From Azolla caroliniana (Eukaryota > Plantae > Polypodiophyta), in contig JBHGNT010000002.1 in the NCBI GenBank assembly GCA_043228905.1, positions 17,980,001-18,044,000 of the forward strand: 64,000 nt of DNA, given 5' to 3'. Positions within the stretch are counted from its first letter, which is position 1; each line of letters starts with the position of its first letter. The position numbers and the translations under genes are program-made. The notes under the pieces are model-generated. The model worked only from the letters and a program-made list of their open reading frames with translations. It was not told the DNA's origin and made no database searches. Below are positions 1 to 64,000 of the stretch, piece after piece.

Positions 1-1213
1 CATCGCGATAAACGACATCTTTTTTTGTCTCAGACCGACTATATCCGACGTGTCTTAGAACGCTTCAACATGCAATCAGCCAAATCTGCATCAACCCCGC
101 TCCCCATGAATCTTCGGCTCTCTCAGCGAGACTGCCCGACATCCGGTCCGGAGGGGGAAGATATGAAGTCGGTACCGTATGCACCGGCAGTCGGCTCCCT
201 TATGTACCTGATGGTCGCGACACGGCCTGATATTTCTCATGCCGTAGGAGTCGTTAGCAGATTTATGCACAATCCTGGCCGATCGCATTGGAACGCAGTC
301 AAGCATGTGTTCAGATATCTGGCTGGCACAAAAGACCACGGCATTCTTTTCGGTCCGAACCGAACCTCAGGCGTAGTCGGTTACACCGACTCGGACTTCG
401 CCGGCTGTATAGACAGTCGGAAATCAACAACCGGATACTGCTTCAAATTCGGCAATGGAGCAATTTCGTGGAAGTCGAAACTTCAGGAGTGCACAGCGAC
501 CTCAACGACCGAAGCAGAATATGTAGCTGCGTCCGACGCTGCAAAAGAAGCTTTGTGGCTCGGCCGGCTGGCGCACACGTTTCGACAAGTCGACCATGAC
601 TCGGCTCCAGTTGTCTATAGCGACAGTCAAGGTGCTGTTGCCTTGTCGAAAAATCCGGTTCACCACAACGCCTCCAAACATATCGACGTTCGATATCACT
701 TCGTTCGGGACTGCGTCATTTCAGGGAAAATCGGTCTAGAGAAAATATCCACAACCGACAATGTCGCAGATGGAATGACCAAGTGTCTTTCGGCAGACCG
801 TTTTCGGTCTCTTCGGCATCAGATGGGCGTAACGACAAACCAGTCCGGTTAGAGCCGGACACAGAGCAGGATGGTTCCCGACAACCGACATCAGTTCCTT
901 AATGATCGGCTTCAACTGTTCCGACCCGACCAGTTCGGTCTTCTGCCTTCGGACCCTGCCGACTCGAACAAAGCTGATACGTCCGAGAACCTAAGTCTAT
1001 ACCTGTAATCTTAGATAACCCATGTATACGCCCATTACGGGGGAGTGTCGAATACATGTGTATAATGGACGTATTCACACTATCCCTTTGGGCCATTTGT
1101 GTAATTAGCATAAAGGGTAGTTGCCCTAAGTCGGTCACTATATATAGTGACCTTGTAACCTTTTTGTAAGGTTGGGTGATTGTATTATTGCTTTGTGGAA
1201 TAGAAACTCTTTT

Positions 1214-1247
<34 letters not shown>

Positions 1248-1342
1248 ATCTCTGTGCAACGACCTAGAAACTGTCATACGCAGGTACAGAGAAACAATCG
1301 AATGCTTCTTAATCTTCCGCATAGACGACCTTGTCTCCAACA
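1..1342 (+). mobile_element. Ty1/Copia element, 3' part (RT C-terminus and RNase H, PPT, 3' LTR 1046-1342)
   Basis: ORF 25-852 has VGSLMY...RPDI, YTDSDFAG, SRKSTTGY, STTEAEY and KHIDVRYHFVRD motifs. PPT GGGGGAG precedes TGTCG at 1046 and the LTR ends CCAACA at about 1342, where a second Copia RT resumes. Confidence 0.9.
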
Positions 1343-2700
1343 GCATCTGTCGTCAGAAGCTTGATGTATCCGATGGTATGTACCCGGCCGGATATCGAAT
1401 ATGCAGTCGGAGTGGTGAGCCGGTTCATGAGAAATCCCGGAAAAGAACATTGTAACGCGGTCAAGTGGATACTCCGGTATCCGAAAGGCACCTCGAGTAT
1501 GTGCCTCCGGTTCGTCTCTAGTAATCCCCAATTTGACAAATTCACGGATTCGGATATGTCGGCTGATGCGGATACTAGCCGGTCTACATTCGGATATATC
1601 ATGAATTATGCAGGGGGAGCTATTTCGTGGCAGTTGAGGTTGTAGAAGACGGTTGCGTTGTCAACCACAGAGGCGGAGTACATGGCAACTATGGAAGCCG
1701 GCAAGGAGATAATCTGGATGAAGGACTTCATCAGAGAGCTAGGGATCCAACAGGAAGAATACCAGCTCTATTATGACAGTCAAAGTGTCATCCACCTTGC
1801 GAAGAATGCGGCCTACCATTCCCGGACCAAGTACATCCAGAGGAGATATCAGTGGCTCTAGGAGAAAGTAGAAGATCAAGACTTTGTGCTGACGAAGATC
1901 CACACGAAGGAGAACGGGTCGGATATGCTGACCAAGGTGTTGACAACCGATAAGTTGGACATGTGCCGAAAGTGGATCGGGGTGGCGAGACATCCCATGC
2001 CGGAGTGAAGGGGGAGATTGTTGGGAAATTGGTCCCTCCGGATGGGATCCGGTAATGAATGAAGAGGACCTAGTGAGAATTGGACGAGATCCGGAAGCCG
2101 GATCAGATGGACCTGGTGAGAACCGGAAGAGATCCGAAAACTAGATCGGATGGACCCGGTGAGAACCGGAAGACAAGACATATTTGTAAATATGTTTTGA
2201 GTAAGCCTATAGAGGCTATATTTGTAAATAGCCCTAAGTTCATATAAGTATAAATATGAGTTAGGGCAATCATTTTGATAGTGTTGTTGTCATATTGTTG
2301 TTGATATAACTGGTGTATAGCGAGTGAGGAGATATAGAGTGATACTCTATTGTAACTGCTAGTTGGCGAAGATATAGAGCTCGAGGTCGTTGCCTGCGAG
2401 TCTCTGATTGTATCTTTCCTATATATAGTGATAGCTTGGAGTTTGTGGGCTCCCATGGTTTTTATCATTGGGGTTTTCCACGTAAACATTCTGTGTACTC
2501 TCTACTTCCCATTTTTGTGTTTCATTCTCATTGAAGTGATTCAAGACTTGGTTGTGGCCAAGCAATATTCCACACTATTTCCTTCAGTTACCACCTATGC
2601 TCACGTTATGCTCCGGTCCCCACACGTTGTTTGGGGAATCGAGCTTATTTTGGCTTTGATTGCGCTTGTTGGGGAATGGAAATCGGTGATTTTTCCCTAG
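1343..2700 (+). mobile_element. Degenerate Ty1/Copia element (RT/RNase H remnant and 3' LTR from 2019), host of the previous element
   Basis: SLMYPMVCTRPDI, FTDSDMSAD and STTEAEY fragments with stops. PPT GAAGGGGGAGAT precedes TGTTGGGAAA at 2019. The right LTR end is approximate. Confidence 0.8.
2040..2175. repeat. About 44-bp tandem repeats in the LTR U3 region
   Basis: GATCCG...GATGGACC(T/C)GGTGAGAACCGGAAGA repeated 2-3 times. Confidence 0.7.
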
Positions 2701-4324
2701 CTGGTAAGCTTCACAGACTTAGCGCTTTGAGACATTGAATTTCAGCAAGCCGAAAACAATGTTCTTCATTTGCATTTCTTGAAGTTGTGGGAAGTTGACA
2801 TGGTCGATCCACTTGTGCTACAGTTCAATGTACGACTCAACCTTTTTCCATTTGGCGAACATAATGATGCCAACATCATTAGTCTCGAGGATAAACATCC
2901 TCTCTCTTCCTTGCGCAATGATCTAGCCTTCTTTCTCAATGAAGCATCCAAGGTGAGTGAATCGAACTTGCATTCCTTGATCGACGATTTTTCCAACCGA
3001 CACCAGGTTCTTGGTAATCGTTCCTTGATGTGCAAGACGTTCCTCATGATTCCTCTCTGGACGACATGGTTGTCTCAAGTCTGAAAACCATTCTTGGTGA
3101 GACGTCATGTGGTTCGAGGCACCCGAGTTGACAAACCAAACGTCTTCAACGTTGGATGTATTGGTCGGTTTGGAGGCCTTCATGGAGTTTGCTCTATGGC
3201 GCATCACAAACATTCCATGATGATCATCATAGTTAGAATTTGAAGCGAAGTTGGTAAGTTGTCAGCTCATGAAGGCCGACTCTCTCTTCTTCTTCCAACA
3301 CTCTGCCTCATTGTGGCTGAAATTGCCACAATATCTACACTGGATGGAGTTGTTTTCTCGGCTTGCTCTGGCATGATGACTATCCCTTCTGCCAGACGCT
3401 CCTCCTCGCGTGTTTGCTACATCTTGCCGGTAGTAGAAGTTGTGCTCATGGGACAGTCCTTGATTATTTCAACCTTGGCTGAATCGACCCCTTCTTCCAT
3501 GATCGTACCCTCTTCCTCCCTCCGAGTTTGAGTAGATCATTTGACATTCCAATGTATTGCCCCTCGTTCGGATGTGATTTTCTTCGACCAGTAGCATCTA
3601 CTAGAGACCAAAAAAGGAGGGAGGATTCTCCCTTGCAAGGAAAGTCGTCCTTGTTGCGTCGAAATGGGGTGTTAGGCCTCCGAGACATATTTGCACCATC
3701 TCGTTGTTGTCAATGTTGATATTGATCGAGCCGAGGGAGTCGTTGAGCTCCTTGATCTTCAAGGTGTAGCTCATGATCGACACTTTGTTGAATATTATTC
3801 AACTCTTGGTGGAGTTGAAGTTTCCGTGCAATCGTGTTGGCCGTGAAGATCTTTTTGAGGTTCCCCCACACCTCCTTTGGCTTTTTTGCCTCTTGGATAT
3901 AGCCGAGCATGTGATCATGAACGCATGATGCCATGCAGTACAACACACGACTTGCCGCTTGCTCCCATGTTGGGTAGTCGAGGTGTGTTGGGTTGGGTTG
4001 AGATTCTTGTGTTCCTTCAATATAACTCCAATAACATTGGATAATAAGGTATTGTTGCATCTTGTATTCCTAGGATGCAAAGTTATTTCTGTCAAGCTTT
4101 TCATTGGTAAGAGAGTTGCCCATCTAAATAGTCATGATGGTCGACTAGTTGGAGTTGTTATTCTCCTTCTTCTCTGTGATACGAATTGTGTAGAGTTGCT
4201 ACTACAGCGATCGGTTGGTTCTTCGTGAACGTTGGCGTATACACAACACATGTGGATGGGCTTGGATTAAGCTACCAATCACTCTGATACCATGTAAAGA
4301 ATTGACTGTGATTTTGTGTAACGG

Positions 4325-4361
<37 letters not shown>

Positions 4362-4482
4362 GTGCATACTCTGTGTAACCTCCCTCTCCATCTTTGTGCT
4401 TTGTGGGTTCGTTTTTGTGGTTATCTATTCGGCTAGGCCAACTCTGTTTTACGACTTCCGCAAATCTTTACAAAATGTAACA
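2701..4482 (-). mobile_element. Degenerate Ty1/Copia element, 5' part (LTR remnant, PBS, gag, protease, pre-integrase)
   Basis: Met-i PBS TGGTATCAGAG on minus at 4282-4292. Gag WEQAASRVLYC...ARKLQL and protease WFVNSGASNHMT are present with many stops and frameshifts. The LTR limit is uncertain. Confidence 0.8.
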
Positions 4483-4732
4483 CAGATCCTACTAAATCAA
4501 GATACTTATCTTCAATTGCAAATAAAAAATCACATTCCTTATCAAATAAATTTTTCCATCATATATATATGTCTTATGAGGAGACGATGCCCCTCACACA
4601 TTCCATGATACCAATTTCATTTAATACTTTTAGTAAGAACTTGTTCTTTATGAGCAAGTGCATTCATAAATGTACTAACTGCTTGCTCAAGAGTTGCATA
4701 AGGATTTGTGTGTATTGCATCCCTTCCACCAA

Positions 4733-5270
4733 TCATAGAGTTTTGTTCTCTAGTCCCATGAGTATGAAGTCCTTGATTAAATTGAGATCGCACCACCCTT
4801 CTTGAATAATCGAATTGTAACTAGTTAGACAATCTCTAATCCACACTTGTTTCTGCCAAGGATATTTCATAAAGCCCTCTTTCTTTCTTGAATTATCTTT
4901 AGGTAGTGCCTTACCATTAGTATTTTTTGTGTCCCTTTGCATGGAAACACCCTTACCATTTATCTTATGTTTCACTTTATCCCACTCTTGATCTTCAACA
5001 TCTGGTTCTACATTAGTACATACTCCATTATCCTCCCCAACACCTCTGGCATGACCATGAACTTTAGAATCTTGCTTTAACCCATGAGATGTTTGGACCT
5101 CATCCATGACCATATTAACCGTTGATATGACAATGTTCTTCTCAACATCTTCCTCTCTTTTTTCTTTGACATAATTTTCCATGGATGGTTCACCATCATA
5201 TTGGCATTCAACCATACAATGCCCCAATTGACGACATTTAAAACAATGTCCTACGAAAGTTTCCCATTGA
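4733..5270 (-). mobile_element. LINE (L1-type) ORF1 remnant with CCHC zinc knuckle
   Basis: Minus-strand translation WETFVGHCFKCRQLGHCMVEC (CX2CX4HX4C) followed by a charged low-complexity tail, as in plant L1 ORF1. Confidence 0.5.
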
Positions 5271-5485
5271 AGCTTAAAACGAAATCAACCAAATTGAAAT
5301 GTATCTATACTCAACCATCCTGGAAGTTTACAAATCATGTCCCCATAACATGCAAAATCTACATTTGCTAAAACCTTGTTAATTTGAGACATCAATTTTG
5401 GAGTGATTCCCAAATGAATAAGTTACTGCAATCAACAAAAACCCAAATTGGACATTGTTTTTTCAATAAACCAAAATTTCCATAT

Positions 5486-5529
<44 letters not shown>

Positions 5530-8361
5530 AACCCTAACTTTAGGGATACTTATGAAAATGCCCTAGGTTTAAAAACTCGAGCTTTCATGATCTAAAATGT
5601 TACTATTGCATAGGGATATTCTCATCACTTTTTGGAACTTTCACCATACTTAGGTGAATATCTAAAAACATAGGCCACCTAGTCGTTTTTTTATTTGTCT
5701 TTGACACCATATATTGTCTCATGAGTTGATATTTCCAGGATTGTCACTTTGTTGTAGTTCTTACTCGAAATCTACTTTTTAACGTCTTTATTTTTTGTAT
5801 TGAATAGTGATTGAATTTCGAAAGATGTAAAGTATTGCCAAAAAATTGGTGCGTGATTTTCTATTGGGATTTTTTCCTTTTTAATCTTTTTTTGTGATAT
5901 TTTGAAAACATAATATTACTAAAAATTTAGTGAGTCATAACAAAGTACAAATATTAGTCATAGAGTTGTAGAAAGAGTAGTACAAGAACATCATTATATC
6001 ATTGTTCTCCCACATGATTGGACAAAAGGTTACTCGGTGCAAGTGATTTACCATGTTTATTCACATGCTAAAGCATCCCATTGCAAAGGGAAGTGTTTAA
6101 ATTCAAAAAGTTGTGAGGTTGATAATGTTGTGATATGTGTCATGGACACCTTAGGTGCTCACTCTGTCAACATTGTCAACATCACCTCACATTTATCTTC
6201 TCTAGCTTTGATTTATATTCATCAATGCTTGCTCACTTTGCCACATCATCATCTTGACATCCTAATCTCTTCAGGATTTTCCAACAGGTGTGGTAGACAG
6301 TAGACCCATTGATCTTGTCTCGTGTATAAACCCAAAACTATTTAACCCCATCATTAATCTGTTATTTTCCTTGATAATCTTGATTCGAGATAACAATGTG
6401 TTCTCAAACATTACATTTAAATAACAATCAGTTGTAAAGTGTAGTATTGTCTTTCGAAAATATTAAATTTAATCATTAGGATGGTGTGAGCTTCCACAAA
6501 GGACCTGTAAAAACAAAAAACTACATTTAATGTAATCAAACTGCCACTTTGTCCCCATAAACAAAGAATTAAAGCAATCCCCTTCATAATTGTTGTCATT
6601 TAGTGAAAACGAAAAATGTGTCGTACACAAGATAACAGATGGAAATCTGGTTTTAAAATTTTCCATGTCATAGGATAAATGAAGATCAATTGCAAAATTC
6701 ACATCACACTTTGTGAATTCTTAGACAATGCCATTTTCTAGACAACCTTGTCTCAAGCAAATAAAAGCAAAGAAAACTTTTTCAAAAGCTACAATCCATG
6801 AAAACAGCATAAAGAGGTGTGTCAACACCTATGGGCATGAGCACAACATTGACAATCCCAAGATGCCCACATAAACCTTTAAATATAAGAAGATAACATA
6901 ATAGCTTTAGGTTCCATATATGTACGAGAGCCATAGTTTGGTGAATGTGTCAATCTATGCTTGCAGCAAATAGGTGAAGTACACACTTTTCTTCACAATC
7001 AGTTTTATATATAAATGGCAAGGAATGAGGAATGTGCACGTTGCAATTACATATGGAAAGAATGTCAAATTAATTGGATAAGGGTTGCAATTTCACATTA
7101 GAGTTGGGAGAACAATAATGATGTTTCAAATATAGCTCTGATGCACCACAGGAAAAAACTCCAAATGTTCTCGCTAATTTGCATGGCTAAGAAATCACTA
7201 CATACTCACAGGAAAAAGAGTCGCAACAAAACAAACATTGGAAAACATTATGTAAACATTGGAAATTATTATGTAAAGTTATCCTTCACAAGAATCCCAA
7301 GCATTGATAATTTCGAAGAATACTACCCCCACAACTCATTTGCTGAATAGTGAAGCTAAAGTTTTGATACAAAGGACAAGGCTTTCATATGATGGCTTCC
7401 ATTGGATCCAAAACAACTCAGAAAAATGTAAAATGAGTAATGTTGAAATTCCAAAATTTTGGAAGACAGGCTTTTCATCATGAACAATAAAATGGTTCAT
7501 AAAGTCCTGACAAAAGCATTAAATCATTTAATATTGGTGTGAAGTAAAAACATTGATCGAATAGACCAAAGGGAGATCCTCTCTGTTCCTTGCATAGTAG
7601 GAAGAACTTTGGTAGATGAAATTACATTACAATCTGAGAGAATGCCATAAATCCAACAATTTTAAAGTTCAAAATGCGAATGTTTATAAACCTAGAGAAG
7701 AAAAAAGAAAAAAATATACATTTATGGCAATCAACCAGAGATAAAATCCAATCCAATCTAAGTGAAATTCCTAAGAGTCAGTTACAAAGTCTTCCAAGTT
7801 AGTATTCTGGTGGGCTATCAAAGTTCCTTTCATGTTCTGATCCACCAATCCTGTTCAGCACATAAACACAATAAGAAAATATCTCTAACAATGTATATAC
7901 ATGAAGATAGAGAGACAGAGATATGCATCACTTATTGCAACCCTAAATATATCCTTGTTTAGCACATGAATAAAACTATCTATATGCTTTGATGAGAAAC
8001 CTGTCATGGTGTAGTGATTCATCGAGGTAAAATAAATGTGCACATTAATAATGATGCATCTTGCAAAGAATGTATGCATTATCTAGATAGCTCAAGGAGT
8101 TTCTAAAACATTCTATAGTTCTCGGTGTTACCAAAACATGTTCTGTAGAGAACATTCTCAGTGTTCCCTAAAAGATTGTTGTCTTGGTGTCTCTAGTCTT
8201 TAAAACATTTCTAGAATGTCATAGAAACTCCTCAAGAACTCCAAGCTATTCCAAACTATGATAATGTAACATGATAACATTGTCATAAAGTGCATTGCAG
8301 CATTAAAATGCATTATCAAACAAAGAAAATAGCAGCATTGATGAAAGTAAGATGATCCTGC

Positions 8362-9210
8362 TTACTGTTTCCTTGCCGAGGTGTGCTTGTTATTGTGCAT
8401 CCACACTTTGAAGACATTTCTCTTCACACCGACATCATTGCAAAACTCAAGCAAGGAAGCTTCATCATGTTTCGATATCCTCCACCCCAGAGTTTCAGCA
8501 AAGTTCGACATCCTCTCCTTCTGATCGGCAGTGAACTTGGTGCGAAACCTCTTCTTTTTTGAGAACAAAGGCCGAGGGTGTTCTGGTGGCTCGTCGTCGT
8601 CGTCGTCGTCATCGTCATCATCTTCATACTGTTGTTCATCGAATTGAGCAAGTGGCATGATCATCTGAGCATGTGGTGAAATATCAGCTGAAGAAATCTG
8701 TTGATGATGACCCTTGGCTTCACGAACACGAGGGCTCAATGGGCGAAGTGATGGTGTAAGAGTATAAGTACCTAGGTTTCCTGGATCTTTCCCAATTCCT
8801 CCACAAGTGCAAGTATATTCTCCATCTGGACCCACAAACTCTCGACGATGAAAATTGCGATGGCATGAGCACACAGCACAAATTAAGGCTTCAAGTGTGC
8901 CTTCTTTCCCACTTGGTAAAAACTCTCCACATCCATCGATGGCATGGCCACCTATGTTTGCCACATGATTCTTTTGGCATTCTCGATAACGAACATGATG
9001 TTTCCTTTGTTGTTGTTGCGTGGTTTTTTGTTTATTAGAAGAGTCTTCATTCAAATGGCCACCATTATGATTAGCATGATGAGACCTAGCAAATCTAAAC
9101 ATAACTTCGGGGCTTCCTTCTCTCGGAGAAGATGCAGAAGAACCTCCTCCTCCACCATTCACAGACCCATGTTGTCCATTGGAAAACTTCGGATTACCAT
9201 CTTGATCCAT
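8362..9210 (-). CDS. Zinc finger-homeodomain (ZF-HD/ZHD) transcription factor, 282 aa, intronless
   Basis: ZF-HD dimerisation domain VRYRECQKNH..GGHAIDGCGEF..LICAVCSCHRNFHRRE and C-terminal homeodomain KKRFRTKFT..QKERM..FAETLGWRI..FC..VGV.RNVFKVWMHNNK. Confidence 0.97.
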   Translation of the reverse strand: MDQDGNPKFSNGQHGSVNGGGGGSSASSPREGSPEVMFRFARSHHANHNGGHLNEDSSNKQKTTQQQQRKHHVRYRECQKNHVANIGGHAIDGCGEFLPSGKEGTLEALICAVCSCHRNFHRREFVGPDGEYTCTCGGIGKDPGNLGTYTLTPSLRPLSPRVREAKGHHQQISSADISPHAQMIMPLAQFDEQQYEDDDDDDDDDDEPPEHPRPLFSKKKRFRTKFTADQKERMSNFAETLGWRISKHDEASLLEFCNDVGVKRNVFKVWMHNNKHTSARKQ

Positions 9211-9368
9211 GGAAAAGAAGTGTTCATAGAGAGTACTTCCTCCACACTATCAACATTCTCCTTCTACTTCCTTCTTCTTCCTCTCCTACAAACTTCTTTC
9301 CTATGTTTTTCGTGTGTTTCAACACTTTTATACCACTGTTTCACCACTTTAATACCTCTGTTCCACCA

Positions 9369-9468
9369 NNNNNNNNNNNNNNNNNNNNNNNNNNNNNNNN
9401 NNNNNNNNNNNNNNNNNNNNNNNNNNNNNNNNNNNNNNNNNNNNNNNNNNNNNNNNNNNNNNNNNNNN
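9369..9468. other. Assembly gap (100 N) in the ZF-HD 5' flank
   Basis: Run of N. Confidence 0.99.
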
Positions 9469-12400
9469 AGGATAGCAAAATTAGGGTTTACCTTCTGACA
9501 GAGGAGAAGGACTTGCAGATCCCAACCACATTTAACTATGATTTACACTTGCTTTACCTGGGGCTGTATTTGGGTCATGGTCCACAATTCTCTATCTAAA
9601 ACAATCCTCCTTCTCTCGGTCTCTCGGTCAGTCTCTCTCTCTCTCTCTCTTGTAAACTTCGCGATCGATCCAAGCCCACAAGATTGTCATGGATCCCATC
9701 AGTGAGAAACTTCCTCACCATGGCTCGAGCTCCATTCATATTTACCTCCTCCAACTCACGTGGATTTCATTAGTGTTGGGTGTAAGGCCTATGCCTCAGC
9801 CCTCGGCGTATAATTTTTTCACATGTTCTCGTTTGGAATTTCGGCACACATATTTTTCACTTTTATAGTGACTTAGGCTCACCCATTTATTAGTGTTTGT
9901 GTCTAGGCTTGCCTTGGCCCTCGGTGTACAAATTTTCACATGATGATAAACTCTAAACCACTATGGACCAATGAGAGACGTTTGGTTTGGGTTTGGCCAC
10001 AACACACAGAGTTTGTCCAATGTCTTTTGCTCATGATGGGCCAATGCAAGACCTTTTGCGAACAAATAGGGGAGAAACCTTTTCATAAATGTCCACCATG
10101 GCTAATTTGCTCACATTTCTGTGGACTATGGACTTCAAATGATAAGTGTAATGGATAAAGTACGTATTTTTTGACGTGGTCACAGACAACTTCTCACACA
10201 TTATTTGACTAGGTTAGACAATGTTTACCTTTTCAATGCATGTAGTTTGAAACCTTCACCTAGGCATGATCAAACATTGCCAGTCATATGACTCTTCTTC
10301 TTCCCCTTCTCTCCGTTAACATTGTTTAATTAAGCCAATGGTATGCGCTTCTTCTTCCCTTACTCTCTTTTAACATTATTTTGTTAAGGAAATGACATTG
10401 CTTTTAGTGCTTGGATTCTGGAAAGTAACTTTAAAGCCCTTTTTTGAAGGACAAACAGCGAGTGTTTATGATTGCAAACTAAAACTATAATGAGCGCACA
10501 CTATTCAAGGCTAGAACCCACATCCCTCAAATCTCAAATCTCAAAGCACAAGCTTCAATGCTACACACCACCATGATTGTAATTTCAATGATCTATTGCT
10601 AGATATTATGTTAACTCTCTTATTTGATATTTATAGAAAGTGCACATTGTGCTTTATCGTGTAATATTTTATTATGTTAATGATATATATTATGGCATTT
10701 GTTTATCACTTTGACATCCTCAAAATATTACCAATTTCTTAGGCAAGCTCAAACAATATATAATTTTATCACATGGAAGGCACAATATATATAAGGAAAT
10801 AGATTTAAGGACATACAATGCACAATGTTTTCATGCACTCCCATTTGTGCAACAAAATATTAATGTTGCAACCCAAAATTTCTTTGGATTTATAAGTAGT
10901 TATTAAGTTTTATTTGTATAGAATCAACTATCCTATGCATTTTGGTTCCCCTTTTGAAAGACTTAATTCTCACTTGCTATGGATCTACAATCTCTAGAGA
11001 AATCTCGTCATGCAAGTTCCATTTATAAAGAAAATAATTGATCTAATCATTGATTGCGTACAAGTTGAACTAATCATCGATCGTGTGCAAGCTATCGTGG
11101 TGTTGGAAATAGTTGATAAACCATGAACATGCCCAAGCCATATGTAAAAATCCTTCAAAGTTTTTATCCTTTATGATTGAAAGTTTGAAGAGTTCATCCA
11201 ATGCAAAGTTTAGCTCACAAACTTTATGATATTTTTCCCACACACAAATTAAGGGATTGTACATTAGTGTCATAGTTCTATATTCATGCAAAGATTTAGT
11301 GTTTGTGAATGGGAACTCTAAATCAAGACCCAATTAAAAAACTCGTTTTTATGAAGGTTACATGAATATATCATACCCGTTTCTATTCAATCTTTAAATA
11401 TGCCCTTTTGTGTGAAGAATGTGTAAAAATGGGTTTAAATAAAAGCTTGGGTTTAGGTCCCATGATAGTCCCCCGCCCCAACCCTTAAGAGCCAGTGGAA
11501 GCAATTGACAATTGGGAATGATTTAGAATGTTGCCCAACTATTAAGGAGAATTCCATGCAATATGGATGGTGATCCAAAACAACTTGTGCATTTGCTTTG
11601 GTTAATTGGGTTTGGGTATCATATGGCATTTCTAGATTGTACATTTGTTGTGGCCAATAATTTATGTGGCACATCAATATGAAATTTCATCATGGCACAT
11701 AGTCTAAACCTAGCCTAGTCATACAGAATATTTGTGACTTTCAACCATGTGGTTTTATTAGCTTATTCACACCACATCCTGTAGAGAGCCAATGATTTCC
11801 CATTTGAATTTGGAAACTCGAGGAAAAGTACAATGGAATACCTATGGAATCTTGGAAAATTTTATGATATTTTGCCATTATATAAATAAGATAAAAGGAC
11901 CAATAACATATCAGGGTCAATTTATTTATTTAGATCCAAATGTGTATAGTACAAACTTCAAAGAATACATTGGCAAGCTAGAAAAAATATGTCGGAAAAG
12001 AACACAGAAAATATAGTTCATTATTTAGAAAACGGAGCGTTGGAAACACAATCAATAACGATATAGAACATGTACTTTTATGTCATTTGCACCTTTATGC
12101 ACATACATATAAAGCTACAATATCATGGTTGTATCATGCCTCATAGATATTCTCATCATGTTACACTAGAGTAAGAACATGTTGCATTCTTCATACACAT
12201 GTGACATAGTAGGCAATTCACTTCATTTTCATCAAAATTTGGGTTAATAATATCATTAATATACTAGCCATAATTAATGCAGGAACAATTTATTTATGAT
12301 AGGCTTTGGACATGCATACTTTAGTCTTTAATTCTTAAGTTATCCAACTTTAACATATTTTTCATATTTCATCAAGGATAGAGTTCTTGATGATGGGAAT

Positions 12401-13074
12401 GTGGAGATGTCAATGATTTAGTTCTTGATGATGTCAATATTTTCTAAAATAGTAAAATTCACTTTCTCAGTTGTTTGATGAGAATGTAGGTTTTCGTGCG
12501 TGTGCATATAAAATTTAATTAGGTACATATAAGTATTTTTTACTATATGTGAATATTAGTTTGTGTAAGTATGGGCGAATTTGTATTTTCGTAAGTGCAT
12601 TCATGTGAAAAGAGGTAGGTTTGTTTATATGAAAGTAAGCATATGTGTTTGTGTTCAAATAAGTTTTGATTTTTTATAGGAATATATTTGTAAATATTTA
12701 TATGTGTAGGTTTATAATAGTAATTTTTTATTGTTGAGAATCAAACTCAACTCCCCTATGGCGTGAACACATCCTAAAACTACAAGTGTGTGGACACAAC
12801 ACCTCCACTATATAACATAACTAATGTGTCATAAAAGTTATATTCTATGACACATAGTTAATGAGTCTTGTAATATAACTAATGTGTCATAGAAATACAC
12901 TCTATGACACAGTTAATAAGATTCCCCACTCCCCAAGATTCTAGAAATTGAGTGAGTGTTTTAGTGAGAGGGTGAGCTTATATAAAGCACCCTCCTCTTG
13001 CCTTGTAGTTGTCGGTTAATCTCCCTTGTAGTAGTTGTTATTTCTGTGAGTTATTATCTACTTCTTGTTAATAT

Positions 13075-14358
13075 TGTGAAATGCACATAAGAGGTCAAAA
13101 CCAACCTACTTAGCTTCTTACTTCTTGATCAATTTATAGTTGATACAAAGGTACCCATTTGGGTTGCCTTAGCTAAAAAGGGTGTGCTAAAAGGGTGGCT
13201 TAAAGGAACACATGCACACCACATTTCCCCCTTGAGAGAAACAAGAGACTAATGAGCAGGAACAAGAGTAGTGGCTTGTCCATCTGTTGGAGATAGAGCT
13301 CCCAAGTGGCACTATCCATGTTGGCAGGTTTCGAATGGACATCAATGGATAATTCTGGTGGGAGGTGAGGGTTACGACCATAGAGTGCTTGAAAAAGGTT
13401 GATCCGTGTCGATGCTTGTACAAATGTATTGTAGGCATGGGTGGCGAAAGACAAGATTTGATCCCAGGTTTTGTGGCATGGATCGATGTAAGCGACAATC
13501 TCCTTCTTGAGGGTCTTGTTGAGGCGTCCGATGAGGCCATTTGTCTGAGGATGGTATGGGGACTTAAACATCTGTTGGACACCTAGTTGAGCTGCAACAA
13601 CGTTGAGGACATCCTTGTGGAACTGGAGGCCCTGATAAGATAATAGTTGGATGGGGCTAGTGACAGAAAACGAGCTAGCAATTGGTGGATAGAGATCAAT
13701 CACTCATGTGGACTAAGGGCCACTTGGACTTGGCTGAGGTGGGGGACAAGAGGGCTATCATGTCGGGGGGTCGGGGAAAGATCAATTGGCGGAGACGGAT
13801 CAATCGCTCCTATTGACTGCGGGTCACCTAGACTTGGCTGAGGTGGGGGATAGGAGGGCTATCGTGTCAGAGGGGAATCGAGGAAAGATCAATTGGCAGA
13901 GAAAGATCAATCGCTCCTTTGGATTGAGGGCCACCTGGACTTGGCTGAGGTGGGGGACAAGAGGGCTATAGGCGGATAGAGATCAATCAAACTTGTGAAC
14001 TGAGGGCCACCTGGACTTGGCTAAGGTGGGGGACAGGTGGGCTATCGTGTAGGAGGGGGATCAGAGAAACTCGTGGGATAAGAAGTTAGTGGGCAACTTA
14101 AGGTGAGGGGGAGAGGTGGATGCTTGGACATGGGGAACTAGTGCCCATCATCTCCACCAATATGTGAAATGCACATAAGAAATCAAAACCAACCTACTTA
14201 GCTTCTCACTTCTTGCTCAATTTATAGTTGATACAAAGGTACCCATTTGGGTTGGCTTAGCTAAAAAGGGTGTGCTAAAAGGGTGGGTCGCCTTAGGTAC
14301 ATTCATCCTAAAAAGGGTGTGTTAAAAGGGTGGCACAAAGGAATGCATGCAAACCACA
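13075..14358 (-). mobile_element. Short internally deleted Gypsy (TRIM-like) element: LTRs 13075-13223 and 14163-14358, 4-bp TSD ATAT, integrase remnant
   Basis: Direct repeats TGTGAAATGCACATAAG...CCACA, minus-strand PBS TGGTGGAGATG (tRNA-Ala-like), PPT AAGGGGGAAA, and ORF 13200-13703 with SPYHPQTNG..RLNKTLK..W...YN...LYGRNP. Confidence 0.8.
13680..14070. repeat. About 75-105 bp tandem repeat (about 4 units) inside the short Gypsy element
   Basis: CCACCTGGACTTGGCTGAGGTGGGGGACA.GAGGGCTAT core repeated four times. Confidence 0.8.
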
Positions 14359-14988
14359 ATATACATCTTGAGTATTCTATTTTCCTATCTATCTTATGTC
14401 TCTTCTCTCCCGTCTTTCATACACACATAACACACATATCTAATCTATTTCGTTGCACAAAATCACGCTCGATTCTTTACATGGTATTAGAGAGATTTGG
14501 TAGCTCGATCTAGCCCATCCTCTTGTGTCGTGTTCTACACTAAAAATTCAAGACGAACCGGCTCATCACTATCATAATGCCACTACATAGCTTGTGTCTA
14601 AGAGAGAAGAAAAAGAAGAAGAAGGAAATCTACATCGACCATCATGAACACTCAAATGGGTAGCTCTCTTCCCAATGAGAAGTTGGACCGAAACAACTTT
14701 GCATCTTGAGAATACAAGATGCACCAATACCTTGTCGGACAAGGCTATTGGGGCTACATTCAAAGAGCACAAGAAACCAAACCCGACCCAAAGGACACTC
14801 AATACTCAACATGGGAGCAAGCGGCGAGTCGAATAATGTATTCCTAGGCGACATGGGTCGATGACCACATGCTTGAATACATTCGTGAAGCCAAGACACC
14901 AAAAGAATCTTGGGAGAATCTCAAGAGGATTTTTGCAGCCATTACGACTGCAAGAAAGCTTCAACTCTATAAAGAGTTGAACAATATC

Positions 14989-16030
14989 TGTTGAGCAAGT
15001 AAGCTCAACTTGGGCCAGATCGGCTGAAGAAGCCGAGAACCGGATCGGACGGAGACTGATCGGTTAGGCCGGAATCGGTTGAAGAAGCTAGGAGTCGGAT
15101 CGGATGGAGACCGATTAGCTAGGCCGGATCGGCGGGGAGCCGGTGAGGCCGTTGAGACACCGATATTCCTCGAAGGAATAATTTTGGGAGTTAGTGTCAA
15201 TAGCTCATTTATGAGCACTCAAGTACTTGTCAGTCCGTTATCAGGTCTTGTATAAGTAGTGCTCATTGAGCACATTATATGTTCACAAAGTCTTTTTTAT
15301 AATAGAATTTTTTGTCATTTGCACTCTCTATCTCAGGCTCTCTCTCTCTCTCTCATATTGTGTATCTCCATTCTCTGCCTATACCTAACTATTGTATCCC
15401 GGAAAACCAATTGTGTGCTTTGTGCTCGCATAACGCTTCTGCATGTAATTCTTTTACATGGTATCAGAGCGTGAGGGTTGAACATCCTCTGTTGCTGACA
15501 AACAATTTCAACACAAAGATGAAGAGTTTTCTCCCGAACAACAGGAGCATGGACAGAGGTATGGGAAGCTCACTTTCGACAAAAAAGCTTGATAGGAGCA
15601 ACTACACATCTTGGTCCTATAAGATGCACCAATACCTGCTTGGGCACGGATATTAGAGCTATGTCGAAGGAGCGAATGAGGCAGCACCAGATGCGATACA
15701 TAAGGACTTTTCAACCTAGGAGCAGGCGGCGAGCAAAGTGATGTACTGCTTTGCATGTAATGTTGAAGATCAACTATTGAGCTACATGAGGGATGCCAAG
15801 ATGCCACAAGATGTGTGGGTGAATTTCAAAAGGATTTTTACCGCAAGCACAATGGCCAAGAAGTTGCAACTCAGGCAAGAGCTCAACAATGTCCCATAGA
15901 AAGATCTGTTTGTGGCCAATTACGCTGCCTAGATCAAGGAGATCTACGACTCTCTCGCCTCCATCAATGTGATCGTAGAGGAGGACAAAATGGTGCACGT
16001 CTGCCTCGGAGGGCTAGCATCTAGATTCGG
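14989..16030 (+). mobile_element. Ty1/Copia 5' LTR (14989-15458), PBS and gag remnant, nested in the preceding gag
   Basis: TGTTGAGCAAG...TTTACA, PBS TGGTATCAGAGC at 15459, gag MDRGMGSSL..KLDRSNY.SWSYKMHQYLLGHGY. Confidence 0.85.
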
Positions 16031-16190
16031 ATCCACAACCCTCAACAAACCACACATCCTCCGGTATGTGCCAAGAACGACGAGCTCGAAGGTGATCAAC
16101 CTTCAATTTCCTCCTCTTCCTTGTCCTCATGACCCATCACTTGCTCGTCTTCTTTGAAGTCATCGAGGTGAGGTTCATCTTCATGCCGCT

Positions 16191-17020
16191 TGTCACGATA
16201 CAATGACATAAAATACAGTCGTTCTAGAGACGCCACCGTCACCATAGTCACAATCATTGCTTCTAGAGACGTTTCCTCATCATTATCATTTTTGCTGCCT
16301 TGTCTTCGACATCATAATTTTCACCTTTTTGGTGGGGATTGCATCAACTACCTGCTTGTGCTACCGTTTGTGTTGTGTTTTGGGTCAACCTCAACTATTT
16401 ACCCTCTCATGATAGAAGAAGCCGAGTTGAACGCTTTGTGTGCACTCCTTTGCTCGTTGGTGTTCCAGTTCCCGGTGAGGACCGTACATGGTCGCTCACG
16501 CTTGTTGGTGTTCCAATCTCCGGTGAGGATCACACATGATCGCTCATGCCTATTGGGGTTCAAGTTCCTGATGAGGACTGCAGAAGGTCGGTCACACCTG
16601 TTGGTGTTCCTAGTGAGGACCGTACATGGTCGCTCACGTTCATTGGTATTCTAGTCTCCGCTCACCCCTACAACACGCTTTCGAAAAGGCAATCGTAAGG
16701 GGAGGATAATGTCACGATACAATGACATAAATACATAGTTGGTGAGGATTGAACTTGCAACCTCGCGTCAACAAGATGCCATGCTCAAGCATTTTGATAT
16801 AAGCATGTATTTATATATCATGTACTTGATCTAGAAATACTCTCTAATCACATACCTCTAGAAAGTTCTAGAACGAGAAGAAGGTTCTAGAGGGTTCTTC
16901 AAAATACTCTAATGCATGTACTTCAACTCATGGTATAAATGCTTGTAACCTCCTTGGCCCCTTTCAATGGATTCAACACCAATCATTGACACATCAATTT
17001 AGTATTCTCATTTCATGCCA
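16191..17020 (+). mobile_element. Gypsy-type LTR relic: partial LTR start at 16191, PPT, LTR 16710 to about 17020
   Basis: TGTCACGATACAATGACATAAA occurs at both 16191 and 16710. PPT AAGGGGAGGATAA precedes 16710. The U3 is TCTAGA-rich. Confidence 0.6.
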
Positions 17021-17660
17021 TATTGTCTCCTTGATCTTTATATTTGTCTTCATGCTGGTGTCATACATAATAATTGTGTTGCCTTCTTCGATCTTCTCGG
17101 GGCGTAGTTGGTGCATCTTGTTGAATCTACCCTTGTTCTTTAGCCTAGTTGCTTTGATCTTCTCTAGTGCCAACTCCAAGTCATCTGGCCTTCTCTCCAG
17201 TTGTCTTATCCTTGTTGCCAGAATCTTCCCGATTCATCTCATTCTCCCACGACATCACTACCTATGATGTGATCATCGGGCATCAATGGTTTTTGACCAT
17301 ACATGAGCTCGACTGGCATGAACCATGTCACCGAATTGTGGGTGGTTCTTTCGGCCCACAAGATATAAGGCAATAATTGCAGCCAGTCTTTGACTCGTCC
17401 TTCGAAGGCTCTGACAATGGCCTTTATCTACGGGTCTATGCCCGTGCTCTATTTGGGTTATAACCAATTGTGAGGGAAAGCTTCACTCCGAGCACTTCAA
17501 AGAGTTCCATAGCTTCATAAGCATTTAACTCTCCCATGTTTGCCTCTATCTTGCCCATGTAACTGTATCGACAGATGATGTCTTTGAGCAAGAACTTGTT
17601 GTGTTGCTTCCGCATACCTCGTGGAAATATTTGTATAAATCAATGGATATTTGCCTCCTG
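17021..17660 (-). mobile_element. Degenerate Gypsy integrase remnant related to the 34378-40754 element
   Basis: LEKIKATRLKNKGRFNKMHQLRPEKIEEG resembles RLKEARIKNKDRFDKMKRIRPRKVQEGD in ORF 36582-39785. Confidence 0.7.
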
Positions 17661-19108
17661 TCGATGTCATTAGCCTTAAGTCAGGACCGGCATATACCCT
17701 TTTGATGGTGAATGAGATACTACCGTGCTTAGCTTTTACCTATTAGTACTTAATGTCTCTCTCCCTCCCTCCCTCCCTCCCTTGCTTTACTGTTTCTTAC
17801 ATAAAGCACCAACGTCCTAGCACAAGCAAATTCATGGATTTTAGCAATGAATGCACTTAAGCGAAGCCCAATGGATATTTTATTCTCTCTATATAGGGTG
17901 ATGCAACATCCTAGCACAAGCAAATTTATGGATTTTGAAATGAGTGGACTTAATCAAAGCCCAAAGGATATTTCAATCTATATAAAAACAAAAGGTGAGT
18001 TAATGGTGACCCTCGTGCAATATGTGCACAACATGGTCCTCTTGGGCACCAAGTGCAATGCTCTTCTCTTCCCAAAACGAACATGGATCTTTCAATCCTT
18101 TCGGCTTTCTCCATCCATATCAACCTTGGATGACACCCATTGCTCCAATTGTTAGTGAGCAAGTACAGATCAATTGAGAACTCAAAATTAAGTTTTTCTT
18201 TCTACTTTTCGCCCCATCACCAATAATCGTTGATTCAACTCTTATTGAGCCAATGCAAGTCAATCGAGAACTCAAAAACTACACTTTTCCCCCTATTTTC
18301 GCTAAATGAAACAATCAGCTCTTCTTTCTACTATTGTAAGGTGGTTTTGTAACAAAGAAGGTATACGTATTATATCTCTACACAAAATCAACCGTTCTTT
18401 TTGTGGGCTATTTATTTAACCAATGACTTCTACCTAATTGCCTTCACATTTTTGCATTGATGATAACAACATTTTCATAGAATTTATTGATATTTCCTAT
18501 TTCACCATGTTGAGTTCCCAAATGGACATGGCTCCAAATGCTTGAACCCATAAAAAGAGTATGCTATGATTAGAGAAAAGTGTCTTCTTCATGTACTTGC
18601 ATTAGATCCGCAAGATTAGATTTAATGTAAAAATGTTGTCAAATGAGAAAATGTTTACTATGTACAGTTTCCTTTTCTTCAAATGTCCGTAGTCATTGTA
18701 ATCTTTGGTACTAATTTTCATGGCAAGCCTTTTATGAAGTTTCACAATTAACATAAATGGGACCGAATATAGCATCATATTACATAAATATGCCAGGAAG
18801 TCATATGGACTTGGGCACATGTTTAGGAAACAGAGATCTATGAACACATGTTCTCATTGGCATTTTTGCTAATTGTAAAATGGTTACATGCTCAGGTATT
18901 ACCATGTTCGAAACTTCTATAAGAGATGTAGTAACTTCGTGAAATGTTTGTTAGTTGAATCCCTTGAAGCAATTGGCAGACTTGGTTTTTCGAATTAGCA
19001 CTATATATCCTTTCCTTTTCTTCTTCTTTTGTTTTTATAAGAATTAACAATATAAACACTTTCCTTTTTGTTCAACCTTCCAAATTGATAAGAGATACAG
19101 AACTTCAC

Positions 19109-19126
19109 TCAAAGCAGCTCAAATAT
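19109..19126 (-). CDS. Stand-alone DEAD-box RecA2 (eIF4A C-terminal-like) gene, last coding exon (IFELL*)
   Basis: Acceptor TTTCCAG, TGA at 19111-19109, in frame with the previous exon. Confidence 0.75.
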   Translation of the reverse strand: MFELL

Positions 19127-19211
19127 CTGGAAAGCCAAAAATACCATTTGAGAAACACTTCAAGAGTGCAAAAAACTTCAAATTTAAGTGACATGAGGAT
19201 GTGCATTTCAC

Positions 19212-19309
19212 CTGGATTGGCATCTCTTCTATGATAAGTCCACAGCCTTCTTCAATGTTTTTGAGGATAGCCACTTCCCCCCCTACTAGCATGCTAATCA
19301 CAATGGCCC
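19212..19309 (-). CDS. DEAD-box RecA2-only gene exon (GAIVISMLVGGEVAILKNIEEGCGLIIEEMPIQ)
   Basis: CAG acceptor and GTGAAA donor, 98 nt completing a phase-1 junction. Resembles the eIF4A C-terminus (IE.MP). Confidence 0.85.
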
Positions 19310-19446
19310 CTGATCAATTACCCCGAAAAAATAACTGTCAGAAAATTCAGAAGAATTCGTAGAAAATTAATTATTAATAGACATCTCATCATTTACAATG
19401 CAGCGGAATTGTTTCCTTCTTGATAGTGAGGCATGAATTAACTAAC

Positions 19447-19501
19447 CTGATGATCCAGTTGAATGTCCCAGACATGCTGCCAATCTCCTCTGGTATACTT
19501 C
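19447..19501 (-). CDS. DEAD-box RecA2-only gene exon (EVYQRRLAACLGHSTGSS)
   Basis: CAG/GTTAGT boundaries, 55 nt, occupies the motif VI position. Confidence 0.8.
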
Positions 19502-19897
19502 CTGGATGGATGAATATTAATAAAGAGAAATGAAACCACAGTGAGAGGTCTCCACCAATCAATGTATAGCCCCTTGCACTTGCATGGATCCCAATATCAT
19601 TGTACTATAGGGGTGCTTTTTTACACCTTCCTATCCACCTAAAGTTTGTAAAGCAACTTGTCACAAGTAACATACAGACCCTATGCCTTGCTAAATGACA
19701 TTGTATCCAGACAGCTTCCTAAGTGTCCCTAAGGTTCGAATGATTACACATTGATCTCATTCCTAATAATAGGACCTCGTACATATACGTCCTTACCTTT
19801 GCAAGATGACAACATTGACCACAGCTTTAAGACTTAACAATATTAAATTATAAGTCTCGTCATCACATGGCATTCAGAGAGAGTAGATTAGAATTAC

Positions 19898-20128
19898 CTT
19901 TTTACCTGGCAGGTCATAATTGATCAGCACTCTTGCACATAAAGGTGCCTCTGAAAGTGCCTGGGAAGGTAAACAAGCATCAGTAACCACAAGGAGATGT
20001 GAATGTGCCTCTTGTAAGTCATTAATGATTCGTTCAGTATTCTCTAGTAAAGATTGATTCCAATCTACAACTGCCCTCTGGAACTTCTCTAGCACAGCAT
20101 GTCGTTCAGCATCAGAAAGATCACTGTG
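19898..20128 (-). CDS. DEAD-box RecA2-only gene exon (HSDLSDAERHAVLEKFQ...VVTDACLP...RVLINYDLPGKK)
   Basis: CAG/GTAATT boundaries, 231 nt, QxxR-like motif and INYDLP motif of the HELICc domain. Confidence 0.9.
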
Positions 20129-20628
20129 CTGGGATAAACACAACACCATTGATGAGATGCAAGGAAGCTAGAATAGGCGATGATCTCAGAAATGCATAAA
20201 AAATATTAATGGACATGTTGGTTTCAATCAGTCAGATACTTTGTGATAGAGCTAAATAAAGCACAGAAACATTGTGAACAATAAGAGACCTAAATTTAGG
20301 ATAATCAGCTAAATTTTGACATAGGAAAACTGTAGCTATCTGGTTAATCTTATTACAGCTCATCCTGCAAAAGGTACAGTCACTAGAAAACGATAGAAAA
20401 GACGGCAGCAACCAGTAAAGACAATAAACACAAACTTAAATTAGTCATGCCATGAATGCCAAGTAATGCTTTATTTAACAGAAACATTGAGCTGATAATT
20501 GCGCTTTCAAATCATTTTGCCAAACAGTCAGTCACTGACTTAAATGTCTCCACAGGAAACAATATCCAAAATTCCAATTACCAAGTCGAGCCAAATAACT
20601 GCAATGCGCAAAAGCATGAAGAGATAAT

Positions 20629-20728
20629 ACCAAAGTTGATTATGAAGTCAAAAGGTTTGAAACTGGCTCTAGAAGTACACCAATGTTGATTATGAAGTCA
20701 AAAGGTTTGAAACTGGCTCTAGAAGTAC
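20629..20728. repeat. 50-bp tandem duplication in an intron
   Basis: GTTGATTATGAAGTCAAAAGGTTTGAAACTGGCTCTAGAAGTAC occurs twice. Confidence 0.9.
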
Positions 20729-21058
20729 CCCAAAATTTTACTCAACGTGCATTCATAGAATCTGCTTTTGTCTTCATTAATTTAAAATTTTCAATGTCTA
20801 GTAGTGACTAGTTAGGTTGATGTTTCAAAAAGGATAAGAGTATTCCTATGTATTCCCAAATAACTAGTTGTAGACCGATTGGAATAATGATATGAGTCTT
20901 TCCAGCTACCTCCTTATTCATTATTACAATTATACATATAATCTCCGGAGTCAGTGGGCAGAGATTGACCCATCAGGTCATGCGACTTACTGTTTATGCA
21001 GCCAGCAGCAACCAGTAAAGACAATCAGCACATTCTGCCAGATATTAACTCAAATATG

Positions 21059-21845
21059 ACCGAGTTCTGGAAACCCAAAAACGATAAAACTAGCAGTATC
21101 CCCTTCTGTATAAAAAAGGGCTTACTTTTTTCTAGCTTTACCACTATAATCTAATAGTTGCGCTATATATGCCCCTGATGTCAAAGAAATACTATTCTCT
21201 TGCAAAGACTTTCTTCAGATTCTCACAACTTCGAGGCAGCCTAGATATTAGCTGTATAGTCGAGCACAAAATGTTATTCTATATACTGCATATTGGCATG
21301 CATATTATTTTCTTTTCCAGACATGTATGGCCCTTCTAGATCACTCTGTCCTGTTGACATTGATCACACTGCATATGTCTTTGTCAATGATATACTTCAT
21401 TTTTCCTGGCAATAAATCTAAAAATGTGCAATTTACCCTTAGTTGAAACAACCGAGTTCTGGAAACCCAAAAACGATAAAACTAGCAGTATCCCCTTCTG
21501 TATAAAAAAGGGCTTACTTTTTTCTAGCTTTACCACTATAATCTAATAGTTGCGCTATATATGCCCCTGATGTCAAAGAAATACTATTCTCTTGCAAAGA
21601 CTTTCTTCAGATTCTCACAACTTCGAGGCAGCCTAGATATTAGCTGTATAGTCGAGCACAAAATGTTATTCTATATACTGCATATTGGCATGCATATTAT
21701 TTTCTTTTCCAGACATGTATGGCCCTTCTAGATCACTCTGTCCTGTTGACATTGATCACACTGCATATGTCTTTGTCAATGATATACTTCATTTTTCCTG
21801 GCAATAAATCTAAAAATGTGCAATTTACCCTTAGTTGAAACAACC
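21059..21845. repeat. Apparently perfect 392-bp tandem duplication in an intron
   Basis: ACCGAGTTCTGGAAACCC... starts at 21059 and 21451, with ACC microhomology at the junctions. Confidence 0.92.
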
Positions 21846-22602
21846 TCTAAGATCACCCAACCTGATCTTAATTTTCAAAGGTAATCTCATTTTTGAACAA
21901 TCTTTACCTTTTTAATATGCATATTGAAATCATTGTCTTCCAAGAGAATATGGAATTTGAAGGAAGGCACGCCTAAAGCATCTAATACTCTGCCGTGCCT
22001 GGAGACTACATCATATCCAAAGTATTCCCAACGATGTGACGTGATGTACTTAGCTGGTTATAAGTCTTCATCTTAGCCCGGGAATGAGCTTGGTTTTAAT
22101 GAGAGTCAATGGTGTGTATCCTACTACATAGAAAGGCAAATCGACAATGTGATTTGTGCCCACATGCATACATCCTCTTTCATAATTCTGAGATCTGATT
22201 CAAAATCATATGGATCATGGAAGGCAACTCTCTGTTTTGTCTTTGTTTCTTACCAGCTGCATTCTTATGCCAGCATATAGAATTTATCATCCCACCCAGC
22301 CCAATTGGCAGAGCGATAACAAAATGAATTCATTACAATGGAGAGACACATCATGAATTAATACCAGAAGAAATAATTCATATAATAAACACAATTTGTT
22401 TCAAAAGTAAGAAAACTTGATAGAAAGCTTCTTCCCTACATAACAAAGATTTATCCATACATGATCATTTTTTCAATTCTTCAAAACAATGATAACAGCA
22501 ATTCTTCTTCATTCCTTTTCCTTTTCCTTTTCTAGTATCATCTTTTAAATAAACAGTGAAGGAAATAATGCGGTCAAGAAACGCTTAGATCTGTGAACTA
22601 AC

Positions 22603-22740
22603 CAGAGAATTGACTGATATGTGCTGAAAAGAAGAGAAATGGCTACACACAGCATCGAGAGAGTCTCTGGAGCTACAACACATTATCAAAGGAAGCCCAT
22701 CTTTTCTTCCCAATACCTTCATCAGATCCACAAGAGTTCC
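22603..22740 (-). CDS. DEAD-box RecA2-only gene exon (GTLVDLMKVLGRKDGLPLIMCCSSRDSLDAVCS...)
   Basis: CAG/GTTAGT boundaries, 138 nt, motif IV-like IMCCSSR. Confidence 0.88.
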
Positions 22741-22903
22741 CTGTTCAAGTTGAAAACGCCAAAAAAGAAACACAGAAAACAATAAAAAACGAAACGAAAG
22801 AAAGTAGCAGAAAACAGGACCACAAAAAGATGAGGAAAAGAGTTCAGACATATATCTGTGAATATGTAAATAAACAGAACAAAATGGAAACAGAATCTGA
22901 TAC

Positions 22904-22981
22904 CATCTTAAGGCGATGACGGTCCACAGCTAAGTAGTAGTGCTTCATGGTCTCCATAGCCAAAGAATGAACTCCCTTCCC
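22904..22981 (-). CDS. DEAD-box RecA2-only gene exon (GKGVHSLA-METMKHYYLAVDRHRLKM), ATG at 22957
   Basis: HYYLAVDR..KM matches the eIF4A-like QFYV.V..K linker. Donor GTATCA and possible acceptor CAG at 22984-22982. Confidence 0.8.
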
Positions 22982-23250
22982 CTGCACCTCCCAAACCTGA
23001 ATTCCTTCCTACTCTCCCTAATGAAAGGTTTGGCCTACTAAGAATATACCATTTCATGTGCTTTGAATAAAAGCAGCCATTTAGACATAATATATCATTT
23101 CATGCGCACTTCACATACTTAACAAGAATCGACAAACTTTGCCAAGTTATGTGAAGGAGATGTTAGGCGCGTGGAATAGCTCGTGTGTTGGGGCCTAGCT
23201 TCAAAAGCACTATATTGTGAGAAGTATGCCACAGTCTCTATGTAGCTTAC

Positions 23251-23286
23251 CGTTGTTCGTCTAACTGATGGAAAAACCTCGCCCAT
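23251..23286 (-). CDS. Putative first coding exon (MGEVFPSVRRTT) of the RecA2-only gene
   Basis: ATG to GTAAGC donor, 36 nt, phase 0, in frame with the exon starting at 22981. No homology support seen. Confidence 0.4.
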
Positions 23287-24096
23287 GTCACTTTGGCCAA
23301 AGCTTTTTTTGGAATGGTTGCCAAATACAATAATATCCGTGAAGTAGCATAGGACTTGTGACGCATCCTAATGCAGAGCTATGAAGATGCGTCCATCTCT
23401 CTTGTAGACTAGTTGAGGTCGTTGGATCATATGTATATCTTGGAGTCACTTTTAGTGCTCACTCAAGTAAATTTTCAATGACACAAGTAGCCAAAGATAG
23501 ACTAACATGAGGATATACATCCCTCTCACTCTTAGAGAGGCAATGCCACTAGGCATACTTTCAGGAGCCACAAACTAAGGGGTGGCTCTTCGACTCATTA
23601 GTGACCCCTTCCCTCATGTATGCATAAGTGTTTTATTGGGCTCAAGGGCTACCACCTTTCATGTGGGTGCAATTAGAGAGACCATTGGTGATGATGTTAT
23701 CATGTCAACTTCGAAGCTAATCGGCAATGTCACATGACATCATTAGAGCAAAGTTCACTTTACCCTTGATGCTAGTAAAAGCACATTTCCAACTTGTAGT
23801 TTTTAATAATAGGATACATAGCCAATCACAAGCTAGGATATCTAGTCAAGATTTCGAGGCATCTTGATCACTCTATGAGTCTGGCAATACTAGCACTATG
23901 GTAAGTTGGCTTTTTGTAAACACCCTAATATTAATAACTTACCTCCTCTTAGGTACAACTAGTGTTGCCTTTTGATGGCTAGCATTGCCTATCATGAGAA
24001 CGGTATTCCAAGAAAATTTGCCCGTCAAATGACGGTTTGTCAAAAAAATTGTCCTTCAAAAAGTAAATACATTGAATATTCGTACTAAACAATATA

Positions 24097-24495
24097 TTAT
24101 ACCCTTCTATCCTTTGCATCTTTCCAAATTTCATATACACGATCCCATTGTATTTCTTCAATACGTGGCCCATTCAATGAGGTTCGCATTGAATCATCTA
24201 AATGTTCTATACTCAATCGATTTCTTTTCATCTCTTTGATAAGATTTTGCTTAGAGAACCTTCTCTCACATGAAATCGTGCTAGATGGAATAACCAAAGT
24301 AGTGTGCCATAATTTCATCAAATGAGGGAAACTATCTTGCCAATCCTTCATTTTGCAAAACATACGCCAAGCTTCATGCATAGTATAGCCTTCACAATAA
24401 AAACGTAAAGTGTCAACAAACCTATAGAGTTCCATTTCACAAGCCTTTGCATCATGTAAATTTTGAAGACATGCATTGACATCAACATTTGGTTG
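24097..24495 (-). pseudogene. hAT transposase C-terminal dimerisation domain remnant
   Basis: W..SFPHLMKLW...LVIPSSTISCERRFSKQNLIK..KRNRLS..HLD. Confidence 0.85.
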
Positions 24496-24797
24496 TGTTG
24501 AGAATCAAGCTCAATTTGGTCGAGTGTGTGAACTCACCTTGAGAGTGAATAGACACTCTAACGGTTAAGAGTCACCATTAAGTCACCACTTTGTATTCTA
24601 GCATTTAGTATGAGTCATAGAATCATATTCTATGACACATAACTTATGAGCTTTCACATTCCCCATGCTCCATGAGTCTTGTAGTTAATGAAGAGAGAGG
24701 GTGAATATATAAAGCACCCTCCTCCCACCTTGTATAGCGCTGAGTCTTTCTCCTTTGTTAATACAATCTATCTTGCGTATACTCTGTGTGTGTGTGT

Positions 24798-24841
<44 letters not shown>

Positions 24842-27800
24842 CACACACATAACTCACATCTCTTCCGCTGCACAAGAATCACCTTTGATTCTTTACATGG
24901 TATCAGAGCGATTTGGTAGCTCGATCTAGCCCATTCGCCTCATCGTGATCGTGTATTGTGCTCCACGCTGACGACCAAGAACCGGCTCATCGCTATCGTA
25001 GCTTCGCTACATAGCTCGCACTCGAAGAGAGAAGAAGAAGAAGAAGAAGAAGAAGAAGAAGAATCGACATAATGAATACTCAAATGGGGAGTGCTCTCCC
25101 TATTGAGAAGTTGGATCGAAACAACTTCGCATCTTGGGAGTACAAGATGCACCAATACCTTGTCAGACAAGGCTATTGGAGCTACATCAAAGGAGTGCAC
25201 GAAGACCGACCCGTCGAAGTGACTCCTGGATACGCGACATGGGAGCAAGCCGCAAGCTGCGTGATGTATTGCTTGGCGACATGTGTTCACGATCACATGC
25301 TCGGCTACATTCGCGAAGCCAAGACACCGAAGGAGGCATGGGAAAATCTACGAAAGATTTTTGCGGCGAACACAACTGCAAGAAGGCTTCAACTCCGCCA
25401 AGAGTTGAACAACATTCAACAAAAGGACATGTCCATCACGACATACACCGTGAAGATCAAGGAGCTTTGCGACTTGCTCGGCTCGATAAGCGCAAGTATA
25501 GATGATGATGAAATGGTGCAAATATGCCTCGGCAGCCTCGCACCACAGTTCGGCGCGATGTGAACCACCGTTCTAGCAAGGGAGAAATCTCCCTCCTTCT
25601 TCGAGCTCCAATCAATGCTATTGGTCGAAGAAAACCACGTGCGTACAAGGAGTAGTGAGTCGGAAGGCCACATGCTCTATACGCACTTGAACAGAGGAAG
25701 AGGACGTGGACGAGCGAGAGGTTGATTCGGTCAAGGACAAGGCGGATGAGGTTCGACCTACGACAACAATTCCCAATTTCAGCCGCAAAATGGAAGCCAA
25801 CGAGGAACCTTCGCAAGAAGGGGGAGCTTCCACTCCGACCCGAGCCGTCAAAATGCAACCGAATGCGGATATTGCGGAAAGCTCGGCCACCATGAAGGAG
25901 AGTGCTGAAAGAAGATGCGCGAATCGGCTTCCACAAGCCGACAACTCACGAATTACGCGCACAACTCCGACTATGAATATCGTGGCGGAATGTATGCACA
26001 CAACTCCGACCGTGGCGGAATGTACAGGCACAACTCCGACTACGAAGTTCATAGCGGAATGTATGCACACAACTCCGACCGTGGCGGAATGTTCATGATG
26101 AAACATAGAGCAAACTCTATGTCGGCCGCTACCTCAATTAGTGCCTCCGGTTCGGAAGACGTATGGTTCGTCGACTCCGGTGCCTCGAACCATATGACAT
26201 CGCATCAAGAATGGTTCGAAGAACTTTGAGAGCCAGACCGACCCAACTATGTCGAAACCGGAGACAACACTACGCACCCGATTCGACACATCGGCAATGT
26301 TCCGTTCGGAAAAGAAGGTAAGCAAAATTACATTAAAAATGTCTTGCATGTACCGACCATTACGAAGAATTTGGTCTCCGTCGGCCAAATTGTAGAGCAA
26401 GGGATGCAAGTTCGATTTAATCAAGGCGGTTGCTTCATCGAAAAAGAGGGCTGACTCATCGTGCACGGAAGAAGTGAGGGCCGGATGTTCATTCTCGATT
26501 CACACGAGATGAAATCCGCCATGTTCACGAAAAGCATGAAAGCTGACTCCGACATAGAGCTATGGCACAAGCGAATCGGCCACATCAATCTCAACAAACT
26601 CAAAGCAATGAAATCGAAAGGAGTCGTCATCGGACTCCCGACATTCAAAGAGAAGGAGATTGAAGGCGTATGCGAAGTGTGCCAATTCGGCAAGCAACAC
26701 CGACACCCATTCCCGAAAGAGCGGAACGTGAGCAAAGGTCTACTCGACGTAGTCCATTCCGACGTATGGGGACCGGCGTAGATGGCTACATTTGGCGGAT
26801 GTCGATATTACGTGCTCTTCATCGACGACTTCTCTAGGCACACTTGGATCTACCCGATGTGGCAAAAGAGCAAAGTGTTCGGACAGTTCCAAACATTCAA
26901 GAATGAAGTCGAGAAAGCCATGGGCCGACATGTACGTTGTCTTCGATCGGATGGCAGCAAGGAGTACTTCTCAGACGATTTCACGGCGTATCTCCGAAAG
27001 GAAGGAATTCAGCGAGAATTCACTTGCTGACACACTCCGCAACAAAATGGAGTAGCCGAGCGCAAAAATTGGCACATCCTCGAAGTAGCGCGGGCTATGA
27101 TGAACGAGAAGCATATGCCCAAGTCATATTGGGCTGAAGCTGCAAATACGGCCGTCTACCTAATGAACCAGTGCACAACATCCGGTGTGCACGAGGTCAC
27201 TCCGCACGAAAAATACTTCGGAAAGAAGCCGGAATTATCGCACATCCGGATATTCGGCGCGATAGCGTATGTGCACATCCCTGACGAGAAGCATCAAAAG
27301 CTTGACCCGAAGTCGGAGAAATGTATCCTCGTAGGATACTCATTGGAGCAAAAGGGGTACAAGTGCTACAACCCCTCAACTCGAAAATCTCGAGTAAGTC
27401 GAGATGTCATTTTTGACGAGTCCGCATCCTGGTATGCACCAGAGACAACTTCGACTCCGCTCGACTCAGAATCCGCCTGTTGAGATATCAAGCTCAACTA
27501 GTTTAATCTAGTTAGTCAACACATGTAACTTAGTAGTTACCTAGATCGAATCTAGTTAATGTGTTGACCTTAAGCCTTTAAATAGGACCCTGTACTTAAG
27601 TGGGATATTCTAGATCCTCCACTCCTTAGTACATTTAATGTAGGACTTACACATAAGTACCTATGTTCTACCCACACATGTGCACCTTTGCACATGGGTT
27701 GTATATATACCTCATTGTGGGTATTTTTGTATGTTGATGACACTTTTCAATATAGACAATAATCCCCCATTTATCTTCGTGCGCATAAGTGTAACTTCCT

Positions 27801-30377
27801 CTCTCTCTCTCTCTTCCTCTCACACACTCTCACACGCATATCATACTAATCTTCCGCTGCTTAACGTAACCATATAATTAGTCTCTAATTAACCCTAGTT
27901 AATTACCTAATTACTTGACACCGCCAAACAAGAGATAGAGGATGAAGACCGCCTTACGCACATGTTCGAAGAAAGTCCGATCACGACCCGACTAAGAGGA
28001 CCACAAGAGCCTTTGAGCGATCAAAGCACATCACGGCCTAGCTCGAAGATGGACAAAGGCAAGGCGAAAATGGCGGAATACGCAGACAATTGCTTCGACG
28101 ACGATGAGTCGACTCACTCACTCGATAGTGAGTTCGGCGGCTTCGATGTACCAATCGGAGCTAAGAAAGCCCTTATCTCTACAAATGAAAAGCTCTATCG
28201 CTCCACCCATGAAAAGAATCCAGTCAGCTGATTCGGCTACAATGACTACATGGCATATCACTATGCCTTTATGATGAAGGTGGCGACAGTACGCGAGCCG
28301 GAAACATTTTCCGAAGCAGCCAAGGATCCGCGATGGATCGAAGCCATGAACGAGGAGATGCAAGCACTATGCAAGAACGAGACATGGGATCTCGTTCCCA
28401 CCTCACCACACAAAAAGGCGATCAGATGCAGATGGATTTACAAAGTGAAGTACAACGCCGACGGTTCCGTCAACCGCTACAAAGCGCGACTCGTAGTGAA
28501 AGGCTATGCACAAATGCATGGAGTTGACTACGAAGAGACCTTTGCCCCGGTGGCAAAGATGATGACGGTACGGACCGTAATTGCGCTTGCCGCAGCGAAA
28601 GGGTGGCACCTCCATCAAATGGACGTCAAGAACACCTTTCTACAAGGCGAATTAGAAGAGGTGTAAATGATACAACCACCCGGCTTCAACTCGAGCACCC
28701 CTCCGAAAGCCGTATGCCGACTCAAGAAGCCACTCTACGGCCTTAAGCAAGCACCGTGTGCTTGGCATTCGAAGATTACGCAATATCTTCATCAAATCGG
28801 CTTCCGTATGTCAAAATCGGAGAACTCCCTCTACATACGAAGCGATTCCGCAAGTCCGATTGTCATCATCTTATATGTGGATGACCTAGTCATTGGAGGT
28901 GAGCATCTCGTCGATATCAATAAGGTTAAATCCCTCCTTTTCGACAAGTTTGAGATGACAGACATGAAGGAGCTCCATTACTTCCTCGGCATCGAGGTAA
29001 TTCAGACTCTGGCCGGAATCATGATCTCTCAATGGCACTACATCCTAAACTTGTTATACAAGTTCGGTATGGCTGAGTGCAAATCCGTGGCAACCTCGCT
29101 CGATCGTAATCTCAAACTAGATGCGAACTCCGGCACCAAAGCGTGTGAGCCGACTCAATATCGGCAACTCATCGGGAGTCTCATCTACCTCACGATCACT
29201 CGACCCGATCTCAGTTATCCGGTCGGTCTCCTTAGCCAATTCATGCAAACACCGCGTGATACTCACTTGGATTGCAATAAGCGAGTTCTACGATACGTGA
29301 GCGGCACAATGGATTGCGGCATCCTCTACAAGACCGTGATGCCAATACGACTCGAGGGGTACACAGACGCCGATTGGGCCGGCTACAAAGCCGATAGACG
29401 ATCAACCTCTGGATTTGTTTTTTCCCTCGGCAGTGGAGCAATATCCTGGAGTAGCAAGAAGTAGCCTACCGTCGCTCGTTCGAGTACGGAGGCGGAATAC
29501 AGGGGCGCAATCGTAGCTGCATGTGAAGCCGTATGGCTTAAGAGGATTTTGAAGGATCTGGGCGTTCCCATCAAGGATCTGACTCCCCTTTACTGCGACA
29601 ACATGAGTAGTATTTATTTGGCTCAGAACCCGGTGTTCCACGCGCGGACAAAGCACATCGAAGTGCACTATCACTTCATCCGAGAGCGCGTTCTAGCTGG
29701 CGATGTCGACCAACAACACATTAGCACCAATCTCCAAACGGCCAACATCTTCACTAAAGCCTTAGGAGCCGACAAGCTATGGCAATTCATGACCGATCTC
29801 GGATTGACGATCCTTGACCTGCCAAGCTTGAGGGGGAGTACTGAAGACGCTACTCAATAACGAGTGGATTCCGCAAAGCGCGCACACTACGCAATAACGT
29901 GTGGATTACGCAACCGCGCAACGAAGCCACAAAGAGCTGATCTACCGCACAAAGCCGCGAAGAAAGATGCAAGCCGAAGCACAGACTTCGCAACTACACA
30001 CAACGCAAGCTGGAGCACAGATTCCGCAACTCCGCATAAATGCGAGTCGACGCGAACTTCGGAACGCGAGTCGAAGCGGATTTCGGATACCGTCAGAAAC
30101 CGACCCGACTTGAGCTTGAGGGGGCGTGTTGAGAATCAAGCTCAACTTGGTCTAGTGTGTGAACTCACCTTGAGAGTGAATAGACACTCCAACGGTCAAG
30201 AGTCACCATTAAGTCACCACTTTGTATTCTAGCATTTAGTATGAGTCATAGAATCATATTCTATGACATATAACTTATGAGCTTTCACATTCCCCATGCT
30301 CCATGAGTCTTGTAGTTAATGAAGAGAGAGGGTGAATATATAAAGCACCCTCCTCCCACCTTGTATAGCGTTGAGTC
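24496..30377 (+). mobile_element. Near full-length Ty1/Copia element (5' LTR 24496-24897, 3' LTR 30127-30377 truncated); gag-PR-INT-RT-RH broken by stops
   Basis: PBS TGGTATCAGAGC at 24898, WFVDSGASNHMT, integrase D..D..E region, RT LYVDDL, RNase H YTDADWAG, PPT TTGAGGGGGCG. The LTR match ends at 30377 without a TSD. Confidence 0.95.
27478..27920 (+). mobile_element. Copia-type solo LTR (443 bp) with 5-bp TSD CCGCC
   Basis: CCGCC-TGTTGAG...TTGACA-CCGCC interrupting the INT-RT linker. Confidence 0.9.
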
Positions 30378-31364
30378 ACTTACCGAAGAGAAGTAGCAAT
30401 GCAAAGTTGCAAAGTTGTGGATGTATTCCATCAATGATCAATTATAACTTGTGTGAGAGAGAGGGTGGGGAAGAAAGAAAGAACAAAGTACAACTTGATC
30501 AAAGCAAAGAACTGGAGAAAGGAAGGAAGAAAGAAAGAACTAAAACTTGATCAAAGCAAGGGAGAGAGTGGGAGAGAAATCAAGAAAGAAGTAGAAGCAA
30601 ATGGAGAGAGAGAGAGATAGAGAAACAAACAAACAAAAGAGAGGTTTGGGTTGAAAATAAAAGAAGCCCGAAGTTTATTTTCACACTATGCATATGTCCG
30701 AGCACTTCTTCTCCTTTCTCGCATCACATAACATATGTTTACACATTTACCTTTCTCAAATAAAACTATATGCTATAGCCTATGAATTGTAATTTGTAAC
30801 TACTAATACATGTACTATTGTTTTACCCTTAGCAAAATTTGACGGTATTAACAAATTTTAAACCTTCATTTTTACGTTTTTATAAAATATATGCCTGTCA
30901 AGATTGACAGATTCATTTTCAAATATATGCCCATCAAAAGGCAACATACCGTACAACCACGATATCGATGAAACTTTAATCTCTCATGAGGATCGTAATA
31001 TGCCAAGAAATATGGCAGATTTACACGGACATAAATCGATCAACCCACTAGAGCCACTCCCATCTAAAATGTTGTACTATAAGAAACACTCCATACACTT
31101 GTCTAAGGTAGGTTGTATTGTACGACCAAAATATGTAGATAGGTTCTTACCAAATGCACTAAGGGTTGCCATTGGACAACTTAGAGTATCATCTCACTAA
31201 CTTGAGGTTGAGAATGGTTGCACTAATAGAATCCCCAGAGAGGAAAGGATATGTAGATTATGTCACATATGTCACAATATAGTCCTAGTCCGCAGTCGGT
31301 GTGTTCGTGACAACATAGAGGTAGAGGATGATTATCACTTTACATGTAAGTGTCCAAGTTACAT

Positions 31365-32093
31365 TGTCGTAGTGTGAATCACACACTACGTGAAATGTGT
31401 AAAATACTATATCCGTTTTAAAGTACGTATAATAAATAAAATAAAATATTAAAAATATTTATTACAAGCATAGGGCAAGATTTGAACCCTATACCTCCAC
31501 GTAGACAAACCCTAATCTTACCACTGTACTAACTTATCCTAAATGTTCTACATATAGATTTAATACATATAAGACCTTTATTTACGCCTACCTTTATTAA
31601 AAGGTAAGTCATGCATTTTTAGAATGCGTGAATACTTTATTTATAAGAAAAACGTATACCAATAAAAAAATGACTCGTGCACATCTAGCGAGCATGAGCA
31701 CTATATTTAGGAAATAAAAGCATAGTGTAAAAAGGCAACTCATACACATTTAGTGTGCATGAACACTTTAGAAAAAGCATGAAGCTATGCTTAGCCTCTT
31801 CCATCCTTATATAAGGAGGAGAGAAAGATGTATGGGGGGGTTGTTGATTATTTTACAAGGGTTGATTAATATAATATATTCATGGGATTCACGAATTTGC
31901 TAACTATTTTTCTCTCTTAATCTGAGTACTCACGAATACACTATACTCATGGGATTCACGAGTTTTTCATATATTTCTTTCTTACAATATATTTCATATT
32001 CTTAATTGCCTTAGAATTTTCTTTTCTCCTAGTCCAAAACCTCAGTGGTTCCTACCCGATTCACGCAACGATCCAGAGCCGAAAGGCACAACA
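31365..32093 (+). mobile_element. Gypsy solo LTR (about 729 bp) related to the 34378 LTR, 4-bp TSD ACAT/ACGT
   Basis: TGTCGT start with terminal hairpin CGTAGTGTG/CACACTACG, TATA followed by a purine tract, ends CAACA. Confidence 0.7.
31467..31538 (-). ncRNA. tRNA-like Pol III cassette in solo LTR (not a functional tRNA)
   Basis: A box TAGTACAGTGG (31531-31521) and B box GGTTCAAATC, T8-G53 spacing 44 nt. Confidence 0.55.
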
Positions 32094-32435
32094 ACGTCAA
32101 GATAAGGGTAAAATACCAAGACATACTAGGACCCTCTCCCACCCTATCCAAACTATTAGATACCCCATATAGACAATAGATAGATATATCATACATCTAA
32201 AACAACATAGAGACAATACGCTACAAAATGTTAACCATAACCTTTCTAATATTTACCAACATGTAACCAATGAATTTTTATAGGGACAAGAGGGAACAAT
32301 GAGTGTTGATACACTTGCACCACTTGGTCTCTCCCTTTCTAAAGTAGAAAACCAATGAACACCAAACACCCATCGGATGCCAGGCCTCAAAGTTACTCAT
32401 TGTGTACGGAAAATGATATGTGTGCGGAAACATTA

Positions 32436-33442
32436 TGTGGAACCACAACCAGCTTGGCCAGACAACAAAAGACTGACAGTTAGGTAAACACACAGTAGGA
32501 GTAAAAGAGAGACTAAGTGAATAGACAATGAAACTTCTATTATAGAATAATACTCAGTACATATAAATGTGCTCACAGAGCACTTTTTATACACGCCCTC
32601 TTATAGGGCTGATAAGTACTAACACATACTTGATTGCTCATTAACTGAGCCTGGCACTAGTTAGAATATAGTAGGCCTATTTACTAAAAGAGGCACTTAG
32701 TCTTCCTAACGACATGTCGGATCCAACTCAGCTAGAAGATTTGCCTAGCAGTCGATTCGGCGTACGGTTTATTCAGCCAATTCGGGCCTAGCTGATCGAA
32801 CTTCATCTAATCCATCTCTCGTCTTCTTCAGCCGATCCGGCTCATATTGAGCTTGTTCACTCAACACTCCCCCTCAAGCTCAAGTTGAGGTCGGCTCCCT
32901 GTGTCAACATCCACCAGTTTTTGCCTCCAGCTCCTCCTGGCGTCTTCACGCCTTGCTCGCACTCCTCGTCTAGTTTAGTTCCATGTCCCACAAACCCTTT
33001 GGTCCAACGCTCCTCTACCCATTTGATTCCGCGCACCTCGACCCCTATGATCCGCATGTTTGTTGTTCAAGCCCTTATCAGCTCCCTCGTTGTCGTAGCA
33101 TTGGCACCCCTCAACCCGTCGGCTCCTCTATATCGGCGTCAGCTTCAACTGCCTCCATCTCCAACTGGCCTTCACATGATCCATCTCGTTCGGATCACTT
33201 CTCTCTACCATATCGACTGTGTCCGATCTGTTACCACTTCCGACTGAATTGGCTGTCTCCAATTCATCCTCCTTCCGACCCTTGACCACATCTGACCATG
33301 CCTTGGTCTTGGCCTTCATCTTCAGGTCGGCTTTGCCCTACTTGGTGCTACCCTACTTGGCTTTGCCACCTACCTTGCCTTTCTTGTCTTTGCCTCCCCC
33401 TCGTTCGGTGTGTTCCAACTTTGGTCTCACTTTCGGCTACTC
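32436..33442 (-). mobile_element. Ty1/Copia 3' end (3' LTR about 32436-32866, PPT, post-RNase H region); continues for a few bases after 51650
   Basis: Minus strand TTGAGCTTGAGGGGGAG-TGTTGAG. The KAKT.WSDVVKG segment is homologous to 50790-50966. Confidence 0.75.
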
Positions 33443-34431
33443 TATTGAGCGGCAAGCTCAACTGGAGCCAGATCGGCTGAATAAGCTTGAGCCGGCAAGC
33501 GAGACGGATCGATAAGCTGTGAGCAACCGAGCCGGCAAGCAACCAAGCCGGTGAGCTGGGGAGCCGGTTAGCCGGATCCAACTAGTAATCGGAAGCCTAA
33601 TATTAGTGTAGACTACTAGGAAATTATAATCTCGTAGGAAGTGTTGGATGCTCGTGTGAGCATTGAAGTACGTGGTACTTCTGCCAGTCCCACGAGGACT
33701 TGTATAAATAATGCTACAAAGCATAGTTGTATAGATAGAGTGTTTTATATATTTTTGAATATAGCTTTGAGCTTCTGCTCTCTCTGTCTCTCCGGTGTAC
33801 TCTGTGTATTCCCTAATTTCTCTGTTTTCTAACGCTTCCGCAAGTAATTGTTCACATGGTATCAGAGCGCGAGGGTTGAGAACCTCTGCAACCAACAAAC
33901 ACTTGAAAGCAAACCCTAACAGGTCGTAAGAATAGCAGACAGAGAAGTCATGGATAGAGGGATGGCTAGCTTGCTCCCTGTGGAGAAACTCGACAGATCC
34001 AACTCTGCATCTTGGTCGTACAAGATGCACCAGTACCTGCTTGGGCATGGCTACTGGAGTTTCGTTGAAGGAGCCAACGAAACAGCACCTGATGCGGCAC
34101 ATAAGGATTTCCCAGTGTGGGAACAATCGGCAAGTAGAGTAATGTACTGCTTCGCATCCAGTGTCGGAGACCAGCTGCTGAGCCACATCCGAGACACCAA
34201 GACGCCGAAGGAGGCTTGGGGAAACCTGAAGAAGGTCTTCGCCGTGAGCACCACGGCCCAGAAGCTGCAACTCCGACAGGAGTTGAGCAATGTTTGACAA
34301 AAGGACATGTCGGTGGCGGATTACATGGCCCGGATCAAAGAGATCTATGACTCGCTTGCCTCTATCAACGTTACCGTTGTCGTGAAGAATGTGCTTCACG
34401 ATATAAAAATGAGCTTAAATGTTGTATTTAA

Positions 34432-34503
34432 TAATATTTGAGAGACTTGAACGCACATCCTTATATACAATATACAATGTACATACCACTAGGCTAGGCT
34501 ATT
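34432..34503 (-). ncRNA. tRNA-like cassette 1 in the Gypsy LTR (copy in the 3' LTR at 39878-39949)
   Basis: A box TAGCCTAGTGG and B box GTTCAAGTC, spacing 44 nt. Confidence 0.55.
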
Positions 34504-34567
34504 TATTTGTAAAAGTGTGTAATAAATGTGCTTCATGATATAAGAATGAAGCTATATATTGTATTAA

Positions 34568-34639
34568 GTAAAATTGAGGGACTTGAACCCTCAACCTTGT
34601 ATACCAAGCACCAAGCATACACCACTAAGCTAGGTTAGT
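34568..34639 (-). ncRNA. tRNA-like cassette 2 in the Gypsy LTR (copy in the 3' LTR at 40014-40085)
   Basis: A box TAGCTTAGTGG, perfect T-arm TGAGGG-TTCAAGT-CCCTCA, followed by TTTT. Confidence 0.7.
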
Positions 34640-34880
34640 TATTTTAGAATGCATTTTCATCATTATACTTATCGCATATCTATTTTCATACATAGCCATC
34701 ATTCATCACATGCAATGCATGTGCGCCAAATGGCGATCATGCATTACATGTAACTCATGCATTGCATGCATGCCATGCTCCCATACATTACCATATGCAT
34801 GGCAACACTTATATAAAGAGGGGAAAGGGTAAACAAGGGAGGGAATCAAGAGAGAGTGAGAAAATAATACAATCAATTAA

Positions 34881-34954
34881 AGAAGACTAGCTCATTGGGT
34901 GGAGAACCTCTCGTTTCGAAGTTGAGGTCGTGGGTTCAAATCAAGGGTCGATAG
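34881..34954 (+). ncRNA. tRNA-like cassette 3 in the Gypsy LTR downstream of the TATA box (copy at 40327-40400)
   Basis: A box TAGCTCATTGG, variable loop AGGTC, B box GGTTCAAATC, spacing 46 nt. Confidence 0.65.
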
Positions 34955-35312
34955 ATAATGTGTTCAGTTTGCGGTCAAGGATTGTAAAGTTGGTAAAATA
35001 TTATATTTTTAATATACATCATGTTTATATCATATACTCTTGTTCCTTGAATCATACTTTGTCTCAATCTTCTTTCTAGAATCATACTTTGTCTCGATCT
35101 TCTTTCTTGAATCATACATTGTCTCTATCTTTTATCTATGCTTGTCTCTCTCTCTCTCACACACACACACATTACTCGTAACTCTTCTTCTTACTATCCT
35201 TAACCATTCTATCATCACCATACAAGCCTTATTAAAAGTTAAGTTCCTTCAACTCCCCTTAACCTTAGTCCCCGCGACTTCGCCGCACGAACCACAACTA
35301 CCCCGACACATT

Positions 35313-35330
35313 TGGTGAACCCGACGTGAA
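35313..35330 (+). promoter_or_regulatory. Primer binding site complementary to the tRNA-Trp 3' end
   Basis: TGGTGAACCCGACGTGAA is the reverse complement of TTCACGTCGGGTTCACCA, the plant cytosolic tRNA-Trp 3' end (recalled from memory). Confidence 0.8.
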
Positions 35331-35694
35331 GGCGGCGACGAGGAGAAATGGAGGAGCAAATGAGGCTTATGTGTACGATGATGGAACGAGTGATGCGGGA
35401 ACAAGGGATGATGACAAGCATCGACAAAGCCGTCGACAATATTCTCGCACGAGTAGGAATCTTCGAAGGTATAAATTTAACAAGATTTCTGAAGATTTAT
35501 AATGAAGAAATGCTTAAACGCGGTGTCGACGAAGCTACAAAAATTAATAGCTTTAGTCGAGTCGCTGCGATTGGGCTACAAGAGAGGATCCAAGAGCTCC
35601 AAAGGGAGAATCAGACATAGAAACAACGACAGATATAAAAAAGGTACTAGAAACAAGAATATTAAATAGTAAGGTAGAATTTACTTTAAGAGAA

Positions 35695-36378
35695 GTGTTG
35701 GGTATAGCAAAGAAAGAATTTCATGAAGTTATCATAGATATTATTAGAAGGAAGAGACAGGTGACGGAGGAAATTACGGGAGGGTGTGCAGCAACACTCC
35801 AAGATTTGTATGGTGGCACCATCAATGCTGCAAGTGTAAAAAACCAGAATGATGTTGGCGTCCATGAAGGGGATAGGAGTCACTATACAAGGGACCATTG
35901 GGCTCGAGCAACAACGGAGGCACCTGCAAAAATTGGGGAGCAGCAAATTCCATGTATTGCTTTGATCGATCATGGATCAGAGATTAACATGATGTCATCG
36001 GAATTTTACGCTCGAGGACGATGGCCGATTGACAAGAATCATGGGTGGAAAATAAGAGCTGCCACAGAAACTACGGAGGATCTATTCGGAGCATGTCCTA
36101 GTATGAAGGTAACAATTGGTGATGTCTCGGTGAATCAAAATTTCTTTGTGCAGGATCGATCAACCTACCCCGTCATCCTTGGTCAGCCCTACATCACCGC
36201 AGTGAGGATGGAAACAAAGGTTATTGATGATGGTTCGGCTTTCGCGAGAATCAAGAGTCAAGATGGAAGAAAGACTGTCCAATTCTTAACCGTGAGGCCC
36301 AACCATGAAAGAAACAAAGAATGCTTGAGGGAACATCCAATTCAAGAGATGGATGAAGAGTTTTCCCAGGATTTTTAG
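35695..36378 (+). CDS. Gypsy gag C-terminus and aspartic protease
   Basis: ALIDHGSEINMM and VILGQPY motifs. Confidence 0.85.
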   Translation: MLGIAKKEFHEVIIDIIRRKRQVTEEITGGCAATLQDLYGGTINAASVKNQNDVGVHEGDRSHYTRDHWARATTEAPAKIGEQQIPCIALIDHGSEINMMSSEFYARGRWPIDKNHGWKIRAATETTEDLFGACPSMKVTIGDVSVNQNFFVQDRSTYPVILGQPYITAVRMETKVIDDGSAFARIKSQDGRKTVQFLTVRPNHERNKECLREHPIQEMDEEFSQDF

Positions 36379-36581
36379 ATAGGGCTTTTACAGGTAGGGG
36401 CTGTGATAGCCCGAGCATAAAAGAAAACCCCATAAATAATAATGTAAATAAAGATATTCCTTGTACAATCTCATCTAATGGTGCTACTTTTATACTAAAA
36501 GTAAATAATAATAAAATACAAAATGCTTTCGAGTACTTTAAGTGTTCTGGATTAATAGATGATGATGAAGAAATTCAGGAT

Positions 36582-39500
36582 ATGTTTGAAGAATTAAGTT
36601 TTGAAGATACAATAACTCATTTGGAAGCAATGGAAGAAGACAACGAAATCCAAGTTCCTGTCCATTCAATCAAGATGTATGAGGTCATTGAAGAAGTTGC
36701 TCGAAAGGATCATGAAGCACATGTTCTAACAAAGTACAAGACAGTGGAGAAGAAGGTTCGTCCTATTGCTGCTCCACTTCCAGGGGATAGTGAAAAGGCA
36801 ATCAAAGAAGCAGCCACAGAGCCAATGATCAGAGACCCACGAAAGGTAGGACATGTGTTTACTCCGGAAACAATACAAGGGATGAAAATAGGAGGGGATG
36901 ACTTCCTATTACCCGCTGAAGAAAAGCAGTTCAGGGAGATGTTAAAAAGGCATGGAAAGGCGTTCGCATTCCAACCGGAGGAAATAGGGTGTGTGGATCC
37001 AGAAATTGTGGAGCCCATGGTTATATTCACTATCCCTCATATTCCATGGAACTTTAAGCCAATACCCATGCCTAGGGCTAGAATCCCTCAACTATTAGAA
37101 CTTTTGAAAGAAAAGATAAGGATGGGTATCTTGGAACCATCGAATACTCCTTACTCGAGTCGATGGTTCACTGTGTTAAAGAAAGATGGGCGACTCCGAT
37201 TTATCCAAGATATGCAACCCGTGAATAAGGTAACAATCCGAAACTCGGGAGTAGGGCCAATTGTGGATGAGTTTGCTGAGATGTTTGCAGGAAGAGCTAT
37301 ATATTCAATGGGAGACCTTTATTCCAGGTATGATCAATTTCAACTTGCTATCAAAAATCGAGATATAACTTCTATCAAGACACCTATAGGGTTAGTACGG
37401 ATGTGCACCTTGCCGCAAGGAGCGACCAACTCAGTGGCGCATATGATGAATGGAATGAACAAGGTACTTCGTGATTTTATTCCTCATATTACAATGCCTT
37501 TTCTAGATGATGTTCCAATTAAGGGATGCAAGGAGGAAGAGAAGAACGAGGAATTGGACGAAAGTGGTTGCCGTCAATTCGTTGCTGATCATATCAAGGA
37601 TTGTGAGAAGGTGCTATCAAGGATGGAAGAAGTGCATTTGACCTTATCAGGGGCGAAGTCAATATTTGGGGCAAAAGAGATATTAATAGTTGGTCATATG
37701 TGTGGCCCGTATGGGAGAAAGCCATCCCCAACCAAGGTCAATGCAATTCAAAATATGCAAGAGGAATGTACATCCATCTCAGAAGTACGAAGGTTTCTGG
37801 GGGTATGTGTTTTTTACTGTAAATGGATTCCGCATTATGCCCATTTATCTGAACCTTTATATAGACTCCTAAGAAAAGGAGAGACATTTGAATGGAGTGA
37901 AGAGCATTCAGAGGCAATGAAGAAATTGAAGTACTACTTGGCACAAGCTCCACCATTAAAGCAACCAGACTACACCCGGCCCATATATCTCACAGTAGAC
38001 TCTAGTCCCATTGGAATTGGATGGGTGATAAGCCAACAAGATAGGGAAGAAAGGTATCCAGTCCGATTCGGGGCAAAGGTTCTTAGTGGTCGACAAAGAA
38101 AATATGCACAGGTGAAAAGAGAGCTATGGGGGATAGTAACAGCTGTAAAGACAGACAGAGATTACTTAATTGGTGCTGAAGTAATAATAGAAACAGATTG
38201 TTTGCCTATTCTGGGTATCATAGCTAATTGTGATATTCCAGATCAAGCCATGTTAAGATGGTGTATCTATATTAGATCAATCAACCCTGAAGTTCGACAT
38301 ATCTCTGGGAATAGAAATGCAGTAGCAGATATGTTATCAAGAGCAAGGTATGAGGAAGAGGAGATTCCAGACTCGGACGATGAGGACAAAGAACAAACAG
38401 TCCTTACCACAAGCATTACTCGGGAAGGAGGAATGCAGTTTCTAGAAGAGGAGTATGAAGAAGAATTCAAGGAGATAGGAAAATACCTACAAACCCCTGA
38501 CAAGTACAAAGGTCTATCTGGAAAAGAGTTCGCACAGTTTCGCAAGAAAGCCCATAAGTTCTTCCTGCATGAAGGATATCTATGGCTACATCCGAAAACC
38601 AAGACTGGAAACCCGCAAAGAGTAATAGGTTCTGAAGGGCAAAGAAAGGAGATAATCAAAGAGCTGCATGACAAAGAATGGGCTGGTCATCGAGGAGTGT
38701 GGGCCACTTTCAGTAAGATTAAAGAACGATTTTGGTGGCCTCGATACTATGAGCAAATAAAAAAGTATGTGGAAACTTGTCCCACTTGTCAATATTATTC
38801 AAATGTAAAATTTTGTGATGAATTACACCCAACATACTCACCGGGGGTGCATTACAAGTGGATGATAGATTTGGTAACAATGCCACTTGGAGTAGGACAA
38901 AAGAGATACTTGGTTCTTGCTAGAGAAGATTTAACAAATCAAGTGGAAGGTCGTTCATTGAGAACAAAAGGGACATTAGGAGTATGTCAATTCATCTTGG
39001 AGGACATTGTTTGTAGATATGGATGTATCGGGAAGATAGTGGCAGATAGGGGAGAACTCAATTCTGCGGAAGCTCAAGATTTTTTCGACAAAATAGGAAT
39101 TCGGCTTTCTTTGACAACGGCGTACAATCCAGAAGCTAATGGAAAGGTAGAAAGGGGACATGGGCCAATAGTCAAAGCTTTGGCAAAGGCATGTAGAGGA
39201 CGGGTTAGTGATTGGCCAAAAACCTTACCCTATGCACTATGGGCTGATAGGACAACTCACAGCACTGTTACTGGATATATGCCTGCAGAATTAATCACAG
39301 GACAGAAGCCAATAATGCCAATTGAAGAAAAGATAACTACATGGGCTGTGTTGCCTTGGGAATCGGAAATGAGTAGGGAAGATTTACTTGCGGTTCGAAT
39401 ACGACAACTTCAATCAAGGATAGAAGACATAGAAAAAGCAGCTACTAGATTGAAAGAGGCAAGAATCAAGAATAAGGACAGATTTGACAAGATGAAAAGA

Positions 39501-39785
39501 ATACGACCAAGAAAGGTGCAAGAGGGAGATTGGGTATTAGTATATGATAATAGCCTAGATAATCAATATAGTACTATTCGGAAGTTTGCAAAAAGATGGT
39601 TTGGACCTTATGAAGTTAGGAAAATAACAGATAAAGCCACATATTTCCTCAATGAATTAGATGGGACAGAAATTCGTATCCCAATTGCAGGAAAAAGGAT
39701 TAAAATATTTAAAAGGAGGGAGTCATTAGAGCCTGAATTTTATGAAGAAGTAGAAGAACTAAAAATCGGAAGAAGTGTTGGATGA
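36582..39785 (+). CDS. Gypsy Pol (RT-RNase H-integrase), 1067 aa; frame open back to the slippery site at 36369
   Basis: LPQGATNS, FLDD, TVDSS, ETDC, H.G...C..C zinc finger, YNPEANGKVER, GPY. No chromodomain. Confidence 0.95.
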   Translation: MFEELSFEDTITHLEAMEEDNEIQVPVHSIKMYEVIEEVARKDHEAHVLTKYKTVEKKVRPIAAPLPGDSEKAIKEAATEPMIRDPRKVGHVFTPETIQGMKIGGDDFLLPAEEKQFREMLKRHGKAFAFQPEEIGCVDPEIVEPMVIFTIPHIPWNFKPIPMPRARIPQLLELLKEKIRMGILEPSNTPYSSRWFTVLKKDGRLRFIQDMQPVNKVTIRNSGVGPIVDEFAEMFAGRAIYSMGDLYSRYDQFQLAIKNRDITSIKTPIGLVRMCTLPQGATNSVAHMMNGMNKVLRDFIPHITMPFLDDVPIKGCKEEEKNEELDESGCRQFVADHIKDCEKVLSRMEEVHLTLSGAKSIFGAKEILIVGHMCGPYGRKPSPTKVNAIQNMQEECTSISEVRRFLGVCVFYCKWIPHYAHLSEPLYRLLRKGETFEWSEEHSEAMKKLKYYLAQAPPLKQPDYTRPIYLTVDSSPIGIGWVISQQDREERYPVRFGAKVLSGRQRKYAQVKRELWGIVTAVKTDRDYLIGAEVIIETDCLPILGIIANCDIPDQAMLRWCIYIRSINPEVRHISGNRNAVADMLSRARYEEEEIPDSDDEDKEQTVLTTSITREGGMQFLEEEYEEEFKEIGKYLQTPDKYKGLSGKEFAQFRKKAHKFFLHEGYLWLHPKTKTGNPQRVIGSEGQRKEIIKELHDKEWAGHRGVWATFSKIKERFWWPRYYEQIKKYVETCPTCQYYSNVKFCDELHPTYSPGVHYKWMIDLVTMPLGVGQKRYLVLAREDLTNQVEGRSLRTKGTLGVCQFILEDIVCRYGCIGKIVADRGELNSAEAQDFFDKIGIRLSLTTAYNPEANGKVERGHGPIVKALAKACRGRVSDWPKTLPYALWADRTTHSTVTGYMPAELITGQKPIMPIEEKITTWAVLPWESEMSREDLLAVRIRQLQSRIEDIEKAATRLKEARIKNKDRFDKMKRIRPRKVQEGDWVLVYDNSLDNQYSTIRKFAKRWFGPYEVRKITDKATYFLNELDGTEIRIPIAGKRIKIFKRRESLEPEFYEEVEELKIGRSVG

Positions 39786-42700
39786 ACTCTACACAACCAA
39801 TGTGCAAGTTCAGAGGGGGTGGGTGTCGTGAAGAATGTGCTTCACGATATAAAAATGAGCTTAAATGTTGTATTTAATAATATTTGAGAGACTTGAACGC
39901 ACATCCTTACATACAATATACAATGTACATACCACTAGGCTAGGCTATTTATTTGTAAAAGTGTGTAATAAATGTGCTTCATGATATAAGAATGAAGCTA
40001 TATATTGTATTAAGTAAAATTGAGGGACTTGAACCCTCAACCTTGTATACCAAGCACCAAGCATACACCACTAAGCTAGGTTAGTTATTTTAGAATGCAT
40101 TTTCATCATTATACTTATCGCATATCTATTTTCATACATAGCCATCATTCATCACATGCAATGCATGTGCGCCAAATGGCGATCATGCATTACATGTAAC
40201 TCATGCATTGCATGCATGCCATGCTCCCATACATTACCATATGCATGGCAACACTTATATAAAGAGGGGAAAGGGTAAACAAGGGAGGGAATCAAGAGAG
40301 AGTGAGAAAATAATACAATCAATTAAAGAAGACTAGCTCATTGGGTGGAGAACCTCTCGTTTCGAAGTTGAGGTCGTGGGTTCAAATCAAGGGTCGATAG
40401 ATAATGTGTTCAGTTTGCGGTCAAGGATTGTAAAGTTGGTAAAATATTATATTTTTAATATACATCATGTTTATATCATATACTCTTGTTCCTTGAATCA
40501 TACTTTGTCTCAATCTTCTTTCTAGAATCATACTTTGTCTCGATCTTCTTTCTTGAATCATACATTGTCTCTATCTTTTATCTATGCTTGTCTCTCTCTC
40601 TCTCTCACACACACACATTACTCGTAACTCTTCTTCTTACTATCCTTAACCATTCTATCATCACCATACAAGCCTTATTAAAAGTTAAGTTCCTTCAACT
40701 CCCCTTAACCTTAGTCCCCGCGACTTCGCCGCACGAACCACAACTACCCCGACACCGTAGAGGAAGACGAGATGGTACAGGTCTATCTTGGGGGCCTGGT
40801 GTCTAAGTTCAGAGCGTTTCGAACGGCGGTGTGTACAAGGGAGAATATGCCGTCATTTTTCGACTTACAGTCAATGCTCCTTGTAGAGGAGAACCACGCC
40901 GGTGAGTCAACTAGCGCACCCACTGACAGCTAGATGCTGTACACGGAGGCGGATCGGTCCCGTGGGCGTGGTGGACGAGGCGGGTCGGCACGCAATGGAG
41001 GCGGCCGGCAAGAGCAAGAACGAAGGCACAGAGAACGTGTCGACAACAGTTCCGGGACTTCCACAGGCAGGGGGAGTCAAGGCGGTGTTGGAGGCCGGCA
41101 AGACAAATCCGCAACGGAATGCTTGTATTGTGGCAAGAAGGGCCACAGAGAAAGCGAGTGCTAGAGAAAGCGCACCGATTCAGACAAATCTGGATCCGGC
41201 AAGGCCAGCAAGGATGGCTGGCAAAGCTCGCACTACGCTAAGGGATCGGGAGGATCCAAGAACGGTAACGGGCCAGCCTTGGTGATGAAGCATGAGGCGA
41301 ACTCGATGAAGAAGACCACTTCCAAATCGGAGGAAGTGTGGTATGTTGATTCTGGTGCGTCAAACCACATGACGAGCCACAAAGAGTGGTTCTCCTTCTT
41401 GGAGAAACCGGATCAACCAGGAGTAGTCGAAACCGGAGACGATACTCCTCACCCAATCGTGCACGTCAGAGAAGTCCCTTTGAGCCACATCGGACAGAAG
41501 GGGAAGCTGATGAACGTACTACACGTTCCGACAATCACGAAGAACCTGGTGTTGGTCGGACAGATCGTCAACCAAGGGATGCAGGTGTGGTTTACGCACC
41601 TCGGGTGCTTCATCGAGGAAGAGGGCTAGATTATTGTGCAAGGGCGCAGAGACGGGAGGATGTTTATCCTCGACTCCAACGACGTTGGCACCGCTATGTT
41701 TGCAAAAGGACAGAAGGTCGAATCAGACATCGACCTATGGCACAAGCGGATAGGCCACGTCAATTACTGAAGGATTCAAGACCTGCAAACGAAAAAAGTT
41801 GTTTTTGGTTTGCCGAAGTTCAGCGGCCAAAAGGCCCAAGTATGTGAAGCCTGCCAACTCGGGAAGCAACACCGGCTTCCATCCCCCACAGAATGGAACC
41901 GGAGCCGTAACAAGATTGACCTTATCCATTCGGATGTGTGGGGACCGGCACAAAATGTTAGTATTGGCGGGAGTCGATATTTCGTCTCCTTCATCGACGA
42001 CTATACGCGACACACATGGATCTACCTCATTGAGCGGAAGAGCGAAGTCTTCGAGTGTTTTCGGAGTCTCCAAAGCATGGTGGAACGGGAATCGGAGAGG
42101 AAGATCAAATGCCTACAGTCGGACGGCGGGAAGGAATACTTTTCCGGCCAATTCAACAGTTATCTGCAACAAACGGGAAATCTGCGAGAGTTTAGCTGTA
42201 GATACACACCACAACAGAATGGTGTTGCCGAGAGGAAGAACCGGTCGCTTATCGATGTGGCAAGGGCAATGCTGGAGGAAAAGAGCATGCCCAAATTCTA
42301 CTGGGCGGAGGCAGCCCGAATGGCTATCTACATCTAGAACCGGATCGGTGACAAGGTGTCAGCTCACGAGCTGTATTTCGGGCGGAAGTTGAATTTGAGA
42401 CACCTTAAGATCTTCGGTAGCATTGCATATGTGTATGTACCGGATGAGAAGCGGAGGAAGCTGGATGCAAAATCGGAAAAATGCATCCTATTCGGCTATG
42501 CTCAAGAGCAAACAGGTTATAAGTGTTATAACCCCCGGACAAGGCAGGTCCGAGTTAGTCGAGATGTCAAGTTTGATGAATCGGCATCGTGGTACTCCTT
42601 ACCGACTCTGACTTTTGAGTCTGACCTGTTGCCGGAGGATGAGGCTAGTGAGCCCGAAGCGGCCCAGGTAGAGGATGATGAAGCGTGGACTCAGGATGAG

Positions 42701-45510
42701 AGTCCGGAATCGTTCTGGTTGAGCGGGCCGAACAAGCGACTGAGTCAATTTGACCAGTCCGATGAGGAATCGGCGAGTAGTAGAGACTCGACCGTGCACT
42801 CCCCGCACAAGGAACTGAGGCGACGGTTCACGCGCAAAGAGAAGGGGAAGAAGAAGATGCTGGATTCGAAACCAACAATGATGAGTCGGATCGGTGTGCA
42901 TCTGACTCCGGCAAGGACAAAGGCCGATCTTCAGCAACGAAGACCGAACCGGCCAAGAAGGGCCTTCAATCGGGTAACAGTGGGTTACGTCGGTCCACCC
43001 GCCAGAAGGATCCCGTCAAGCGGTACGGGTACAATGAGTACATGGCGCATCACTATGCATACATGACTAAGGTGGCGGAAGTGCATGAGCCAAAGAACTA
43101 CGCAGAAGCGGCCAAGGACACTAATTGGCGTGCCGCTATGGAGGAAGAAATGCGGGCATTTGATGTCAACCAGACATGGGATCTGGTTGACCCTCCTTGT
43201 CACTGTAAACCGATCGGATGCAAGTGGATATACAAGGTAAAGTAAAACGCCGATGGTTCTATTAACCAGTATAAATCCCGGTTAGTGGTGAAGGGATACG
43301 CGCAGACCCACGGAATCGACTACGACGAGACCTTCGCTCCGGTAGCGAAGATGACGACGGTTCGTGTGGTGCTAGCGGTTGCTGCAACAAGGGGGTGGCA
43401 TCTTCACCAAATGGATGTGAAGAATGCGTTTCTTCAGGATGATCTTGCAGAAGAAGTCTTTATGACTCAACCCCCCGGCTTTCAATCAAAGATGAACAAG
43501 TCGGCGGTATGCCGGCTGAAGAAGTTGTTGTATGGCTTGAAGCAAGCCCCTCGAGCTTGGAATGCGAAGATCACGCACCGGTTGCGTAAGATGGGGTTTG
43601 TGGCCTCCAAATCGGACTCTTCGTTGTTCATCCGGCAAGGCTCAGCTGGCTCGGTATGTATATTGCTGTATGTTGATGATCTAGTCATCACAGGACCGGG
43701 TGTTCTAGAAATCAACCGTGTCAAGTCCCTGTTAGACGCATTTGAGATGAAGGACCTAGGGGACCTTCATTATTTTCTTGGGATCAAGGTGATCCGAACC
43801 CCCGACGGCATATTACTCTCACAACGACATTACGTCTTGAATATGCTGTACATGTTCTGTTACGAGCATGACCATTTAATATCCCGTGGTGAGAATTTAC
43901 CGTAGTATCCTATACACGTGGATAAGTGTGAGGGTTACACGAGAGTGTAAAGAAGGGGAGGATTACTTTTAAATCCTCAGGATTGAGACAACCCATTAGG
44001 CCAAGTGTGAACTTGCCTGGGGGCCTTGGGTATCGCTATAAATAAGAGGCCTAGCTACCCTCATTTGATCATCTTTTGATTACATCGAGTCTCTGCTCTT
44101 GTGGTGGGTCAACTCTTGTAGCGAGCGCGCCAACACCAGGTACGACTCGATGCCACGACAGTGGTATGTGACGCCAATCGAGGCTCGAGTCCGTCTCGAT
44201 CCCTTCGCTCGGGGGTGGTTGGGTGGATCAACACCCTTCTTTCTCTTTCTCGTTTCTATCTATCATTTGTTTATCCTTATCTTAAGCTTACTTTAGTACC
44301 TAGATCTCTAATATTTGGTATCAGATTTATGTACTAATGTTTCTTTGTTTTTCTTTTGTCTTTTGATTGATGGTGATCGATCGATGTGCGGTCGGCCTTG
44401 ATCCAGACAACGATCAACAAAGAACTTCAATAACTCTTTCCGTAATAATTTTTTTTTCTTTCTATTCTCTCTTCTCCCATCTAATCATGTGTTTAGTTTA
44501 TATGTCATTTTTTTTCATTAAGTCAATGATGTTGTAGTGGTCTTTAATTGATTATCTAAAACGTTTACATATGTGCACGAGGTCAATACCTCGTTTGACA
44601 TATAAATAATATGTGATGAGTGCCGTATGAGTACGAGGTTAATATCTCAATTACGTATTACGTTCACGAACATATGTTACGTTCACGCATGAGTTTAATA
44701 CCTTGATTTGTTGTAAAGGATATGCGTTTGGTCTCGTATACGTAAGAGGTCAATACCTCAATTGCGTATTACGATGATCTCTTATTTGTGGATGTTTCGT
44801 GTGCGTAGAGGTATATACCTCGATTACGTATCTCGATCACATCAATTGTGGCTATTTAATATAACGATATGTTTAATATAGGCATATGTGGTCATGTATA
44901 TACGTATTTGATTGTATATATGTGATAAGTAAACATATGTGTATATTCGTTATTACGTGATTATATCAAAAGTTGTCCTTGTCGGGAAAAGGATGTTGGT
45001 GGCCATCCTCACATTTTTGTGAGAATGGCGTTGTCACCATCCCTTTTTCAACAATTTTTTATTGTTGACAACCCCGTTGATGACCTCGATTTCGTTACGT
45101 AAAGAAACACCAATAGCCATAATGATGTTGAGTACGTAGGGTTTGACCCACTTCAAGTGAGGTCGCTCCAATGACACATGTATCCAACATCCCTCCCTCG
45201 TTACATGGATTCGATGCCACCATGAGCTCGTTCTTACAAGAGGCATTCGTAATTACGTGACCATGTGATGGGCCACGTGGGCCTACTACAAAATGAGGGC
45301 TCATTTGGCTTGACCATTAGGTTGCACTTTGGCGTATGCCATCGTAATTACGAGACTTGAGGTTAGGTAACGTACCAACATAGGTTTGGTAAATGAGGGC
45401 GAAATAAGGACCCTTGACATATATGTTCTTTTAAAAAAAACATATATGATCAAATGCCTCCAATATCTCTTATACGCACCAAACATTAAGCATTTGACAA
45501 GAGCAACTTA

Positions 45511-45576
45511 CTTGGTTGGCTCAAGTGTTTAATGTATTTGTTCTCGAGGTCTCGAGTTCAAATATGACCAAGACCA
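45511..45576 (+). ncRNA. Shortened tRNA-like sequence in the chromovirus leader (second copy at about 59358-59423)
   Basis: CTTGGT...ACCAAG-ACCA acceptor-like ends, TGGCTCAAGTG A box, AGGTC loop, GAGTTCAAAT B box, spacing only about 39 nt. Confidence 0.45.
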
Positions 45577-47459
45577 TACAACATCCTTGATACATATGAC
45601 TATAACACATGTTTAGACTTAGGGTCTAAGTGCACCTCGGGGTCCTCGTAATAGGACTTAAAGAGCCGAAACCACATATGTGGGCACCGAAACATAGTTT
45701 ATTGTGAACATTTTTTTCGTGTATAAAATATTCATGATGCGAACATACATGGTTGAGCCTCGGTGAGCCACCATGAAAAAATCGATATAGAGATAAGGGA
45801 AAGACATTTATTTGTCACCCCCATGGTTTTTAAAACACCTTTGTGTTACCATAGTAACCTGATCTTGAACCTCATCTCATACGTCTAGAGGGGTATTGAC
45901 GTGAGATCATGATATCGATTAATGTTTGCCCATGATATGTTTACATCACGACATGATGTTATGACTATCTCTCTGACCTTATCCTATTTCTTTTCCAGAA
46001 ATAATCTTTAATGGCTCAAATTAATGACCCGATGTCATCCGCTCAAGCAGAAGGAACTCAAGGGAATCCTCCTGGACAAATGTCCACTGAGATGTATTTG
46101 GCACAAATAACCCAATACCTTAGTTTCACCGCTCAACAGATGACCGAACTTCGGCATGATCGTTTGGTTCAAATATGGGGAATCCAACCCACCGTAAGTG
46201 ATCACACCTACACGATGCACTTGGCTGATGGAAGAGTACAATACATCAACGGGGCGATTCATTCATTAGGAATTTCTATTGATACTTATATAGAGGAAGT
46301 AGACTTCCATGTAATGAATCTATGTACCACCGATGTAATATTGGGTTATCCCTGGTTTTATAATAAAAACTCTTCTTTATCTATTGATTGGGTTCATCAT
46401 TCAATTACATTTGTACTGAACGACTGTACTCATTTTATTCAATGTGTAAAAAAACAATCCCTCTCGATTGTTTCCTCGTGTCCATCAATATCTGAGTTGT
46501 CTTGTTCTACTCTATTCTATTGTGTACTTGATCTGGACATTCACGTTTATAATATCGATAAGGTCTCGGTTCAATTAACATATTTTGAACAACAACAACT
46601 TGACGAAATCTTAAATGATTTTCGTGATGTTTTTCCGAGTGAACTACCAGATGGCTTACCTCCTAAATGTAATATAGACCATCGTATAGATATTGTACCT
46701 GGTGTTGCACCAATAAGTATAACTCCTTATCGCTTAAGTCGATCCGAAGAGGATGAGGTATCTAAGCAACTCAAGGACTATTTACGAATGGGTTATATAC
46801 GTTATAGTAAATCTCCATGGGGTGCACCAGTTCTCTTAGTTAAAAAGAAAGAGGGCACATGGCGTATGTGTATTAATTACCGACGCTTGAATAAAGTGAC
46901 GATCAAGAATTCGTACCCATTGCCCCGGGCTGACGATCTAATTGACCGTCTCCAGGGAGCTCGGTATTTTAAGTAACTTGATCTCCGTACTGGCTACCAT
47001 CAAATAAGAATAAGAGAGGACGATGTTCCTAAAACGGCATTTCGTACGCGCTATGGCCATTACGAGTTTTTGGGTATGCCTTTTGGTTTGACCAATGCTC
47101 CGGCTACTTTTCAACAAGAAATGAATGACATTTTCCGAGAACAACTTGGAAAATTTGTCGTTATTTTCTTGGATGATATTTTAGTTTATAGTTGTACATT
47201 AAAAGAACATGGTACACATGTCCGCTTTGTTTTACAAATATTGCGTGACAAACAGTTTTATGCGAAGATCTCAAAATGTGAGTTCTTCAAGAAATCAATT
47301 ACTTATCTAGGACATCTCATAACCGAATGAGGAGTTGAAATTGATCCTTCTCACATTGAGAAATTCAAGCTTTGGCCCACTCTTCGGAATATTCGAGAAG
47401 TTCGATCATTCCTTGGTTTTGTCGGGTTTTTGTGAAAGTCTCTTTGTACTTACTCCCAA

Positions 47460-49487
47460 TTGACGACGCCGTTTACTGATCGTTTAAAAGGTCAAACGCG
47501 TAAGTCTACAAAACCTATTGTGTGGAATGCTACACTAGACCTCGCCTTTAAGGAACTCAAGGACCTGGTTTGCAAGGCTCCTTCACTTCTTTTACCTGAT
47601 CCTTCAAAACCTTTTGAAGTTGAAACCGATGCAAGCGATTATGCTATAGGTGCTGTCTTGTATCAAGATGGTAAACCAATAGCATTCGAGAGTAAGAAAC
47701 TTGATTTTGCTCAATGTCGGTATACCATTCAAGAAAAGGAATTATTTGCAGTTATACATACGCTCAAAACATGGCGCCATTATCTTTATGGAAATCGCTT
47801 TGTGGTAACTACGGACCACGAGTCCTTGAAATATTTTTGTGACCAACAAGACCTGAAAGGTCATAAGGCACAATGGGCTGATCTCATCCAGGACTTTGAT
47901 TTCTCCATACGATATCGTAAAGGTTCCATGAACACTGTCGCTGATGCACTAAGTCGCATCCGTGAAGTTAACATACTTAGCTTCACTGAAATAACATCAG
48001 ATCTTTATGATCACCTTCGAGGAAAGTATCCTGATGACAGTTATTTTGCAAAATACTGGGAAAGAGTTGAGTCTGGAACAAACACCATCACATCCTTGAA
48101 GGAATACTTCCACATTGCTAATGGTTTGCTCTACCGTAATGGGAAGGTTTGTGTTCTAGATTTACCCGAGGTCAAGAAGAGGATTCTTTTTGAATGCCAT
48201 GATGCACCCTCAGCAGGGCACCCTGGAATACATCGTACACTCGTTCTCATCTCCACTCAATTTTATTGGCCTAAGATGCGTCCTGACATACATAGCTATG
48301 TGACTAAATGTCACCAGTGTCAGGTTAATAAAGCCGAGCGACTTAAAGCCGCAAGACTTTTACATCCCGTGGACATTCCCAATAATAAGTGGGAAAGTAT
48401 ATCCATGGATTTTATTGTTAGCCTTCCTCGCACCCAAAAAGGTCATGATGCCATCTGGGTTGTGGTTGATCGACTAACTAAAATGGCCAGATTTATTGCT
48501 ACTAAAACCATGGTAACAGCTCCTGAATTGGCTTACCAATTCGTTGACGAATTGTTTCGTTTTTATGGGTTACCGATGGATATCGTGAGTGATCGAGATC
48601 CAAAGTTTACTAGTGACTTCTGGACGCAAGTCTTTAAGAAGTTAGAAACTACGTTGAGCATGAGCTCCATGGATCATCCTCAATCCGATGGACAGACAGA
48701 ACGAGTAAATCAAATTATTGAGGACATGCTTCGAGCCTACGTTGGTGCAAAACCAACAAAATGGGAACGTTATCTCCCAATTTTGGAGTTTGCTTATAAC
48801 AGCTCCAAGCATACGTCGACGGGATATAGTCCTTTTATGTTGATGTATGGTTTTCAGCGACGAGCCCCGATTGATGTTAATATACATCATGATGAGTTGC
48901 GAAGTACGCAAAACTTTCTTCGGGATATGCAAGATATGTTGCATATTGCACGAGATAATATAAAAACAGCTGAAGATAGAGCACGTTTTTATGCCGATCA
49001 TCATAGGCAACCTCGTGTATTCAACCCTGGACAGAAGGTATTTTTACGTGTACCTCACAATTCTAAAACATTGTCTACGGGTAAGTGCGCTAAGTTAGCC
49101 CCACGGTTTTGTGGACCCTTTACAATCCTCAAACGCATTGGGTCATCTGCCTATCGTCTCGGTCTTCCTGATGGTGTCGGAATTCATCCAGTCTTTCATG
49201 TGAGTCATCTAAAAGAACTTCTGGGTTCTGGCGACGATACATTTACAACTGAAACTCTAGTTACTTCTGAAGAATTATCTTCTAAAGCACATGTACCAGA
49301 AAGAATCCTCGATGTTAAAACAAAAAAATTACGTACTAAAGAAATCCGAGAATTTAAAATAAAATGGATCGATAAATCAATAAAAGATGCCACATGGGAA
49401 CGTGAAAATACTCTCAGAATTAACTTCCCTAACTTTCCATTGCAAGAGTGCAATGTTTTAAAGAGGGGGAGTATGTTACGGGCATGA
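47460..49487 (+). CDS. Chromovirus RNase H-integrase-chromodomain ORF fragment
   Basis: 675-aa ORF carrying the motifs listed above. The upstream PR/RT (46011-47330) is interrupted by stops. Confidence 0.9.
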   Translation: MTTPFTDRLKGQTRKSTKPIVWNATLDLAFKELKDLVCKAPSLLLPDPSKPFEVETDASDYAIGAVLYQDGKPIAFESKKLDFAQCRYTIQEKELFAVIHTLKTWRHYLYGNRFVVTTDHESLKYFCDQQDLKGHKAQWADLIQDFDFSIRYRKGSMNTVADALSRIREVNILSFTEITSDLYDHLRGKYPDDSYFAKYWERVESGTNTITSLKEYFHIANGLLYRNGKVCVLDLPEVKKRILFECHDAPSAGHPGIHRTLVLISTQFYWPKMRPDIHSYVTKCHQCQVNKAERLKAARLLHPVDIPNNKWESISMDFIVSLPRTQKGHDAIWVVVDRLTKMARFIATKTMVTAPELAYQFVDELFRFYGLPMDIVSDRDPKFTSDFWTQVFKKLETTLSMSSMDHPQSDGQTERVNQIIEDMLRAYVGAKPTKWERYLPILEFAYNSSKHTSTGYSPFMLMYGFQRRAPIDVNIHHDELRSTQNFLRDMQDMLHIARDNIKTAEDRARFYADHHRQPRVFNPGQKVFLRVPHNSKTLSTGKCAKLAPRFCGPFTILKRIGSSAYRLGLPDGVGIHPVFHVSHLKELLGSGDDTFTTETLVTSEELSSKAHVPERILDVKTKKLRTKEIREFKIKWIDKSIKDATWERENTLRINFPNFPLQECNVLKRGSMLRA

Positions 49488-51657
49488 CCATTTAATATCC
49501 CATGGTGAGAATTTACCATAGTATTCTATACACGTGGATAAGTGTGAGGGTTAAACGAGAGTGTAAAGAAGGGGAGGATTACTTTTAAATCCTCAGGATT
49601 GAGACAACCCATTAGGCCAAGTGTGAACTTGCCTGGGGGCCTTGGGTATCGTTATAAATAAGAGGCCTAGCTACCCTGATTTGATCATCTTTTGATTACA
49701 TCGAGAGTCTGCTCTTGTGGTGGGTCAACTCTTGTAGCGAGCACGCCAACACCAAGTACGACTCGATGCCACGGCGGTGGTATGGGACGCCGATCAAGGC
49801 TCGAGTCCGTCTCGATCCCTTCGCTCGGGGGTGGTTGGGTGGATCGGCACCCGTCTTTCTCTTTCTCCTTTCTATCTATCATTTGTTTATCCTTATCTTA
49901 AGCTTACTTTAGTACCTAGATCTCTAATATGTTCGGCATGACAGAATGCCGACCTGTCTCCACACCCTTGGACTGGAACCAGAAGCTCCGTCCCAACTCC
50001 AGACCGGTCTGCAATGAGAGAGGGTTCCGACAAATTGTCGGAAGCCTTTTTTACTTGACTATCACACGACCTGACATCAGCTATCCGGTCGGAATGATAA
50101 GTCAATTCATGCAGAAGCCGACCGTGGAGCACCTTCACTGCGCGCAACGGATACTGCGATATGTAAGCGGCACGAAGGACCAAGGACTGCTATACCGACA
50201 AGGTATAACCGAAGAGCTCGTCGGTTACACGGATGCCGACTGGGCCGGTGATGCATCAGATCCCCAATCAACCTCTGGTTACATGTTTTCCCTAGGTAGC
50301 GCGGCTGTTGCGTGGAGCAGCAAAAAGCAGCCAATAGTTGCTCTATCATGCATTGAGGCTGAGTATCGGGGCGCTACCATTCCCACCTGCGAAGCCATTT
50401 GGCTTCGGCGACTATTGCGAGACTTACGTATCGAGGTATCAACCCCGATCCCGATTTATTGTGATAACATCAGCAGCATGCAGCTCGCCAAGAACCCTGT
50501 GTTCCATGCTCGCACGAAGCACATAAAAGTGCATTATCACTTTGTGCATGAACGGGTCCTGAGTGGTGAAGTTGAACTACGGTATGTTCACACGGATCGA
50601 CAAGTTGCCAATATCTTCACCAAGCCGCTCGGATCGGACAAGTTGCAGCACTTTACCGACATGCTTGGTGTTCAACATCTCGACGTGCCACACTTGAGGG
50701 GGAGAACGGGCAAAGGCAAAGAGACTGTTGATTCCACCGGTGAGGGAAGAATAGAAGGTGGCAGAGTCAAGAAGGATAGAGCCGACTGAAGGAAGAAGGC
50801 CAAGACCTGGACATGGTCCGATGTGGTGAAGGGCTTGAAATCAGAAGATGAATTGGGAGCAACCGATTTGGACAAGAGTTGGAACGAATCGGAGACAATC
50901 GATTCGGTGCAACAGACATATTCAGAAGAATCAGATCAATTCAAGGCCAAGCAGACACGACTGTAGCGAAAGTCGATGCCATCGTAGAGGAACCAACGGA
51001 TCGATAAGCGCCGTAGTTATAGCAGCAAGGAGCTGAGAGGGGCTTATTGAGCAGACATATTGACCGAGAAGGTCGAGGGGCATGCAGAACAAGAGAGGTC
51101 GCGGCAAACAGAAACGGACCGGACGAGGAGCGCGAGCAAGGCGGAGCGACGCCAGGAGAGGTGGGTTGGAAGAACCGGCTGCCACAGAGATTGACATTAA
51201 GAGCCAACCTCAAGTTGAGCTTGAGGGGAAGTGTTGAGCGGCAAGCTCAACTGGAGCTAGATCGGCTGAATAAGCCTGAGCCGGCAAGCGAGACGGATCG
51301 GTAAGCTGTGAGCAACCGAGCCGGCAAGCAACAGAGCCGGTGAGCTGGGGAGCCGGTTAGCCGGATCCAACTAGTAACCGGAAGCCTAGTATTAGTGTAG
51401 ACTACTAGGCAATTATAGTCTCGTAGGAAGTGTTAGATGCTCGTGTGAGGATTGAAGTACGCGGTACTTCTGTCAGTCCCACGAGGACTTGTATAAATAA
51501 TGCTACAAAGCATAGTTGTATAAATAGAGTGTTTTATATATTTTTGAATATAGCTTTGAGGTTCTGCTCTCTCTGTCTCTCCGGTGTACTTTGTGTATTC
51601 CCTAATTTCTCTGTTTTCTAACACTTCCACAAGTAATCATTCACATACTCCCCCTAT

Positions 51658-53123
51658 TGTCACGGATGAACAGTTGGAAGATAGGGAGATGGGGAAGTTG
51701 ATGACATTGAGTGAGAATATCTATTCCATGAATGGTGTTGATCTCCTTGATGTTAACAAGGGAAATCAACCCTTTTTATACATGTAGTGATGCATGATAA
51801 GCATGCTCATGCCAAGTCTTACATACTATAATATCAAGCATACTAATTCTTGCATGCCAAGTCTTACATACTCAATCTTACATACCACTCTTTATAAGAA
51901 GGTTTAAAGTCTAAAGTTTGTCTAGGAGAAATATATATATACAAGGATCTAAGGCTCAAATTGGAGTCAATATTCATGACATTATCCTCCCGTTAAGAGC
52001 CGACTTCAAGAAGGTGTGGGTTTGTGAGGATATATGAGATGAAAATCATGAACCACTTCTGGGGCATTGAGTAAATTTCTAGCGGGCTCCCATGTGGCCT
52101 CAGAGATGGGATATCCTTTCCACAAGACCGGATATTGGAGCTTTCGTTGGCTCTTGTGCCAGTCTAGAATGGTCTCGACTTCATACTCATTCTGGGTCGC
52201 CAAAGCCATAGGGGGACTAGCTCGATGGTTTTTCCTAGAATTGAGGATGGATGATAGAGCTCAAGAAGTGATGCATGGAAGAAATTGTGAAATTGGTAGT
52301 GTGATGGAAGAGCAAGACGGAAAAGCATAGGGTTGACTTTGTCAATTATGCGGAATGGACCCAACTTTTTGTAATCAAGTTTGTTGTATGGGTGAGTTGT
52401 TGGAATATGCCGACGTAATAGCCAGACCATGTCACCGACTTTAAAACTAGGTGCAACTTGTCGATGTCGATCAAACTTCTCTTTGTGTCGTTCCTAAGCA
52501 ATGGAGAGTTCTAGGGATAGGTCATGATGCACTTCTTTCATCAGACGAGCTCGCTCTTCAGCAAATGGATTCTCAGAACTAGCAGGATAACTATGCTAAA
52601 GTGTGGGTGGAACCCATAATTTGTGAAGAAGGGTGTAATAAGCTAGTTTATGTGTGGAGAGTATTGTTGTAGGTGAACTCAGGCATCAGAAGAAATTTGA
52701 TCCAATCATCTTGTTGACAACTTATCATACATTGGAGATATTGCTCTAGGATTTGATTTACTCGTTCCGTTTGGCCATCTATCTCATGATGGAAGGCTCT
52801 CGAATATTTTGTGGAAGTTCCAAGAGTTTGGAAATCTAGGTGTTTCCAAAAATGAGACATAAATTGGGGACTGCGATCAGAGATAATGTCATCCGGTAAA
52901 CCGTGAAGGCCCACAATATTCGTTAACAATAGATCTGTTGTTTCCATCCCTGAAATTGCTTTAGAACATGGAATAAAATGCGCCATCTTTGTGAACTTAT
53001 GAACCACCACCAATATGGAATCGAATCCCTCAATGTTGGGAAGGTCGGTGACAAAATCCGTTAAGATGGAGGCCCATGGCATATTTGGAATTGGCAGAGG
53101 TTGAAGTAAACCGTAGGGATGAT
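51658..53123 (-). mobile_element. Tcn1-like chromovirus 3' part (3' LTR 51658-51981, integrase-chromodomain remnant)
   Basis: PPT AACGGGAGGATAA on minus, EYEVETILD...YPVLWKGYPISEATWEP chromodomain, HPYGLLQPLPIP, DGQTERVNQ. Confidence 0.88.
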
Positions 53124-53215
53124 TGTTGAGGACTGAGGCTGTCAATGCAGAAACATAAACAACACCTTGTGATGAAGATCATTGAGTTAGCATATGTAAG
53201 CAAGATACAACAGAG

Positions 53216-53247
<32 letters not shown>

Positions 53248-56200
53248 GCACACAATGTAACAATATTATTCAAAGAATGGTTACAATACAATGGAGGCGG
53301 TACCTCTGTAACAATAACAACCAAAAACTAGGTTACAAAGCCCCTTATATACTAATTGGGCTAGGAAAACTACCCTTTGACATATTTACATAAATGTCCT
53401 AAACCTAAGTTGTCCAAGGGAACAATGTGAATATGGCCATTATAGACAAGTATTCAACACTCCCCCATGATGGGTGTATACAATGAAAATCTATAATATA
53501 GAAAGCAAGTAGACGAAACTGATTTTTACAAAGTTGTCAAACAAATCAAATTTCTGTTCAAGTCGGCAAACTCCGAAAACAAGAGGTTGAATCTGCCGAG
53601 GTCGGAGAAGCTGAGACTTAACCTCGAATTGTCGATGATTATTGTTCGAAACCATCCCGAGTGTCTGACTCAATCGAACTAATTCTTCATTATGCCCATA
53701 TGATGCCGAAGGGATCGAAATCAATTTGCCAAAAGACACTTGGTCATCCCATCTGCGACATTATCGGCTGTAGGTACCTTCTCGAGGCCGATTTTCCATG
53801 AAATGATGTAGTCCCGAACAAAGTGATATCAAATGTCGATATGCTTGGAGTCGTTGTGATGAACCAGATTTTTGATAGAGCAACAACACCCTAACTGTCG
53901 TTGTAGACAATTGGAGTTGAGCCGGATTCAGCTTCTCGAAATGTGCAAGCCAGCTGACCGAGCTAGAAGGCCTCTTTTGTGTGTCGAATGTGATTACATA
54001 TTCAGCCTCGGTCATTGATGTGGTAGTGCACTCCCGAAGTTTCGATTTCCACGAAATTGCTCCATTCCCGAATTTGAAGCAGTATTTGGTTGTTGATTTT
54101 CGGTTGTCCACACAACCAACAAAATTTGAGTCGGTGTAACCGACTACACTTGAATTGTTGTTCAGACCGAAGAGGATGCCAAGGTCTCGTATGCCCACCA
54201 GGTATCTGAATACATGCTTAACTGCATTCTAGTGCAATCGGTCGGGGTTGTGCATGAATTTGCTGACAACTCACGACATGAGCAATGTCAAGTTGTGTCG
54301 TGACCATTGCGTACATCAAGGAGTCGACTGCCGTTGCATATGGTACTAACTTCATATCTTCCCCCTCCAGACCGGATGTCGGGTAGTCTCGTTGAGATAG
54401 GTGAAGGTTAATGGGGAGCGAGGTTGAAGTAGATTTCGCCGATTGCATGTTGAAGCACTCTAAGACACGTTTTGATGTAGTCGACTTGAGGTAAGAATAG
54501 TTGCCATTGATTCCGGAGCCGACTAATCTTCATATCGAGAATGTGTCAAGCAAGACCTAAGTCCTTCATTGCGAACTTCAACTACAGTTGCCGAACAAGA
54601 TCAGCAAGCTCTCCAACATGCCTACCCGAGAGTAGCATGTCATCCACATATAAGATGAGGAAGATGGGAGACCCATCTTGAGCTGTTTTCGTCAAGAGGT
54701 AGTGGTCCTCATTGTTTTTAGAGAAGCCAATCGACTAGATAAAGTCGTCGAAATTCTTATACCAATGTCACGGTGCCTGTTTTAGGCCGTAAAGACTCCT
54801 CCTGAGTCGACAGAGTAGATGCTCTTGACTAGCTGCAATGAAGCCTCTCGGCTACTCCATATAAATTTCCTCCTCTAAGTCGCCATGGAGGAAGGTTTTT
54901 TTTATAGCTAACTGTATAAGCTCCAAATCCTTGGTGGCCACGACACCGAGTAGAAATCGAAGAGTAGTCATTTTCATCATTGGTGAAAAAGTTTCATCAA
55001 AGTCGACGCCATATTGTTGTCGGAAACCCTTTGCGACTACCCTGGCCTTGTACTTTGGGGTGCTGAATCAGACATTGCTTTGACTCGATAGACCCATTTG
55101 CATGGAAGAGCACGTCGATTCCTTGGTAATTCATTTGCATGGAAGAGCACGTCCCAATTCTTGTTTGCCCGAATGGAGTTCATTTCCAACTCCATTGCCA
55201 AATGCCATGTGGCCGAATTGGCTGATGCCGATGCTTCTTTGTACGACGTTGGTTCACTGGCATCCGTAAAGAAAATTGCAGGAGAGTACCTCTCTGGAGG
55301 CTACAACAATCTCTCAGATCTTCGAGGTATGACTGGACTGATCACATCAGGTGTCAGAGTTGGATGATCCAAAGCCGAACCTTTCGGTTGTGCTGAGTCG
55401 AGGCTCTAGGATTCGGCTACCCATGAAGCCGACCTTGTGTTATGGGCTGGGCCTTCGTGAAGGGTTGGCACGTCTAAGAAAACTACCCTTTGAACTTCAA
55501 TAAGCCTTTCAGCCTTCTTATGCATAGTTGACTCATTGAAGACTATGCCTGAACTTCGGACGATCTGTTTGTGCTCGGGGTCCTAGAGTCGGTATCCGAA
55601 CTCGCCCTTTGGTCCTTGGTGTCGGTATCCGAATTGAGGAAAATGCATTTCTTGGTCCTTGGTGTAAGTTTGTGGCGATGGTCTTTCGATATGAGGGCGT
55701 ATGCCTCGCATCCGAAAATCCTCAGTTTGTGATAATTCGGCTTACTGACGGTCCATAATTCTTGAGGTATTCAAAGTCTTAGAGGCCTATTCGGCCACAT
55801 ATTGATTATGTGTACTACTGTAAGTAGGGCCTCAACCGAGAAGCTATCCGGTAGTCTAGAGTGTTGGAGCATGGTCACTACCCGTTCTTGAATTGTCCGA
55901 TTCATTAGTTTGGCAATTCCATTTTGCTACGGACTATAGGGTGCCGTATATTCACGTTGAATGCCGCGCCTTTGGCAAAATTTGACAAATTCTTTAGACT
56001 TGAACTCTACTCCGTTGTCTATTTGAAGGCATTTTAACTTTCGACCAGACTGGTTTTCTACCATAGCCATTCAAAAAAGATTGAGAACACCCAATCTTTG
56101 GTTTTGATTGAATAAGCCCACACCTTCCGAGTCGAGTCGTCGATGAAACTGATGAAGTATAAGGCACCGTTGAGAGACTGATGTGGCATAGGACCACAAA

Positions 56201-57884
56201 CGTCTGAGTTGACCAAATCGAGTGGACTCAATTCTCTCAGTGTTGATGTCGGGTGTGATGCAACTATCTGTTTGTCATATTGGCAATGCTCACAGAATTG
56301 ATGATCGGAGAAGGAGAGTTTGGGGATATATCTGACTTTGGATAGATGTGTAATGCTGGTCTTGTTGAGGCGTCCGTGCAATAATGATGACACAGGAATA
56401 TCAACCACGAACAAGTCACCCTCTCTGATTGTGACATATAATGGGTACAATGAACGTACTTTTGGTCCTCGAGCAAGCAGGAGGTTCCCCTGGTGGAGTG
56501 TCCACCCTCCTAATGAGAAGCCGACACGTATGCCATCTTCATCCAATTGTCCGACTAAGATCAAAGGTCTTGAGAGCTCAGGTACATATTGGACATTGTC
56601 TAGTACTAATGTAGAGCCACCCGGAAGGTTGAGCTCTACGGTGCCGATTCCAATTATGGCGCAATGCTACAAATTTTCGACTCGTACCGAGTTGGAGTCT
56701 CGGACCAAATATTGCCGAAATTGGGATATGTGAGGGGTCACATGGTAGGACGCACCCGAATCCAAGAGCCATGTGCTCGATTTTTCAGTCGTAAGCAGAA
56801 CTTCTGGTTCAACTAGGTGTTCAATGGATAGTATATTTGGGTCGTTCAACAATACTTTGACTGAAGAGACAATGTAATTGACCTCCTCATTCCGGACACT
56901 CTTTTGATCAGATCGCCAAGCCTTATCATTCTTGGCTTTGAGTGCATGACAATCAGCTTTGATGTGCCCGGTTTTCTTGCAGTAGTTGCAGATTCGATTG
57001 TCCTGGGACTTGCTCCGACTTCGCTCATTGTTCGGCTGTCAGGAAGAGCTTCTTCCTCAACATTTCAATCGGTCAGTCGAACCTTGTACTACATAAGCGT
57101 CATTGGCCGAGTTACTCGCAAACAATTTCCTCCGAGTTGCTTCAGTCAGAATTGTGCTCATGACTGCGGAGTATTTAACAACAACAGTTGACGCATTGCA
57201 CACAGTTGTGACAAAGGTTTCCCATGAAGGGGGGAGACTACTCATGAGCAACATTTCTCTTAGTTCATCTTCAATTGTCGTCCCCTTAGCCGAAATTTTG
57301 GGAGCTTAAACTTTCATACTCGTTCAAGTGTGCCTGGACCGAGTTGGATTCCTTCATCTGAAGGTTGTAAAGGCAATGAATTAGATAGATATTTGTGGCA
57401 ACTACCTTCTTCTCTTAAGTGTCTGACAATGTCTTCCATAGTTGAAAGGTTGTCGAACACGATTGCACTGTGAAGTACATTGACTCCAACAAGTGCATCC
57501 GAATTGTGGCACTGACTATTCTGTCCAGCTTCTGCCATTTGTTCGACTTGTATCCTTCTGGAGCATTTTCATTTTCGATCGGGTCGATTTGCCCCTTGAC
57601 TATCAGATAGTCTTGCATCCGCTCCTTCCAGAAGTTGAATTTTGATCCGACGAACTTTCATACACTCATCTCTAACAAGCCGGATGTTGATGCCATCTGT
57701 GTCGGCTTGTTAGACTCTGTTTGGAGTTGACTACAAATGGTGGTGGGATGCAGACAACTGGCTCACCGGATATTGTTCTAGTTGGATTCTAATACAAGGA
57801 AAATCGACTTCGACTATTGTAGTCAATCTACTTAGCTTAATTGGATTTGAATTTGCCGATTTCGAATGTCGATTACAAAGTACC
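53124..57884 (-). mobile_element. Degenerate Ty1/Copia element (3' LTR 53124-53459), same family as the element at 1-1342
   Basis: gag MQDYLIVKGQIDPIE, WLLDSGASYHVT, SDVCGPM, and RT/RH closely similar to ORF 25-852. PPT GGGGGAG. Confidence 0.9.
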
Positions 57885-59935
57885 TGTTATGGACATGCCC
57901 ATATAATATCCCGTTGTGAGAATGTACCGTAGTATTCTATATATGTGGATAAAGTGTGAGGGTTAAATGAGAGTGTAAAGAAGGGGATGATTACTTTTAA
58001 CCCTTGGGATTGAGACAACCCATTAGGTCAAGTGTGAACTTGCTTGGGGGTCTTAGGTCTGGCTATAAATATGAGAGCTAGCTGCCCTCATTTGATCATC
58101 TCTTGACTACTTCGAGACTCTGTTCTTGTGGTGGATCAACTCTTGTAGCAAGCGCACCAACACCAAGTACGACTCGACACCACGGTGATGGTATGGACAC
58201 CGATCGAGCCTCGAGTCCGTCTTGATCCCTTAACTCGGGGGTGGTCGGGTGGATCATCACCCTTCTTTCTCTCTCTCCTTTCTAACTATCTCTTATTGAT
58301 TTACTTATCTCATGCTTACTTTAGATCTAAGATCTTACTTTAGTTGGTATCAGCGCCATGTTCCTAATGTTTCGTTTGTTTATTGTTTTCTTTTGATGGA
58401 TGGCGATCGATCGGTGTGCGGATGACCGTGATTTAGAAAGGCATTAACAAGTAAACTTCGGTAACTCTTTCTTATTTTTTTCTATTCTTTCTTCTGCCAA
58501 TCTAATCATGTATAGTCAATATGTGTTTTCTTTCAGTGATTCAACGATGTTGTAGTGGTAATTAATTGGTTGTATAAAACGTTTACATATGTGTATGAGG
58601 TCAATACCTCCTCTGAGATATATTTGATATGTGATTCGTGCCGTATGCATATGGTGTTAATACCTCCATTGCGTATTACGTTCACATACATATGTTATGT
58701 ATGTGTATGAGGTAAATACCTCGATTTCTATGTAAATGATATGTGATTGGTGTCGTATGCGTAAGAGGTCGAAACTACCTCAATTGCGTATAACGATCAA
58801 CCTTATTTTTGGATGTTTTGTGTGTGTAGAGGCTATATGCCTCGATTAGGTATCTCAATTTCATCATTTGTTGGCTATTTTATGTTATGATATTTTTAAA
58901 AATATATGCATGTATCCTTTTTTCAACAATTGTTTTGTTTTCATCCCCGTTGGTCACTTCGATTTCGTTACGCGTTATAATGAAACGATCATAGCCACAA
59001 CTATGTTGAGAGCATAGGGCTTGACCCACTTCATGTGAGGTTGCTCCTATGACACGCATATCCAACATCCCTCCCTTGTTACATGGATACGATGCCACCA
59101 TGAGATCATCATTACGGAAGGCATTCATAATGATGTAACCATTTGATGGGCCATGTGGGCCTACTACGAAAAGAGGGCTGATTTGGCTTGACCATTAGGT
59201 TCCACTTTGGCATATGCCATCGTAATTATGAGACTTGAGGCTAGGTAATGTACCAACATAGTTTTGTAGTAAATGAGGGGGAAATAAGGACTCTCGACAT
59301 ATATGTTTTCTTTTACATATCTCTTATACACATTAAACATTTAAAAGGAGCAAACTATTTGGTTAGCTCAAGTTTTTAATGTATTTGTTCTCAAGGTCTC
59401 GAGTTCAAATATGACCAAGACCATACAATATTGTTGATACATATGACTATAACACATGTTTAGACTTTAGGTCTAAGTGCACTTCGGGATCCTTGTAATA
59501 GGACTTAAAGAGCCGAAACCACATGGGTGGGCACAGAGACATAGTTTATTGTTAACATTTTTTCGTGTATAAACTATTCATGACATGAATATACATGGTT
59601 GAGCCTCGGGGAGCCGCCTTGAAATAATCGATATAGAGATCAGGGAAACACATTCATTTGTCACCCCCATGGTTTTTAAAACACCTTTGTGTTACAATAG
59701 TAACCTGATCTTGAACCTCATCTCATACGTCTAGAGGGGTATTGACGTGAGATCATCCTATCTATTAATGTTTGCCCATGATATGTTTACATCACGACAT
59801 AATATTATGACTATTTGTCTGATCTTATCGTATTTCTTTGCTAGAAATTATCATTCAATGGCTCATAATAACGACTCGTTGGCATCCGCACAAGCGGAAG
59901 GAAATCAAGGAAATCCTACTGGGCCAATCGCCATT
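57885..59935 (+). mobile_element. Second copy of the 43858 chromovirus family (5' LTR 57885 to about 58342, PBS, leader, gag start)
   Basis: Colinear similarity to 43858-46080, PBS TGGTATCAG at 58345, gag start MAHNNDSLASAQAEGNQGNP. Confidence 0.9.
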
Positions 59936-60296
59936 TGTCATGAACAGTACTGAGACAAAGAAGGAATTAGTACTAAATGAAGGATTAGTACTATGAGAGG
60001 TGTGGAACTTCTTCGAGAGAAGGAAGAAGTGAGCGAGACAGAGAGAAAGAGAGAGATCGAGAGAGAGAGAGTGTGTGATGATAAGAAAGATATGTATTAT
60101 ATGAAGAGAATATACAATGGTGGCTAAAAGGCTTAAGACTGGCGTTGAACCAATTTGGTTCAACATAATGCCTAGTGCCCTCTTTTATAGTGTTTTCAAG
60201 AGTAATCCTGAAGCTTCTAGAATGTTCCAGAGAAATCTGGAATATACACTAATTTCCTATAATAAAATGTAAATGAAAATAATATCCTATGTATTA

Positions 60297-60369
60297 CAAT
60301 AGATGGTCTAATGGTCAAGAGCTAGACCCATATAACCTAAGGTCATGGGTTCGAGTCTTGCCATATCAT
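60297..60369 (+). ncRNA. tRNA-like cassette at the U3 terminus of the Tcn1-like LTR, antisense to the element
   Basis: A box TGGTCTAATGG (60304), AGGTC loop, B box GGTTCGAGTC (60348), spacing 45 nt. Confidence 0.65.
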
Positions 60370-62309
60370 GACACTATCCCCCCTTTAAAACGACGAGTGT
60401 CACGAGTCGTCTTGGATTGAGGACCCGGTTTGTGTGGATATTGACGATGGAAGTCTTCAAGAAGAGGACGAGCATTGGTTACATTCTCGATCGGTTCCCA
60501 AGTACGTTCGCTGGGGCTATAGCCTAGCCAATCGACTAGATAGTAGAGCTTGTTGCGAACAATCTTGGAATCAAGGATGGCGGGAACCTCGTACTCCGGC
60601 CCATCTTCAAGCTCGATCGGGGGTGGAGGTTGGATAAGACGTCTTGGGATGGTGCTCTGGTGGTAGGGTTCAAGGAGAGAACTATGAAACACTGGATGTA
60701 TCTGAAGTTGAGGAGGTAGATCGAGACGAAAAGCGACATCATTAATCTTTCCAATAATACGGAAAGGACCTAATCACCAATAATCCAACTTCTCACATGG
60801 CCGAGTAGTCTTGATGTGTCGTCGTAGCAGCCACACCCGATCTCCAATATTAAAACTGGATGGAAGTCGATGACGATCCGCGTAGACCTTTTGTGTTTGT
60901 TGAGCTTGCTGGAGATGAGTAGATAAATCCGCTTGTATCTTGCGTAACCGCTCCAAACAATACTCCTCGCATGGATTTGTGGACACCTCTAGGGTTTAAG
61001 GTACACTCCACCGGGGGTGACATCCCGTATAAGCATAAAATGGCGTAACTTTAGTGGATTCGTGGATAGAGCTGTTATAGGCAAATTCGGCGAAGTGGAG
61101 AATATCTGCCCAGTCATCCTAATGATAGCTGAGAAAGCACCGTAGATACTGCTCTAGCGTTTGATTTGTTCGTTCAGCTTGGCCGTCGGTTTGTGGGTGG
61201 TAGCCGGAGGAGAGGTTACAAGTGACCTTGAGCATGTTAAAAAGGTGCTTCCAGAATTTTGACACGAACTGGGGTCCACGGTCGCTGATGATACTATCGG
61301 GAAGTCCATGATGCCGACATACTTCACGCATGACAATTTTGGCAGTGTCTTCACTGGAGATCTCCTTAGTACATGGCAAGAAATGAGCCATCTTCGTATA
61401 TCGATCGACCACCGTTAGAATCGCATTGAACCCCTTAGAGATTGGAAGATCTGTGATGAAGTCTAGAGCAATGGATTGCCATGGCTTGCTTAGAATTGAT
61501 AATGGTTCTAATAAACCATATGGATGATGCCTTGGCATTTTAGCTCTGCAACATGTATCACAAGTCCGAACAAAATCCTCGACAAATTGTCGCATACAGG
61601 GCCACTAGAATGATCATTATACTAAATGTAATGTTTTAGTACTACCAAAATGCCTAGCTGTATATGTGTCATGACAGTTTTGTACTACTCGAAGGCGGCA
61701 AGAACCATTAGGAACATACAAAAGTTCTTTAAAGAAGAGTAATCCATCATGGTATTTGAATTGCCGATAGTCCGTACCTGGTGGTTGCGATTGTGAACAC
61801 GACGCTCGAGAGGGATCAATTTGTGCTAGTATAGCTTGGGTGAACGCATTTGTCTTCAAGTCTTCACGTATGGTATCGATAACGCGGGAATCCATAGGCA
61901 TGTCAAAGATTTGTGTTGCTTGTAGTCGTGCCGGTCCCAAGATGACTTGTTTTTGGTTATCGAAAGCTGGCTCGCTGGGACGGGGTGCTAGATACGAATG
62001 CCGTGATAATGCATCTGCCTTCCCTTGGTGCCTCCCTGGACGATATGTAATTTTGAAGTCGAAACGCGTGAGGAAGTGGGCCCACCGAGCTTGATGTCGA
62101 TTCAACACACGAGCATCCTGAAAGTAGGCAAGATTCTTGTGGTCACTAAATACGGTGACTGGATGAGAGGATCCCTCCAGAAAATGCCTCCATTGCATAA
62201 AAGAATCCACTATTGCCAATAGCTCCTTATCATGAATTTCGTAGTTGATTTCAGCGGCATCAAACTTGCGTGAGTGAAAAGCCATAGGATGTAGCTTCTC
62301 ATCATTCCC

Positions 62310-63923
62310 CTATTGTGACAGAATGCCCCCCAATGCAAAATCCGATGCGTCAGCTTCGATAATGAATGGTTTTTCCGGATCGACATGAGCTAGAATTGGA
62401 GCCGATGTAAATGCCTTTTTAAGACTCTCGAAATCCATGTCCGTTTCTTTAGACCAGATGAACGGTTGTCCCTTCCTGGTAAGTTGTGTGAGAGGTAGAA
62501 CGATCTTTGAGTAATCTTGTATGAACTTCCGGTAAAAATTGGCAAAGCGTAAGAAGCATTGCACATCCCACACCGAACGCGGAGTCTGCCATTCTACTAC
62601 CGTTTTGACCTTAGCTGGGTCCATGGAGATGCCTTCTGACAAAATGATGTAGCCGAGAAATTCCACTTGGTTGCACCCGAAACAACATTTTTCTAGCTTT
62701 GCATACAGACCATGTTCTCGAAGTCGTTTTAGTACTAATAGTACATGAGAATCATGTTCTTCTTGGGTCTTTGAATAAACCAGTAGATCATCCAAATAGA
62801 TGATCAAACAATCATCCAATAGATCTCGGAATATATCATTAGACATGTGCTGGAAGATTGCCGGCGCATTAGTGAGGCCGAATGACATGACAGTATACTT
62901 GAAGTGCCCATATCTGGTGCGAAACGCGGTCTTCCATTTGTCTCCTGGTCGGATCCGTACGAGGTTATATGCTCCCCGTAAGTCGATCTTTGTGAAGAAC
63001 CTGGCACCATTGATCCGTTCTAAAAGACTTGAGATAAGGGGAAGAGCATACCTATTCCTGATTGTAACCTTATTCAAGCCATGGTAATCTACAACGAGAC
63101 GAAGCGATCCATCTTTTTTCTTGACGAAGAAAATGGGCGCGCCGGCTGGAGATTTCGAATGCCGAATGAAACCATTTTCCAAATTCTCCTCTATATAGGT
63201 CCGAAGGACTTCCAGCTCAGTTGGTGACAAATTGTAGATCGGTCCCCATGGCGGCTCTTTTCCCGGTTGTAAATCGATGGGGCAATCGTATGTTCGATGA
63301 TGAGGAAGTGTGTTGGCTTGTACTTTATCGAACACATCGGCGTAATGACGATACTTCTCGGGAAGTTGAACGGTGGATTCTTCTTTAGTGGTGCTGGAGG
63401 GGTTTACTGATATTGCAAAGAGGAACATTTCCTCCTTGTGCCCTTCTTTACGCAACTCACGTAGCGAAATGGTTGCCATCTTCTGAGTTGACCCTTGGGT
63501 TTGTCGACACCGGATTTCTCTTGTTCTCCAATCTATGTCTGGGTTATGTAACTCGAAACACGGTAGTCCTAAAACTATAGGATGTTCTGGGATACTAATA
63601 ATATTAAATGATACTACACATGCTAAGTTATCTAGGACAATATTAATGGGCTCTAAGTCTTCTATGATATTTCCGGAAGCAATGGGATGTCCATCAATGA
63701 CTACTACAGAGGCTAGACACTGGAGTTTTCTTAGGGATATCTTATGAGCTTGAGCAAATTTCTTATTGATAAAGCCAGAGTTAGCTCCGGAATCTAGGAG
63801 TGCTAGGACATGTACTGGAGGGGTACTTTTAGTACTAACTATTACTTGGGCTACGAACACATCACTAACTTGCTTAGAGGGAATGGAACCACTAATGGGA
63901 TGCACAGATCTAGGGTTGTCCAA
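62310..63923 (-). CDS. Gypsy protease-RT-RNase H N-terminal ORF fragment
   Basis: 537-aa ORF with LDSGA, SKSPAGAPIFFVKKKDG, TKIDLRGAY, YLDD. Confidence 0.9.
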   Translation of the reverse strand: MDNPRSVHPISGSIPSKQVSDVFVAQVIVSTKSTPPVHVLALLDSGANSGFINKKFAQAHKISLRKLQCLASVVVIDGHPIASGNIIEDLEPINIVLDNLACVVSFNIISIPEHPIVLGLPCFELHNPDIDWRTREIRCRQTQGSTQKMATISLRELRKEGHKEEMFLFAISVNPSSTTKEESTVQLPEKYRHYADVFDKVQANTLPHHRTYDCPIDLQPGKEPPWGPIYNLSPTELEVLRTYIEENLENGFIRHSKSPAGAPIFFVKKKDGSLRLVVDYHGLNKVTIRNRYALPLISSLLERINGARFFTKIDLRGAYNLVRIRPGDKWKTAFRTRYGHFKYTVMSFGLTNAPAIFQHMSNDIFRDLLDDCLIIYLDDLLVYSKTQEEHDSHVLLVLKRLREHGLYAKLEKCCFGCNQVEFLGYIILSEGISMDPAKVKTVVEWQTPRSVWDVQCFLRFANFYRKFIQDYSKIVLPLTQLTRKGQPFIWSKETDMDFESLKKAFTSAPILAHVDPEKPFIIEADASDFALGGILSQ

Positions 63924-64000
63924 CCAAACAACTCCTATTTTGGTTGGACTTAGTCGTTTAACTCTTCTTCTAACTGACTAAGGACATCAAATTTGTTTGC

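Follow-up and report, generated by a model that had tools for sequence, protein, structure and literature searches.

The 64 kb window of the Azolla caroliniana genome analysed here (contig JBHGNT010000002.1) is rich in repeats, and at positions 34378-40754 it harbours a 6,377 bp Ty3/gypsy element inserted into the remnant of a copia gag gene. The insertion is delimited by copies of the target site duplication CCGT (34374..34377 and 40755..40758) and by two 931 bp long terminal repeats (LTRs) with TG...CA termini, at 34378-35308 and 39824-40754, which differ only at positions 34464 and 35159, indicating that it is very young. Between the LTRs, all on the forward strand, lie a primer-binding site (PBS; 35313..35330), common to most relatives and, on a weak RSV_PBS match, probably of the tRNA-Trp type; a gag remnant with the protease (35349..36378); an intact pol frame of 1142 aa (36357..39785), encoding reverse transcriptase, RNase H and integrase; and a polypurine tract (39812..39823). 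As a normal PBS and polypurine tract are present, self-priming was rejected for this element. Relative to the intact 710 aa frame of L001, a relative of 96% identity that also has an open frame of 1151 aa, approximately 1.08 kb of gag is absent near 35618; the description of the element as pol-encoding in an initial annotation of the sequence consequently holds for pol itself, but this part of gag has been lost.

Named homologues of the Pol protein are found in Riccia (up to 68%) and Adiantum. The element was classified as Phygy-like by matching its target site and compact build to the published description of that clade of non-chromovirus Ty3/gypsy elements (Neumann et al. 2019, PMC6317226): the 4 bp duplication is of the NCGN type, the element is short, its interior is filled by the coding region and no chromodomain match was found in the 1142 aa pol frame. 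A second Phygy-like family is represented by a solo LTR (31365..32093, forward strand; 79% to L009), which is flanked by ACAT/ACGT. The available text of that description draws Phygy from Physcomitrella only and makes no mention of tRNA-like units in the LTR.

The single host gene identified in the window is an intact ZF-HD homeobox gene (8362-9246, minus strand), the nearest named matches of which are Adiantum and Ceratopteris proteins. Elsewhere there is an exact tandem duplication of approximately 392 bp (21059-21845; 100% identity), possibly either very recent or an assembly artefact, and two tandem arrays with periods of approximately 105 and 48 bp (13661-14062 and 16461-16660, respectively) lie within other retroelements.

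The 5' LTR of the element begins with a terminal hairpin (34378..34403; 10 bp, -12.9 kcal/mol, z -5.2). Such a hairpin was seen by eye in most of the 22 distinct LTR starts that were folded, the letters of stem and loop varying among families while the pairing is kept, and it may serve as a signal for integrase or for end processing. Further downstream, a palindromic segment at 34660..34809 contains eight CATGCA/TGCATG matches and one GCGCCAAA, presumably RY and E2F-like motifs, and is likely to represent a Pol II enhancer core. This segment is shared with L014 (1011-1169), L042 (1990-2078) and the 3' end of L074, where it lies in another element's probable LTR; the Pol proteins of the families sharing it are merely 64-69% identical. 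It is followed directly by a TATA box, TATATAAA (34810..34817), at the position originally reported, and then by a purine run.

tRNA-derived promoter units in the LTR

Both LTRs contain three pairs of sequences corresponding to the A and B boxes of tRNA genes, as the initial annotation had proposed. All three pairs match the search patterns used (TRGCYN3-4YGG for the A box and GTTCRANYC for the B box) without mismatch, and the distances between T8 and G53 are 44, 44 and 46 nt. In the 5' LTR, unit 1 (34433..34503; A box 34496-34485, B box 34452-34444) and unit 2 (34569..34639; A box 34632-34621, B box 34588-34580) are antisense, on the minus strand, whereas unit 3 (34881..34954; A box 34888-34899, B box 34934-34942) is in the sense orientation; the corresponding T8 positions are 34496(-), 34632(-) and 34888(+), with 39942(-), 40078(-) and 40334(+) in the 3' LTR. 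Units 1 and 2 are tandem duplicates of approximately 77% identity, so the duplication recognised from the sequence is borne out, with a period of 136 bp rather than the suggested 138 bp. Unit 2 does possess the perfect T-arm and T-run ascribed to it, the arm being lengthened into an 11 bp hairpin and the T4 run (34573-34570) starting 6 nt past C61. A T5 run is found at 34409-34405 for unit 1, and the earliest downstream of unit 3 is at 35006.

Such an arrangement is not expected by chance: 300 dinucleotide shuffles of the LTR contained a mean of 0.07 pairs under relaxed matching and none under strict matching, and not one of the 300 reached three. Across the 64 kb, 26 relaxed matches were found, and the only six without mismatch are those in the LTR copies of this element. 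The units thus have the A and B boxes at tRNA spacing typical of type 2 Pol III promoters, with 44-46 nt in LTR-side matches (43-47 nt being allowed), and the sequence upstream of them is 57-88% AT, within an AT-rich LTR. No SINE body, tail or target site duplication was seen by eye 3' of the B box around the units in the window.

None of this amounts to a functional tRNA gene, a candidate that was rejected. When the units were compared with the Rfam tRNA model RF00005, as had been recommended, unit 2 alone scored, at 17.4 bits (E 1.9), below the cut-off of 29, and units 1 and 3 gave nothing; ARAGORN predicted no tRNAs in the window or in the 56 of 80 related loci scanned, there were no tRNA matches at the Rfam gathering threshold in 16 loci, and the stems are paired only at the level of chance. 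In 22 units with a spacing of 44 nt, none of the tRNA stems retains pairing beyond the level of column shuffles, the numbers of Watson-Crick pairs observed and expected being 50/154 and 44.5 for the acceptor stem, 25/88 and 23.3 for the D stem, 27/110 and 27.4 for the anticodon stem, and 30/88 and 30.6 for the T stem, and the anticodon triplet takes 11 forms. The suggestion that tRNA-shaped decoy RNAs are made is accordingly disfavoured.

By contrast, primary sequence characteristic of tRNA genes is retained. Among 24 units found by box pattern alone and scored outside that pattern, tRNA identity is present at A14 in 21 and at Y33 in all 24, and through the variable loop at A44 (21/24), G45 (20/24), G46 (24/24) and T47 (20/24), which settles the tRNA origin of the units. 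In 12 disjoint pairs of units picked by flank identity, differences affect 12/138 positions of the box cores and 4/48 of the variable loop, compared with 106/267 in the spacer and 381/1200 in the flanks, although the contrast between boxes and spacer is inflated as the units were detected through their boxes. The pattern recurs between units 1 and 2, which have diverged since their duplication within the LTR at 9/22 spacer and 1/12 core positions, and in common variants among contigs from four runs, which fall at 2/30 core and 12/46 spacer positions (p 0.04). In L002, both boxes outlast a 10 nt deletion in the spacer. The promoter signature is therefore preserved and the tRNA shape lost. Across divergent families, the boxes and the distance between them are better conserved than the spacer and flanks, a result that fits the original expectation and would be consistent with DNA-level binding sites for TFIIIC or Pol III.

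Distribution and orientation among related elements

Relatives were taken as the best 80 of 165 loci from a metagenome scan. One series of assemblies supplied 69 of these 80, including all the unit-bearing loci, which limits their independence; no units were found in the loci of other collections, which are few and more distant. A two-block profile, applied to each family in a version trained on the others, found 35 matches in 62.7 kb of LTR-side sequence and four in 297.6 kb of internal sequence, compared with one match in each for reversed controls. Six of the 35 belong to the window element itself and one, in L079, is outside the LTR, while of the four internal matches, three represent one weak site common to integrases that are almost identical, and the remaining one, in L074, lies in another element's probable LTR. 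The L079 unit (position 1428, minus strand), whose T-arm is paired and which has a T4 run, is situated between CT/GA repeats and may represent either a free SINE head or a piece of another repeat.

The units are by no means confined to one copy. Counting elements with at least 350 bp of sequence past the start of the 3' LTR, the window element included, a unit is present in 15 of 32 elements and 11 of 23 U3 types, and absent from 17 and 12, respectively; as about half of U3 types manage without it, the module is optional, and the families lacking units include L003/L004 and others whose long frames are intact. At least eight changes in unit presence are required on a rapidly built Pol tree of 45 rows. 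Degenerate units were found in L002 (the sense unit), L007 and L028, and the chimeric LTRs of L042, L014 and L001 suggest that U3 modules are exchanged. L042 (1662-2322) and L041 have a second window-family LTR start inside their own LTR, and in L001 (1-511) and L014 parts of U3 differ between the two ends of the element; in each case a chimera from the assembly of repeats is possible. It is these comparisons across families that establish the units as integral to the LTR. Their recurrence in the twin LTRs of one element, the argument originally advanced, proves nothing, since both are copied from one template.

Within the window, the solo LTR described above contains one antisense unit (T8 31531(-), B box 31487-31479), and a further unit (60297..60373, forward strand; T8 60304, B box 60349-60357, spacing 45 nt) belongs to a Gypsy element with a chromodomain, being antisense within the start of U3 in its 3' LTR, which begins at 60373 on the minus strand. 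The B box of this chromovirus unit ends 16 nt from the end of the LTR and there is no T4 run within 140 nt, such that a Pol III transcript would exit the LTR, in the 3' copy running antisense into the integrase end. At the profile threshold there were no matches in the three copies of the other chromovirus LTR (43858, 49474 and 57885) or in the copia LTRs of the window. A search of viral contigs found no relatives of the Phygy-like or chromovirus Pol, so the chromovirus case consists of one LTR in the window and the probable one in L074.

An orientation class could be given to 31 of the 33 units: 20 are antisense in U3, seven are sense downstream of the TATA box and four, in L019, L023, L028 and L031, are sense in U3 and so face inward. 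T8 of the antisense units lies 114-275 nt upstream of the TATA box (for which the pattern was matched in 9 of the 12 cases tried), and the downstream sense units are 75-130 nt past it (matched in 4 of 6). The recurrent core is a single antisense unit in U3, most LTR types carrying a U3 unit only. Outward-facing cassettes on both sides of the TATA box, the layout emphasised in the initial annotation, are thus a true description of the LTR in the window, but not of these elements in general: only three LTR types (the window family, L014 and L015/L067) are bracketed in this way, and 4 of the 33 units face the promoter.

Possible roles of the units

Pol III promoters in LTRs have been described before. 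Cassandra and Ajax possess such promoter elements within their LTRs, but these are non-autonomous, 5S-derived TRIMp3 elements with a type 1 promoter, according to the available text of Kojima (2024, PMC10886601), and Ajax is consequently not the tRNA-derived analogue it had been taken for; that role falls to Helenus, another TRIMp3, the LTR sequence of which is tRNA-derived and conserved around boxes A and B, mostly with no functional tRNA. Helenus elements are non-coding, 311-1263 bp long and presumed to be transcribed by Pol III, the sole plant member in that account coming from Selaginella. The elements here, unlike Helenus, are coding and 6-7 kb long; they retain a TATA box and have as many as three units in each LTR, most of them antisense in U3. 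At 6,377 bp and with a 1142 aa pol, the one in the window is far from a non-coding TRIM, for which the limit is around 1 kb. The same source remarks that 'not a few' Repbase LTRs hold parts of tRNAs, leaving coding ones unanalysed, and argues that autonomous partners have to use Pol II and would probably not have LTR sequence of this kind in common with them. Also known are foamy viruses, autonomous Pol II-driven retroelements with A- and B-box Pol III units in the LTR, whose product is a hairpin miRNA and whose boxes and terminator have been tested (PMC3993851, in its accessible part); the units described here differ in being tRNA-derived, mostly antisense and devoid of a conserved RNA fold. 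In a partial survey of the literature, no account was found of coding plant LTRs with multiple tRNA promoters in mainly antisense orientation. Set against the known tRNA-derived LTRs of non-coding TRIMs, the presence of such units in coding plant LTRs, patchily across lineages, would appear to be new.

Genomic RNA is produced from the Pol III unit in Cassandra (PMC10886601). Here, this was rejected, and with it transcription of the whole element by Pol III, as the template between the two copies of unit 3 is interrupted by 19 runs of four or more T, four of these being T5 or longer, and most units are antisense. With genomic RNA excluded as a Pol III product, and the TATA box and palindromic core kept, the units would be expected to act locally, and the occurrence of the same signature on both strands suits a DNA site. 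TFIIIC binds the A and B boxes of tRNA genes and brings TFIIIB to the AT-rich region upstream (PMC13578239, in the part available). In yeast, barriers, insulators and roadblocks to read-through are formed by assembled Pol III complexes, and tDNAs are also able to repress neighbouring Pol II promoters (PMC4228148, likewise in part); these are host loci with tested functions, whereas the putative counterparts here, A and B boxes adjoining a Pol II promoter, are LTR-borne.

We favour the reading that the units are selected, DNA-level TFIIIC or Pol III sites that shield the Pol II promoter, in a boundary or chromatin-opening role, putting its probability at roughly 45%. On this view, TFIIIC would occupy the units and nucleate a Pol III complex next to the Pol II promoter of the element, with TFIIIB placed approximately 30 nt upstream of the start of the unit, which for antisense units would be between the unit and the enhancer core. 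This complex would keep a nucleosome-poor zone, stopping silent chromatin or read-through from the flanks, while the genomic RNA would still be made by Pol II. The benefit would be greatest for lineages inserting into other transposons, through NCGN targets or a chromodomain integrase, and both carrier lineages appear to bear features tied to insertion into other repeats. A boundary role is favoured by these features, by the strand-independent signature and by the steady distance from the TATA box; counting against it are the dispensability of the module, the 4 of 33 units facing inward and the restriction of the two-sided layout to three LTR types. More tentatively, fern Gypsy lineages, both Phygy-like and chromovirus, may have captured the promoter of a host tRNA gene as a swappable LTR module that insulates the Pol II promoter in heterochromatin, an optional component moved in and out of U3.

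The most substantial alternative, though an unlikely one, is that the units are Pol III genes whose useful product is a short (about 70-130 nt), mostly antisense RNA, serving as a source of small RNAs or a silencing decoy, for which the foamy virus miRNA units are a precedent (PMC3993851). T4 runs are scarce within the 33 units (1 observed, 6.2 expected; A4 control 2 against 3.0), a B-box hairpin is significant in 7/33 units compared with 3/33 in the control, and, in unphased data from four runs, variants at positions 52 and 62 of unit 2 occur in corresponding proportions (7/9, 11/10, 53/53 and 39/33%). Together with the conserved variable loop, the T4 shortage and this co-variation are unexplained by pure TFIIIC binding and hint at transcription. 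However, the T4 or longer runs within 40 nt downstream of 13/20 antisense units are not enriched over the 12.2 expected from composition, the significant hairpins are confined to a minority of units, and the transcribed body, which diverges by approximately 40% and lacks a common fold, gives no sign of a conserved RNA product. It is still less probable that the units are functionless relics of tRNA-derived SINE heads, their conserved boxes reflecting past selection on the SINE and detection bias. SINE insertion has been proposed by Kojima as the source of tRNA-bearing LTRs (PMC10886601), and the patchy distribution with its eight or more changes on the Pol tree, the unit of L079 outside a Phygy LTR and the ascertainment bias of the paired comparison would all agree with it. 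Yet the window units lack any visible SINE remains past the B box, the boxes have been spared both by divergence after duplication within the LTR and between positional orthologues, and they persist in L002 despite its spacer deletion. Searches by flanks alone, noisy owing to offsets and used case by case, also yielded mostly intact units or swapped modules rather than units that had decayed where they stood.

Other explanations are harder to sustain. Pol III complexes might damp or orient the LTR's own Pol II promoter, holding transcription under the threshold of host silencing, much as yeast tDNAs impose tgm silencing and block bidirectional Pol II starts (PMC4228148). The sequence evidence is identical to that for shielding, and the four inward-facing units would suit a damper no less than a barrier, but we consider this rather improbable for a family that is abundant in several runs and has a copy as young as the one in the window. 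No RNA data set was among the runs listed as containing the family, a result with no bearing on its expression. Pairing of antisense U3 units in the genomic RNA with the primer tRNA, bridging the genome ends for strand transfer, is very improbable. Such a role in strand transfer has precedents in HIV-1, with its tRNA-like sequence in U3, and in Ty3, whose PBS is bipartite; 20 of the 31 oriented units are antisense in U3, and the conserved positions are those of tRNA loops, the variable loop included. Nevertheless, the primer expected from the PBS has A62 and hence T52, while 22/24 units have G at position 52 and 22/22 a pyrimidine at position 62; positions 39-43 vary; and sense units, which cannot pair with the tRNA, bear the same signature. 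Equally remote is the idea that retroelements targeting the region upstream of Pol III starts use the units as landing pads: none of the five unit types in the window has an LTR end immediately upstream of it, the junction in L001 substitutes the unit from the A box onward with no insertion ahead of that box, and the window element itself inserted at an NCGN site in copia gag.

Over 7500 tRNAs have been reported for Azolla (PMC13578239, in its available part); the available main text and nine supplementary files of Li et al. 2018 (PMC6786969) give no nuclear tRNA count. LTR-borne tRNA-like units could add to inflated tRNA counts in ferns, though those described here fall below the thresholds of ARAGORN and Rfam. 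The wider issue is how plant LTR retrotransposons remain transcribable inside other, silenced transposons. If the units bind TFIIIC, they would offer a simple mechanism in cis, accessible to point mutation of a 9 bp box and with the unit-less sister LTRs as natural controls. Were the shielding role to hold, the boundary function of tDNAs, seen in yeasts and animals, would extend to plants and to mobile elements, as a protein-free, cis-acting anti-silencing device, and thousands of LTRs would scatter TFIIIC boundary sites throughout the genome.
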